From assembly GCA_021613535.1 (NCBI GenBank), contig CP075493.1, forward strand, positions 10,354,001 through 10,418,000: DNA of 64,000 bases. The letters run 5' to 3'. The position numbers and the translations under genes are program-made. Source of the DNA: Adineta vaga (taxonomy: Eukaryota; Animalia; Rotifera). A model generated the notes under the pieces. That model did not search any database, had not been told where the DNA came from, and saw only the letters and a program-made list of their open reading frames with translations. Numbering within the stretch: the stretch's first letter is position 1; every line of letters starts with the position of its first letter. Shown here one piece after another: positions 1 to 64,000 of this stretch.

Positions 1-2
1 AT

Positions 3-527
3 GAATATGTTCATTTATATACATTTGATTTTATTGTTGAATATGTTGGATTTAAATTAGTATGGGGTTGTTTAGTTTTCTATCCATTTTTTTATCCAAC
101 TGCAATTTGGTTTCCAATTCAATCGAGTTCATTATCATTTTCTCGACAAATACTGAGTATTAGTATCTTTTTTCTTGGATGGATTTTATCACGTGGAGCA
201 AATAATCAAAAATATCTATTTCGAACAAAACCAAAAGAAAAATTTCTTGGCTTAATTCAACCAATCTCCATCAATGGACGATTACTTTGTTCAGGTTGGT
301 GGGCATTGTCTCGTCACGTCAATTATCTTGGTGATACACTCATGGCTGTTGGTCTTAGTTTAGCCATTGCTGGTGGAATAGGTCCATGGTTATATCCATT
401 GTATTATGTTGGATTATTTCTTGCGAGAGAACGAACTGATTTTGAAAGATGTCGAGATAAATATGGAAAAGATTGGGATGAATATTGCCGTCGCGTTCCT
501 TATAGGATTATTCCATTTCTATACTAA
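3..527 (+). CDS. ERG4/ERG24-family sterol reductase, C-terminal part (5' truncated by window)
   Basis: Frame open from 3: EYVHLYTFDFIVEYVGFKLVWGCLVFYPFFY...LLCSGWWALSRHVNYLGD...RERTDFERCRDKYGKDWDEYCRRVPYRIIPFLY*. The SGWW..RH.NY.GD and C..KYG..W..Y...VPY motifs mark the family. Confidence 0.85.
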   Translation, partial: EYVHLYTFDFIVEYVGFKLVWGCLVFYPFFYPTAIWFPIQSSSLSFSRQILSISIFFLGWILSRGANNQKYLFRTKPKEKFLGLIQPISINGRLLCSGWWALSRHVNYLGDTLMAVGLSLAIAGGIGPWLYPLYYVGLFLARERTDFERCRDKYGKDWDEYCRRVPYRIIPFLY

Positions 528-576
528 TAATTATTTTCGACATTTTTTTTTCTAGATTGTAATTAGTTTGCAGAAA

Positions 577-3158
577 TGACATTCGATGGTTTTGGTAGGA
601 TGTGAAAGAGCAATAAAGGTTTAGAACTAATTGATATTCTTTATAGGAAACGGAACTCTTGTGACTTCACATATTCCAACAAGTTCAATTCGTCGACGAA
701 AAGAACAATTGAAAAAAGAAATTCAGGTAAGTTAGATTGAGAATATGTCAATGTACTTCATTTTGTTTGTACAAAAAAGTGACAGATGCGGTTTATGATA
801 GTTTTAATAATAAACATAAAACAGAACTTAGAAAAATATGACATTTTTTATCTACATGAAGAAAACTAATGCATGACTTACAACTTCTTCTTTTCTATTC
901 GTTCGCAATATTAATTATATGTTTTTATATTTAAAGGAAATCCATGAAAAAATTGCTCACTATGAAGTTGAAATGTCCATGATTCAATCTCAACATCCGA
1001 TTGAGTATGTAGAAAACTTGTGCGAATAATTTTCATTCTGATGTCGATAGGTTTCTTTTGATGAATGCAGATGAATAGAATATCAAAGCGTTACAATACG
1101 AGAAAAAAAACAGAAATTGGATGATATTGTACTACCTGAATATATTAGTCATTCGAATAATTGACGGAGAAAAAGAATCTAAAACGACCGAAGAAAATAA
1201 TTGAAGCGTCACATACGTCGTTCGTTTTTATTTATTCGAACTTGTATATCAATATTTTCTGTCTGTAATCAATAATTTCATCGAATGGACAAATCGATCG
1301 TTCGCAAGTCATCGAGGGCTTTAGAAACCGGCAAAATCTTTTCGCCAAGACTATCTGAAAGAGGTAAACAGCATGAGAGTCAAACAGAGTTTCATCATGG
1401 TTCGAAAATTGAACAAAAAATACAAAATCTTCGATTACGTATGCATGGACATCTACTACCACCGGAAGTTCCTGTTGTAGAACCGTTAAAACCAATGCGT
1501 TATGTACGACATTTTAATGTCTCAGTTTCATTAAAAAGATCGCGATTGTTAAGGTTTTTCGTTTGTTATATCAATGAATATATTTCACTCATTCTTTTTG
1601 CGTTTTTTTTCCTATTTAGTCGTCCGAATTCCGATTTAAAACAATGGTCGATTGGTAGAAGACAATTCAATGAAAATCCTAAACAAGTAATTTTGAAACA
1701 CCTATGTTTTTCATTTTAAAATGTGTGTTTCCCTAGGGAATTCAATGGCTTGTGGAGAATAATCTTCTTCAAAACACACCAGAGTCAGTGGCGACATTTC
1801 TATTCAATGAAACAGGATTGAGTAAACGTGCCATTGGAGAATATCTTGGCGAAAAGTATGTCTTTGAAACAATACTTATTCTTTTTATTTTATCTATGTT
1901 GTTGAATAGAGATGATTTTCATATTGACGTATTAAAACATTTTGCACGTCGACATGATTTTTTCACAGTAGATATCGTCGAAGCTCTTCGGTTTGTCGAT
2001 TCACTTTCTCTCTCTCTTTGATCAAATCTATTATTACAATAATACTTTTTTAGACGGTATTTATTTGCTTTTCTCCTTCCGGGTGAAGCACAAAAGATCG
2101 ATCGAATTATGGAAGCATTTTCAAAACGATATTATGAATGTAATCCAGATATATTTGTCAATGCTGGTAAGCTGAACCATTCGTTCTTCTAGAAATAAAA
2201 AAAAAAGTGTCTCTCATCATTTTGCTAATCATCTAGAAGTGTGTTTCATCCTATCCTATGCAATAATTATGCTGAATACATCACTGCATAATAAAAGTGC
2301 TCGTATGGGTGGACCGTTTACGTATGAAAAGTTTCTTAGTAGTTTAACTGAAGCTATTTCTCAACAACATATGCCTGACTCAACTACACTTAAAGTAAAA
2401 ATGATGAATAATGAATTTTGAAATGATTGAATTTTATTTTGTTTTTTCTTTTATAGAATATTTATGATCATATTAAAAATAATGAATTCAAATTTCCAGA
2501 TGATGGTGATATCGATATAATGAATGTTAGCATGAGAATTAAAGAAGGGTAAGAATATCAGAATGATGTTTTCAAATGATAAAGTAGAATTTTGTTTCAT
2601 AGTGGTTCAACCATCATTAAAGAAGGATGGTTATGGAAACAAGGTAAATTTAACGAAAGAAATGAGAAAAAAAACAAATTAATTGATAATTTAGGCGGAC
2701 TTGTCCGTAATTGGAAACGACGTTGGTTTGTTATAACAGATGGATGTTTGTTTTATTATGAATCTCGCACAGTAAATAATTATTGATTGTTTTTTTACTT
2801 GTAATTTACATACAAAAATTTTCTTAAATAGGAAGTTGATAATCCTCGTGGTATCGTATCATTAATTGATGTTGGTGTTCGAGAAATTGAAGATGATCGA
2901 CCAAAACAATTTTGTTTTGAACTTTTTCCACTTGCTGGCGAAAAAGTAAAATCAACGAAACCAGTATCTGGAGAAATAGGAAAAGTTACTGAAGGTAATC
3001 AATACTAATATTTCTCTTATTGCCAAACATTCATTGTTATTGCAGGTCATCATACAGTCTATCGAATGTCCGCACCATCTGACGATGAACGTAAAGATTG
3101 GATTCGTGCATTACGTATTGGCACTCAAAATGAATTACCTAAACAACGACTATCCTAG
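577..3158 (+). CDS. CYTH: Cytohesin-family Arf-GEF (coiled coil, Sec7, PH); multi-exon, two alternative N-termini
   Basis: Spliced exons give Sec7 motifs ([56 protein letters not shown]) and a PH domain ([21 protein letters not shown]...[18 protein letters not shown]). Stop TAG 3156-3158. Start 577 or alternative first exon at 1285. Confidence 0.9.
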
Positions 3159-3412
3159 TAGAATTTGTGGTGCTAGTAATTCTTTTTGTCATTCCATGCA
3201 TGTCTCTTCAATGGCTGATACGTAGTTTTATATATTTGCTCTCTTTTTTGTGTATACTTCTTTTTCTTTTACGACGCCCGGTGCGTTGTCTTCTTTTTGT
3301 GTATAGAACAGTGTATCTTTTCATGTTTTTAGTATAATGTGAACTAATAAAGAATTTCGAATTTGTTTTTCTTTTTCAGATCGATCGAAGAAGAAAAAAA
3401 AAGAAGCTAATC

Positions 3413-5106
3413 ATGCCATTGGAGAGTACGATTATCTGGTGAGGAGAATCGAACAAATCGAAGAGGAAAAGACGAGAATAATGTGTTGCTTTTTTAAATA
3501 TTTAGTATTGATAATAGTGATTATATGCGTGATGGAGATTTTATTCCTTCAAGAATGCAAGTACAACAAGATGCTGTATCATTAATTTTCCATGCTAAAA
3601 CAAGATCAAATCCGGAGAATAATGTTGGATTACTCACATTTTCCGAGTATGACAAGTATTATTAGTGATGATGATGATAATTAGTCATTTTTACCTTTTA
3701 GCGGACGAGTTGTTACTCAATTAACAAGTGATGTGGGCAAAGTCTTTTCAAAATTACATTTATTACCAATCGAAGGAAAAAATGATTTTTGTAAAGGAAT
3801 TAAAGTTGCTAATGTATGTGAACAATTTGTATTGATTAAACTGATATATTATTATTGACTTTTGTTTTCATAGTTAGCATTAAAACATCGACAAGGAAAG
3901 AATCATCGACCTCGTATTGTTGCTTTTATTGGTAGTCCATTAGAAGTGGATACAAATGAATTTACTAAATTAGCAAAACGATTAAAGAAAGAAAAAGTCT
4001 CCATTGATATTGTTATTTTCGGTGATGAAGTAAGATTATTCCTATACATATACTATTGTATTCGTATTAAATCATAATTTAGTCATCAAAAGAGAAATTC
4101 GAAGAATTTATAACAATTATTAATGGAAAAGAAAATACAAAGTAAGAGAATAGAATACATGTCACATAAGATTATTGAATATATTATGATTTAATCTAGT
4201 TCTCATTTAATATGTGTTCCATCCGGAGCAAATTTACCGGATACACTTATCAATACACCAATCATTCAAAGCGAAGATGGTTCAGGTATACCAGGTGGAT
4301 ATTCAGCAAGTGCTTTTGCATTTGGAATTAATCCAGAAGATGATCCTGAATTGGCTATGGTTTGTTCTTTTCTGGGATGTCTTATTTGATACAATGAGTT
4401 CTTTTTTTAAGGCACTTCGAATTTCTATGGAAGAACAAAGACGTGTTCAAGAAGCAGAAATAGGTCGTGGTTCAGCTAGTGAAACTACTGGTCCACAAAA
4501 TCCACCAACAAATTCAGGAACTTCAAGTAAATAGATGAAGATTTAGTTTTTCTTTGATTTCTGTAAATTATTTTTTCTATTATCTAGGTGCTAATCTTGA
4601 TGCACAAACAGGTTCAAATGAAATGGATGTTACTCGACTTACAGAAGAAGAGCAAATTGCATTGGCTATTCAAATGTCTATGTCACAAGCAGAAGGCGGT
4701 AGTATGTATTCTATTTCTTTTGCGAATTTTAGTTTTTAATTGATTGATTGATTGATAAATATTGTATTGAATTAATAGATACAAATGACGTTGAAATGAA
4801 AGAAGAACCTTCGAATACAGCCACAGCTGAAAAACCAGCAACAGTAAGTTGATTTTGTTTCTTGGATATCAATGTTCTATGTGGTTTTTGTGTCAGACAA
4901 CTGAAGGACAACAACAATCGAATCCTGATTCATTTGCTGCATCACTTAATGATCCGCAATTTTTACGCGATGTTCTTCGAGATTTACCAGGTGTCGATGT
5001 TGATAGCGAGGCTGTTCGAGCTGCTCTTGAACAAGTTCAACAACAGCCAAAAAAATCAGATGACAACGATGATGCAGCAGCGAAGAAGAAAAAGGATGGA
5101 AAATAA
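3413..5106 (+). CDS. PSMD4: 26S proteasome non-ATPase regulatory subunit 4 (Rpn10/S5a), multi-exon
   Basis: [25 protein letters not shown] (vWA), [22 protein letters not shown], UIMs [17 protein letters not shown] and [15 protein letters not shown]-terminal [16 protein letters not shown]. Confidence 0.95.
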
Positions 5107-5785
5107 CATGTGATCGAATGATTTATGTAATTAACTAATCGAGAAGAACTACATTGAAATTTTATGTCATTTTTTGCTCTCCTTTTCTGTGGAATTTCTT
5201 TTTCTCTTATATTTCTGCTGTTTAAAATTCAGCTAGCAAAATTACCACAACTTACCACGAAACATAGTTTCAAAACAGAATAAAAATTTATGATTTCGAT
5301 CAGTATGAAAGTCTTCATCAATCCTTTAAAGAATACAATAGATTCCTTTGAAAAAAAATAATTGATTGTTCTTTTGACAAAATTGAATTATGTCGTACAA
5401 GTACACTTCACCATCGTGCATTTTCAAAGAAAGAAAATATCTCGCTTTCACGTACTATTACAGATTGCCTATTAGATCAAACTTGGGTATTATAAATTCA
5501 CTCTTGTTTTATCTATTCATTATCGAAATAAGAAGAAGATACAAGCCAAAAAGAGAAGAAAAAAAACTGAGACGTAATATAGTGAGAGAGAGAGAAAAAA
5601 AGAAGTACTAATGGAAGAAATGAAATTGTTTTCATGGTTAGTTTTCTTTCTCATATTTGAATGGATTAGTGTGAAAATTACAGAAAAAAAGAAAGAGAAA
5701 AAAAATGAAACATGGATTCTTTTTTTTTTCTTCAACACTAAAAGTACATTTTTATTGGAAGGAAAATATCCCAAAAATCTTTCTT

Positions 5786-8700
5786 TTAATTTGTTCGATG
5801 ATGATAAGTAACAACATTCCGATGAGTACTAGTAAAACTTGTATTGTCTGTTTCATAGTTTGTTCGTCGTCCACAATCAGGACAAACGATATCAGATCCT
5901 TCAGTAAGAAAACCACGACCAACAAGTGATGAACGACAACGTTGACACACAAAACAATCATTATGCCAATGACGATCTTCAAACGAGATGTAGCGTGTAC
6001 CACCAACTCCTATGAAATAGTGAAAAACAAAAGAAAACAATTTTTATTTTTGTTTGATTTATTGTCATTTACCTGTTATAGGTTTAGCACATGAAAAGCA
6101 TTTCTTAGCAAAAAGTCGACCAAAACAATCAGCACAATAGGGATGATCATCTCGCGATGTAAAACGTTGACCAGCAAGAGAATTTTTACAATTTGTACAT
6201 GTAAAACATTCACGATGCCTAGAATGAATTTGAATTTCAAGAAAAAAAACGTCTTGATTTTGAAAATAAATCTTTACCATGGTTGATTCTTGTATGTCAC
6301 GCCACCTTGACTGATTATCTAAGGATAAAAAAAAACATATAGGTTTGATCAATCGCGATGAAACTATATACCTTGTGACAACGTGTACATTTTGTTGCAA
6401 AATTATCTTCATAACATGTTACACAAAAACTTTTTTGATCCTTAGGAATAAAACTTTTCGTTCCAATTGGTTGTGAACATGAGTGACAAGTAAAACAGTG
6501 TTCATGAAATTGTTGATTGCGATATTCGAGTTTCTTACTACCTTTTAAATTGATTACATATATCGTTATATAAGTAGACGAAGAACAAGAGGGAAAAAAA
6601 GCATCGATTGACTAACCTGGTTTAAATATTTGATGACATTTATCACAACGTGAAGCAAATTGTTGATTATAACATTCTCCACAAAAAAGATGCTCATTTT
6701 TACAGCCGAACGGTTTATCAACAAGTGCTGCTTTACATACCGAGCAAAAGAAACATTTTTCATGCCAATGACGATCTTTATACGAAAGATCCTAAACATA
6801 AAATCATCACTATTTCATATCGAATGGTTTCTTCTTCGAATCGAACTAACTTTGGAATCTGTACCAATTTTTCTATGACATTCTTCACATGTATTAGCAA
6901 AACGATCTTCATAACATGTAATACAATAAGGTCGTTCATCTTTAAGAATATATCGGGAACCAGATAAATTTCGATTACAATGTGCACAATTAAAATGTTC
7001 TTCACCACCAAGACTATGTGAATTATATTGATATGATGAATGACCATTAGTAACTTTTGGATTGCTATTTAATGATCGAGTATAATCACCATCACCATTG
7101 TTATAGGTGACCTAAAAAAAAAGGTAATATTCATATGTTTTCGATATGTATTAAGAAAAGAAATAAAAGCGATTTCTTGTCGTCATTTTGTTTCGAAATT
7201 GATTCGTTTATAATAAACAATACTCACGCGTACAAGTTCGTCTTCCATTTGGACTTTATTCTTCTCGATATTTAACTTGTAATGATATTAATTATAATCC
7301 AAGCAGAAGGCTAGTGATGATGTTAGTAAGCACATTTCATTTACACAATGAATCTGTCAATGGTCGATGAGTGCTACTTTTTCTGTTCGTTTTTTTTCGT
7401 TTTGCTTTTTATTCAAAGTATTGTTCAACGGGCATGCGAATGAGAGAAGTTAGTTGAAAGAAAGAATAGTATAAAGCAAAGAATATTGCTTAAAGGTACA
7501 AAGAGAGAGAGAGAGAGAAAGAACAGAAGAAAAGGAATTGTATGCAAATAGGACATATATATAAGCGTGTAGGCTAAAAGAAATGAATAGAGAAGCATAG
7601 AAGACATGCTAAATCTTTGACGATATTACATCTCTTTCACACACACATGTGATGTTTGATAAGACGAAATTTTTTGCTCTTTATAAAAGAAAGAAAGAAA
7701 GAAAGAATAATGGTCACCGACAACTTCTTACTATCATTGAGTTACATGTACCTGCGGTCACTGAAAAAAAGTTTTTTTTCATTTATATACATATATGTGT
7801 GTATGTTTTTATTACAAAAGTACCATCAGTGGTCACTTGAAACTTTATAAATGAGAGAAAAATAACGCATATATACACTTTCAAGCATTATTTATAAGTG
7901 TAGTCTGAAGAAGTTTATCAAGCCTTTTCTTTGATAATTGTTTGAAATAAAACAGAAGCATGATACATGCAAAAAAAATTCACTATACATTGAATTTAAT
8001 TGAACAATCAGATGTCATCTTAGTGATATTCAACACCACGATGATAATCAGAAGCAAAAGGATTCTAAGGACGTGTTTGAATTGAGGACAAACTATTTAT
8101 TCTTGCATGTTGTCTCAGTGTCAAATATTGAAAAAAGGCGTCAAAAAGAGAAGAATCGGTATATGCGAGTCCTGTTTTGCGGTTGTACATAACGCTTGAA
8201 GAGAAACTGAAGTGTCTATATGTCAATATTAAATCTTAACCGATAAATGTATTGGACTACTTCTATCGAATGAAACTACATGAAGAAATCGTACTGAAGT
8301 AGAAGCAATGAGTTTGAATAGATTTTATTTCATTATGGAATAAGCAGTGTATATATATAAAGAGAGGGAGAGAGAGAGATGAAAAAAGCGATGTCCCAAA
8401 GCTATTTTTTTTATATTCAATTGATGCGTGCTCAGAGTATAAAAGAATAGAGATTTTTTATTTGATACCTACATTCATTTTGACACGATATTGAACCTTG
8501 AGTGAAAAAATGATATGATAATTATTGAAATTAATTGGGATTTTTTTCGGGAAAAGAATTCTATTGTGAAATTTAATTGAAGAGAAAACAAAATAGAAAC
8601 TTAACAAACCCCTCCAGATCGTCGATTATCACCGGCAAGGTTTTGTCTTGAAATACTTTCATCATTGGAATAATACGGATGTTCTTCATAAACATGAGGA

Positions 8701-8801
8701 TCTTGTATATTAGCATAAGTTGGTTGTTGATGTTGAAAATGACTTTGTGAACTACCTGAACTTGTAGTTCGTCTATTTGGGCTTGTACTTATGTGTGCCA
8801 T
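5786..8801 (-). CDS. FHL2: Four-and-a-half LIM domains protein (FHL2/Limpet-like); alternative first exons 8801-8610 and 7248-7228
   Basis: Half LIM (FNCAHCNRNLSGSRYILKDERPYCITCYE) followed by four LIM domains, e.g. WHRECFTCTNCKNSLAGQRFTSRDDHPYCADC and RHWHNDCFVCQRCRSSLVGRGF. GT-AG junctions are in phase. Confidence 0.88.
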
Positions 8802-9723
8802 TTATTGAAAAACAAAATATATATCTAGAAAAGAGCAAAATAAACAAATGTAAAGGAATAGAAGTCTGACAATCTAATTCACAGCTTATTTATGCTTTGA
8901 TCGAACGCAATATAATAAAAAAAAATGTTTTCGCAGTCAATACCTTTCATATTATATATAATTTTTTTTTCTTCTCTTCTACTTTCAAATCATTCTCAAT
9001 GCCAATATATTAACCCGAAAAGTTTCTTTCTTTTTCTTCTTCTTTTCCTGCTTTGACTTAAACTACTCAGAGAACGTGTGCGTGTATGTTTGTGCGCGTA
9101 CGCCCATATTCATCAATGGTAATGGCAAATGTTAGAAGAAAGAGAGAGAGAGAGAGAAAAAAGACGTCAAAGAATAGCTAGAAGTAGAAGGACATGTTGT
9201 TGTTTCTTTATTTTAATTCAAAGTCATGCCAACCAAAGCGTATGTATAGATCTTTTTTAGCAAACACAACAACAGAATAGAACAGACGAACGAATAAAAA
9301 AAGGAAGAAAAAAAATGACTAGAAAGGCACCACATGGTGTCGACGGCAACATATTGACAAGAGATCCATAGACTATATTTGCTCAAGTCTTTCTGTATAT
9401 ATACATGCAGATGGTTGTCAACTAAATCAATGCAATCATTACATGTTTTTTAATCAACCATAAGTAGAAAAGAAAACGAAATAAATCGTTTTTTTTATTC
9501 AATTGATCGCATAGAAACGATTTTCTTTTCTTTAGTGTTTTTAATCGATTCGATCGAAAATAGTGCAAGTATTAAAGGCACATGGATTTGCATGTGTTTC
9601 ATTCTTTTTTTGTTCTCATTGAAAATTGAAATATTAGTTACGAAATAGAGAATAACAACTAATAAAGAAAAAAAAAGTTGACAAAAAAATAGATGTATGT
9701 GTATGTGTGTATGTAGATATTTA

Positions 9724-11054
9724 TTAAACAGATGTAGTCCGTTTAACACCTCGTCTTGTATTTCGTCGTATTGGATTATCATTAGTCGATCGTGTTGTGG
9801 ATTGAGACATCATAGAAATTTTTGCATTTAACATCGGTGCAGGTGTTGTTGGTCGGGAATTAGCTAAGAGTTGTGCTTGTGATTTGGATTTAACCATTTG
9901 TGTGAGTAAATGCATATCTTCTGCACGTATTAAAACGCGACAATAATCGCCGTAAGCGATCGTTGGTGATCGAGGTGGAAAAGGTATTCTGTCAAATTTC
10001 GGCAATGGTGGTAGCGGTGATGAAGTTGAATTATCAAATGGTAAACGTCGTCGTGCTTGTTTATAAATCAAAGAATTGATTCCATCATTTGTTATATATT
10101 GATATTGTAGATGATTTTGATTTGAACGATTGCCGATCGATTTTGTTGGAGTTAATGAAGCGAGATTTAATGGTAAAGCTGTTGTCATTGATAGGCAATT
10201 TCCCATCAATTGACGCGTTCGTTCACGTAATTTTTCTTGTTTACGTACAAGTGCACGAAAACGATAGATAAACCAATAAACAGTTAGAACACCAGTTAAT
10301 TCTTGTAGAACAAATGATAAAACCGCACAAAGAAATGAATAGCCATAGGAACAATGCATCACCGGATGATCTTGATCGATTTTAACGGATTCTTCTGTTG
10401 TTATTGATACATATAAGGTAACACCAACCATAGTTAGTAAACCTATTTGAAGAAGAAGAAGAAGAAGAAGAAAAAAATATATATAAATTATTCATCTTTT
10501 TTTTTCTTTTCCGAAGATGTCGAAGAAATTTTACCTGAGATAGAAAATAAAAGTCCTGAGATGAAGAAAACAGCTTTTCGACGTCGTTTACAAAGACCAC
10601 GAGTAAACAAAAAAATAGCAATTATCAAAAGAATAGATGCAGCTGAAAAACAAGTCATACTTGGTGCTGATCGATCTAAATAGGTACAGCAGAAAGAAGA
10701 GAAAATTTTGAACAATAATCAAACTAATTTTCGCTTATCAATATTAAATTACTTACATGATACAGCTTTGAAACCTTTCTCCAATTTCGCTTCTGCTTTT
10801 GAATATTTAACAATCTCACATTCATATCTTCCATAATTTATTTCTCGCGAACATTCTCGCCATAAACCAATACGATGAAATGTATAATTTGCAATTCGTG
10901 ATTCTCCTGCTTTAACAATAGGATTTTGTGATAGACGTGTTTGATTACCGTAAATCCAATGATCAGTAAATAAACAAATGGTCATAAGTGCAGGCGCAGT
11001 ATAGGCACTGACCGCTGCACATACCATCAGTGCCTTATGATGAAAATTACCCAT
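9724..11054 (-). CDS. TARP/stargazin-like AMPA-receptor regulatory protein (CACNG, claudin superfamily), 3 exons
   Basis: Four TM segments, TDHW and GLWREC claudin-family motifs, FFISGLLFSISG, YGYSF and QELTGVLTVYWFI. C-terminal KRTTSV resembles the type I TARP PDZ ligand RRTTPV. Confidence 0.85.
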
Positions 11055-11332
11055 CCATGCGCCGTCTCTGCGCAACCGGGAAAGGAACTAATGTTCTTCT
11101 CGACTAACGAATATGATAGAAAGGAAAACGAAGTGCCAATGGACGACGTGTAACTAAACACAAGGGTAATGGAAACGATAATGATGTTGATGATGTGTCA
11201 AATCATCTAAAATGCAAACATACACACATATATATTTTTACACACCTCTCTTGTCTAAGCTAGAAGTCAAAAACGTGTATGAAAAGATTAGAATTTGTTG
11301 ATGGTTCGGTGGGAATAACTTAGCACGCAATG

Positions 11333-11363
11333 ATCTATCTATCTATCTATCTATCTGTCTGTC
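11333..11363. repeat. (ATCT)n/(GTCT)n microsatellite
   Basis: atctatctatctatctatctatctgtctgtct directly visible. Confidence 0.8.
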
Positions 11364-13245
11364 TCTTTCTTTTGTTCGAATCATTATTTATGACTAGAGA
11401 ATATCTACTATATACACATTGAACCGCTTACCATTTGGAAAAAATTCGATTCTCTAGTAAGTTGTTGAACTAATACACCACCACCATCACCACCACTACG
11501 ATCATCATAATCATCATCATCATGATCACTACTACTTATACACAAAGGAGATAGTCAGATCTAAACAGAATGGAAAAGACACAAAGAGACAGAGAGAGAG
11601 AAGGAGAGAGAGAAATATTGTATTAGTATTTTCTCTTTGAACGCGCGCGCGCGAGCAGTTGCGACACGATGCGATGTGAACTCACGATCGGATCATCCTC
11701 TCTTTTCACTACATCTAACATACATAAGGAAAATTACATATTTTATCTCGAGCTTGCTCTTTTCTTATCTCTCTTCATTTTTTTTCTTTTCTTTTGCATC
11801 TTTTTCTTTCCACTGACTACGAATGACAACAGAAAAGTTGTCGGAGGGCGACGAGAAAAGATGAGTAGATACTTTTGAACAATTGATCGGAAGACAAGAT
11901 TCGCTCTTTGCTTTGTGCCTTGAACAATTGTCTCTTCCTCTTGTTCTTCTTCTTCCTTCTTTCAGAAAACTAGCATTGCTAACACTAAGCCTAGCGGCAA
12001 TGTCTTTCTTAACATACACGCACAGTAAAACAAGCGAATGTGACATAAAACAATGATCGAGAAAGCTAAAACCCATAAAGATAGAAGAAAAAGAATTGTT
12101 TCAACAAAAATCTCTCAGATAAGAACATCAAAAAGGTCCTTTGTCAAAGATTAGTAGTTAAAACTAACATATAGTTCATAATCCCATAGTTACATACTAA
12201 AGTTCTATTGTATTTGAAAACCGCAAAAAAAATTGTGTGACATATCCTTTTCCTATATAATCGAACAGACGATGAAGAAGCAAAAACCGCATCTATCAAA
12301 AAAAAAAGAGAACTCTCTTCATTTGGAACTGAAATATCATTCATCCCTAGTTCTAGTTGTGAACAAACGAGTACTTGAGAGTATGATAATTAATATTTAT
12401 TCTATATGATTGATTAATCTGTCTACTGAAGAGACCTCGAATTGAGGATAGAACTCTCAGAAATTAACGATTGTATATGATGAACAAATTCATTCTTATT
12501 GAATCTCTCTAATACAAAACATATTTGGCAATAGTCTTTCTATCAATCTCCTTTTCTGATTGTTGCTGATAATAACAATAAACTTAATCGATTAGAAAAA
12601 TATCACGAATAATGTCTTCTTGTTCTTCAATAAAAAAAAACAGAAACAAACTTTGTTGATATTGAATAAAATATTCAATAATTTGACGATTAGATCAAAA
12701 TCATTGATTCATAGATGATAACAGATGCAATTGATCGAAAATGATTTTGTCAAAGAATAATCATCATCTTCTTCTTCTGAAGCTAATCTATACGATTGAA
12801 TATAGGACTTGAATGAAAAACATATGAAGAAAATATACTTAGAGAAAAAGATCGGTTCGAAGACATCGAATTGATTAGAATTCATAGAACGATGTCAGAT
12901 AATCAAAACATTTCTTCAAATATCTTATTGTTCGAATCATAGAAAGAAGAATACATTTATTTTTTCTCCTATCGAGAACTCTAATATGTCTCTCGACATC
13001 CGAATAGACTATAAATAATCAAATGTATATAATAAAATTATCTCGTCAAACGCGTCTAATCGATAGATTTTATTGCTCCTTGCCATTCAAATAAACCAAT
13101 GACTGAAAAACTTATTTTTATTTTTGTATTTTATATCACTTCACTTGAATTTCAACTTAGAACACATAATTTACGTTGATGAACGCGTACATTTATTCAT
13201 AAGTTACACAACAATGCATGACACACATAAATACATAAGTATTCA

Positions 13246-13267
13246 AGAAGAAGAAGAAGAAGAAGAA
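13246..13267. repeat. (GAA)n microsatellite
   Basis: aagaagaagaagaagaagaaga; a similar tract lies at 10449-10472 in a TARP intron. Confidence 0.8.
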
Positions 13268-13527
13268 AACTAACATAAATAAAGGAGTAAGAAAGTTAAC
13301 TTATACATTAAAAGAAACCAATAAACTTCTTTTATGTGATAAAAACAAATCATATTTTACTAAATGCATTAATGATGTTTTGATTTTCTTCTCAAGTAAA
13401 TCTTCAATTGATTATTTCATCGAACTAATCTAAAGAAATTTGTTTCTCCATGAACATGATCATTTCGATTATTTCGTTTTTGTCATGATTGTCTTCGCAT
13501 AACAGAAGAAAGACTTAAGCTTTTTGA

Positions 13528-14784
13528 TCATGCTTGTGAATCTCGTAAATATTTCTCATCATATCTATTGTTATGATGATGTACATGTCGAGGTCTTGAT
13601 CGACGTTGAGGTGAACGTCCTTCTCGTTTTTCGTCATGTTGTTGTCTTGAAGGTCGTATTGATTGTTTTTGTGCGCTAAATGCTTCTGCAAGTGTAAGAG
13701 CAAATCGATGTGCATGTTCTTTCGATTGAAATAAGAATGCATAACATTCCGTTAATGTTTCATTCGTTGTTGTACGATCTGGAGAGGCGACTTTTACTTG
13801 ACGTAAAACGATACAGGTAGCGATTTTCGAATATTTAATATCATGCATAACATAGGAAATATTTTCAAGAGGAACTAAACCATGATGATGTCGTTCAGGA
13901 CTATGATTACGTGAATGATGCTGATGTTTATTACGTGTAGGAGAATGTCGATGTGTTAAAGTAAAACCACGATAATTAACGCATGCTTCTAATGTTGGAA
14001 GTTCGTTCATCGAAGGAAGTTGACGAGCTGCACGAACCATATCATCAATAGGAGTTCGTACAACTTTGGAACCCCATAGTTGCGTACATGGTGTTCGACC
14101 GAGATATTTGACGAGAAAATATTGCGGTAATGTTAGTTTTACTTGTGATGATGAATTTGGTATTGTTTCTTGTGGTTTAGATTTTATTCGAATTGCATCG
14201 GATGTGAATGGTGAAGTCATATCTTTATTATCACTGGTATGAAATAGATTTAAATTCGTAAAATCGTGATGTAGATTTTCTCGACTATCTGTCGGAGAAA
14301 AATAATGATGATGATGATGATGATTTGATGTAGGAGCAGATCCGTGATTATGTCGTGGTAGATAAGGTGGAGTATCGGATGGAGTCGATGAATGATGACT
14401 AGATTCACGTGTTGCTTGATAACGAAAATATGGTATAAGATTTCGATTTTCAATTTCTGAAATCGTTTCAACAGATTGAAGTTGATTATTGTGTTGCGTT
14501 TGTTCTAAAGATTGACATCCGAAATAATCTTGATTTGTCGTTTGATCTTGAAACGCATTTTCGAATTCCACATAAAACTAAATCCAAAAGTAAAGCATAG
14601 ACTTGTCAATCAAAGTCTCAAATAACTGTTTTCTTACTGCCTTCTGTTGATCTTGTTCATTTGATCTTCGAGCTACACGTGGATCTGTATAGGTATGTGT
14701 ATGATTTGGTGCAGGTAAAATAGAAGCATAATGAAGTTGTTGTTGATGACGATGATGACGATAGTGATCGTCGCGGCGTGCCAT
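13528..14784 (-). CDS. PTB/PID-domain adaptor protein with His-rich low-complexity flanks, 2 exons
   Basis: YFLVKYLGRTPC...LENISYVMHDIKYSKIATCIV...ECYAFLFQSKEHAHRFALTLAEAF is a PTB-fold pattern. A phase-0 intron at ~14636-14578 joins the two ORF-track ORFs. Confidence 0.75.
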
Positions 14785-16866
14785 ATATCAGGTTTTTGCA
14801 CTTATGAAATCGTATGCTAAATAAATAGAATCGAATCTAAGAGTATAGATCGTCGATTTCTTAACCAAAAAAAGCTGAAGTATTATGTTTAATTTTGTCA
14901 TACATGAAAATAAAAATTTCTCATTTAGTATTGTACCCATATAAGAAAACATCACAATGCTCGCTGATCGAGTGTTTTGATCACTTAAAAAAGCAAGTTT
15001 TGTTTTTCTTCATCAATTCAAATTATACTCTGTCGGTAGTTTCGTAACTACTCTAATAACGTCATTTTCTCAATGAAAAACAAATTCCTTCTTCGTTTGC
15101 TGTCCATTATTTATCATACCTTTATGAATATTTCGTAATTAATCATCGATTCAATTGTGTAGAGGCGGATGTACATGTTTTAAAGTAGTTTGTCACATAT
15201 AGTCAATTAAAAAAAAGCGAAAGAAGAGAAAAAAAGACGAGATTTATTTTTTTCTTCGAGTACGAAATCAAGTACAATATTCTCTTCCGTTCTGTACGGT
15301 GTTGTTGTTAAGCGTTGACAATAGACCAATGTAAAGAGGAAGGGAAAAAAGTTTTCAAACAGCGAACGAAAAAGAAACTGATTTGTGTAGGTGAAAATAT
15401 ATGGCAACTGCATGATTCTGTATTGTTATTTTACATAAGCATGTTATTCGATAAATAATTCTTTAACGTACAGGTAAAATCTACTATTAACGAATATTAA
15501 GTAAGCTAATCGAAGAACTTGTCTTTGGCAAAATGAAAAATTGATTTTTAATCAGATTGCACCTTTCGCCTGAATGTCATGGAGACAATATGAATCGAAG
15601 TCATATTTTATTGCGAATAATGTACTTTTTAGAACCTACTGTCTTAGTATTGAGATTTTAAATTTTATTAGTAAATGTTTTTGAAAGTCGATGGATGTTG
15701 ATTGGACGTCTTGTTGTGTGTTTACTTGTAGATTTGAATAAAACAAGTATAATATGTCTATTCATATGAAATGTACAGATTTTGTTATTATTCAATGGAA
15801 TGTAATCGCTATATACTGTATTCGAACGTATATGGATCAATACTATACAGACAGGCACATGTGAAGTGAATTAAACATAATCGAACTTAGTTAGTTCAAG
15901 CGAACATTTCATTTTGTAGACAATTCATGATTCAAAATGGATTTCATTACAAATATTGATAGATGAAGTTCTCATTATCTGTGAAAGAATGTAAAATATC
16001 TTCATATTATAGATTGCTTTAGCAATTTAATAAATAATATATACATAAATATTTACTAGACGATACCGATTATTTCATGCTTGATGAATACATAAGAACT
16101 ACAGCACGTGATATATGTATGTATATGATTTTTCAATGAATATTATCACATGACCGTGTACAGTTTAAGTAAATCAAATTTCTCTTTATTCAACAAAGGT
16201 TATTATAATTGAATGAAATACAATCTGAACAAAAATATTAAAAAAGAAATTTCACAGTTTCAAGAAAATAATGTTCTACTTTCTAAAGTGTGAAAATAAA
16301 GAAGTATGATAGGCATTGTTCACTACATTTTATATTTTTATAGAAATTAATTTTTCTCAATGGATCGAAAATGAAAATCTACGCATTTTCACGTAGAAAT
16401 ATTAGACATATGTCATGATTATCATCATTTCTCAATCATACTTCAAAAGAGTATATGCAGTCAATATTGCTTTCCTTTGTTATAAATAATTACATGTCAG
16501 TGCTTATCACTGGTACAAGCCTGACATATTTTGCATTTTCGGAACATCACCTACGATCTCTTAAAATCTATGAAGTGTATTATACGCTTTTAAATAGTCA
16601 TTGAAAAGAATTCTTCGATCGGATGATAATTACATTCACTTATATATATCATAACAAAAGAGAATTTTTTTAATTTTAAAACAACTATTGACACAATATG
16701 ATAAAAGATTCAAAGTGTAAATATGTTTATGGTCATTGATAAAAATAGACTTGAAATGAAAAATTCTAATGAATATTTCAAGTACGCGTTTTGCTCATTT
16801 ATAATATTGTTGCAATACTTTGTCTGTCATTCATTGAGTATCTACCTTCCATTTCACATACTTATA

Positions 16867-18352
16867 ATGAAAGTTGTCTATATCGTATATTTAATACAAT
16901 TCTTTTTGGAATATGCTGATTTAGTTTCAGCAACATCTTCACCATTACGAGAGGCTCTATTCTCTATTATATCAAATAGTGTTTATATTCAACAGTCTCC
17001 ATCAGGATTTCTGACTAATGTGACTCTCAATGCATCAGGAAATACAATCAGATGTGGTCAAGAATGTCTAAAATATGAAACATGTTTAAGTGCAAACTAT
17101 TATATAGATTTACAAATCTGTTCGTTATTTAATGAGAAAAGTACGAATGGACAAATGTTCAACATAACAAATCCCAAATGTACATTATTGACGGTAATAA
17201 ATCGGAAACCAGCGAGTAAGTAACCATCATCACTAAATTCAATTAAATGGACGATTTTGAATAATTTCAAAACGACTTTTCCTAGGTTCAGTGTGTATTC
17301 TATCTTCTCAAGCAACTTGGTCGATAAATTCCACGACAATTTTCGGTAATCCTGATGGTTCGTCTGGTTCGAGTTTATCAAAACTCAATTACCCAGCAGC
17401 TATGTATTATGATAAATCAAATAGAACACTACTTGTTGGTGATCAGTTCAATTATCGTGTACTTAAATTTTCTCTTGATAATCCATTATCAAATGGCATA
17501 ATCGTCGCTGGTGGCAACGGTTATGGATGCAATCTTAATCAAATGATCGGTGTTAGAGGTGTAGCCCTTGATAGTTCTCATCAAATGTACGTAACAGACG
17601 AAACATGTTATCGAGTTCTTAGATTTCCACCTAATTCAAATTCATCAACCTTCGGTACAATTATAGCTAATATGACTTCACCACAAGGATTATTTATTGA
17701 TCCACTCACTGATGATATATATGTGGCTGATAGTGCAGATAATTTAGTAGTTAAGATTATTAGCAATAGTTTAGTCAAAGTGGTTATAGCTGGTATGTTG
17801 GAATTTTGTTTAAAAATATGTTTTATAATTCTCATTTCTTGTAATATAGGTGACAATGGTTTGGGATCTAATTTGAATCAATTTGGTAGTGCAAATTGGG
17901 TTTATTTCGATTCTGTACATACAAATTCATTGTATGTTACGGATGTTGATAATCATCGTATACTAAAATTTCCAGCAAATTCAAACAGTGCCACATATGG
18001 TGTTATTGTCGCTGGTAATGGTTCCAGTGGAAGTGCTTCAAATCAATTAAACTATCCCAGAGGTATCACCTTGGATGAAAATGGAAATCTCTACATAGCT
18101 GATTCAGGTATGGATGGAATGATGAGGAAGAGGGATAGTGATCTCATTTTTTTCTTTCGGTATTTTTTAGTAAATGGACGAATTCAACGTTGGTTACCAA
18201 ATGCAACTAGTGGTGAGACAGTAGTTGGCGGTTTATGGGGAACACCAGCTTACATATCTAGTCATCAAGTTCTTTTTGATGAAAATTTTAACATATTAGC
18301 ACTTGATATCTATAACAACCGAATTCAATTTTTTAATCTTACTGTATGCTAG
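16867..18352 (+). CDS. Secreted PAN/Apple-domain + NHL-repeat beta-propeller protein
   Basis: Signal-like MKVVYIVYLIQFFL; PAN-like CGQECLKYETCLSANYYIDLQICSLF; NHL repeats (LNYPRGITLDENGNLYIADS, LYVTDVDNHRILKF). Introns at ~17216-17286, 17793-17849 and 18108-18170. Confidence 0.85.
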
Positions 18353-18734
18353 CCTATATCAAGTGAATGCTCATGTTAATATTAAAATTTCGAAATAAAC
18401 TTACATTTTCTGATTTTATTCAAGGCAATAAAATTAATTGAAAAGGCAAATCAAAACTAGTTTTCATTTTCAAATTGTCTAACGGATATTTAAGAGTTAT
18501 ACTAACTGTTCAAATATGTAAATCAATGCGTATGATTATTTCAAATCTGGAAGCAACTAAATTTCAATAGGTATACAGAGCCATCTATAGGAGCTAGTTG
18601 ATTACACAATGCATTTACATTCGTCCTTTTTTCCGTTGTATATAAATATTCATCATGTTGATCTTTTCTTTTTTCTTCTGATTTTCGAAGACATCTGCAA
18701 AAATACGACGTTTAATTATCGATTAACTTCTCTA

Positions 18735-20090
18735 ATGGTAGATAAAATCAATGACGAAGATGATATTGAAATGTTTGATAGTGAATCTTCAATATCAATA
18801 GAAACCAATGTACTCAGTAAGATAAAAGAACCAGATGTTATTTCCAAAGCAAAACATACACCTTGGCTTGAAAAATATCGTCCAACGAAACTTGATGACA
18901 CTGTGGGAAATGAAGAAGTTCTTTCACGTCTTGTTCATTTTGCTCGACAAGGCAATTTACCAAATATTATTCTTTCAGGTCCACCTGGTTGTGGCAAAGT
19001 AAATGCAGAACAATTTTTTTATATATCAATATATTTTGTTTTTCTTTTCGTTAGACAACCAGTGTTCTTTGTCTCGCTAGACAAATGTTAGGTGATGCTT
19101 TTCGTGAAGCTGTTCTCGAAATGAATGCTTCAAATGATCGTGGAATTGATGTTGTACGTACAAAAATCAAGATGTTCGCACAATCAAAAGTTTCTTTACC
19201 TACAGGACGACATAAGATTATTATTTTGGATGAAGCTGATAGGTATTAAAAATAAACAAGAATGATATTTGAAAATCTAAAATTCGTAGTTAATTTAGTA
19301 TGACAGAAGGTGCACAACAAGCATTACGTCGAACAATGGAATTATATTCGAAAACAACACGATTTGCTTTGGCATGTAATGCATCTGATAAAATCATTGG
19401 TATGTTTTATTATTTATAAACAATATGATAAAACTATGTTTGTTTTTTTTCAGAACCAATTCAATCTCGATGTGCAATGTTACGATATTCTAAATTAAAT
19501 GATGAACAAATACTCAAACGTCTTACTGAAATTGCAAGAAATGAAGATGTTTCGTATACATCAGAAGGTTTTGAAGCGATTATCTTTACTGCACAAGGTG
19601 ATATGCGACAGGCGATTAATAACCTTCAATCGACTGTATTTGGTTTTGGTCATGTAAATAGTGAAAATGTTTTTAAAGTATGTGATGAACCTCATCCAAT
19701 TTTAATCCGTGATATGATTGACAAATGTCTTGAAAGTAATTTGGAAGAAGCGTATAAAATCATGAATCATCTTTGGAGATTAGGTTTGTTGATTTTACAT
19801 AATTTCTTTTTATTCGTTATATTATCTCTAATTCGAAAAGGTTATACTGCTGAAGATATTCTTTCTGTGATAATGCGTGTGACAAAAACGCATACGATTG
19901 ATGAATTTATGCAATTAGAATTTATTCGAGTATGAATAAATATGTCTTTTAATAAAATTCTTGACGTTTTATCTTTCGATAGGAAATTGGTCTAACATAT
20001 ATGCGTGTTAGTCAAGGTGTTGAATCACAATTACAATTATCTTCGCTACTTGCACGATTGTGTCAATGTGCAAGTTCGAAATCTTCGTAG
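18735..20090 (+). CDS. RFC2: Replication factor C subunit 2 (40 kDa), multi-exon
   Basis: [22 protein letters not shown] (Walker A), [57 protein letters not shown]. Confidence 0.95.
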
Positions 20091-20190
20091 TCAGATTTGA
20101 TAGTTTTATAAATTTTATTATAATAATAAAGAAATGCGTTTTTTCTTTCGGTGTATTTGTAACTTATTCAAATGTCTTTTTCAGATAGTT

Positions 20191-21473
20191 ATGGATTTAC
20201 CATCCAATAGAGATAAAGGAAATTATTGGTCACAACGACCAGATATGAATCCAACATCGAAAACTCACATTAAAGTATGTTGAGAAAATGGATATCTATT
20301 GTATTTCATTTTATTTTAGTTGAATATTGATCAACAAAATCCATCTCAATTTGTTGAAAGTAAATAATCATTTATCTACTAACTAATTATTTGAAATATC
20401 TACTTAGATGCTCAATTTTATACAGATAATAATTCATTAAAACGTAATCTATCTATAGCAGATCAACGTCTTTCACCTTTGAAGAAACGTCCATTTTCTG
20501 AGCAAACTGCTCTACCTGTTCAAACTGGTTTGTTCTTCGTTTTCATTGAATTTGATTACAAAACCATTGATATATAGTAGATGACGATGACGATGATGAT
20601 GATGATAATGATAATGATGAAGAAGATTCTAATACAGGAACTGTTTCTTCAAAAACAAATAATGGACCAAAACGTGATGATAATCGAAGACGAGCAGCTC
20701 ATACCGCTGCTGAACAAAAACGTCGCAATGCAATTCGTGTAAGTACATTTAATATTCACTGTTTTTCTTACAAAATTTATATTACTTGTTCAATTCTTTT
20801 TCTATATTAGAAAGGATATGACGCTTTGCAAAGTCTTGTGCCAAATAGTCATCTACTTGATCCAATCAGTTCACAGAAAGTTAGTAAAGCAGCAATATTA
20901 AAACGATGTAAGTTGATAAAATTTGTTAGATTAAATAAAATATCGTTTTTTTTTCTTCTATTAGCCACGGATTATCTTGCACAATTGAATAAAGAAACAC
21001 AACAATTAAGTAGTCAATTAGAAGCAAAGAAAACTGAAACTATCTGTTTACGTGTTCTTCAAAAGTAAATTTAAATCAAGTATTTTTATTGTATTGTTAT
21101 TTTCTTTTTGAAATAGAGCTTATGAAGATATTCTGGAAATGAATATGAAATCAAATAAAAATGCTGGAGCTTCTATTGATGATGAACAGAAATTTAAAGT
21201 GGTAAGTCCTTTTTTTTCTCATAGAAATAAATGTGTAGTTTTGTTTCTTAGTTTCAAAGTATTAGTGATGCATTATTCGTTACTTTCGATCAAGCAATGG
21301 AATCAGGACAAGTAACGAATTTTCCTCAATTCACATCGATTATTATTCGTTGGATTGAAGATTCTTGTCGACCAACGGTAATAAACTTGATTAACTTATT
21401 CAAATGAAAACAAGATTTCTTCTAGGATATTAACGATATAATTCATCGTATTATTGGCAATTCAAAATCATGA
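20191..21473 (+). CDS. MLX: Max-like protein X (bHLH-ZIP + C-terminal DCD domain), multi-exon
   Basis: RRRAAHTAAEQKRRNAIRKGYDALQSLVP...SQKVSKAAILKR; C-terminal DEQKFKVFQSISDALF...WIEDSCRP matches the Mlx DCD pattern. Confidence 0.88.
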
Positions 21474-21691
21474 TGAACTCCGTTCTTCTTTTCTTTCCTG
21501 TATAGTATTTGTATTTATTTTTGTAAATATTTGATGTGGTATGTTTCTTTTTTATCATCTTGCCGTTAAATTTTATATTTTATATGAATATATATCGTAG
21601 AGAAAGTTCATGAACAGCAATCGATTGTTAATATTGTGTTCTTCTATATAAGCAAAAGAGAAGAAAAAACTACATAGGATCTACTGTCTGT

Positions 21692-22409
21692 TTAATGATA
21701 TTTTGTAATAGTAATCAATGGTGGTTTACACAAGGGTGTTAGACAAAGGGCATCGTACGATCGATTTTCTATTGATTCATCGGCAAGCATGACACCTGGT
21801 ACTGATGTTGAACGTGATCGACGAAATTTCGATAAGAATGAAGGCGTTGGTTGAGCAGGTGGTGTTTGAAGAGAACTATTACTAGTAATTTGATTTAATT
21901 CATCAAGTTCTCGATGTTTACTTTTTTGTTTACGTTTTTCATTTTTTAAATCAATGACAAGTTGTGAAACGTATGATAAACGTTTCGATTCAGCGGAATG
22001 GAAATCTTTTGAACGATATTCATATTCTTTATCACCGTAATAAATTCGCCAATATTTTTGACGTAATTCTTCATTTGATAGAATATCTGAAGAAGAAGAA
22101 GAAGAAAAAACAGTTGATTCTTTCGATTCGAAGGTGTTCTTTACTTAAAATATCCATTTGACTGGAATGATGTGTCTTTGTAGTTCTACTATTTCGATAA
22201 ACATTCCGTTTCTTTTCATGATAATGATCATCGGGATCGAAACTTAATATCAATAAACAAAACAATGAAAGTGAATAGAACAATATTACAACAGTTGTAT
22301 AGATTATTTCACCGTTACGATCATAATTATCCAGAACTAGATTTTCATTAATCATCGTATTATTGATAATCATGATAATGTTGATATTGCAATATAAAAG
22401 GCCATTCAT
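21692..22409 (-). CDS. Uncharacterised single-pass membrane protein, 2 exons
   Basis: TM segment EIIYTTVVILFYSLSLFCLLILSF. A phase-1 intron (~22144-22088) joins an open exon 2 (ILSNEELRQKYWRIYYG...ITKYH*). Start codon uncertain (several ATGs). Confidence 0.6.
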
Positions 22410-23074
22410 AAATATTTAACATGTAAATGAAAGAATGAGAGAAGAAATCGAAGGAGAAAATGTTTGAGTTTATTCGATTCAATAACTTAATAAGACGAAA
22501 GTCTAATATAAACTATTCTTTTCAAGGTAAATACTGAATGAATAGAATATATAAGTCTATACATGAGTTGAGAAGCATTTGAAATGTATGATGGAAAAAA
22601 AACATTGACAAATAAGAGAATATATCTTGTTTTTTACCTTGAGTATTGATTATCTTTATAAACATGAAATACATATTTCTGATTAGAAAAAAAATGAATG
22701 ATCACGTGACACTTGGTACGGATATGATCGTATTCAACAGAAATCTTATTGAAAACGACGCATAACACTTGACTTGTGGAACTCATGACATAAATGAATA
22801 TGTCGTCGAATTACTTATCTTTCTTCAAATGTCACGTAATCTTCAAGTACGAATGTAATAGACTAAAAAGAATATCGTTAAGTATTCAATTTACTATAAA
22901 TGAATGTCCTAAAACAATTATGCTATGATCATACAGATTTATTTTGCTTCCTCATTATATAAAATGAAAAGAGAGAAATTTTATTCTGGTTTTTTACTCG
23001 TCAAATGAATGAATGAATGAATGAATGAATATATATATATATACTAAACAACAATAAAATCCTTTTGTTTATAA

Positions 23075-24394
23075 TTAACATTCATTAATTGTTGTGGTCT
23101 TTGCATGATGTTCTTGTGCTTTAGCACGAAGTCTTGCAATACTTTGACTTCTCATTGATTCGGTTATTTGAATAGGTGATTTTCTTGAATGTGTACTACT
23201 ACAATCATCATCATCATCGTCATCATCATGAGCATTTTCATCATCGTCTTTGACCATATTTTTCAATTGTTCAGCAGCTTCTAAAGATTTTCGATGCATT
23301 CCAAGAAGCCATGGTGCACATGATGCATCGACACCATTTTTAGCAGATTTAACGATTGTATCTGGTAATGGTAATGAATGACGAACCATTGCACCATAGA
23401 GTCCATATTCAGCCATAACTGTAGCTTTGCCCCATGTTTTTTCTGTTTTACGCCACTAGATAAAAAATAATCAATGAAATAGATACAAATGAGAATATCA
23501 CTATTGATCTTACTTTCGCTCGACGATTTTGAAACCAAACCTAGAATTAAATGATATCAATTATACTAAAAATCGATTACATATGCTTGAATAATATTCT
23601 TCTGAATGCATAGAAAACAAAATGCTCATTAAAACAAGGTTAAAGACATCAAGCTGAGCGATTATTTATCCTAGTGATGTAGAATAATAAATATGGAAAA
23701 TGATGTGCATATTAGAGAATAGAAACACAGACAGATCTTAATTATGAAAAGATTTCTATTATTTATTGATAATTATCTACAAACCTGTATACGATCTTCG
23801 GGAAGATCTGTTTTCGCCGAAAGAACTTCTCTGGCAAAGACATCAGGATAATGAGCATCTTTGAAAGCTTTTTCCAATTCATCAACCTGATGACTAGTAA
23901 AAATCGTTCTATTAATGAATAGAAAAAAAACAAATTACATAACACATAGGAAAAGATTTACCGATGTCGACGTTTACATTTTTTCTTCTTACTACTACTA
24001 CCACCTTCATTGGCATTCGATTTTTCATCATTTCCATGACTATCGCGATCTAAAATGATCAAATAAATAAATCTATTGTCAATCAACAAAATTTCATTCT
24101 ACCTATATTGTCTTGTATTGAATCTAATGTTGTATTTGTATTTGTTGGTGAAAATTGTGGAAAAAAATTCGTTTGTGAAGGATGATGAGTTGGTATAACA
24201 TCTCGATTGACAAAAATGCCTGTTGAATGTTGGTAGGATGGAAATAAAGTTGATCTCGATAAATAAGCTCGATACGCTTGTTGGTCTGCATATGCTCGTG
24301 CTGCTCCTAAATCCGATGATGTTAATCCAAGTAATTCTTGAATAGCAAATGTTGTTGTACGAGAATTTTGTTGAGGATAATGAGCTAAATTCAT
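23075..24394 (-). CDS. VSX: Visual system homeobox (Vsx/Chx10/ceh-10), 5 exons
   Basis: eh1 motif FAIQELLGL; homeodomain ([31 protein letters not shown]...[15 protein letters not shown]); CVC domain [18 protein letters not shown]...CAPWLLGMH; OAR motif [15 protein letters not shown]. Confidence 0.95.
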
Positions 24395-25541
24395 GATTAG
24401 GTTGTTAACATCGATGTATCCAAATGCGAGAAACTAATTTATCAATAATTAAACGATGAAAAGGATTACTTAGAATTTCTTTTCTCGACGAACATTTTCT
24501 TTTCCGAAATACTAACTAAGCCAATCGTACGAGAGAGGAAGAAAGAAAAAATTGGCTCAACAAGCGTGATATTTCCATTAATGGGCCAATCAAAATAAAG
24601 AAAAGGAAGGCATTCCTTTTTATACTTGTAAGAAAAGAGAAAAAGAGAGTAACCTTTCCTTCATCAATGGTTTAGCTCAAATTTCCAATTTAGACAACAG
24701 GCTATAATAAACAATTGATTGACTTTAAGAAAGAAAATGGAATATTGTCATCATTAGATTAATATACAAAATATATGCATGTTTTTTATACCTTTCAATC
24801 ATATAATTATATATTGACGAAATCTTTTCCTCTTACGATTATCTCACTTTCTCGACATTCATCAACGACACTTAATCAATTAACAAAGCTAATTTTCTAT
24901 TTGATGCAAAACACTTGTATGTATACTATGCATGAATGAATCGATTGGAAGAAAAGACTACTGTATGTAGTTAGATCCATACTTGAAAAAGATGAAAGAT
25001 AATCATGAACATCATTCAGGCATAAATCAATCAACATCGTTCTCCATATGATCATGTTCAAGAATGATTTCTTTTTTTTGACCATTAATTGTTCTATTTA
25101 GACAAGTGTCGACGGTATAATATTCGCATGTTGTCCTTCCCACCCATTGCTTATCACAATAGTAGACATGGTACAAACAAAACAAAAAATGAATCGTTTA
25201 TGTAGTTTAATTCTTCTGTCCTCTATTTTTTGACAGTAGATCAAGTACCGCCCTGATCTTATTGGAAAAGACAAAGCACTTAACACAACTGATCGATTTT
25301 GTGACATATTTGCGTGCAAACCATGTTCGACATTCGATTATGATCAACTATAATCTCTCGAGAGAAACAACAGTCTAATCAGATTTTTTTCTTCTCCTTG
25401 TTCTGCATATAGAGAATGAAATGAACAAGTAATTAATTTTCCCGAATATGTTGTTTTATACCGTTTTATTATCGTTACTAGTTCTATGAATGTATTAAAA
25501 AGGAAAAGAAATCAATTGCTTGTAAAACATGTAACTGTGTC

Positions 25542-26234
25542 TTATTCATCTTGAATATCACCGAGAAATGCTACGCCTTCAATTTCAACTTTAGCATTCT
25601 GAAAATAGAAAAACAAAACCGAAGAAGAATAGAATGATTTCATAAAATGACAATGATAATTACGCGTGGAAGAGCAGCGACTTGAACAGTCGAACGAGCA
25701 GGGTGACGCTCGGCAAAAACTAAAAATAGAAGATATGAGCCTTGAAAGAGCGATGCTAAAGTAGATATTCAAACCTTCAGAATAGACTTCATTCATTGCA
25801 GCAAAATCATTCATATCTTGGAGAAAGACATTGGTTTTGACAACTAAAATAGATCATCACTATGACAAAGATCCGTTTTATTATTTATTAGACTAACTTA
25901 CCATTTTTATAAGAAGCACCTGCAGCTTTAAGAACTTCGCCAAGATTATTTAAGGCCTTAAAATAGATCTCTATCATCCATTCTCTCTTTATCTATGAAG
26001 ATTTACCTGACGTGTTTGTTCTTGAATTGTTTCTCCAGCAAATTTACCTGTTTTAGGATCAAGTCCAATCGATCCGCTTAGATACAATGTTTGACCAATA
26101 ACAACACCTTGACTATAGAGAAACTATTTCAAAATCATCAGATCAACATTTTCTATTTACCTATATGGTCCACCAACTGGTCCAGCTGCAGATGTTGAAA
26201 TGATACGACGAACTAATTTAGTTGAATCCGACAT
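25542..26234 (-). CDS. RIDA: RidA/YjgF/UK114 2-iminobutanoate deaminase, multi-exon
   Basis: [67 protein letters not shown]. Confidence 0.92.
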
Positions 26235-26455
26235 ATGTAGATGTAATGTAAGATAAAAATCAACAAGAATCTGAAAGCATGCAATATAAAAAAAGTCTGT
26301 TAGATTTATAAAAGAAGAGATAAGAATTCAAGATATGATGATACGGCAGGAAAAAAAATGAAAAAACTATATTTGCATAGTGACAAATTGATAATAAGGA
26401 AAGAAATGGATTCTCATTTAAAAATAAAAAACATCAAGCCAAATTGTTACAAAAA

Positions 26456-29100
26456 CTAATCAAGGAAAGGAGACCATGCTGATTCATTAACACAATCAAA
26501 TGATTCATAACGTTCTTCTTCAATTGGTGTACATGTTGATGTTCCAGCTATGATCCATTCTTCCTTAACAGAAGTATCTCGAATTAATGATAAATGCGTA
26601 AAAGGTATATCGGTCGATTCATTTGACAGCGTCTAAATAATAGAAAAATTTCCAGTCTTCATCGAAATTAATTTATATTTATTCTTACCGATTGGAATTT
26701 GTACATTGATTTGTAAAGACCTTCGTCGATTTGTTCCCAATCAATTCTTGATCGAATAGAAAAAAATGGATGATTACGAAGAAGACCATGTGGTGAAGTA
26801 GTTGAACCTAAACGGTTTTTCGGATCGATCTCTAATAAACCACGTAAACATGACCGAGCTTCAAAACTTATATCAGGAGTTAATCGAGCAATGGCATTCT
26901 TTATTTCATGACGCATTGATTCTTGATCAGTTTCAGACAATATTCGAAACTTAAATTCATCTTCTGTACCGCACAACATTTGTCCAAAGACCAAGCCAAG
27001 ATTCCAGTAATCAACAGAATAATTATAACCATTCCTTGTTGAATTTCCATTTATAATTTGAATCTAAAAATAAATCCAATAGTAAAAATTCAATGAATTC
27101 TTCACTCAAAAGACAATAGTGAATCTTACTTCAGGTGGTAAATATAGGGGTGTTCCACAAATTGTATGACGATATTGATTAGGAGTTTCTAATATTCCTC
27201 CAAGTCCATAGTCAACCAAACGAACATGACCAGCAGAATTAATGATTATATGTTCAGGTTTTAGATCTCTAAAAATTCGACTGATAGATAAAACAATCAC
27301 TTTCGATCATTTACTTTACCGATAAATAATTTGGTTCGAATGTAAATATTGTAATACAGAAATTATTTCCGCAAGATAAAATCCAATTTCTTCTTCATTC
27401 ATACGTTTTCGTTGAATTTTAACGCGTAATGTATCACCATCGATCAATTCGATAGCAAGAAAAAGCATTTTCTAGAAATTTTCCAAATTAAAATATCATT
27501 TTTCTATAATCTTCAATCAACTTACACCACAATGAAATGAAAAATAACCATTAATCATATAGGGATTTCTATGACTATAATCAAAAAGAATTTTTCTTTC
27601 GATTTCAAGCTGAGTTCGTGCATCATCAATTGAACCATCAACCACTTTCATAGCAAGATATTCTTGAGATGGACGATGTTGAACACAATAAACTTTTCCA
27701 TAACAACCGCTACCAATTCGACCAATACATTTAAAATCGAGAAATTTTGGTAATAATGATATAGTTGGTGATTCAGGCGGAGTAGGAGGAGGAGTCAGAG
27801 ACAACTTTTTACACATTGCTGGAACATTTAATTCACAATTTTTATGAATAATAAAAGGACATTCTAAATAAAAGTTAGTCTCATTAGGAGAAATCTTATT
27901 AAATAATCAAAAAGCATTTCGATAAGCTTCATATGAATCACCATCTTTTTCTAACTATTTTAGTGACAATCTAAATTACATTTGTCATTCAAATTTCATA
28001 CAGAATCGATTAATTTAATAGGAAATATTAAGAATATCAAAAACTTACGCTATTCGTTTCAATATATATATATTCAATCAAATCTTGAGATTAATCATTA
28101 TTATAAGCAATTAGTAGATAGTTTGAAGATTAGTAAGATATGGACTTTTCATTTCTTACGTGTACATTTCAAAGCATGTCGAAAAACTAATGAACCACAA
28201 TGATTACAATATTTGTCTTCGCCGGGAATTAAAGTTTTGAAAAGTGATATAGAATATGTTGTAAAGTTATGTGCCTTTGAAACTTGACTTTTTGCACCCT
28301 TCTAATACGATAAGTAAAATTTCGAAAATATGTGAAAATATTTAATAAAACCTTTAGTGAGTTCTGGCAATCAAATGGAATTTTGTCACGACATTTTCGA
28401 TGTGTAACTAATGAACATTTTGAACATTTAAGACCTTGACGATAAAGTCCCCTGTAAACAAATATTCATCGTAAACATTTACAAAAAAATTTCAGATATG
28501 AATATACCAAATAAATTTACGACATACAGCACATGAAACAGGTTCATTGAATTGAAAAGTTTGCATTGGATGACCTTGATATATATGTTGTTTCACTGTG
28601 TTTTCTAATAATTGAATAGTGAAATGAAATGTATAATGTTGCTCTATGACCGCCTAAATAAACTCAACTAGAAGATAATTAAATCAACAATTATCTTACG
28701 CTTCGTGTGAGTTCTGGAAACGAATCCTGTTTATACCCAGAATCACAAATGTACTGTTCAATGAGCTTAATTCGTGATAATGTTATATCCCCGATTGGTT
28801 TTCCTAATTTGGATTGAATGAATAAGATTTGACAATATTCATCATTGTTCAACAAATCAAATGTTTCATCAAACGCAAGAATAACTGATGATTTGGAATC
28901 TTTTTCTTGAAGTTTTATCTCAGATGCTAGTAAATCAAAGAAGAAATCGAATTATTCATTTAAACTTTTTGAAATAATAGTTTACTCGAAGGTTCGGCTA
29001 CTCCTGCTAATTTTTTAACATAGACAACCAATTTAGGAATTGAACGATTGGCTGCATCTTTGAAAGATAGAAAACGAATACGTAAAGCATTGTTTGACAT
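26456..29100 (-). CDS. Divergent novel PKC (delta/theta-like): C2-like, two C1 domains, AGC kinase domain; multi-exon
   Basis: MSNNALRIRFLSF (cf. PKC-delta N-terminus); C1A HPMQTFQFNEPVSCAVCRKFIWGLYRQGLKCSKC...HRKC; C1B; kinase IGSGCYGKV, LAMK, YRDLKPEH, DYG, TICGTPLYLPPE; AGC tail YESFDCVN. Confidence 0.78.
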
Positions 29101-29350
29101 CTGAAATAATCCATTCAAAATTAAAGATCTATATTTCAAAATATATCTTGATTCAGCTAGCCATATCATCAAGTGAATGCACAGAGAAGAATCTATTCTT
29201 ATTCTTACAACTTTCACATCTTGAGGGCATTGACTCATTTCTCTATGATCACCTGAAAGATGAAATAATAAACATCAATCAAGAGTAGAGTTATTTATCG
29301 TACGAAACAAACAAAAAGCAGTTTTCACAAGAAAAGAATAAGCATTATTT

Positions 29351-30981
29351 TTATGATGGTGGATTCTGTTGTTTTCGTAATCGAGCTCTTTCTGCTGGAT
29401 TATAGATTTGAGGAGATGGCCGAGCTTTTGCTTGAGCACTTGAATTCTATTCAAAACGAATATCTTCAATGAAGTTTTCTATGAAAAACAAATCATTTCA
29501 TACCTTCTGCATTCCACCCGATGGAGGTCTGTTGGACGGACGAGGTCGTTCCTCATTTGGAGTATTTTCACTGGTATTACTTGTTGCTTCTGCAGATGCA
29601 ACTTCACGTTTTGGTTGACTTTCTGCTTGTGAAGATTCTTCAGTGTTAGATTTTGCACTTAAAATAGTTTTGGGTTCTTTTGTAGTTTGTTGTTGTTGTT
29701 GTTGTTGTTGTTTAGGTTTAGGATTATGTGATTCACGATTTTTCGATGATTTGTTACTACCATAATCATTAGCATTCGATCGTTTCTATTTTCGCAAACA
29801 AGAATAAAATACTGCGCATGTATATAGTTGTATTACCTGTTCGTGAGCTGAAGAACGATAATCTGATTTATCATAGCCACGTTGTTGACGACTAAATCAA
29901 AAGAAAGAACATTTAAAAAAATATTTTATCAAAAATTTTGCACTATGGATTTAATAGCATACTTTGATCGATCATTACCACTACCATAACGCATAGAAGA
30001 GTTATAATCATCTTCATTTCTCGATAATGGTTTATTATTTCGACGTTGTTGATTTTGTTGAATGCGCATCATTTTTTCCTACATTTATTAAAATCATAAA
30101 GAGAAAAGAAAGAATTAATTTTTTTTCTACAAACCTGTTTCTTTTCTTCACGTTTTCGTTTGAGAAATTCTAAGAGCGGTGTTGTAGTACTACCTGATTT
30201 ACTCTTGCTTTCTATGAAAAATACTAATTAGAATTATTTCCTAGATCAATTGGAATCTACCTTGAATATCTCGTTGTTTCTTTTCGATTTCTTCAAGAAT
30301 TGTTTCTGCATTAGGTAATGCTTCTGAAGCACTTATTGGTGCATTCATATTTGCTACAAATGTTTGATATTCTGGATCTAAAGAAAACTCGACAGATTAA
30401 ACATGTTCAAGTAATACGTTGAACTTACCTTGCTCGAATGAATTCACTTTTGGATCTCGTCGTGATGGTTGATCGGATTGAGGTCGACTTTGATTTGGTG
30501 CATATTCCACTGAACAAATATATTCATTACCTAATATAAAAGTACGTAAATAATTGATAAATGAAAAAGAACTCTTAAATACCATTCTTATCGACAAAAA
30601 CATAGCCTTGAAATTTTTCTGTAAAAACAATCAGATCCTGTCGATTAGGAATATTGAGATAAGCACGAGAGAATGCATATTGTTGACCCAAACTTAAAGA
30701 AAACGATTTTAAAACAAATTGATGAATGCAAAAGTAGGATACCTTAAATCAGCTTTACAGAATCGATAATAATCGTGATCAGGAAGTGGTGATACAGATT
30801 CAAGAAACTGTTCACTAGTTAATGTTGGAGGTAATCGCCGAAGAACAATCTAAATGAAAATTTTGCAATAACAGAATGAGAAAGGATTCGATTGAGTTAC
30901 TTTAGTCTGATTTTGATCATTAAATGATTTATTATTTGACGATGATTGCTGTTTTGTACCTGTACGAGCTCCGTCTACCAT
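29351..30981 (-). CDS. UPF3: Regulator of nonsense transcripts 3 (UPF3/Smg-4), multi-exon
   Basis: KIVLRRLPPTLTSEQF...AFSRAYLN...FQGYVFVDKNGNEYICSVEYAPNQ (Smg4/UPF3 RRM), TTPLLEFL, and a C-terminal EJC-binding-like motif KARPSPQIYNP. Confidence 0.92.
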
Positions 30982-31402
30982 GACGAATTTAGTTTTTAAA
31001 AAATCAAATATTGCAAATTTTTTGAAGTGCTTCCTATACGATTAAGACAACAGCGCAGCGCAGACAGCAGCAGCAACCAGCAATAATAATAGTGTAAGTA
31101 CAAATGGTTTCATCAAATCAACCGATTGTAATAAGTACCTGTAGATGGAGCAATTAATAGCTGTATTTCAATCCATAAATTCTCAAAGATCCGTTTGTTG
31201 TTGATAATCTTTAACTATATATACCAGTACATATTGCTAATGGATGCTTTGAGTTTTTTCTCGTAAATAAAATGAAAAAGAGAGAAGTTCTTCTCTTATA
31301 TGACATTTTATGATCTCATATTCTTATCAGAAATGAAGTATACAAAACGAAGATTTTCTTTCCATCACTAGACATAAACCAGTTTACTCAATTGCTTTTC
31401 AC

Positions 31403-32623
31403 ATGATTCTCATCTATATTAGTAAGTTTTGTACTGATTATAGTCAAGTGAAACTTATTGATCCTAATTTTTCTTGAAGTTTTTGCTTTACATTCATTTT
31501 TATCAATCGATGCCATCGATCTGAAATCGTGTGCTAAATGGAATACGACAGGAGTGACAATAATCGGTAGTAACTCGCCTGGCAATGCTTCTCATCAATT
31601 AAATCAACCACAAGGAATGTTTCTTCATGCTGCAACAAATTCTTTATATGTGGTTGATACAGGAAATAATCGTATTCAAATGTTTCTGCTCGATCAACCA
31701 TCGACAACAGGTAGTACTGTCATAGCAAATCTAGGTTCGATGTATGCTGTCTATGTGGATGATGATATGACGATGTATATTGCTCGTCGATTTGAAAATC
31801 GTGTAGAAAAATGGATAAAGGGTACATCACGTGGTGAACAAGTGGGTGATCAATGTAAACAATGTCGTGATGTGAAAATGGATCGAGAAAAAAATATCTA
31901 TATGATTGAATCAGGTACACATACACTACGAAAGTGGTCAACGAAAACAAATACATCTACTCGTGTTGCTGGTCGAACTGATGAATTAGGACGTACAATA
32001 GAGCGTCTCTATTTTCCAGCAAATTTCTATTTGAATTCGGAAAGTAATGTTTTGTATATAACAGATACAATGAATAATCGAATTCAAAAATGGAATTTAA
32101 GTTCATCAGAAGGTATAACTGTTGCTGGTGCAAATGATGGTCATTCAGGTAATGATGCGTCAACTTTAGCCAATCCATTGTATGTATGGGTGGATGAAAC
32201 TACTAATATAATCTATATTGTTGATACTGATAATGATCGCATTCAACGATGGTTACCAAATCAATCGGTTGGTACAACAATTATTGGTGAAGCAGGTAAC
32301 TTATTTTGTGTCAAAGATTTAATCACTGCGTTTCTGCTAGGTAGGGGTAATGCAAATAATCAATTAAAACGACCAACTGCTTTGACATTTGATAAGCTGG
32401 GTAATCTGTATGTTTGCGATAGTAAGAATCATCGAATTCAATTGTTTGCATTAATTGACAATCAAGCATGTATAATCAATCATTCACATTCACTTTTCGT
32501 CAAGTAAATAACAAAAACTATGAATATTCCTTTCTCATCAAATAGAATGTATCTTGTAGGACAACAATAGTGATCAATTTAACTGGTTTTCTAGTTATAT
32601 CATGGATATTTCGGAACTTGTAA
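31403..32623 (+). CDS. Secreted NHL-repeat protein with probable C-terminal hydrophobic (GPI-like) tail
   Basis: Exon 1 (ATG 31403, MILIYI) splices to the 31458 ORF and supplies a signal peptide. NHL repeats LYVVDTGNNRIQ, LYITDTMNNRIQKW, LYVCDSKNHRIQ. In-frame intron 32296-32340. Last exon encodes TTIVINLTGFLVISWIFRNL*. Confidence 0.8.
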
Positions 32624-33077
32624 TTTCATAATGACATAAACGTTTATTTGTTTGACATATCTCATCGAACAATAAATCTGTTTTTTTTTAAGCATAACAA
32701 AACAATAAAAGAGCAAAGATAGATATACACACACACAAACACATCCATCTCACCGTCCATTTTTTGCTTTTGATAGAAGAAAATCATATAACAAGAAAGA
32801 AAAGAAAAAACAATAAAAATGATCGAATCGGAAGCGTTGAACTATCGTAGGAGAATATAAATATGTGCTTTTTTTGTGTTTTCAAAAATCTTAGTAACCG
32901 AAACAACAACAATAGTAATAATAATGATCTATGTAAAGAAAGGTAAGTCCTAACTAACTAGAATAAAATGCGCAGTCATCAAGAACATGCGAAAAGTTAA
33001 CTTCAATAGAAATAAATATGTAACATTAGAAAGAAATAGAAAAAACCTTCGTCGATGTTTGATATTTCTGTTCTGTA

Positions 33078-34181
33078 TTAGGCATCATTTCGATTTTGAA
33101 TCGGTACAATGCGTTTCACTTGAACAGTATATTGTTCATCTTGTTCACGTTCAGGCCATTCTCCAATATCATTAACTGAAAATGTTTGTTGTTGATTTAA
33201 TGCTTGTTTCCACCAACTATCATTTGCTGTATAACGATTCTCATTTTTTGGTATTAATTCACAAACTTCAATAGGTTCAGGAGCTGGTGTTGGTTGAGTT
33301 GATGGTTCAACTTCGGATTCAACTTTATTTGTTGTTGGTACCGAACGCTTTTTTTTCAATGCAGATGGTGATGATTGAGGATTGACTGTTGATGTTTCAG
33401 TTTTACCTTTGTTTCGATTACGATTATTAACCTGAATTAAAAAAAGAGAGGAAATAACTCGATCAATTTAAATAAAATTAAGATTGAAAAAATAAAACAA
33501 ACCTGTTTAGTACTTTGTGTAACCCATTGTCCATCATCTTCTTGATCATTAACATTTTCCCCATCAACAATTGGTGTAGGTTTAACTTCTGGACTAGTTA
33601 TGACAGGTTGTTTCTTATTTGAAACCGAGCCATTCACCTTATTGGTAGCATTTCCTGTTGTTGAAGTTCCACCAGTTTTTGATTGTTTCTTTTTGTTATC
33701 TCCACTTTTTTCTTGCACATCAGCATTCTTTGTTGAAGTAACTGTTTTCTTATTGTCATTGGTTGGAACTACTTTTTTATCTTTTGTTACTTGATTTGAT
33801 GGATTTGCCTAAATAAATAACAAAGTTATTTTCAACTTTTATCATCGTCGTAAATAAAAAACAAACCTTTTTTGTTTGTAAAACTAATGTTGCCTTTTCT
33901 TCTTCGCTTTCTTCTGATTGTGTACTTGGTGATGATGATGAAACTGGAACTACGTTCTTCTTTGCTTTTGTAGTCTTCTTTTTATTACCAGATGTTGTTT
34001 CAGTGGGCTGCTTTTTTGTTGTTGATTTTTTCTCATTCTTTGTATGTTGTTTGGATTTTGTTGAGAAAAAGAAAACTCGACAGGCAATTGTCGAAATTAA
34101 TATTACAGCTAAAACACCTCCGGATACAATCGATAATGGAACATTACGAGTTAATTGTTCAAATAAGGATACTGATTGCAT
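33078..34181 (-). CDS. N-terminally anchored single-pass membrane protein with Lys/Thr-rich disordered tail (LYRIC/MTDH-like architecture), 3 exons
   Basis: TM IVSGGVLAVILISTIACRVFFF followed by K-rich low-complexity sequence and Trp motifs (DDGQWVT, SWWKQAL, IGEWPE). The three ORF-track pieces join through GT-AG introns. Orthology not established. Confidence 0.6.
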
Positions 34182-34531
34182 CTTTGAAGTAGTAATAAAT
34201 CGACTACTGTACAGAGTAAATTAAAGAAAAGAATATAGATCGAATATACTCTAGACTAGCTTTTATATTCGAGAGGTATTCTATCGAATCAAGTTGGGGT
34301 CGTCGTCATCATTCGATACCGTTCAATTTATAAGAAGAACTTATTAAGAATATTAATAAAATAATTTATAAATATGAAATTCATGTGATTAACATTCTCT
34401 GAGATATTTGAAGTATAGATGTCACTCGAAGTAATAAACTTGAAGTATTGTTGTTATTGGATATTTGACGTTTGAAACTAGTCTTCTCTTATTATTACTT
34501 ACTTGAAATCTGCGATCGAATTCTTTTGATA

Positions 34532-34774
34532 ATGCGAGCTTTGTATCGTATTCCATTATTAGCTATATCAACACTTCTACTATGTAAGAAACAAACAGAT
34601 AAATAATTGTCTTTTATGATGATCTTCTCTTTTAATTTAGTAAAATGTCTAAAAAAGTTAGAAGAAATGAATGATTATGTTCGATCACCTCCACCTGTTA
34701 AATCAACTGAACAACCAGCATCAAGACCACCACGTTTTGTTAAAAGTGTGATACCTAGAAATGATGAAAGATAG
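34532..34774 (+). CDS. Small two-exon ORF (~62 aa) with hydrophobic N-terminus
   Basis: ATG 34532, GTAAG donor at ~34584, TTTAG acceptor at 34640. Spliced product MRALYRIPLLAISTLLLLKCLKKLEEMNDYVRSPPPVKSTEQPASRPPRFVKSVIPRNDER*. Confidence 0.5.
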
Positions 34775-34883
34775 ATTCATTTAAAAAATCATATAGTTGT
34801 TCTACACACCCAAAGAATAGAACAATTGAATGTTGCTGTTTGTCAATCTTTAGGATAATTTTATTCTTTTAGATGTCGAATGA

Positions 34884-37800
34884 ATGACGTGGATAATAGT
34901 TCTCCTCTTCTGCTTGGCTACAATATTTGAGCCTTTTCAGTTAGGTTTGTATACAGTGGAAAATATCAGTTTATAATTGACCGATTTCTTTATATTAGTG
35001 AATAGTTATTCACTGGCATCTTTTGGTATTAAATCGTACAGAATTATTCGTGCAATTCATGATGAAACAAAAACAGATAAACAAAGATATAAACGATCAA
35101 ATATCGAGAACAATGTACAAAGAATTCTTACACTAGAATTAGATCATAAGTAAGAGATTTCAAAGGTTGATTTAATATATCATGTTTATCGTGTCATGTT
35201 TAGAAATATTACATTAGTTTTAAAGAATACAAATGAATTCTTTACTACCAATGCAGACATACATTTCGGATCAGAAACTTTTCTTCCAATTAATTCGTCA
35301 ATACTTTATGAAGGCTATGTGTTAGGTAAAGAATTTTTCTAGTGATGCATCAACTATTTTCACTAGTATAAATGAACATCATTTCTTTTAGATCAACCTG
35401 ATACTTCATATGTTACCGGTGGATTTTATTCAAATTCGTTTGATGGTATCATAAAACTATCCAATGAAACTTGGCATATTGAACCAACACGGAAATATAA
35501 TATTTCACTATTTGATAATGGTTCATCGATCATTTACAATGCATTGGATGTTGATATGACAACATACAATGATAATGAAGCATTTCGATATAAACGATAT
35601 ATAAATGAAGAATCATCTTTTTGTGGACTTGATGATAAGAAAAAACGAGAACAAATGCGAGAAGAATCTGAACATTTAAATGAAGAGGAAGATAGCAGCT
35701 TTGCTTTTAAATCTCGATATAGACGATCAACAACGAATTCCGAACAAACCTGTTGTCATATTTATATACGTGTTGATCCAACTCTCTGGGATATTGTTTA
35801 TAAAAACGAAGGACTCAATGTATGAAGCAATTTTTTGCTAGAGCAACTAATTTAATTGTTTTCTGTCTAGGAAAAAGAAGCAACCATTCATGCACTAGTT
35901 ACATTTTTACATCGAACCGTGTCAGCTGCAAATGCACTCTATCGTTCTGTAAAATTTCAATCTAATAAAGATTATCTCTATCGTTTTACATTAAGAATAA
36001 AACGCATTCGAGTAAGGTCTTGTTTACTTGCCGATCTGAATTAATTTTATGTTTTGCTTTTCGTAGATTGTCACACCAGACGATTGTCAACAGAAGAATA
36101 TAAGTATCAGTGAAAAAAATATATGCCGACCCTATCTTGATTCGAATGTTTTCTTAACTTGGCATTCTGCAGAAAATTTTGCTGAATATTGTTTAGCATA
36201 TATCTTTTCGGCAAGAGATTTTGGTGATGGTACATTAGGTTTAGCATGGATGGGAAGTATTATGCCGAGTAAGTCTGCCATTTAAATTGTTTAACGATAT
36301 CAGTTTTTTTATTCTAGATAGTCGTGGAGGTATTTGTGAAAAACCGGCAAAAGATATTTACGAAGGACAACGGATTATTAAAACATTGAATACTGGAATG
36401 ATTACAATTATTAATCATAATACTCGAACATCAGCACTGATGACTGAATTAACATTTGCTCATGAAATTGGACATAGTCTAGGAGCAGAGGTCAGTTTTT
36501 CTGTTACTGTATCTCTTCTTCATTGTTTTTGTTTTCTAGCATGATGATGAGACATGTACAGGGATGATAATCATGGTCATTTTATCATGTATCGAAGAGC
36601 AACAACTGGTCTGGAAGAAAATAATAATAGATTTTCGAACTGTAGTTTAGAAAAAATGGGCTCTGTAGTGATTGCAGTTAAAAATAATTTACATGGTAAA
36701 GTCAATTGTTTAACAGGTATTTATTTCAGCACAAAAACAAAGATATTGCATTGAACTAATTTTTGTTGTATAGAATGTTCGCAAAGTGGATATTGTGGAA
36801 ATCGAAACGTTGAAGATGGTGAAGAATGTGATTGTGGATTTGTTTCGGAATGTACAGATCATTGTTGTTATCCAGCAGATGGACCAGATCCAAAATTAAG
36901 TTGTAAATTGAAGCCAGGTGCTCGATGCAGGTAATCAAAAAAACAAATCCCTTTTATTTTCATGAAATATTTCATATTTCAATTATTTTAGTCCATCGAG
37001 GGGACCCTGTTGTTCAGATCAATGTACATACCATTCAACAACACATATATGTCATAGAGATAGAGCAAGTCAAGATTGCATTGGCAATGTTCGATGCGAG
37101 TAAGATTCTTATTCTCAAAAAAACAATATGATTAGTTTGATTTTATTCGTAGTGGTATTCAATCAATATGTCCCCTCAATGATACACAATATTTCAAAGC
37201 AGTTGATACACCATGTAATCAATATACAGCATTGTGTGATCGAGGAGTATGGATGGATAAACAAATTTTATTTTATATCCATCGTATTGTTTTCGTTAGG
37301 AATGCAATAAAAGTATATGTACATTGATTGGAAAAACAGAATGTACATTAACGATACCAAATGTAGTAGAACCATTACGCCAACGTGGAATTGATCGAGA
37401 ATATTTATGTCATATTGGATGTTTTGAACGTAAGAACATTTATCGTAGATTTTCCCCCCAGAAAACAAAATATGTTTAATTTCCTTTCTAGCGCGAACAA
37501 ATTCATGTATTGATACACAAACTCTGGAAATGCCTAATAATCATAGTAAAACGGGATTTGGTTATAAACATCGACCAGGTTAATATATATAATCAATCTT
37601 TTTCATTTTATTTATATTGCTAGCTTGTAGGACATGCATGCGCTGGAACAGCTGGTTATTGTGATGTTTTTGGTAAATGTCGTGCCGTTGATGCTGAAGG
37701 TCCATTGACTCGATTGAAAAATATGCTACTTAGTGAAGCAAATATTCGCACACTGACTGAACTCACTCAGGTTTGTCAAATGGTAAACCAAAGTCTTTGA

Positions 37801-38147
37801 TAACTGATGTTTCCTTTTCTTAGGATTATTGGTGGGTATTAATATTAGGTTGTTTGGGTTTACTTGGTTTTATAAGTATATTTGTGAAAATTTGCTCAGT
37901 GCATACTCCATCATCAAATCCACGTTTCAAACCAGCTCGATCTATATCATTTACACATGGAGTATGTTTTTTATTGACAATGATCAAATTTGTCTCTGTA
38001 TCGTTCATATTATTTTAGTCTCGTGATCATCGAATTACACGTTTTCCAAAATCTCCATCATCATTGAGTGGAATTGAACTTGATTCCATTCCATCACATC
38101 AAATACGACCACGGTCAGATAATCAAAACAATAATTCTCATCTTTAA
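34884..38147 (+). CDS. ADAM10: ADAM10/Kuzbanian-like metalloprotease-disintegrin, multi-exon
   Basis: Signal [12 protein letters not shown]; furin-like site RYRR; [13 protein letters not shown]; zinc motif [12 protein letters not shown]; disintegrin [15 protein letters not shown]; [18 protein letters not shown]; TM followed by [10 protein letters not shown]. Confidence 0.88.
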
Positions 38148-38660
38148 TTAATATTCCTGGTCAGAACAGTACTATTTCATATATGTTGATGGTGACTTCG
38201 ATCAGATTTATTTCTTCTCATTCATCTCTTTTTTCCATATAGTCAACTGGTGTTTTCTATTTTCTACGCATATACTTATTCACTTTTAAAGTGATACTTG
38301 GTTTTCGTTGTTTTTGTTTCGGTGTATTGTATCTTTACTCTATAATAATAATTGTTTTGAATAAACATCGACAAGCTGTAGTGCCTTGTAACATAACTAT
38401 TTCGAAATATCCCGCTAATAACAGTGATATATTTTGTTTTCAAATAAATGAACTTATGTATGAATGTAAATGTATACAGGAGACGATAAAAGACTATCTT
38501 TTAAAAAAAGCAAAATGTCTAGCAACACGAATTTGTGTCTGGTTGAACGAAAAGAATTAAAATGCCGTTAAAAAGAGAAACATGAATAACCACAAAGAAT
38601 AAATGCTACCAATGATGTAGCGTATAGAATTGGAATTCAAACTGTTTTGGAGATGAAAGT

Positions 38661-41600
38661 TTATGAATCTTTGGAATTCGTTGAATCACCACCAGGATTT
38701 TCGCTATCTAGAAAGAAAGGCAAAATAAATGAATGAATGATTGAAAATAATTCGCATAATAAAAGCATCTACATTTCCCGAAAATAATACAAAAGGAAAA
38801 GGGTGGAGGGAGATGGAGAAAATAAATGATATCCAACACCATGATTTAATGTGTAGAGAATACCTTCCATACGTGTTTTTTCTATGATTGATAGACGTTT
38901 TAAAATATCGTTTTGATCGAGAGGTGTATGTCGTTGTTCCGTATGATTATCATGAAGAAGACTGGAACGACGGTATTCAACATTAACAGTACTCGGTGCA
39001 CTGTTATGATGATGTTCATGATCTTCAGGTATTTCATCTTCATCATTGTAATCATTCGACATATATAATCCATCGAGATTATGTTCATTTGGCGAGAAAG
39101 TAAGTGTATTTGGACGAGGAAGTATTGATTGACTCTGACTACGTGTAATACTTAGTCCACGATCGATTGGTGGTATAAGATTTGAAGCGTTTCTAGATTT
39201 ATGCGAATGATCGACAGAAGAATTTCGAGAGATTCGATCTTGTTCGACGTCTTTTGTAGGTGTAGTATTTTCGTTTAAGTGAGTAGACGATTGAATCGTG
39301 TCATTATCTATTTGTGACGATGAATTTCTACGCTGATCTTCCTTATTCTCTAACATCAGCTGTGATTGACTTTGTTCATTAACAGGAGATACAGAGTGAC
39401 TTTTTCTTTCGATTTGCGCAACGATAGGAGAAGAGGATCCCTTTCTTTGCTGATTTTCTGTAACACTAGGGGAAGGGGATCGACTTCTTTCATCCGTTTG
39501 TTGATGAAGAGGAGACGAGGGTCGACTTCGCTCTTGAATAGTTTCAGTGACAGGTGACGGAGATCGACTTCTTTGTGGTTCCTGTTGAATAACCGGTGAG
39601 ATGGATCTATTACTTGTTTGAGTCTGCTGAAGAATAGGGGATGATGATCGACTGCTTTCTTGCGTCTGTTTCGTCACAGACGGTGATGGAGATCTAGTTC
39701 GATCTTGAATCTGTTCGGCTACGGATGATGAAGAAAGCCGACTTCTGTTTTCAATCTGCGCAACGATTGGAGACGGCGAGCGACTTCTTCGTTGTTCACC
39801 TTGAGTGATTGGTGATGGAGAGCGACTTCTTCGTTGTTCACCTTGAGTGATTGGTGATGGAGAGCGACTTCTTCGTTGTTCACCTTGAGTGATTGGTGAT
39901 GGAGAGCGACTTCTCCTTTCAGGCTGCTTAAGAATAGGAGATGGTGATCGACTTCTTTGTTGATCTTGATTAACGATTGGAGAGGGTGAGCGACTTATGT
40001 TTTCTATATGCGTGTCGATAGGAGAAGAAGATCGACTTCGATCTTGGGTTTGTTCGGTACTTAGCGATGCATGTTGATCTACTTCTGAATTTTGTTCGAC
40101 GATGGGAGATGGTGATCGACTTCTTTGTTGATCTTGATTAATAGGTGACGAAGAAGATCGACTTCTCCGTTGTTCCTGATTAACGATTGGCGAGGGTGAG
40201 CGACTTCTTTGTATATTCTGCTTTGTGTTAGGTGATGGAGATCTACTTCGTTTCTCAACTTGTCCGTCGACAAGTGACGATGATCGACTTTTTTGTTGGT
40301 CCTGATTAACGATTGGAGAGGGTGAGCGACTTCTCCGTTGTTCCTGATTAACGATTAGCGAGGGTGATCGACTTCTTTGTATATTCTGTTTCGTGCTAGG
40401 TGATGGCGATCTACTTCGTTTCTCGACTTGTCCATCGACAAGTGACGATGAACGACTTTTTTGTTGGTGCTGATTAACGATTGGAGAGGGTGAGCGACTT
40501 ATGTTTTCTATATGCGTGTCGATAGGAGAAGAAGATCGACTTCGATCTTGGGTTTGTTCAGTATTTAGCGATGCATGTTGATTTACTTCTGAATTTTGTT
40601 CGACATTAGGTGATGGTGATCGACTTCTTTGTATATTCTGTTTTGTGCTAGGTGATGGCGATCTACTTCGTTTCTCGACTTGTCCGTCGACAACTGACGA
40701 TGAACGACTTTTTTGTTGATCTTGATTAATAAGTGGCGAAGAAGATCGACTTCTCCGTTGTTCCTGATTAACGATTAGCGAGGGTGAGCGACTTCTTTTT
40801 TCGATCTGCGCGCTGATAGGAGAAGAAGATCGACTTCGTTCTTGGGTTTGTTCAGTATTTAGTGATGCATGTCGATTTACTTCTGAATTTTGTTCGACAT
40901 AAGGTGATGGTGATTGGCTTCTTTGTATATTCTGCTTTGTGTTAGGTGATGGAGATCTACTTCGTTTCACAACCTGTCCATCGACAAGTGACGATGAACG
41001 ACTTTTTTGTTGATCTTGATTAACGATTGGCGAGGGTGAGTGACTTCTTTTTTCGACCTCCGTGTTGATAGGAGAAGAAGACTGACTTCGATGTTGAGCT
41101 TGTTCAGTACTTAGCGATGCATGTTGATCTCCTTCCGAATTTTGTTCGACAATGGGGGATGGTGATCGACTTCTTTGTTGATCTTGATTAATAGGTGACG
41201 AAGAAGATCGACTTCTCCGTTGTTCCTGATTAACGATTGGCGAGGGTGAGCGACTTCTTTTTTCTATATGCGTGTCGATAGGAGAAGAAGATCGACTTCC
41301 TTCTTGGGTTTGTTCAGTATTTAGCGATACATGCTGATTTACTTCTGAATTTTGTTCGACATAAGGTGATGGTGATTGGCTTCTTTGTATATTCTGTTTT
41401 GTGTTAGGTGATGGAGATCTGCTTCGTTTCTCAACCTGTCCATCGACAAGTGACGATGAACGACTTTTTTGTTGGTCCTGATTAACGATTGGCGAGGGTG
41501 AGTGACTTCTTTTTTCGACCTCCGTGTTGATAGGAGAAGAAGATCGGCTTCGAACTTGAGTTTGTTCAGTAATTAGTGATGCATGTTGATCTACTTCTGA

Positions 41601-44600
41601 AGTTTGTTCGACATTAGGTGATGGTGATCTATTTCGTTTCTCAACCTGTCCGTCGACACGTGACGATGAACGACTTCTTTGTTGACCCTGATTAACAGAT
41701 GGTGAAGGGGATCTACTTCGGTTTTCGGTTTTTTCAGTAGAAGATGACGGTATTCGACTGATTCGTTGTGTTTGTTCGGAGTTAAATGATGGAGACTGAC
41801 TTCGATCTTGTGTTTGTTCAGTACTAACTGATGTGAATTGATCCACTACGGATTCTTGCTCGATAATAGGCGATGAAGTTCGACTTCTGCTTGCGATCTG
41901 CTCAGTGATAGGTAGAGCAGTACTTGTTTCGTGCGAATCAAATTTGATATCACCAGTATCATGTGTAACCGACTCATCGATAAGCGAATTTTGTTGATTA
42001 TCATCTGTCATCAGAGCTTTGATTTGTAGTTCGTTTGTTGGAGATGGTGAACGTTGTTCAGAAGTAGATGAGTTAACAGAATTCTGATTATTATCTGTGC
42101 TAGAAAGTAGTAGCGCATGATCCTGATGGTTGTGTTCATCATTATTTGCACTCGTTAGTGCTATGAAAGTCGAAGGTGACTTTCGATTTTCTATTGCGTT
42201 ATCAACTTCTTCAATGCGAGCAGATAATGGATGGTTACTCTCCTGATCAACGGTAGTAGGTAATGAGGGTTGTCTATCTGGTTGTTGAGTTGATAGTATA
42301 TCCTCTTTCTGTTGCTGTAATTCATTCAATACGAAACTTCCCGATCGAGATCGAACAGATGAATTTATCATACTGTTTCGACGGCTTGAAATCGGAGATT
42401 TCGGTAAATTAATCTGCTGTTCTTCATCTTTATTGTTGATTATACTGTTGTCAGTAGTGGATATTTTATTATCATCCATCATGAGCGGTGAAGAAGCGGA
42501 TTTTCGAGAAATTAAAACGTCACCGAAAGGGTTGGTGTGGAGGTCATTTTCTGGTAATACTTGTGTCACGTACGAATCTTTCTCAATGATCGATGATGAT
42601 CGAGAAAGAGAATTACTTAGTTCGCTATTCTGTGAATCTATATTCGTCAGAGGTTCATTCGAAGGTGTTCGAACACCTGTCGGTGAAATCGATGTAGTGT
42701 CTGTTTTATTTTGTTGTTCAACAACAGGTGATAAAAGTCTAGGTGGTGATTCGACATTCAGTGGAGAAGAAAATGGTTTATGCGATGTTGGTGTTCTTGT
42801 ACGACCCGGTGGTGGTGTAACAGGAAATGTTAAAGGATGTTGCTGTAAACGTTTTGATGAAGGTGTTGTAGGAGATTGACTTGCTGGAAGAAGATGAGAG
42901 GATATCGTTTGATTCTTTCTCAGACTCTCACTCTTCTCAACTATCAATATTGAAGAAAAAAAAACAACTACTTACTTTGACGTTGAGCTACTGGTGTATT
43001 GCTGCCAGTTGGAGTGACTGCACCACCTGATTTTCTCGTTAGAAGACTGTTAAAGAAATTGGCTAATGCACCTTCGTTTGCTGCTGCAGTTGCACTGCCA
43101 GGTGTTGTACTCTGCAAAGAAAAACAACCTTATTTAGATTTCGACAAACTACAATTTATTTTTACTGGTTGATTTCGTGGTCGTCCAGCAACGGATGGTG
43201 TTTGTGAACCAACAGCACTACTCACACCTGATGCACGCGTCAATACAGGTGTTGCTGTTTCATCCTATGAAAAACTTCATTATAAAAAAAGTAGTTTATT
43301 CACACATCAACTCACTGCTCTGCCAGGCGATGCAGCTCGATTCAGTGTTAATTGAAGTTTTGATAAAAATTCTTGATCATCTTCAGCTGCAACAATTTCA
43401 TTATCACGTTGTAGTGGCTAGAGTAATGATCATTACGATAGTAATTATATAAAGAAATATGAAACCTTACTCTTCGAATAACAGGTTTGACAAAAACATC
43501 TGAATAATTATCTGTTGATTTCAATCGATGCAGATTTTCTAATAGGATATCAGCTTTCTTTGGATTATCCCAACCAGCTGGTATAAAGATTGCGTCACGT
43601 TCAACAATCGCAGCTGTTGATGTAAATGGATAACCATAACATTTATGAACAATATATTTATATAATTTATCAATATTTTTTTTCTCTTTCACAGATGTAT
43701 AAAATAAAGCAGCACCATCTAAATAATCAAAATTACATGCCTTTGAAATAGTAGCTCGTCCGCATAGTTTACTTACATTCTAAACAAAACTTTCGTAAAT
43801 GATGTTGCATAAAATCGAAATATTCATCTTTATAATCATTTTCTTTTTCTAATGTTGGCATGGCATCACACTAAAAGAAAAGAAAAGAAATGAATTATAT
43901 TGACTAGCAGAGTAAATCTATTCTACTTTGGTAATAACAACAATAACTGTAATACCAAGTGATTTGGTTAGTACACCATCGGCAAGTGGTAGAACAACTT
44001 GTTCTTCACCATTCGTCGTTGGACTTAATGTTGATGTTGATGCCAGAGAAACTGATGAAATAGAATTTGGAACACGACTACCACCTGTACCACTTTTAAG
44101 TGTTGTCGACGATGTCGATGATGTTAACATTATTGATGTATCATTCGGTTCAACATAATGTTGAAATTCATATTGAAGACGATCACGCATGTCTCGTAAA
44201 CGTATTGGATCAATTTTTAATCGATCAATATGTTCTTCGATCAATGCTGTCCATTTCTTTAATGTTGATAATAATGACCATGGATGAGTCATACTTGCAA
44301 CAAGAATTAAAATCGTATTCTCTAATGTATCAGATTTAATGGCAAATTTTAATAGAGGAGCAGAACATGCGACATCACCATCAAGAATCCATACACCGAG
44401 TTTGGGTGTATCTATTGAAATGAAATAATAAGAAATAAGGTACATCTCTGACAGAAAAAGAACGACGATGAAATAGATTACCATCTCGATCATCATCTTT
44501 AACATCGATATAATGATATTCAAGACCAGCACCTCGTTTAGGATCATCATTGCCTTGTAATTTTGCTACTAATGTTGTTCGACCACTTTCATTATCACCA

Positions 44601-44804
44601 AGAACTACTAGAGATTTCGTTGCTGGTGCTTTCTTTGTCGATGATTTGACATCACGTAATATCGAAGCCCTATTTAGAATAAATACAATTTTGGAATCTA
44701 ACAAATATCAATCGTTAATCTCACCAGATACTTGGTTTTTCTTCAGCATCAGTTCCATTCTCAACGGTTGAATGAGGTTCGTTAACGATGGCTTGCTTTG
44801 TCAT
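38661..44804 (-). CDS. DYNC1LI: Cytoplasmic dynein 1 light intermediate chain, with putative giant RS-repeat cassette exon
   Basis: [50 protein letters not shown], adaptor-binding helix [12 protein letters not shown]. Donor GTAAGT at 42975. Terminal exon 38707-38661 is in the same phase. Confidence 0.85.
39400..41900 (-). repeat. Coding tandem repeat, ~42 nt/14 aa RSRSPSP units with higher-order duplications
   Basis: Dozens of R-S-R-S-[PS]-S-P units in the 1392-aa ORF; near-perfect 42-nt triplication at ~39781-39912 ([14 protein letters not shown]); recurring multi-unit blocks. Confidence 0.95.
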
Positions 44805-46072
44805 CGTCTAAATCTTGTTTCTATAATGAAGAGCAGAGAGAAATATAGTTTGAAAAAATATTGTTGAAAGTAACAGCAGCTGTATTTCATCAAGGCCCGA
44901 AAAATATGAATAGATGATAGATATAAATGAGAAGAAAAGCTGGTGCAGAGAACGTTTTATTTTCGACTTACTGATGTTACAATAAACGATGATGGATGGA
45001 CAATTTCAGATTCACAGATTCAGAAGAAGAAAAAAGGGAGCACATTTGGGAATGTTATCAATGGTTAATTTTACTTCACCAATAGGAATACCTAATGTAT
45101 CCTCTCTTCTTTCTACAATGAATCTATAACAATAGGATAAAAGAATAACCAATGAGATCTGATTTCGTACATAAACCGATAAACTATCATTATTAATCTT
45201 AAAAAAATATGAGACATCAATTCAATATTATATTTGTTTTTGTTATGTTTCATTTTCATACATGCTATAGTAGATCTTTACTATCAAAGAATATAGAAAA
45301 ATTGAATTAATGGCGAGCTATTCAGTTTTGCATTTAAAAAAGTAGTAAAGAGACGAAATGAATGAATTCAAGGTGTGTTTATACAGCGATGTTTTTATTG
45401 TTGGAAATCATAATTCTGCATCCAAATTGTTATGTATACAGGCAATAGCTTCCATTTTGTTGCAATGTTTAACTATTGAAAAACTGCATCAGAAAATTAC
45501 TTAAAACGATTGTTGTTTTGCAGCGATAGAAAGATATACAAATGAATGCAATTCATACATAAGAGTTGTGAGAGAGAGTGCTTTGCTTTGACAACCATCA
45601 CTGTCTGAGTAAACGAACACAAAGAGGTCTTTGGCATTGCAAAAAATGTTATTTTTCGCCGATTCATCATTCTTTACAACACATTCATAACATTATTTTT
45701 GGGAATTTATTCGAAGAAATTTAACAACTAAAACAGTAAGTTTACAGATATATCTAAACATTATGTTCAAAGTGAACAAGTTCTAGCTGTGTCTTGAAGA
45801 TACGGTGAATGTTGGGAAGATTTCATTGAAGGATTTATACGAGAAAAAATTTGTTTGATTAACAGATTTTTCCGCATTGTAAAGCTCACGCGTACAAGAA
45901 TCTTGAGGGTGTATACATAGATAGTTTGGACCGTTGACTAGATGCGAAAAATATTAGATCATACAATTTAGCAACGACACATTTTTTGACAATCTCAATA
46001 AGATACTTTTCTTCACTATTGTAGAGGTTGATCATATTATAATACTATTAAACAAATTACACGCTACACGAT

Positions 46073-49000
46073 ATGGCTGCAGGTGATGGAGGAGAAGCTC
46101 TTGCTCAACGTGTTCTACGTATAACTGATATTGCTGATGAACCTCTCGAATTTCTTGCACCTATTAGTGGTTATGCTAAGGTACCATTGGTTTCACTCGA
46201 AGAAGCAGTAGAACCACTTGTTCCTATTCTACCAGAAGTTCAAAGTCATGCATATGTGGCTAAACAACGATGTAAGAAACCTGCTGATGATTTGACACAA
46301 GATGAATCTGCTTCCATCATGCTCTATACGATGGGATGGGAACCATTGAATGAATGTCTCTATACTGTTCTCAATGAAACATTACGATCTTCTGATCGAC
46401 AACAAAAACTCAAACCATGGTATCTTTACTTGAGACTTTTTCTCAATGCATTGTTTCGACTACCACCGCTTCACAAAAAAGCTTACCGAGGTGTCAAATT
46501 AGACATGACGGGAAAATATATCGAAGGAGAAACAGTAGTTTGGTGGGGGTTTTCATCCTGTACTGTTGCTCTTAGTGTCCTTCAATCAGAACAATTCTTA
46601 GGAAAAACAGGTGTTCGAACAATCTTCAATGTAGAATGTGAATCAGCAAGAGATATTCGTAAACATTCTTATTTTGCAGCTGAAGACGAAGTATTGCTTC
46701 TTGCTGCCACTCAATTTCGAGTTAGTGGTATCCTTGACCAAGGCAGTCTTCATATCATTGAACTAAGAGGAACGCAACCACCATTTCCATTATTACAACC
46801 AATATCAGTTATTACTGTTCAACCAAAGAATCTTGCAACAGCAGGTAAATAAAAATAAGATTTTGAGCCAATAGATCAGAGCAAACTGGAATTGTAGCAT
46901 ATAATAAACATGGATAATAAAGTGTACATCATTCTCATGAGTTTCACTAGTAAAAGTACAATCAAACCGACTCAAAAAGTTGAAACATAAAGTCCTTCCA
47001 ATGAGTTAGATTGGTGAGATATAATGAGAATATTGTGTTTCCATAAGTAATAGAAACGTTTTACATATTCGACTCAAACCTTTATTGTGATGAAGTTATT
47101 CTTCTTTGAAAGTGCAAATATAGCAGTAGAAGTGCACTGTTGTGTACTTCTCATGTCCATTGATGTTATCCAGTACACTAATGGTTTAATGAGTGATATG
47201 AATAATGTTCTCAAAGATCTAATAAAAGAGACTGTTGATTTGTGATAGTATTTCGTTTTCTATATGCCGTGTCAAGTTAGAACAAATGAATATCTGTATT
47301 GTAAATGACAAAACACCTACTATCACTGATAACGTCTATTTGAGAGTTTTCATCTTTGTACAGATTCAACTTCAAACATAAAATCGACAGCTGCTACAAA
47401 TAAACTCACAACTTCGTCCACAGCACAACCAATAATCAAGAAACTACCCAAACCTTTATATCAAAATGCTTCACTAGAAAAACTTATTGCTGATCAGAAA
47501 GACAAATCTAAATTAAACTTAAGCCGGAAAAATCTGACTGCGGAAGATATAGAAATAGTGGCTTATTATTGTATACAAGAGAACAAAGTGAGTAACATTC
47601 GTTTTCGTGAAACTATTTAAGGAAAACCAGAATTCACAGAAGTAGATGCCATTTATAGTGGAATACAAATGCAGATATAGTTCATTCGATAGAGTTTTTT
47701 TCATCTCATCAGTAGATCGATTATGTTTCATAGTAGAAATTGTGTCAGAATTGCATTTTTTGAAGTCATCATCTCAATTCTTTGTAGTATTGCAAATGAA
47801 AGTGTATATTGTGAAAATGTTGGTGTATAAGTTGATATCGTTGAGATGAGTCGGTTGTGTTTTCAAAGAGTAGGCTATAAGAATTGAATTTTTGATTCGA
47901 AATGAAGATACTTAGAATCTAATTTGTATTTCAAATATACTTCTTTGACTTAATGAAAATGCTGTTAGGTTTGATGATCATGTTCTAGAAGATGTTTGCT
48001 AGTCGAAGAGATCTTGTGAACAAACGTCATCCACTATAGAATATGAAGTAGACAGATGTTAGAGTTTTGTAGAGTTGTGTACTCTATATGTGATGAATAT
48101 TTTTATTAGGTGTATAATATGTTAGGAATTCAATTGAAATATTTGACAAGACTAGTTTTCATCATTGAGTAATCCATAGTGAAGTCGATCTCTGTTTGCA
48201 TTTTGAATTCTATCAAAAATACGTTGATTAACATGTTGAGTAGTTTTTATGCATTGACATAGAATCGATGCACATATCTGAGTAGTTAATGAACTGCTAT
48301 AACATATATCATACACATTCGGTATGATCAACATTAACTTTTGTTTATTTTATATTTTTGGGCAACGCTATATCATGCATATAAGACATTTTAATATCGT
48401 GCGCTATCAAAAGTATTGTTTTACATGTTCTATCTATGCATATATTTGACTTTCTATAATAATATTCTGAGAAGATATCCAAAAGTTGAGAATTCTGTTT
48501 AAAAGATGTTTTGTGTTGAAGAAAGAAACAGCGTTTGAATGAGACATTTGTTGTTATCACAACAATATGTTTGGAATCTGAATAGCATACAGAATTGTCA
48601 GAAAGTGTAGCAATAACTATCTATTTTCAAATTAATTGTCTTAGTCTTTGAGATTCGCGGGTAGAACAAATGAAAGTTGAGTGAAGTTTTGAAAAATGTT
48701 AAATAATGAATAAACAGGCGGCAGATGTTTTTTAAAAAAGACGGATTTGTTCAGGAATCAAATGCAGACATGTGACGTTTGACTTTTGAATCTGTTAACT
48801 CTGAAACTATGATATGTGTTATCATTTCAATTTCTAATATGAGTGATAATTGAAACTTGACTAAACAGTACAATGATAACTATTGGTTCGAATAAGGAAA
48901 AAGATTACTCATAATTATATTGCAATTGCTAATCATTATTTGTGCTCTTCTGATACGGAATCGTGAGAGAAGTCATGTCCCTGTCTTTCTGTAGTCGATT

Positions 49001-51033
49001 AAACAGTATATTTGTATGATATTTGTACAATCCATTTCCTTGCAACGTTCTAATACATATTTTCTTATTGCTAGTTGTACATGTCATTATATGTACGAAA
49101 TGTATTTGTATAGCGCAAGTTTTCAAGACACTTTCTTTTTCTCTGATTCGATTATGTGACGATGTATTCGATGATATAGATTCATATTCTGTCAATAGTT
49201 GTGATTTGAAAGTATGAGCAGACGAATTTCAACTAAATCGACCAACTATGATCCGTATATTTATTTGTAGATGCAGAATATGCATCATTTATTGTCATAA
49301 AGGGTGCTATCTATCTTGTGATATCGAAGTGTTTACTGCATGATTCTTTGGAAGAGGATATTTATGATCAAGGTCGATTGTTTCGTGGAAGAAATGACCC
49401 AATCTACAGTGCATGATTTCTCCGTCGGTTCTTTAAATAAAATAAATATCGAGAAATTCAGATTTGATGATTATAATGTGAAATCATAATTTTACCCACC
49501 TCTAACAGAAATTATAATTCACATATCACATGGAAATCTATGTGTATAAAGTGGTCGAGCATAACATTTGAGAGAGTATTATTGTGTGTTTCCCTAGGTT
49601 CATATTGTTGGTATTAGAAAGATCCTATATTGTTTCAGGCAACTGTAGATTTTTCACAATAGTTGAACTGTTCTTATTCATGTCTATTTTGAAATTCTGA
49701 AAGAAGTGTGTTGAGTCTAGGTGTTAAAGTTAGGCAAGAAGCATCCTGATCGGTTAGTTACTATGGAATTTTTTAATGGAAATATGCTACACTAACTGGT
49801 TGTATGTAATGTTGACCTTTGAGATTCCTAAGAAGGATTATTCTCACTCATTAAGTCAACAATTGAGTGAGTGGTAGACCGTCAACTGTCCCGTATGTCA
49901 CGTACTAATGAAGCTTATCCTGACACCTGAATATTGATATCCCAATTCCTATCTCTCGATAATGATAGGATGATGCATATTGCAACTATTTTAGAAACGA
50001 CACATGTATTCCCTCTCGTATCAAGAAATATTTAGTTTCAGTTCATAAATCATCGAATTCCACCGGAGCAAACTTTATCTCATCCATAAACTAAGTTCTA
50101 GATGACTTAGACGTTGTCTTAATACACTGACCAAGATGGATCACAGTGATTGTTCAGAGAACCGAAATGATTAATTATGACTAAGCATCGTAGCCATTGT
50201 ATAACCAGGACAATAATGTTACTATTTCTAGCTACTTTCTTAACAGAGCGACTAACACATCCTAGTATAGTTCTATGATAGAATACGGTGCGTCCAATGT
50301 TGTTTCCATCTCTCCCTCTTTCATGCTACTATTGCTCATTTCATTCAGACACTCACCACACTCAACCTCTCCGGCAGTCGAATCGGAGAGAAGGATGCAC
50401 AACATCTGGGGGATGCATTACGGCAAAACACGGTGAGTCCAATAGTGTTTCCGTCTCTGCCTCTTTCATGCTACTATTGCTCATTTCATTCAGACACTCA
50501 CGGCACTCGATCTCTCCTCGACTGAAATCGGAGAGAAGGGTGCGCAACATATGAGCGATGCATTACGACACAACACGGTGAGTCCAATAGTGTTTCCGTC
50601 TCTGCCTCTTTCATGCTACTATTGCTCATTTCATTCAGACACTCACCACACTCTACCTCCATGACAATCAAATCGGAGACAAGGGTGCACAATATGTGGG
50701 GGATGCATTACGAGACAACACGGTGAGTCCAACGGTGTTTCCGTCTCTCCCTCTTACATGCTACTATTGCTCATTTCATTCAGACACTCACCGCACTCAG
50801 CCTCGCCAGGAATCAAATCGGAGATGCAGGTGCATAATATGTGGGGGATGCATTACGAGACAACACGGTGAGTCCAACGGTGTTTCCATCTCTCCTTCTT
50901 ACATGCTACTATTGCTCATTTCATTCAGACACTCACCACACTCAACCTTAGACGCAATCAAATCGGAGAGAAGGGTGCAGAATACTGGAAAGGTACGATG
51001 AAGCGAAATGAAAACCTGGATGTATACTATTGA
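46073..51033 (+). CDS. ADP-ribosyltransferase (R-S-E class) fused by splicing to ribonuclease-inhibitor-type LRRs; premature stop in LRR exon 4
   Basis: Exon 46073-46844 encodes the ART (AYRG, WWGFSSCT, AEDEVLL). Linker exon 47364-47587 (phase 1 to 0). LRR exons 50349-50432, 50494-50577, 50639-50722, 50784-50867 and 50929-51033. All junctions are GT-AG and phase-compatible. Confidence 0.82.
50281..50985 (+). repeat. 145-bp tandem repeat: 84-nt LRR exon + 61-nt intron, ~5 copies
   Basis: Unit ACACTCAC...AACACG|GTGAGTCC...CATGCTACTATTGCTCATTTCATTCAG with period exactly 145 nt; visibly more GC-rich than the flanks. Confidence 0.95.
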
Positions 51034-51954
51034 CGGAATGGAATAGTGAATTTTGAATAAGCTTTGTGGTATCTGTGATACAAGTGTGGTTATTCAAGAG
51101 AGAACTGATAAAATAAAATGTGGTCGTCTGCTTGTATACTTTTTCTGAAGTAAGAGATATCACAGGACTTTTTTTTTGGATGAATATGGAATAGTTTATT
51201 GATTGGTTCTTCTTGAGTGCACAGGTTTAGAATATCACGCAGAAAGTATGTGTCTAGTGTAATCAGAGAAAAAGTATTAACCTAAAACTGCAGATGGTTA
51301 TTGTATTGAGTTCAAAAGAATGGTGTATGTCCATGAAAACTATGTACTCTGGATTGCATAAGTGCTACTGTCGGCTTGGATCGGGAGATAATATGACAAA
51401 CAGAAAAGATATTTGCCATCTAGCAATGATGGAAAGAAAAGTAAGTTCCCTTTACGGCAGATACTCATCGTTGAACACATGAGGAAAGTTACTGTATTGA
51501 GAAGCATCTGTAAAATGTCAGAGAAAAATAAATGGTTCGTCGATCAAACTTTCGTAATGTGACTGGTATTGTATTTTGGTCAGTTGGAAGTGATAAGTGA
51601 ATAGGGTAGACGGATTTTATGAGCGAAACATTCACACTGTATCTCCATTATGGAGGATGACCGAGATGCCAACTATGTTTACTTGAATACTATGACGTCT
51701 TTGATGTGATAGTAACACTTAATATCAGATATATCACCTGTTTCGAATGATTTAGTAATATATATCTTAAAGACATAAAACTTGTCACTGAAGCATTACC
51801 ACTATTTGCGAAAGATTCTTGAAAACCCTAAGGTAATTTTATCATAAAACAAGAAAAACAAAATCTCGCATGTGAAGAAAAAATATATTCCTACACAAAT
51901 GACAAATGTGTATTTATAAACAATGAAATAAATGGGGAGTTAAAAAGCATGAAA

Positions 51955-54900
51955 TCAAATTGTTAAAATTTTATCAATATTTATCGATGTTGATTGAGTA
52001 GGAGAAGTATTATCTTGTTCAACATTTGACTGCTCTTCAGTAGCCGATGTAGAGGAAAGTGAGCTTTTAGCATTGCATTCATCAGGATTTAATATCGTAG
52101 TTGTCGATTGTTGATCGACATATTGAATTAATAACTCAGCAAATGACTTAAATAGAAAGATTATGAATATTTTGAAGAGAAAAAATGGTTTGTTTTTTCA
52201 CAAACTTTATCTGAATGAATATTCGATTGCATTTTCGGTCGAACAGAGTATCCACCAAGCCAACCACTCAACCAACCAGAGCTTGTACTATTAGCATAGT
52301 TAGTTGATATTGCATCCATTGTTTTGTCATATTCATCTTTTGTAAATCCTACGAGTGCACTTAAGATTGGAATAACTTCTTGTTGTTTATCAATCGGTGT
52401 TTGAAAATAGGATAGAAGAATATTTTTTACCAATTGTTTTTCTACACGTGTACCATTTGATGATTGAAAATTTTCTTGACATGTGACAATCTGTTGTATC
52501 TTCGAATTAATATCACTTTGAAGTTGAGTTATTAGTAAATCTTTGTTTATGTGTTCCTGATTGCAATCTTCTAAACGTTGACGCATTTCATTAGTTTCAT
52601 TAATGTATTGCTCACGTTCTAAAAGAAATAAATGTCAAACATTTTAATCTTTCAGGAGAATTAACATTTACCTTTTTGAAATTCTTCCAATTTAAAAACC
52701 TAGAAAACAATTCCGGACTACATCGATAACAATCTAACAAAAGTAAAATGCTCAAACCTTCTCTCGATTGATTTGCATTTCATTTTCTAATTGTTTTTTC
52801 TCCACAATTGCCAGATCTCGTTCATGTGCACTACGTTTCAGATCAATTTGTATTTGATCAAATAATTGTTGATTCGATTTCCATCGTAAACTATTTTCTT
52901 CCAGTAACTTTACTTGTGCTTCTAATTCCGTCTGTCGACTCAATAATTCCTTTTCATTACTCATCAATTGTTGTAATTGTTGGTCACGTTCATTTAATGT
53001 AGAAGTTAATAAATCAATATCATCGGATTTTTTCTTTTGATGATATAATAAATTTTGAAATGTATTCAATTCATTTTGACATTGTAAATATGCTTCATTT
53101 TTTTGTTGAATTAAAGATTGAACAGATTCATAATCAACTTGAAGTTGACTATATTTTGTATTCAATTCGTTATAGAGTGTAACGATTCGAGTATATTCAT
53201 TGTAATAAGATAAAGATTCTTCATGTTGACGTTGAGATAATTCAAGAAGTTCATCGTACTGTTCTTGAGTATATGTTCGTCCGATCTAAATAGATAGATG
53301 AGATGATCGTTCGTTCGTTAATTGATCTCTTCAATTCTTACTTTGGTTGTTTCTATAGCTGGTGATTTTTCTCGTTCAGGTGAAGTTTGTTTTGATGCAA
53401 CATGAATAATTGTTTGTCGTTCACGTTCAAATTCTGCGAGTTTGTCAATAAAATACATTTTTTCTTTTTTCAATGAAGAATTTTCTCTTAATTTTTCATC
53501 CAATACATTTCTGATATCATTCAATTCCATTTGTTTCGTTTCTTTTTCTGCTTCCAGTTGTTGTAAATTTAATCGTAAGTTTGCTAAAACTTCTTCTCGT
53601 GTTTTTTCTGTTTGTTGTAAAAAGATGAGTTCTTGTTCTTTTTCAGTTAATAGAGTAGAGAGAAGTTCATTCTGTGCAATTAATTGTTGTTTTTCGCCAG
53701 GTGTAATTGAAGCAAGTGATTGTCGTGATGGTGCACGTTGATTAAAATCAAGAATTTCTTCTAATTCATGTTCATCTTCATCATCATCGTCACTTTCATA
53801 GAAATGAGTTCTCTTTTTTAATGGTTGTTGTTGTTGTTGTTGTTCCTGAAAATGTGCTCGAAGTTTTTCAAGTTCATCTTGTTTTTCAATGAGTATTTGT
53901 TTTAATGAATCAAGTTCTTCTTGAATAATAGAGAATGTTCCAAGATAAGTAGAGTATTGTTCAAAAAGATTAATAAATCGATCTATTAACGATAGTGAAG
54001 GATTATCTGACAAAACATATTCACCAGGTAGAAGAGTAAGAAATTGCTCGTGAATAGAAGTTAATTGTTGTTTATTATCATCGAATTGTGAAGAAGATAT
54101 CATTGGAGGTGAACCAGGCGTTGCAGCGGAAGACTACAGTATGAAGAAGGAATGATAAGCATCTTTCCTCTGATTACTTATGTAAATTGTATTAGATGGA
54201 TATACGTAAGTGGAACTCAAGGACATGCTTCCAAAAATAAACTATCGATCTTTATATCAAGATATTAGAGAAGTACCAACCTGAAAAGATTGAATTTGTG
54301 TTTCTCTTGATTGTAATTGTAGTCGTAATTCATCCAATTGATTATTTAAATCAATTTTATCATTTTCTAACGAATGTACTTCTTCATTCAGTTCAGTTAA
54401 TTGACGTTCAAATATTTCACGACGATTGTTCTCTTTCTATTCACATATAATTTCATCTCGAAAAAGAATACACAAAACGAAGAAGTATGTTTTTCTAACC
54501 TCTATATGTTCATTTCTTTCACTCTGAATTTGTTCCTCCAACTCTCGTCGAGTAACTTCAAGAAGACGATTGATATCTCCATCTTTATCAGCTACAAAAC
54601 AAAAAGAGTATGTTCAGAAAAGATGAATAAATCGTATTGATTATACTTTGAGATTTTTTCTTATTCGAACGTTCTTGATCAAGTTGATCTTGTAATTGAG
54701 AAATTGCGTCTTCATATTCATCCAAACGTTCCAATGCTAATTGATTATTTTTTTGTTGATGTTGTAGACGTTGTAAATCATTTTCTAGCTGTCGATTGCG
54801 TGAAGTTAAAGAATCAATGGTTGATTGTAAAGGAGATGAATCAGAAGGTTGTTTTGTACCTATTACTAGAAATAAAGGCATTTGTATGAAGATAATTGAA

Positions 54901-55140
54901 AAGTTAACCTGCAAAATCACCATTCCAATCTTCAAGTTCTTGAATTGTTTTTCTTAATGTCAGAACTTCTTCTTTTAATTCATTATTTTCTTTTATTACT
55001 TCTTCACATTGTTTTTTCAATGATGTACACTGTAACAAATAACAGTGAGATGAGATGAACAGAAGATAAAGAAATTTGTCTCTTACTTCATCATGGCTCT
55101 GCTGTTGATTATTATTTAATTGACTTGATTTGCTCGTCAT
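51955..55140 (-). CDS. TRIP11: TRIP11/GMAP-210-like golgin (coiled coil + GRAB domain), multi-exon
   Basis: Long Q/E/L heptad-rich exons; GRAB motif VEKQLVKNILLSYFQTPIDKQQEVIPILSALVGF, then GWLSGWLGG and GA1-like SFAELLIQYV. Start codon less certain. Confidence 0.75.
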
Positions 55141-55379
55141 TTTTCGCAAAGAAAAACGTTTGACGAACAGAAGAGAGAATTGGGTACAATGCTAATTACG
55201 ATATATCTGTAGTAATGATATGATTCATATGTTAATGTAAGAGGACATGTGTATACACCAGTAAATGATGGAGTGTATTTAGATGTCGCTGGAGTTTTAT
55301 CAAAATTGATTTTCTGATAGAAGTTAATTTAGCATTTATTCAGAATATGTCATGTTTACGAAATATAAAAAAGAATGTA

Positions 55380-58300
55380 TTAGCGAATAATGTTTTGCAT
55401 TATAAATGTCAACCATTTATTAACATAATTATCATCCATACTTGGAATGTTCTGTGGAGAAACAATGGTATAAAACTGCTTGGAAGACAAAAGAGAATCC
55501 TTGACGAATAAGTTACCTAGTGGAAAATCAATGAGTGATTCAAGCGACCGTTCATTTACTGTCTCTTTTATCAGTCGTGCTCTCCATTGTTCAAAAGGAA
55601 CTCCATTCATCTTGATAGAACAATTGTAAGCACTATTAATTACATTCTGAAACGATACTCCACCATTCGGATGAAGAATATGATACACATTTCCAAAAAT
55701 ATCAGATCGAGTAAAACTTAAATAAACAATACTTTCGACAGCAAAATCAATTGGTAATGTATACAATTTCTTATCTAAAGCTTCTGTTGGATAGCAATTG
55801 ATCTTCAAACTAGCAGCGACTACAATCGTATTGATATCATAGGGATTGCATGCACCAGTTTTACTATCACTACACATGGAACCTAATCGATAGATAGCAA
55901 CAGGTAAACCATAGTGTTGAGCTTTAGCCATTAGCTTCTCTGCTACCCATTTACTTTGTCCATAATCATTTGTTAAACCACTAGGTGAAATCTGATCAAT
56001 ATGTATTTCGTTGACAATACCTGGTGATAACACACTAATAGTAGAAATATAATGCACAGGAATACAATGAGATGTATGAGTAGCAAAACGAATAATTTCA
56101 CGAGCACCACACACATTAGATCCATAAAGTTGATTGTAAGGAAGTACGAAATTTACTGTAGCACCACAACTAAAAATAATATCAGTTTGCTGTGTTAGCA
56201 TATTGTACGTTTTATCATCAAGTCCAAATTTTGGTTGAGCAAGATCACCACGAATAGGTATAATACGTTCGTGAAATTTATCCTGCCATAAATGAAGAAA
56301 AACAAAATTTTGTTGAATTCGATTCATGGGATCGATTGCTGATGGACAACGAACCAAACAAATGAATTTACAATCAATTGGATATTTCTGAAGCAATTCT
56401 GAAAGTAAGAATGCGCCAACAAATCCTGTGGTACCGGTGATAAAAACCATAGTTGGGTAACTCACTAATTTAATAGGTTTGTCAACGATACCAGCCGAGT
56501 CAAGTTCAGTATCGTGTACAAGCCGATTGACAATCGATTCTTCAGATGTAGCCGATGAGGGATATTGAGCTAGTTCTGTTAAACGTTTCAAATTCATATC
56601 TGGTTCAAATAGGACGTTCACTGGTACAGTTACTCCAAGATCTTCACGAATCATTCGAGATAAACGTATAGCAGTCAAAGAATTACCACCATTGGCTAGA
56701 AATCCGATTTCATTGTCGCCGGATAATGTTTCACCTGTTACTGTTTCAATAATTGTTTTCAAGCGATTCTCAATATTAGTTGTTTGCTTCAGACGATCAG
56801 CATATTTTGCAGCTAGTTTTGGACGACATGGTTTCATCGATGAAGTAAGTAGACCATTTTCAACAGAAAATGGTTCCCAATCAATGATGATTCGTGTAGG
56901 AATTTCATGTTTTCGAAGTGATTCTTTCAATCCAATTGAACGTAATTCATGCATGATTATATTATAAAATTTTGGATCAGAATCTAACTCAGTAGTAATA
57001 ATATTAATATTATTATTATTATTATTAGCGAATGTTAGAGTACGTTCTTTATTTGGTACGATTACTGCAGTCACACCATCTTCCAAAAGACCACCATGAA
57101 TATAGATCTGATCAATAAAGGAACTTTGCGTGAATATACCTTGAAGATATTCGGGTGAAACAAATTGTCCTTGAGCAAGTTTGAAAAAATTTTTCTTTCG
57201 ATCAAGAATACGAATTTCCGGTGATTTCGAAGTATTTTGTCTTAGTTCAACAATATCTCCAGTACGAAAAAATCCATCGTCAGTAATAGCTGCTCGTGTT
57301 TCTGTTGGATTATTGACATAACCAGAAAACATTTGAGGAGTTTTTGTTAATAGTTCACCACGTGGATATGGTTTATCATCAGTGGTGAAACCCATTTCAG
57401 GAACAGATTCAAGACGATAACCAATACAAGGAGTTAGTTCATTGTTAAATGCAATACCACCACATTCTGTAATTCCATAGGCATCTTCTATTCGACAATG
57501 AATGAAACATCGCTTGATAAAGTCAAGAACTATCGGACTAATTAATGCTCCAACAACCGCAATTACTTCACATCTGCGTGGTATAAGTTTAGAAAATTCT
57601 TGAAGAAGTTCTTCTTCCTTTTGTTTTAAGAGTTGCTGATTATCAGTTTCAATTGATGAAAGAGCTGTTTTAAACTCGGAATAAATTTTATTCCAAATAC
57701 TTGGTGGTGCAGGAAATAATGTTGGTCTAATCAAAGCTAGTTCTTCCATCAGTCGAGATGGATCTCCAGTAGAGAATCCAGCTCTTCCTCCAGTTAAAAA
57801 TGTCGCATATAAATTATTTCGACCGCCATACCATGACAATGGTTGATAAGACAAGATAACCGATTCACCCGTATAAGGCGATGGAGAGAAAGGAAAGACA
57901 GCTCTCAAAGCACTATCCGAAATCATTACTCCTTTCGGTACACCGGAACTACCACTTGTATAAATAATAGTAGTACAATTCGTTGATTGAGTGGGTGGAT
58001 ATGGGAATTGTCGACAATCTCCCTTCTGTTCTATATCATTCATAAAATGAATTTGAATCGTTGGAGATTGATCGGGCAACAATGTAGAAATCGAATCCAT
58101 ACAGATGATATGACGAAGTGATGGACAATCTGGATATAATCTGAGAAATTTCGGTAGCATTTCCTTATCACAAACTACAACAGAGACTGTTGTATTATTA
58201 AGAATAAACAACGTATCACGATCACTTGTTAACGGATAGATTGGGACACTAACGATATCATGAAATAGACATGCCCAATCGGTGATAACCCATTCTGGTC

Positions 58301-58721
58301 GACTTGATGCACAGACAGCAAGAAAAGCACGAGGTTCAATCAATTGTCTCAATCCATAACCAAAATTAATTGCCCGATCACCTATGACTTTGTAGGTGAT
58401 CCATGTATAAGAATGAGCATAATGTCCTGGATTACTTTTATCTAGATTACGCACACCCAAACAATGTCGATCACAATAAATTTGCATTGCATTGTAAATA
58501 GATGCTCGCATACTTGGTTCCAAACAATCGTTTTTTTCACCTTCACCAAATGCCAATTCAGGAACTAATGAATGAGGATGTGGTGGATTTTTCGTTGATA
58601 TACATTCCATACATTGATCAAAATTGCTACAGATAGTACAGTTATAACGATAAGTACCATGTTCGAAGGTGCGATTGCATGAATCACAATAAAAATAACT
58701 TAGTTTACTATTTGAATCCAT
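55380..58721 (-). CDS. Carboxylic-acid-reductase-like NRPS module (A-T-R) with N-terminal ZZ zinc finger; intronless
   Basis: ZZ: CDSC...YNCTICSNFDQCMEC...HPH. A domain: YTSGSSGVPKG, YGITECG, FRTGD, DRKKNFFKLAQG. Carrier: FLANGGNSL. Reductase: VFITGTTGFVG, YGQSKWVAE. Confidence 0.9.
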   Translation of the reverse strand: MDSNSKLSYFYCDSCNRTFEHGTYRYNCTICSNFDQCMECISTKNPPHPHSLVPELAFGEGEKNDCLEPSMRASIYNAMQIYCDRHCLGVRNLDKSNPGHYAHSYTWITYKVIGDRAINFGYGLRQLIEPRAFLAVCASSRPEWVITDWACLFHDIVSVPIYPLTSDRDTLFILNNTTVSVVVCDKEMLPKFLRLYPDCPSLRHIICMDSISTLLPDQSPTIQIHFMNDIEQKGDCRQFPYPPTQSTNCTTIIYTSGSSGVPKGVMISDSALRAVFPFSPSPYTGESVILSYQPLSWYGGRNNLYATFLTGGRAGFSTGDPSRLMEELALIRPTLFPAPPSIWNKIYSEFKTALSSIETDNQQLLKQKEEELLQEFSKLIPRRCEVIAVVGALISPIVLDFIKRCFIHCRIEDAYGITECGGIAFNNELTPCIGYRLESVPEMGFTTDDKPYPRGELLTKTPQMFSGYVNNPTETRAAITDDGFFRTGDIVELRQNTSKSPEIRILDRKKNFFKLAQGQFVSPEYLQGIFTQSSFIDQIYIHGGLLEDGVTAVIVPNKERTLTFANNNNNNINIITTELDSDPKFYNIIMHELRSIGLKESLRKHEIPTRIIIDWEPFSVENGLLTSSMKPCRPKLAAKYADRLKQTTNIENRLKTIIETVTGETLSGDNEIGFLANGGNSLTAIRLSRMIREDLGVTVPVNVLFEPDMNLKRLTELAQYPSSATSEESIVNRLVHDTELDSAGIVDKPIKLVSYPTMVFITGTTGFVGAFLLSELLQKYPIDCKFICLVRCPSAIDPMNRIQQNFVFLHLWQDKFHERIIPIRGDLAQPKFGLDDKTYNMLTQQTDIIFSCGATVNFVLPYNQLYGSNVCGAREIIRFATHTSHCIPVHYISTISVLSPGIVNEIHIDQISPSGLTNDYGQSKWVAEKLMAKAQHYGLPVAIYRLGSMCSDSKTGACNPYDINTIVVAASLKINCYPTEALDKKLYTLPIDFAVESIVYLSFTRSDIFGNVYHILHPNGGVSFQNVINSAYNCSIKMNGVPFEQWRARLIKETVNERSLESLIDFPLGNLFVKDSLLSSKQFYTIVSPQNIPSMDDNYVNKWLTFIMQNIIR

Positions 58722-59018
58722 TTTAATATTAATATAGATGCATACAATAATCAGACTGAAAAATGACTTCTTTTCTATCTATACTTTTGAATTCTGTATG
58801 TGTGTTCTGATTCAGTACGGAAAAAAAATTTTTTTTGTTATTGCTCTGTATACCATGTGCGTCATACAAATTGCACAACTTCAGTAGTCGTTGTGACATA
58901 CACATCTTCACTTATTGATAACGTGTGTCAATTATCACATAGGAAAGACAAAATTTTATTGAAATTTACTATCAATGTTCTTAATGAATCATAAATAAAG
59001 AATAAGAGATAGATGATC

Positions 59019-60261
59019 TCATATAGCAATATGTTTAGAAATAAGTTGAAATACTTCATTAACTTGTTGAAAACCAATTTGCATCAGAAAATTCGTTTGT
59101 TTACCATAACTTTTGTTGCCAACTATAAAGAAATTTGGTTCCATAGTTAACATACTATCTGTACCATGATTTGTTTGTTTTAAACAATCCATGTTACTCG
59201 ATGATAATAATTTCACAGCAAGTGCGAGAGGACCTTTTGTTCGATAACATTCTTGTACATTCAAATTAGCATATAAACTACGATCAGGGTGTGATCCTGT
59301 ATTGACAATAATATAATCAATATTAGGAAGAATTTGAGATGGAGAAGTATCTAATGTTACATCAATCGCTGTTGAAGATGCTGATAGAGAATATTTTGTT
59401 ATGACAGTATTTGTATAAATTTCGGTGAAAACTGATTTATTGAGATATATCTGATTGACGTTATCAGCTAATTGTTGTCGTTGTTGAAGTGGATCTTCAG
59501 GATTACTACAATAAGGGACATGATCGATGGATTGTTTAATAATCCAAAATAATTGTGTTTCAGGATGTGTTTCTTTCACTTTAGCTATAAAAATTACATT
59601 GTTTAATTTTTTCTTTTCATGAGACAAGATCATTGCATACTTACATAAGAGAACAGCAGATGTTGCTGCACTATGACCTTTTCCAATTAATAGAATTCGT
59701 TTTCCACCAAGTTCTTCTGCATTTCAAATCAGGTATACGATATGTAATCAAAGATGATTTGCTATGTCTCAATATTCGTTCATTGATAGCTGGTAAATAA
59801 CTAGGTCCTGAAAAATTTGGACAACTAAAAGTACCACTTGCATCAATAACACAATCAACAATAAAATATTCTTCACTGCCATTTTGACTGCTTTCAACCA
59901 GAATTATAAATTTATCTAGATGATAACGACCAATTGAAATTACACGATGTTGTAATCGAATATTAGATTGTAAACTGTGACTAATTGGACGAAGATACTG
60001 TTCAATATATTCACCACCAGTTAAAAATTGATTCTCTTTTTCTACATTGTCTACGATAGTTTTTCCTAACAATGATGTATTCATATGTAATGGTGTGAAC
60101 AATCGAACATGTGACCATGAACGTATATTACTAGCAATATCATCACCAGATTCAAAAATAATGAATTGATATCCATGTTTTAATGCATGTAAACCACATT
60201 CTAATCCAATGGGACCACTGCCAACGATAGCAATAAGAAAGGTCTTATCATCCGATGTCAT
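59019..60261 (-). pseudogene. Bacterial-type FAD-dependent monooxygenase/oxidoreductase with one intron and an apparent 1-nt frameshift (pseudogene or assembly error)
   Basis: IAIVGSGPIG (FAD), WSHVRLFTP, VIDASGT. The second Rossmann motif ILLIGKGHSA is in a shifted frame after ~59722. Intron 59644-59585. C-terminal EPNFFIVGNKSYGKQTNFLMQIGFQQV. Confidence 0.7.
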
Positions 60262-60436
60262 TTTTATTTGTGATAAGTCACTATAAATACATGTCGAAAA
60301 CAAATGATATTTTTCGTCTATTCTGTTTTTATTTCTTATCCAATAAACGCGTGTTCTTTTCATCGTATCTATACGTTACTTGTTTGTACCCTTAAACACA
60401 CCCTCTTGTTTTTCTTCTCGTGTATCTCTCTAAACG

Positions 60437-61892
60437 ATGCCTTTTCGTGAGCATTGGCGTGATGTTAAATGTTTACATGATGATGGAATTCCCATCGATA
60501 CAACTAGTAACGAAACAGCTAAATTGTTTGATGCAACTCTTACACAATATACTGGTTGGTCAGTAGAATAATTTCACGATAAAACTAAATTAATTTTACT
60601 TTCATTTTTGTCTGTTCAGGTACAATGATAAACAAATGGGTGGTGTTGAATCAACAATATCTCGTCTTCTCGCATCTGATCCAACATGCATAGCTAGTCG
60701 AGTACTTGCCACCGGTGTAGATCTTCTAGCTACTGCATCACCATCATCATCTCATCATACTAAAACTGTTGAATCACTTGGAAATATAACATCGACAAAT
60801 AAATATATTAATCTACATACTCAAGCTCTTCTTCAATGGTCATCCGGTCATTTTACAAAAGCTACAGAAACATGGGAAGAACTTCTTGTTCTCTATCCAT
60901 TTGATATGATGTCAATTAAATTTGTATCAGATACTTATTTCTATGTTGGTGATCGAGATATGCTTCGTGATTCGATTGCACGTGTTTTACCTATTTGGGA
61001 AACATCAACGGATCGTCCATTAAAATCGTATCTTTATGGAATGTATGCATTTGGTTTAGGTGAAACCAATATGATTGAACGAGCAGAAAAAGAAGCTCGA
61101 TTTGGATTAGAACTCAATCCACATGATGGTTGGGCAACACATGCCTTAGCACATGCATTAGAATATGCCGGTGAAGTTTCACAAGGCATTGATTTTCTGA
61201 AAAAAACTCAACATGAATGGAGTACAAGTGATATTATTAAACCACATATCGATTGGCATTGGGCTTTATATGAAATTGAACAAGGCAAACGTGAAGTAGC
61301 AGAAGAAATGTTAACAAAACATATATTAAATCGTGATAGTGAATTGATTATGTTAGATTTCGTTGATATTGCTTCATTGATTTATCGTCTTAAACTTGTT
61401 GGACAAAACTCTTCAACTGTTTATTCTTCGAATCAATTGAAAAAATTCTTACATGATCATCTACATGATCATACTTTAATTTTCAATGATCTTCACATCT
61501 ATTTTATCTTAGATGATTATACTGATGAAGAACATCGAAAAGATTTCCTTCGTACATTGAAAGAATCTTATGAAACATCCGATTCTGATAATAGTCAAGT
61601 TTATCGTCAAGTTGGAAAATATTTATTTCAAGCTATGGATCAATTTCAAGAGAAAAACTATTCACAAGTTGTTGAACTTTTATATCCAATACGAAATAAA
61701 ATCTATCAAATTGGTGGTTCAAATGCCCAACGTGATTTATTCTATTTATTATTAATTCATTCAGCTGTTCATTCATCGAACAATCAACATCAACAATTAG
61801 CAAAACAATTAATCAATGAACGATGTTTAATGAGAAATAAAACCAAATCTAAAATGATGGAAAACTATGCTAATATGTTATTGAATGATTAA
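60437..61892 (+). CDS. TTC38: Tetratricopeptide repeat protein 38, 2 exons
   Basis: IDTTSNETAKLFDATLTQYTGW, RDSIARVLPIW, GMYAFGLGE, DGWATHALAH, HIDWHWAL, IGGSNAQRDLF. Confidence 0.9.
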
Positions 61893-62496
61893 AACCGATT
61901 GAAAGTTTTACTATTTTATCTTTTTAATAAAGTGCGTGCTCTCTATTTACGTTATAAGTATATATTAAACGATAGAAAGATGGCGTACTAAAACAATATT
62001 TAAAGAATTTCTTCTAAAGAAAAAAAGAACATGTCCAATGCCTTTCTATTCTTTCTTTATTCTATCAATTAAAATTATCTGTAAAGGAATTTTTATACAA
62101 GTAAATTTATTCTATAAAATGGCCATTGCTATGCAACAAACAATTTAGTAAGTCTATTTTTTTATTGTTACTATCAAAAGTTCACGACAACAACAACAAC
62201 AATAACATAAAATTCTTCAAGTCGTCTTGATATTTCTCTTCCTGCCGTTGTCGTGGTCGTTACATGAGCACAAACTCCATTAGTTTATTCGAAAAAACAA
62301 TCACGCACATGAAAAAAAAAGGCGACTTATTTTTCTATTTCTTCATTCGTCTCTCTTTATAGATGTGTTTTTATTAGAATAAAGAAAATACGAGTGTGTC
62401 GTTGCTTGTACTGTTATTACAGTTTCTTTTTCTGTTACCGTCATCATTATTATTCCGGTTAATAAACTACTAAATTACCATAAGTAACTAGAAACA

Positions 62497-64000
62497 ATGA
62501 CGAAACTATGTATCTGTCAAATTTGCACCTGCGGGTAAGTAAATAGATAATAACAAAATTAATTAATTTATCAAATCTTAAAATGATTTGATATTTTAAA
62601 AACATATTTTTCTTCCCACTTGAAAATAACAATACCAGCTGTTGCTCGTAATATATGTAGGAAACATCGTTGTCCTCATCGCCCTTATGGTATTATTGGT
62701 AAAGGTGAACAAGATTGTGCGATAACAGAATATCGATCGGAATTCATTCCTCGAGAAGGTGGTGTTCGACAATCGTTTAAACCTGATTATAATTTACAAT
62801 TAAGTACAGCACGATTGGATGATGAAACAACACATAAGTATATTCGATAGATTTGCATATCAATTGAATACTCTATTGTTCCGTTTTTGTTTTGTTAAGA
62901 CATGATTTTATCACACACTCGCTTTATAAAACTCAATCATATAAACCGGAAGAAGTTTATGTTCGTCAAGGAGATTTTGATTCTTTAACGAGCTATAATC
63001 AGGAATATACGCGTAAGACAAAGAGAAAGATTTCTATGTTATAAATTAATTTGAATTGATAATAAATTTTAGCAAAAGGTGGTGAACGTGCGAAAATGAT
63101 TAGACATGAAGATCATCGAACAGCACAAGCTCCCTTTGAAGGCGATCCAACATATCGAAGTGAAATTCAATCGCTTTGCGTGTTCATCTATAGTTTGAAA
63201 ATTTCTCTTCCATAGGTGATTATCGTAAATGGGAATCTAGTCGAACTGAAGCCATCCGTCATGATGGTGGCTATGTAAGACTAAATCATCGAGAAAGATC
63301 TTTTTCTATTTCGCATCACATAGGTTCCTCCATCTGCTCCATTTGGAGGTACAAGTACATATACAACAGATTACTTGAAACATGGAGGAGCTATGCGTCA
63401 AGCTATTCGACCTGATCAATCGATTTTACAATCGCAAGATCCATTTGATGATCGAACAGGTTATCGTTCAGATTATATTCAACATCCAATGCAAGAACGC
63501 TATCAACGTTCAAAAGAAGAATATATTCCAAGTGGAGTTTCACTAGATTCGTTAACAACACATCGACGAGATTTCACACCTAAAGATGGTAAAAAAGACA
63601 AAGACTAGTTACACACTTGAAATATTGTTATTAATTGTTTTAGCGGATCGAACACGTTCAATGAAACCGGATGAACAAGGTTTTCGTTCCAATGCTCGTT
63701 TTGATGATTCAACAACAAATAAAACGGATTATAAACCATGGGAAGTTCAAGCAGTTCAAACACATAGACCAGATGAATATCGACCATTAGCTGGTGATAT
63801 GGATTTGAATACCATGTATAATTCAGAATTTACACCAAAACCATTTGCAAAAGTTTCAGCGATTCGTCCCGTTGAAAGACATGGAACAAATGCAAGATTC
63901 GAAGGTAGTACAACATATTCAGGTGATTATAAACAATGGCCCGAAGGACGACAAGCAGCAATACGAGCAAGTAATGGTTATGTACCACCGAATGTACCAT
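62497..64000 (+). CDS. SAXO: Stabilizer of axonemal microtubules (SAXO/FAM154, STOP-like Mn repeats); 3' truncated
   Basis: N-terminal MTKLCICQICTCGKHRCPH signature and repeated T.Y..D[FY] Mn-like modules (TEYRSEF, STYTTDY, TTHRRDF, TTNKTDY). Confidence 0.88.

Follow-up and report, generated by a model that had tools for sequence, protein, structure and literature searches.

A giant, alternatively used exon in a dynein light intermediate chain gene of the bdelloid rotifer Adineta vaga

Adineta vaga has two dynein light intermediate chain (LIC) genes, which are ohnologs, and one of them carries a giant exon. This exon is in phase 1 at both ends, lies between the exon encoding helix 1 and a terminal exon of 15 codons, and is alternatively used. 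Skipping is the dominant form and gives a LIC of 492 aa; inclusion gives a predicted LIC of 1,832 aa (both sizes by coordinate arithmetic). We consider an alternatively used giant exon in one of the two LIC genes to be the best overall explanation of the data, with a probability of about 0.85. The gene is encoded on the minus strand of the window, a stretch of 64,000 nucleotides of contig CP075493.1, and its features are as follows (positions in the window).

42976 to 44804, minus strand: constitutive LIC exons 1-8 (Pfam, RNA junctions and sequence reading)
44804-44725, 44669-44482, 44411-43927 and 43870-43777, minus strand: LIC exons 1-4
43718-43471, 43417-43315, 43263-43166 and 43111-42976, minus strand: LIC exons 5-8
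42884 to 42975, minus strand: upstream flanking intron, 92 nt, GTAAGT...CCAG (junction 42976>42883, runs X1 and X2)
38864 to 42883, minus strand: giant cassette exon, 4,020 nt, 1,340 codons (RNA junctions, open frame, orthologous exons)
42684 to 42881, minus strand: N-block, 66 aa, rich in S/T-P sites (alignment A6)
39447 to 41720, minus strand: RS repeat array, about 54 units of 14 aa, RSRSPSP-I-V-x-Q-x-x-Q (Tandem Repeats Finder)
38865 to 39167, minus strand: C-block, about 100 aa, ending in DPNDI.KRLSIVEKSR.E (alignments A1 and A3)
38868 to 38915, minus strand: predicted amphipathic helix at the extreme end of the giant exon (AlphaFold2)
38708 to 38863, minus strand: downstream flanking intron, 156 nt, GTATTC...TCTAG (junction 38864>38707, run X1)
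38661 to 38707, minus strand: terminal coding exon, 47 nt, 15 codons, stop TAA (joined to 42976 and to 38864)

The exons upstream of the giant exon were identified as dynein light intermediate chain (DLIC, PF05783) by three Pfam matches with E-values of 3e-33, 5e-35 and 7.5e-07 (115.8, 121.7 and 28.8 bits against the DLIC cut-off of 19.7). No other Pfam family was detected in any exon, and no RRM, PWI or other RNA-binding domain was found. The constitutive junctions 43111>43166, 43263>43315, 43417>43471 and 43718>43777 were present in all four RNA runs; the other boundaries of exons 1-8 come from sequence reading. Exon 8 (43111-42976) carries the helix 1 adaptor-binding motif (FFNSLL), which aligns with the LICs of molluscs, brachiopods, arthropods and vertebrates, and closes in phase 1 with AQRQ and A/GTAAGT at 42976/42975. 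This is the donor that an earlier reading of the sequence alone (hereafter the sequence-only reading) had placed at the end of the last conserved LIC exon. When the 92-nt intron is left unspliced, the frame stops at the TAG at 42970-42968.

Both isoforms were detected at the RNA level. The runs are taken to represent RNA because the constitutive introns are all spliced out in the same contigs. The skip junction 42976>38707, which removes 4,268 nt (GT..AG), was recovered in 4/4 runs at depths of 23.5, 63.7, 6.1 and 101. The inclusion junction 42976>42883 (GT..AG) was found in runs X1 and X2 (depths 4.2 and 9.2), and the inclusion junction 38864>38707 (GT..AG) in run X1 only (depth 6.8); one contig in run X13 passes unspliced through the 156-nt downstream intron. 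Judged by the depth of junction contigs, a rough guide that measures isoform ratios poorly, the giant exon is included in about one transcript in seven. Because short-read contigs break in the repeats, none was found to cross both inclusion junctions, and we infer full-length inclusion from the two junctions separately. The terminal exon is common to both isoforms, and the junction residue is D when the giant exon is included and N when it is skipped.

These junctions bear out the frame-preserving cassette, giving a normal or a giant LIC, that the sequence-only reading had proposed: of the junctions it named for inclusion and skipping, 42976>42883, 38864>38707 and 42976>38707 occur in RNA contigs, the donor after 38864 and the small terminal exon at 38707-38661 are both present and both used, and the orthologous exons described below are also phase-1/phase-1 and of 3n length. 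Its two candidate acceptors, AG at 42942-42941 and CAG at 42885-42884, can both be read in the sequence; however, only the CAG with its 92-nt intron is used in RNA, and no contig contained the junction 42976>42940 that would mark the 35-nt intron. Of the two exon lengths it had offered, 4020 nt therefore holds and 4077 nt does not.

The 1392-aa open frame described earlier (38769 to 42947, minus strand) was found as reported. Within it, the giant exon is stop-free, divisible by 3 in length and in phase 1 at both ends; with the exon's own base composition, 1339 stop-free codons would arise by chance with P = 4e-34, and the remaining two frames of the same strand contain 46 and 111 stops. The frame could belong to a separate nested gene downstream of LIC with its own promoter, the junction contigs then being products of read-through or chimeric splicing. 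Such a gene would fit the RNA depth over the exon, which is 5-10 times below that of the LIC exons, and in several assemblies prokaryote-style callers do report it as an ORF of its own (P0003, P0005 and P0012). However, the first in-frame Met is exon residue 134 in A. vaga, 220 in A. steineri and 81 in R. socialis, and the most conserved 66 residues (dN/dS 0.15 versus A. steineri) lie upstream of it; translation therefore enters from the LIC exon. Moreover, the frame begins exactly at a phase-1 acceptor that is conserved and in use, its end is a phase-1 donor also in use, and it sits directly behind DLIC exons in 5/5 loci examined. We regard a separate gene as scarcely credible.

The same architecture was found in other bdelloids, as the sequence-only reading had suggested checking. 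The orthologous exon measures 5,370 nt (1,790 codons) in Adineta steineri and 6,288 nt (2,096 codons) in Rotaria socialis, in phase 1 at both ends in each. A. steineri, R. socialis and R. magnacalcarata have giant DLIC models that share this junction and tail, R. sordida and Rotaria sp. Silwood1/2 have partial ones, and in two other, divergent lineages the giant ORF follows immediately after DLIC ORFs. Conservation between Adineta and Rotaria extends to the exon, its phase, the exact RQ/T/SQSPTTP junction, the two flanking introns and the terminal exon, and an ADAM10-type gene lies downstream in synteny. Every bdelloid examined also has a second LIC ohnolog without the giant exon; the terminal tail is the same in the giant models of A. 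steineri and Rotaria and takes a diverged form in these short ohnologs. One mite fusion model is the sole non-bdelloid entry among the DLIC proteins above 1,255 aa, so that, in the sequences searched, the giant LIC exon arrangement was found only in bdelloid rotifers. Skipping is documented by an RNA junction in A. vaga only, and for the other species we infer it from the 3n length and the conservation of the introns.

The sequence-only reading knew of no described equivalent. This stands as far as publications are concerned, since we found no paper describing a giant LIC exon and the arrangement seems undescribed; yet it is not unseen, as giant DLIC models of 1,900-2,600 aa from A. steineri and Rotaria are already in public databases as unnamed automatic predictions. 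In public bdelloid annotations, the giant and short LICs are both recorded but not connected as isoforms of a single gene.

Conservation within the exon is concentrated at its two ends. The N-block has a mean column identity of 75% across 10 lineages (alignment A6), and the C-block one of 68-75% across 19 lineages (A1 and A3), with a dN/dS of 0.29 at a dS of 1.2. The dN/dS values of 0.15 and 0.29 indicate purifying selection on both end blocks. A C-block profile search of 1.84 billion proteins returned 17 matches, and the 13 whose sequence was read are all pieces of giant exons; the C-block is kept in all 17 clusters at 50% identity. In these searches, it was never found with another partner domain or alone in a differently built protein, which also speaks against a separate gene. 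Neither block matches a Pfam family. AlphaFold2, run on alignment A3, predicts a helix for C-block residues 85-100 (pLDDT about 73) and no regular structure for the remainder.

This pattern bears on whether inclusion is merely splicing noise, or an unproductive regulatory transcript, with only the 492-aa protein of consequence. Inclusion is indeed the minor form, the middle of the exon evolves fast, with repeats turning over and charge flipping among lineages, and RNA contigs over the exon hold 15 synonymous and 20 non-synonymous variants, the latter making up about 57% of those sampled. On the other hand, none of these variants is a stop, frames of 1,340, 1,790 and 2,096 codons stay open across genera near synonymous saturation, and the end blocks are preserved as described above. 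The giant exon introduces no premature stop and is thus not a poison exon. Noise is accordingly a very unlikely explanation.

The flanking introns are conserved as well. The 92-nt upstream intron gave z-scores of 4.6 versus A. steineri and 3.1 versus R. socialis, and the 156-nt downstream intron is conserved at the nucleotide level with z-scores of 5.7 and 3.4; three constitutive introns of the same gene are not conserved (z from -1.4 to 0.5). Aligned with the other species, the downstream intron of A. vaga shows a 14-nt gap, so the conservation is not that of a reading frame. Regulated exons usually show such conservation of their flanking introns.

The middle of the exon is occupied in A. 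vaga by the RS array, with a 42-nt unit, higher-order units of 252/294/462 nt (84-154 aa) and unit-core spacings that are all multiples of 14 aa. The RS repeat of the sequence-only reading is thus real and strictly periodic. Its description as an RS-repeat exon fits A. vaga and some relatives, but of the exon's 1340 codons only those for about aa 388-1146 lie in the array, and RS is not the conserved core. No match to this repeat type was detected elsewhere in the A. vaga genome at E<=1e-5.

RS/SR dipeptides combined with SP, as in RSRSPSP, are expected substrates of SRPK/CLK-type kinases. The array could be the functional element itself, either as an RS domain tying dynein to RNA/RNP cargo, SR-protein networks or condensates, or, in its unphosphorylated state, as a basic tether that binds microtubules much as the alternatively spliced basic region does in p150Glued. 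Its regularity would suit such a role, as would its composition: the 1,339 residues of the exon include 135 RS/SR dipeptides, 30 RSRS and 19 exact RSRSPSP motifs, the array has 92 R and 23 K versus 75 D/E, and arrays also occur in A. steineri and several Rotaria. However, this content is not conserved. The number of RS dipeptides in the middle region ranges from 6 to 147 between lineages and its net charge from +20 to -157; P0034 has only 6 RS/SR dipeptides and P0029 and P0033 are low, and all three retain the giant size and both end blocks. The lack of an RRM or other RNA-binding domain likewise argues against this role, which we consider quite unlikely. SR and SR-related proteins (SRRM1/SRRM2-type) share the dense RS/SR and SP composition; the A. 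vaga array differs in lying on a motor subunit, in the lack of RRM/PWI and in being unconserved in orthologues, and the likeness is compositional, not homologous. Comparison of the lineages indicates that what is conserved in the exon is giant size, serine-rich disorder and the two terminal blocks, and that RS content and charge vary.

Regarding its origin, the exon may be an ancestral LIC tail exon enlarged by repeat expansion, with the terminal helix a diverged helix 2 that was lost from the skipped isoform and from the short ohnolog; this would be compatible with an alternatively used giant exon. Other animal LICs consist of helix 1, a linker of 20-30 aa, helix 2 (consensus AAELDRMTR) and a short tail, and helix 2 is not recognisable in the skipped tail, the giant isoform or the bdelloid short ohnologs. 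The predicted helix closes the giant exon just before the short tail, and the Pfam DLIC profile match extends 12 residues into the exon in P0001. Oyster LIC isoforms have optional inserts at the same position (P0060 versus P0064, P0093 and P0094). These belong to the predicted Crassostrea virginica isoforms X2, X6, X9 and X10, which resemble the bdelloid gene in having optional sequence between helix 1 and the C-terminal end; they differ in that the insert is a few dozen residues (P0060, one isoform read) versus more than 1,000, and in that helix 2 is retained. Against this origin, profile-profile comparison (hhalign) of the N- and C-blocks with the helix-2 region of animal LIC tails gave no match (probability <=0.2%), the Pfam DLIC model misses the C-block even at E<=10, and the short ohnolog's 769-nt intron showed no relic of the giant exon. 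An ancestral-tail origin is thus possible, if somewhat doubtful.

Two papers describe vertebrate LIC tails as mostly disordered, helix 1 and helix 2 being their only helices, and as subject to regulation by phosphorylation and Pin1 (PMC13635249; PMC6336354). The bdelloid gene shares with canonical dynein 1 LICs (DYNC1LI1/2) the Ras-like DLIC domain, helix 1 and a disordered, S/T-P-rich tail; unlike these proteins of about 450-530 aa, it can add 1,340 residues to its tail in A. vaga or 1,790-2,100 in its relatives, and it has no recognisable helix 2. Giant-exon ankyrins (480-kDa ankyrin-G and 440-kDa ankyrin-B), like some other cytoskeletal proteins with giant optional exons, also have a huge, frame-preserving optional exon that encodes a long, largely unstructured insert flanked by conserved parts and gives normal and giant isoforms. 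The ankyrin giant exons are vertebrate and neuron-specific. The A. vaga LIC, belonging to another family and lineage, shares this mode of construction with no sequence relation, so that the ankyrins, whose ankyrin-B giant exon is mentioned in PMC4274267, serve as an analogy only. The giant exon gave no Pfam hit pointing to homology with the ankyrin giant inserts, and the relatives found were all bdelloid LIC exons.

As for function, we tentatively propose, at somewhat less than even odds, that the giant isoform has a long disordered tether, which follows the adaptor-binding helix 1 and holds a conserved binding module. The exon would encode 1,000-2,000 residues of serine-rich tail that is intrinsically disordered and whose constants are its length and its two terminal modules. 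Just after helix 1, the S/T-P-rich N-block would be a putative site of phospho-regulation, like the S/T-P sites in the tails of vertebrate LICs, and the C-block, with its short linear motifs and amphipathic helix end, a putative partner-binding site. The RS repeats of A. vaga may be lineage-specific spacer filling that would turn the spacer into a multi-site substrate for SRPK/CLK-type and proline-directed kinases. A subset of dynein complexes would thereby gain a long flexible tether and an extra binding module, and alternative splicing, steered by the conserved intronic elements, would set the share of complexes with the tether.

A bolder reading, which we find unlikely, is that dynein itself has come to incorporate, in bdelloids, part of a cargo adaptor or anchor. 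Held on a phospho-tunable tether longer than 1,000 residues, the C-block and helix would then directly bind a partner or cargo specific to bdelloids, bypassing or modifying the helix-1/adaptor system, and splicing would set the fraction by tissue or state; candidates are syncytial tissues, the germline, and entry into and exit from desiccation.

The LIC tail is the meeting point of cytoplasmic dynein and its cargo adaptors, and in every system studied, to our knowledge, this tail is short and disordered and has two helices. A lineage with a LIC gene able to add 1,300-2,100 residues behind helix 1 is a natural experiment in rebuilding the motor-cargo interface. The addition is under selection, as shown by the conservation of the end modules and of the flanking splicing elements and by a paralogue that keeps the short form. 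It is also a clean case of a very large optional exon from outside the vertebrates, and the genome that carries it otherwise has introns of about 50 nt. The conserved C-block and N-block could be used as baits for a partner, which makes the idea directly testable.

The LIC gene (dynein light intermediate chain; DLIC, PF05783) of the window lies on the minus strand, and a Pfam search run exon by exon matched PF05783 to three of its exons (E values of 3e-33, 5e-35, and 7.5e-07). The features that matter here are the following.

38661-44804, minus strand: LIC gene, with PF05783 matches in three exons
43111-42976, minus strand: last conserved LIC exon, with the adaptor-binding helix (helix 1), ending in ...AQRQ plus one base, then GTAAGT
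38769..42947, minus strand: 1392-aa open frame downstream of the LIC exons, found in the sequence
38864-42883, minus strand: giant exon of 4,020 nt and 1,340 codons, phase 1 at both ends, delimited by RNA junctions
38707-38661, minus strand: terminal coding exon of 47 nt, ending in a stop

The sequence-only reading had taken the 1392-aa ORF for part of a frame-preserving cassette whose skipping or inclusion gives a normal-sized or a giant LIC. The ORF lies where it was reported, and the phase-1 GTAAGT donor, both proposed acceptors, the GT donor directly after 38864, and the terminal exon are all present in the sequence. Given the giant exon's own base composition, a stop-free frame of 1339 codons has a probability of 4e-34, and the alternative frames on the same strand contain 46 and 111 stops. 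That this frame is a separate gene is made less likely by its missing start codon. In each of the three species examined, the first in-frame Met is located downstream of the conserved first 66 residues (the N-block); judged from the sequence, the conserved start therefore cannot be translated on its own.

Contigs from four public RNA runs were aligned to window positions 38500-44400. The constitutive LIC introns (43111>43166, 43263>43315, 43417>43471, and 43718>43777) are removed in these contigs, confirming that the runs are RNA. All three junctions expected of a cassette were recovered, each GT..AG on the minus strand. The skip junction 42976>38707, which removes 4,268 nt, was found in 4/4 runs (depths of 23.5, 63.7, 6.1, and 101). 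The inclusion junction 42976>42883, corresponding to a 92-nt intron, was found in runs X1 and X2 (depths of 4.2 and 9.2), and the inclusion junction 38864>38707, a 156-nt intron, in X1 only (depth of 6.8). Together, the two inclusion junctions set the giant exon at 38864-42883. Two acceptors, and accordingly an exon of 4020 or 4077 nt, had been proposed; only the 92-nt intron and the 4,020-nt length stand, as the 35-nt intron (acceptor 42942-41) had no junction in any of the four runs (0 contigs) and orthologous models take the CAG acceptor. With a length that is a multiple of 3 and phase 1 at each end, the exon can be skipped or included in frame. By summed exon lengths, the skipped isoform has a coding sequence of 1,479 nt (492 aa) and the included one of 5,499 nt (1,832 aa); these figures are coordinate arithmetic, and the protein searches were run on single exons.

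The whole giant exon is covered by contigs, at a depth of ~1/5 to 1/10 that of the LIC exons. It is absent from most transcripts, and the depths suggest an inclusion of about 13-15%, contig depth being a rough measure. No single contig among the four runs carries both inclusion junctions, since contigs end within the repeats. Variants in the giant exon among the RNA contigs comprise 15 synonymous and 20 non-synonymous changes and 0 stops. One 919-nt contig of run X13 (window 38692-39609) leaves the 156-nt intron downstream of the giant exon unspliced and shows 12 differences from the window, as well as one additional T behind 38781. Its source may be the second haplotype or a different strain; alternatively, it may be a transcript with the intron retained, which would then end in ...FREM and a stop.

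A word-based search with the giant exon retrieved DLIC-domain proteins of 1,900-2,600 aa in Adineta steineri, Rotaria socialis, and R. magnacalcarata, as well as partial giant models in R. sordida and Rotaria sp. Silwood1/2. These bdelloid models share with the A. vaga RNA the junction RQ/T/SQSPTTPSS (slashes marking the exon boundaries) and have in common the C-terminal end ...EKSR.E/DN.N..DST.SK... The orthologous exon DNA measures 5,370 nt in A. steineri and 6,288 nt in R. socialis; both exons are open, multiples of 3, and phase 1 at each end. In two further divergent lineages, a giant ORF lies directly behind the DLIC ORFs. In one divergent lineage (locus L007, 3564-8471), the giant region behind the DLIC exons was called as two ORFs of 467 and 1156 aa, ~30 nt apart; the split may come from a stop codon, an additional intron, or a faulty assembly within the giant exon. 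A DLIC-domain search limited to lengths >1,255 aa, the size range of the giant proteins, gave a single hit outside bdelloids, P0021, a 1667-aa model from the mite Dermatophagoides farinae. As this model joins ABC-transporter and SMC-type ATPase domains to DLIC, it is probably a merged gene model and not a giant LIC.

Synteny with other rotifers also holds. In A. steineri and R. socialis, an ADAM10-type reprolysin/disintegrin gene lies downstream of LIC and convergent with it; at the equivalent place, the window has a fragmentary ORF on the plus strand (36287-36544 and further left) that encodes the zinc-protease motif HEIGHSLG, which points to a syntenic neighbourhood. Being common to Adineta and Rotaria, the giant exon is, on comparative sequence grounds, at least as old as their split. 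Its conservation also weakens the view that its inclusion is splicing noise. The finding is real and the cassette interpretation holds: in bdelloid rotifers, one of the LIC paralogues contains a giant exon that is conserved, leaves the frame intact, and is used alternatively, a structural claim to which we assign a probability of roughly 0.85-0.9.

The other A. vaga LIC copy, a short ohnolog, is 76% identical over the 162-aa query exon and has an equal phase-1 donor, after ...PPPRQ. The intron that starts at this donor is 769 nt long and is followed immediately by small terminal exons; no large open frame is present there.

G000:C4:1457500-1467499 (locus L004), about 2650-3550: short LIC ohnolog with a long intron and micro-exons; the 769-nt intron occupies the giant exon's exact position

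This intron is unusually long for a genome whose introns are ~50 nt, and the tail behind it consists of two micro-exons, NTDNSVVDSTNQ and NSQKQQEQS followed by a stop. A relic of the giant exon within the intron was sought, but tblastn returned nothing and blastn noise only. Short LIC models of ~500 aa were found in A. steineri, A. ricciae, A. vaga (I4U23_017581, P0051), R. sordida, and Rotaria sp. Silwood1. The LIC tree unites the short copies in a single clade (support 85/96) and places the giant copies outside that clade, in no resolved order.

Conservation of the giant exon is concentrated at its two ends. The N-block has a mean column identity of 75% across ten lineages and a dN/dS of 0.15 against A. 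steineri, while the last 101 residues (the C-block) have 68% across 19 lineages and a dN/dS of 0.29, with RP, DGL, and D invariant and F.PN, LDGLY, and SA..T near-invariant. AlphaFold2, given a 19-sequence alignment, predicted no fold for the C-block save a terminal helix (pLDDT about 73). A C-block profile searched against 1.84 billion representative proteins returned 17 proteins, and the 13/13 sequences read were pieces of the giant exon. The middle zone (1,000-1,900 residues) is serine-rich with few hydrophobics and otherwise variable: across lineages, RS/SR dipeptides number from 6 to 147, and net charge is +20 in A. vaga at one extreme and -157 in R. socialis at the other. A basic microtubule-binding spacer was rejected because of this variation in charge. 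In A. vaga, Tandem Repeats Finder reported a 42-nt unit at 39762-41802, with higher-order units of 252, 294, and 462 nt; in the protein, these appear as ~54 units of exactly 14 residues (RSRSPSP-I-V-x-Q-x-x-Q) at exon residues 388-1146. The array does not belong to a dispersed family, as matches were confined to the giant exon across the 100.8-Mb assembly (6 contigs). A function specific to the RS array is made less likely by the existence of RS-poor orthologues.

Both introns flanking the giant exon are conserved between Adineta and Rotaria when matches are compared with shuffles (upstream, z of 4.6 and 3.1; downstream, z of 5.7 and 3.4), and three constitutive introns of the gene gave no conservation by the same measure (z of -1.4 to 0.5).

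Window 38708-38863; L005:10254-10430; L006:11205-11351 (the latter two being loci in other bdelloid genomes): conserved downstream-intron blocks, nucleotide conservation

The sequences kept between Adineta and Rotaria are GTAYTYTCTACACAT...TCAYGGTGWTGGA and, near the acceptor, GGGAA..T...TGC.TTTAT. Retained-intron ORF models contain a peptide-like GILYTLNNGD.F.VL here, and a coding C-terminus reached through the retained intron was considered; a 14-nt gap in A. vaga and differing stop positions in the DNA alignment indicate that conservation is at the nucleotide level and not that of a reading frame. We read the downstream sequence as a probable splicing element, its two blocks being candidate splicing-control elements for the giant exon. 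Skipping through long-range pairing of the purine-rich upstream and pyrimidine-rich downstream introns was unconvincing (duplex-energy z of -2.5, -0.7, and -1.4 against shuffles).

In molluscs, annelids, brachiopods, priapulids, arthropods, and vertebrates, helix 1 of LIC is followed by a short linker, then by helix 2 (AAELDRMTR), and finally by a short tail. Helix 2 is absent from the bdelloid short LICs (P0045-P0051) and from the skipped isoform, whereas it is present in the other animals examined (P0054-P0156). The giant exon's predicted terminal helix occupies the position equivalent to helix 2. Homology of the C-block to helix 2, or of the N-block to LIC tails, was not upheld: hhalign found no relation and Pfam at E<=10 gave nothing relevant for either. 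Oyster LICs show small optional inserts where bdelloids have the giant exon: predicted Crassostrea virginica isoforms (P0060, P0064, P0093, and P0094) vary in length from 482 to 526 aa, and P0060, the isoform read, has an insert of a few dozen residues that separates helix 1 from helix 2. This suggests that alternative tail exons have arisen at this site repeatedly. The LIC tail isoform is constructed in like manner to giant-exon isoforms.

The LIC-tail papers treat only a short two-helix tail and its phospho-regulation (PMC6336354, PMC13635249), and the literature search turned up no paper in which dynein LIC is connected to bdelloids or to a giant exon. The giant form thus appears to be undescribed, as the sequence-only reading had supposed, though it was already in databases as automatic gene models of other bdelloids. 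As to function, we tentatively favor a tether-plus-module model, at somewhat less than even odds. The giant exon would be a long disordered tether behind helix 1, bearing a putative phospho-site-rich N-block and a putative C-terminal binding module, and splicing would set its use. The RS array would then be a lineage-specific filling that may turn the tether into a multi-site kinase substrate in A. vaga.
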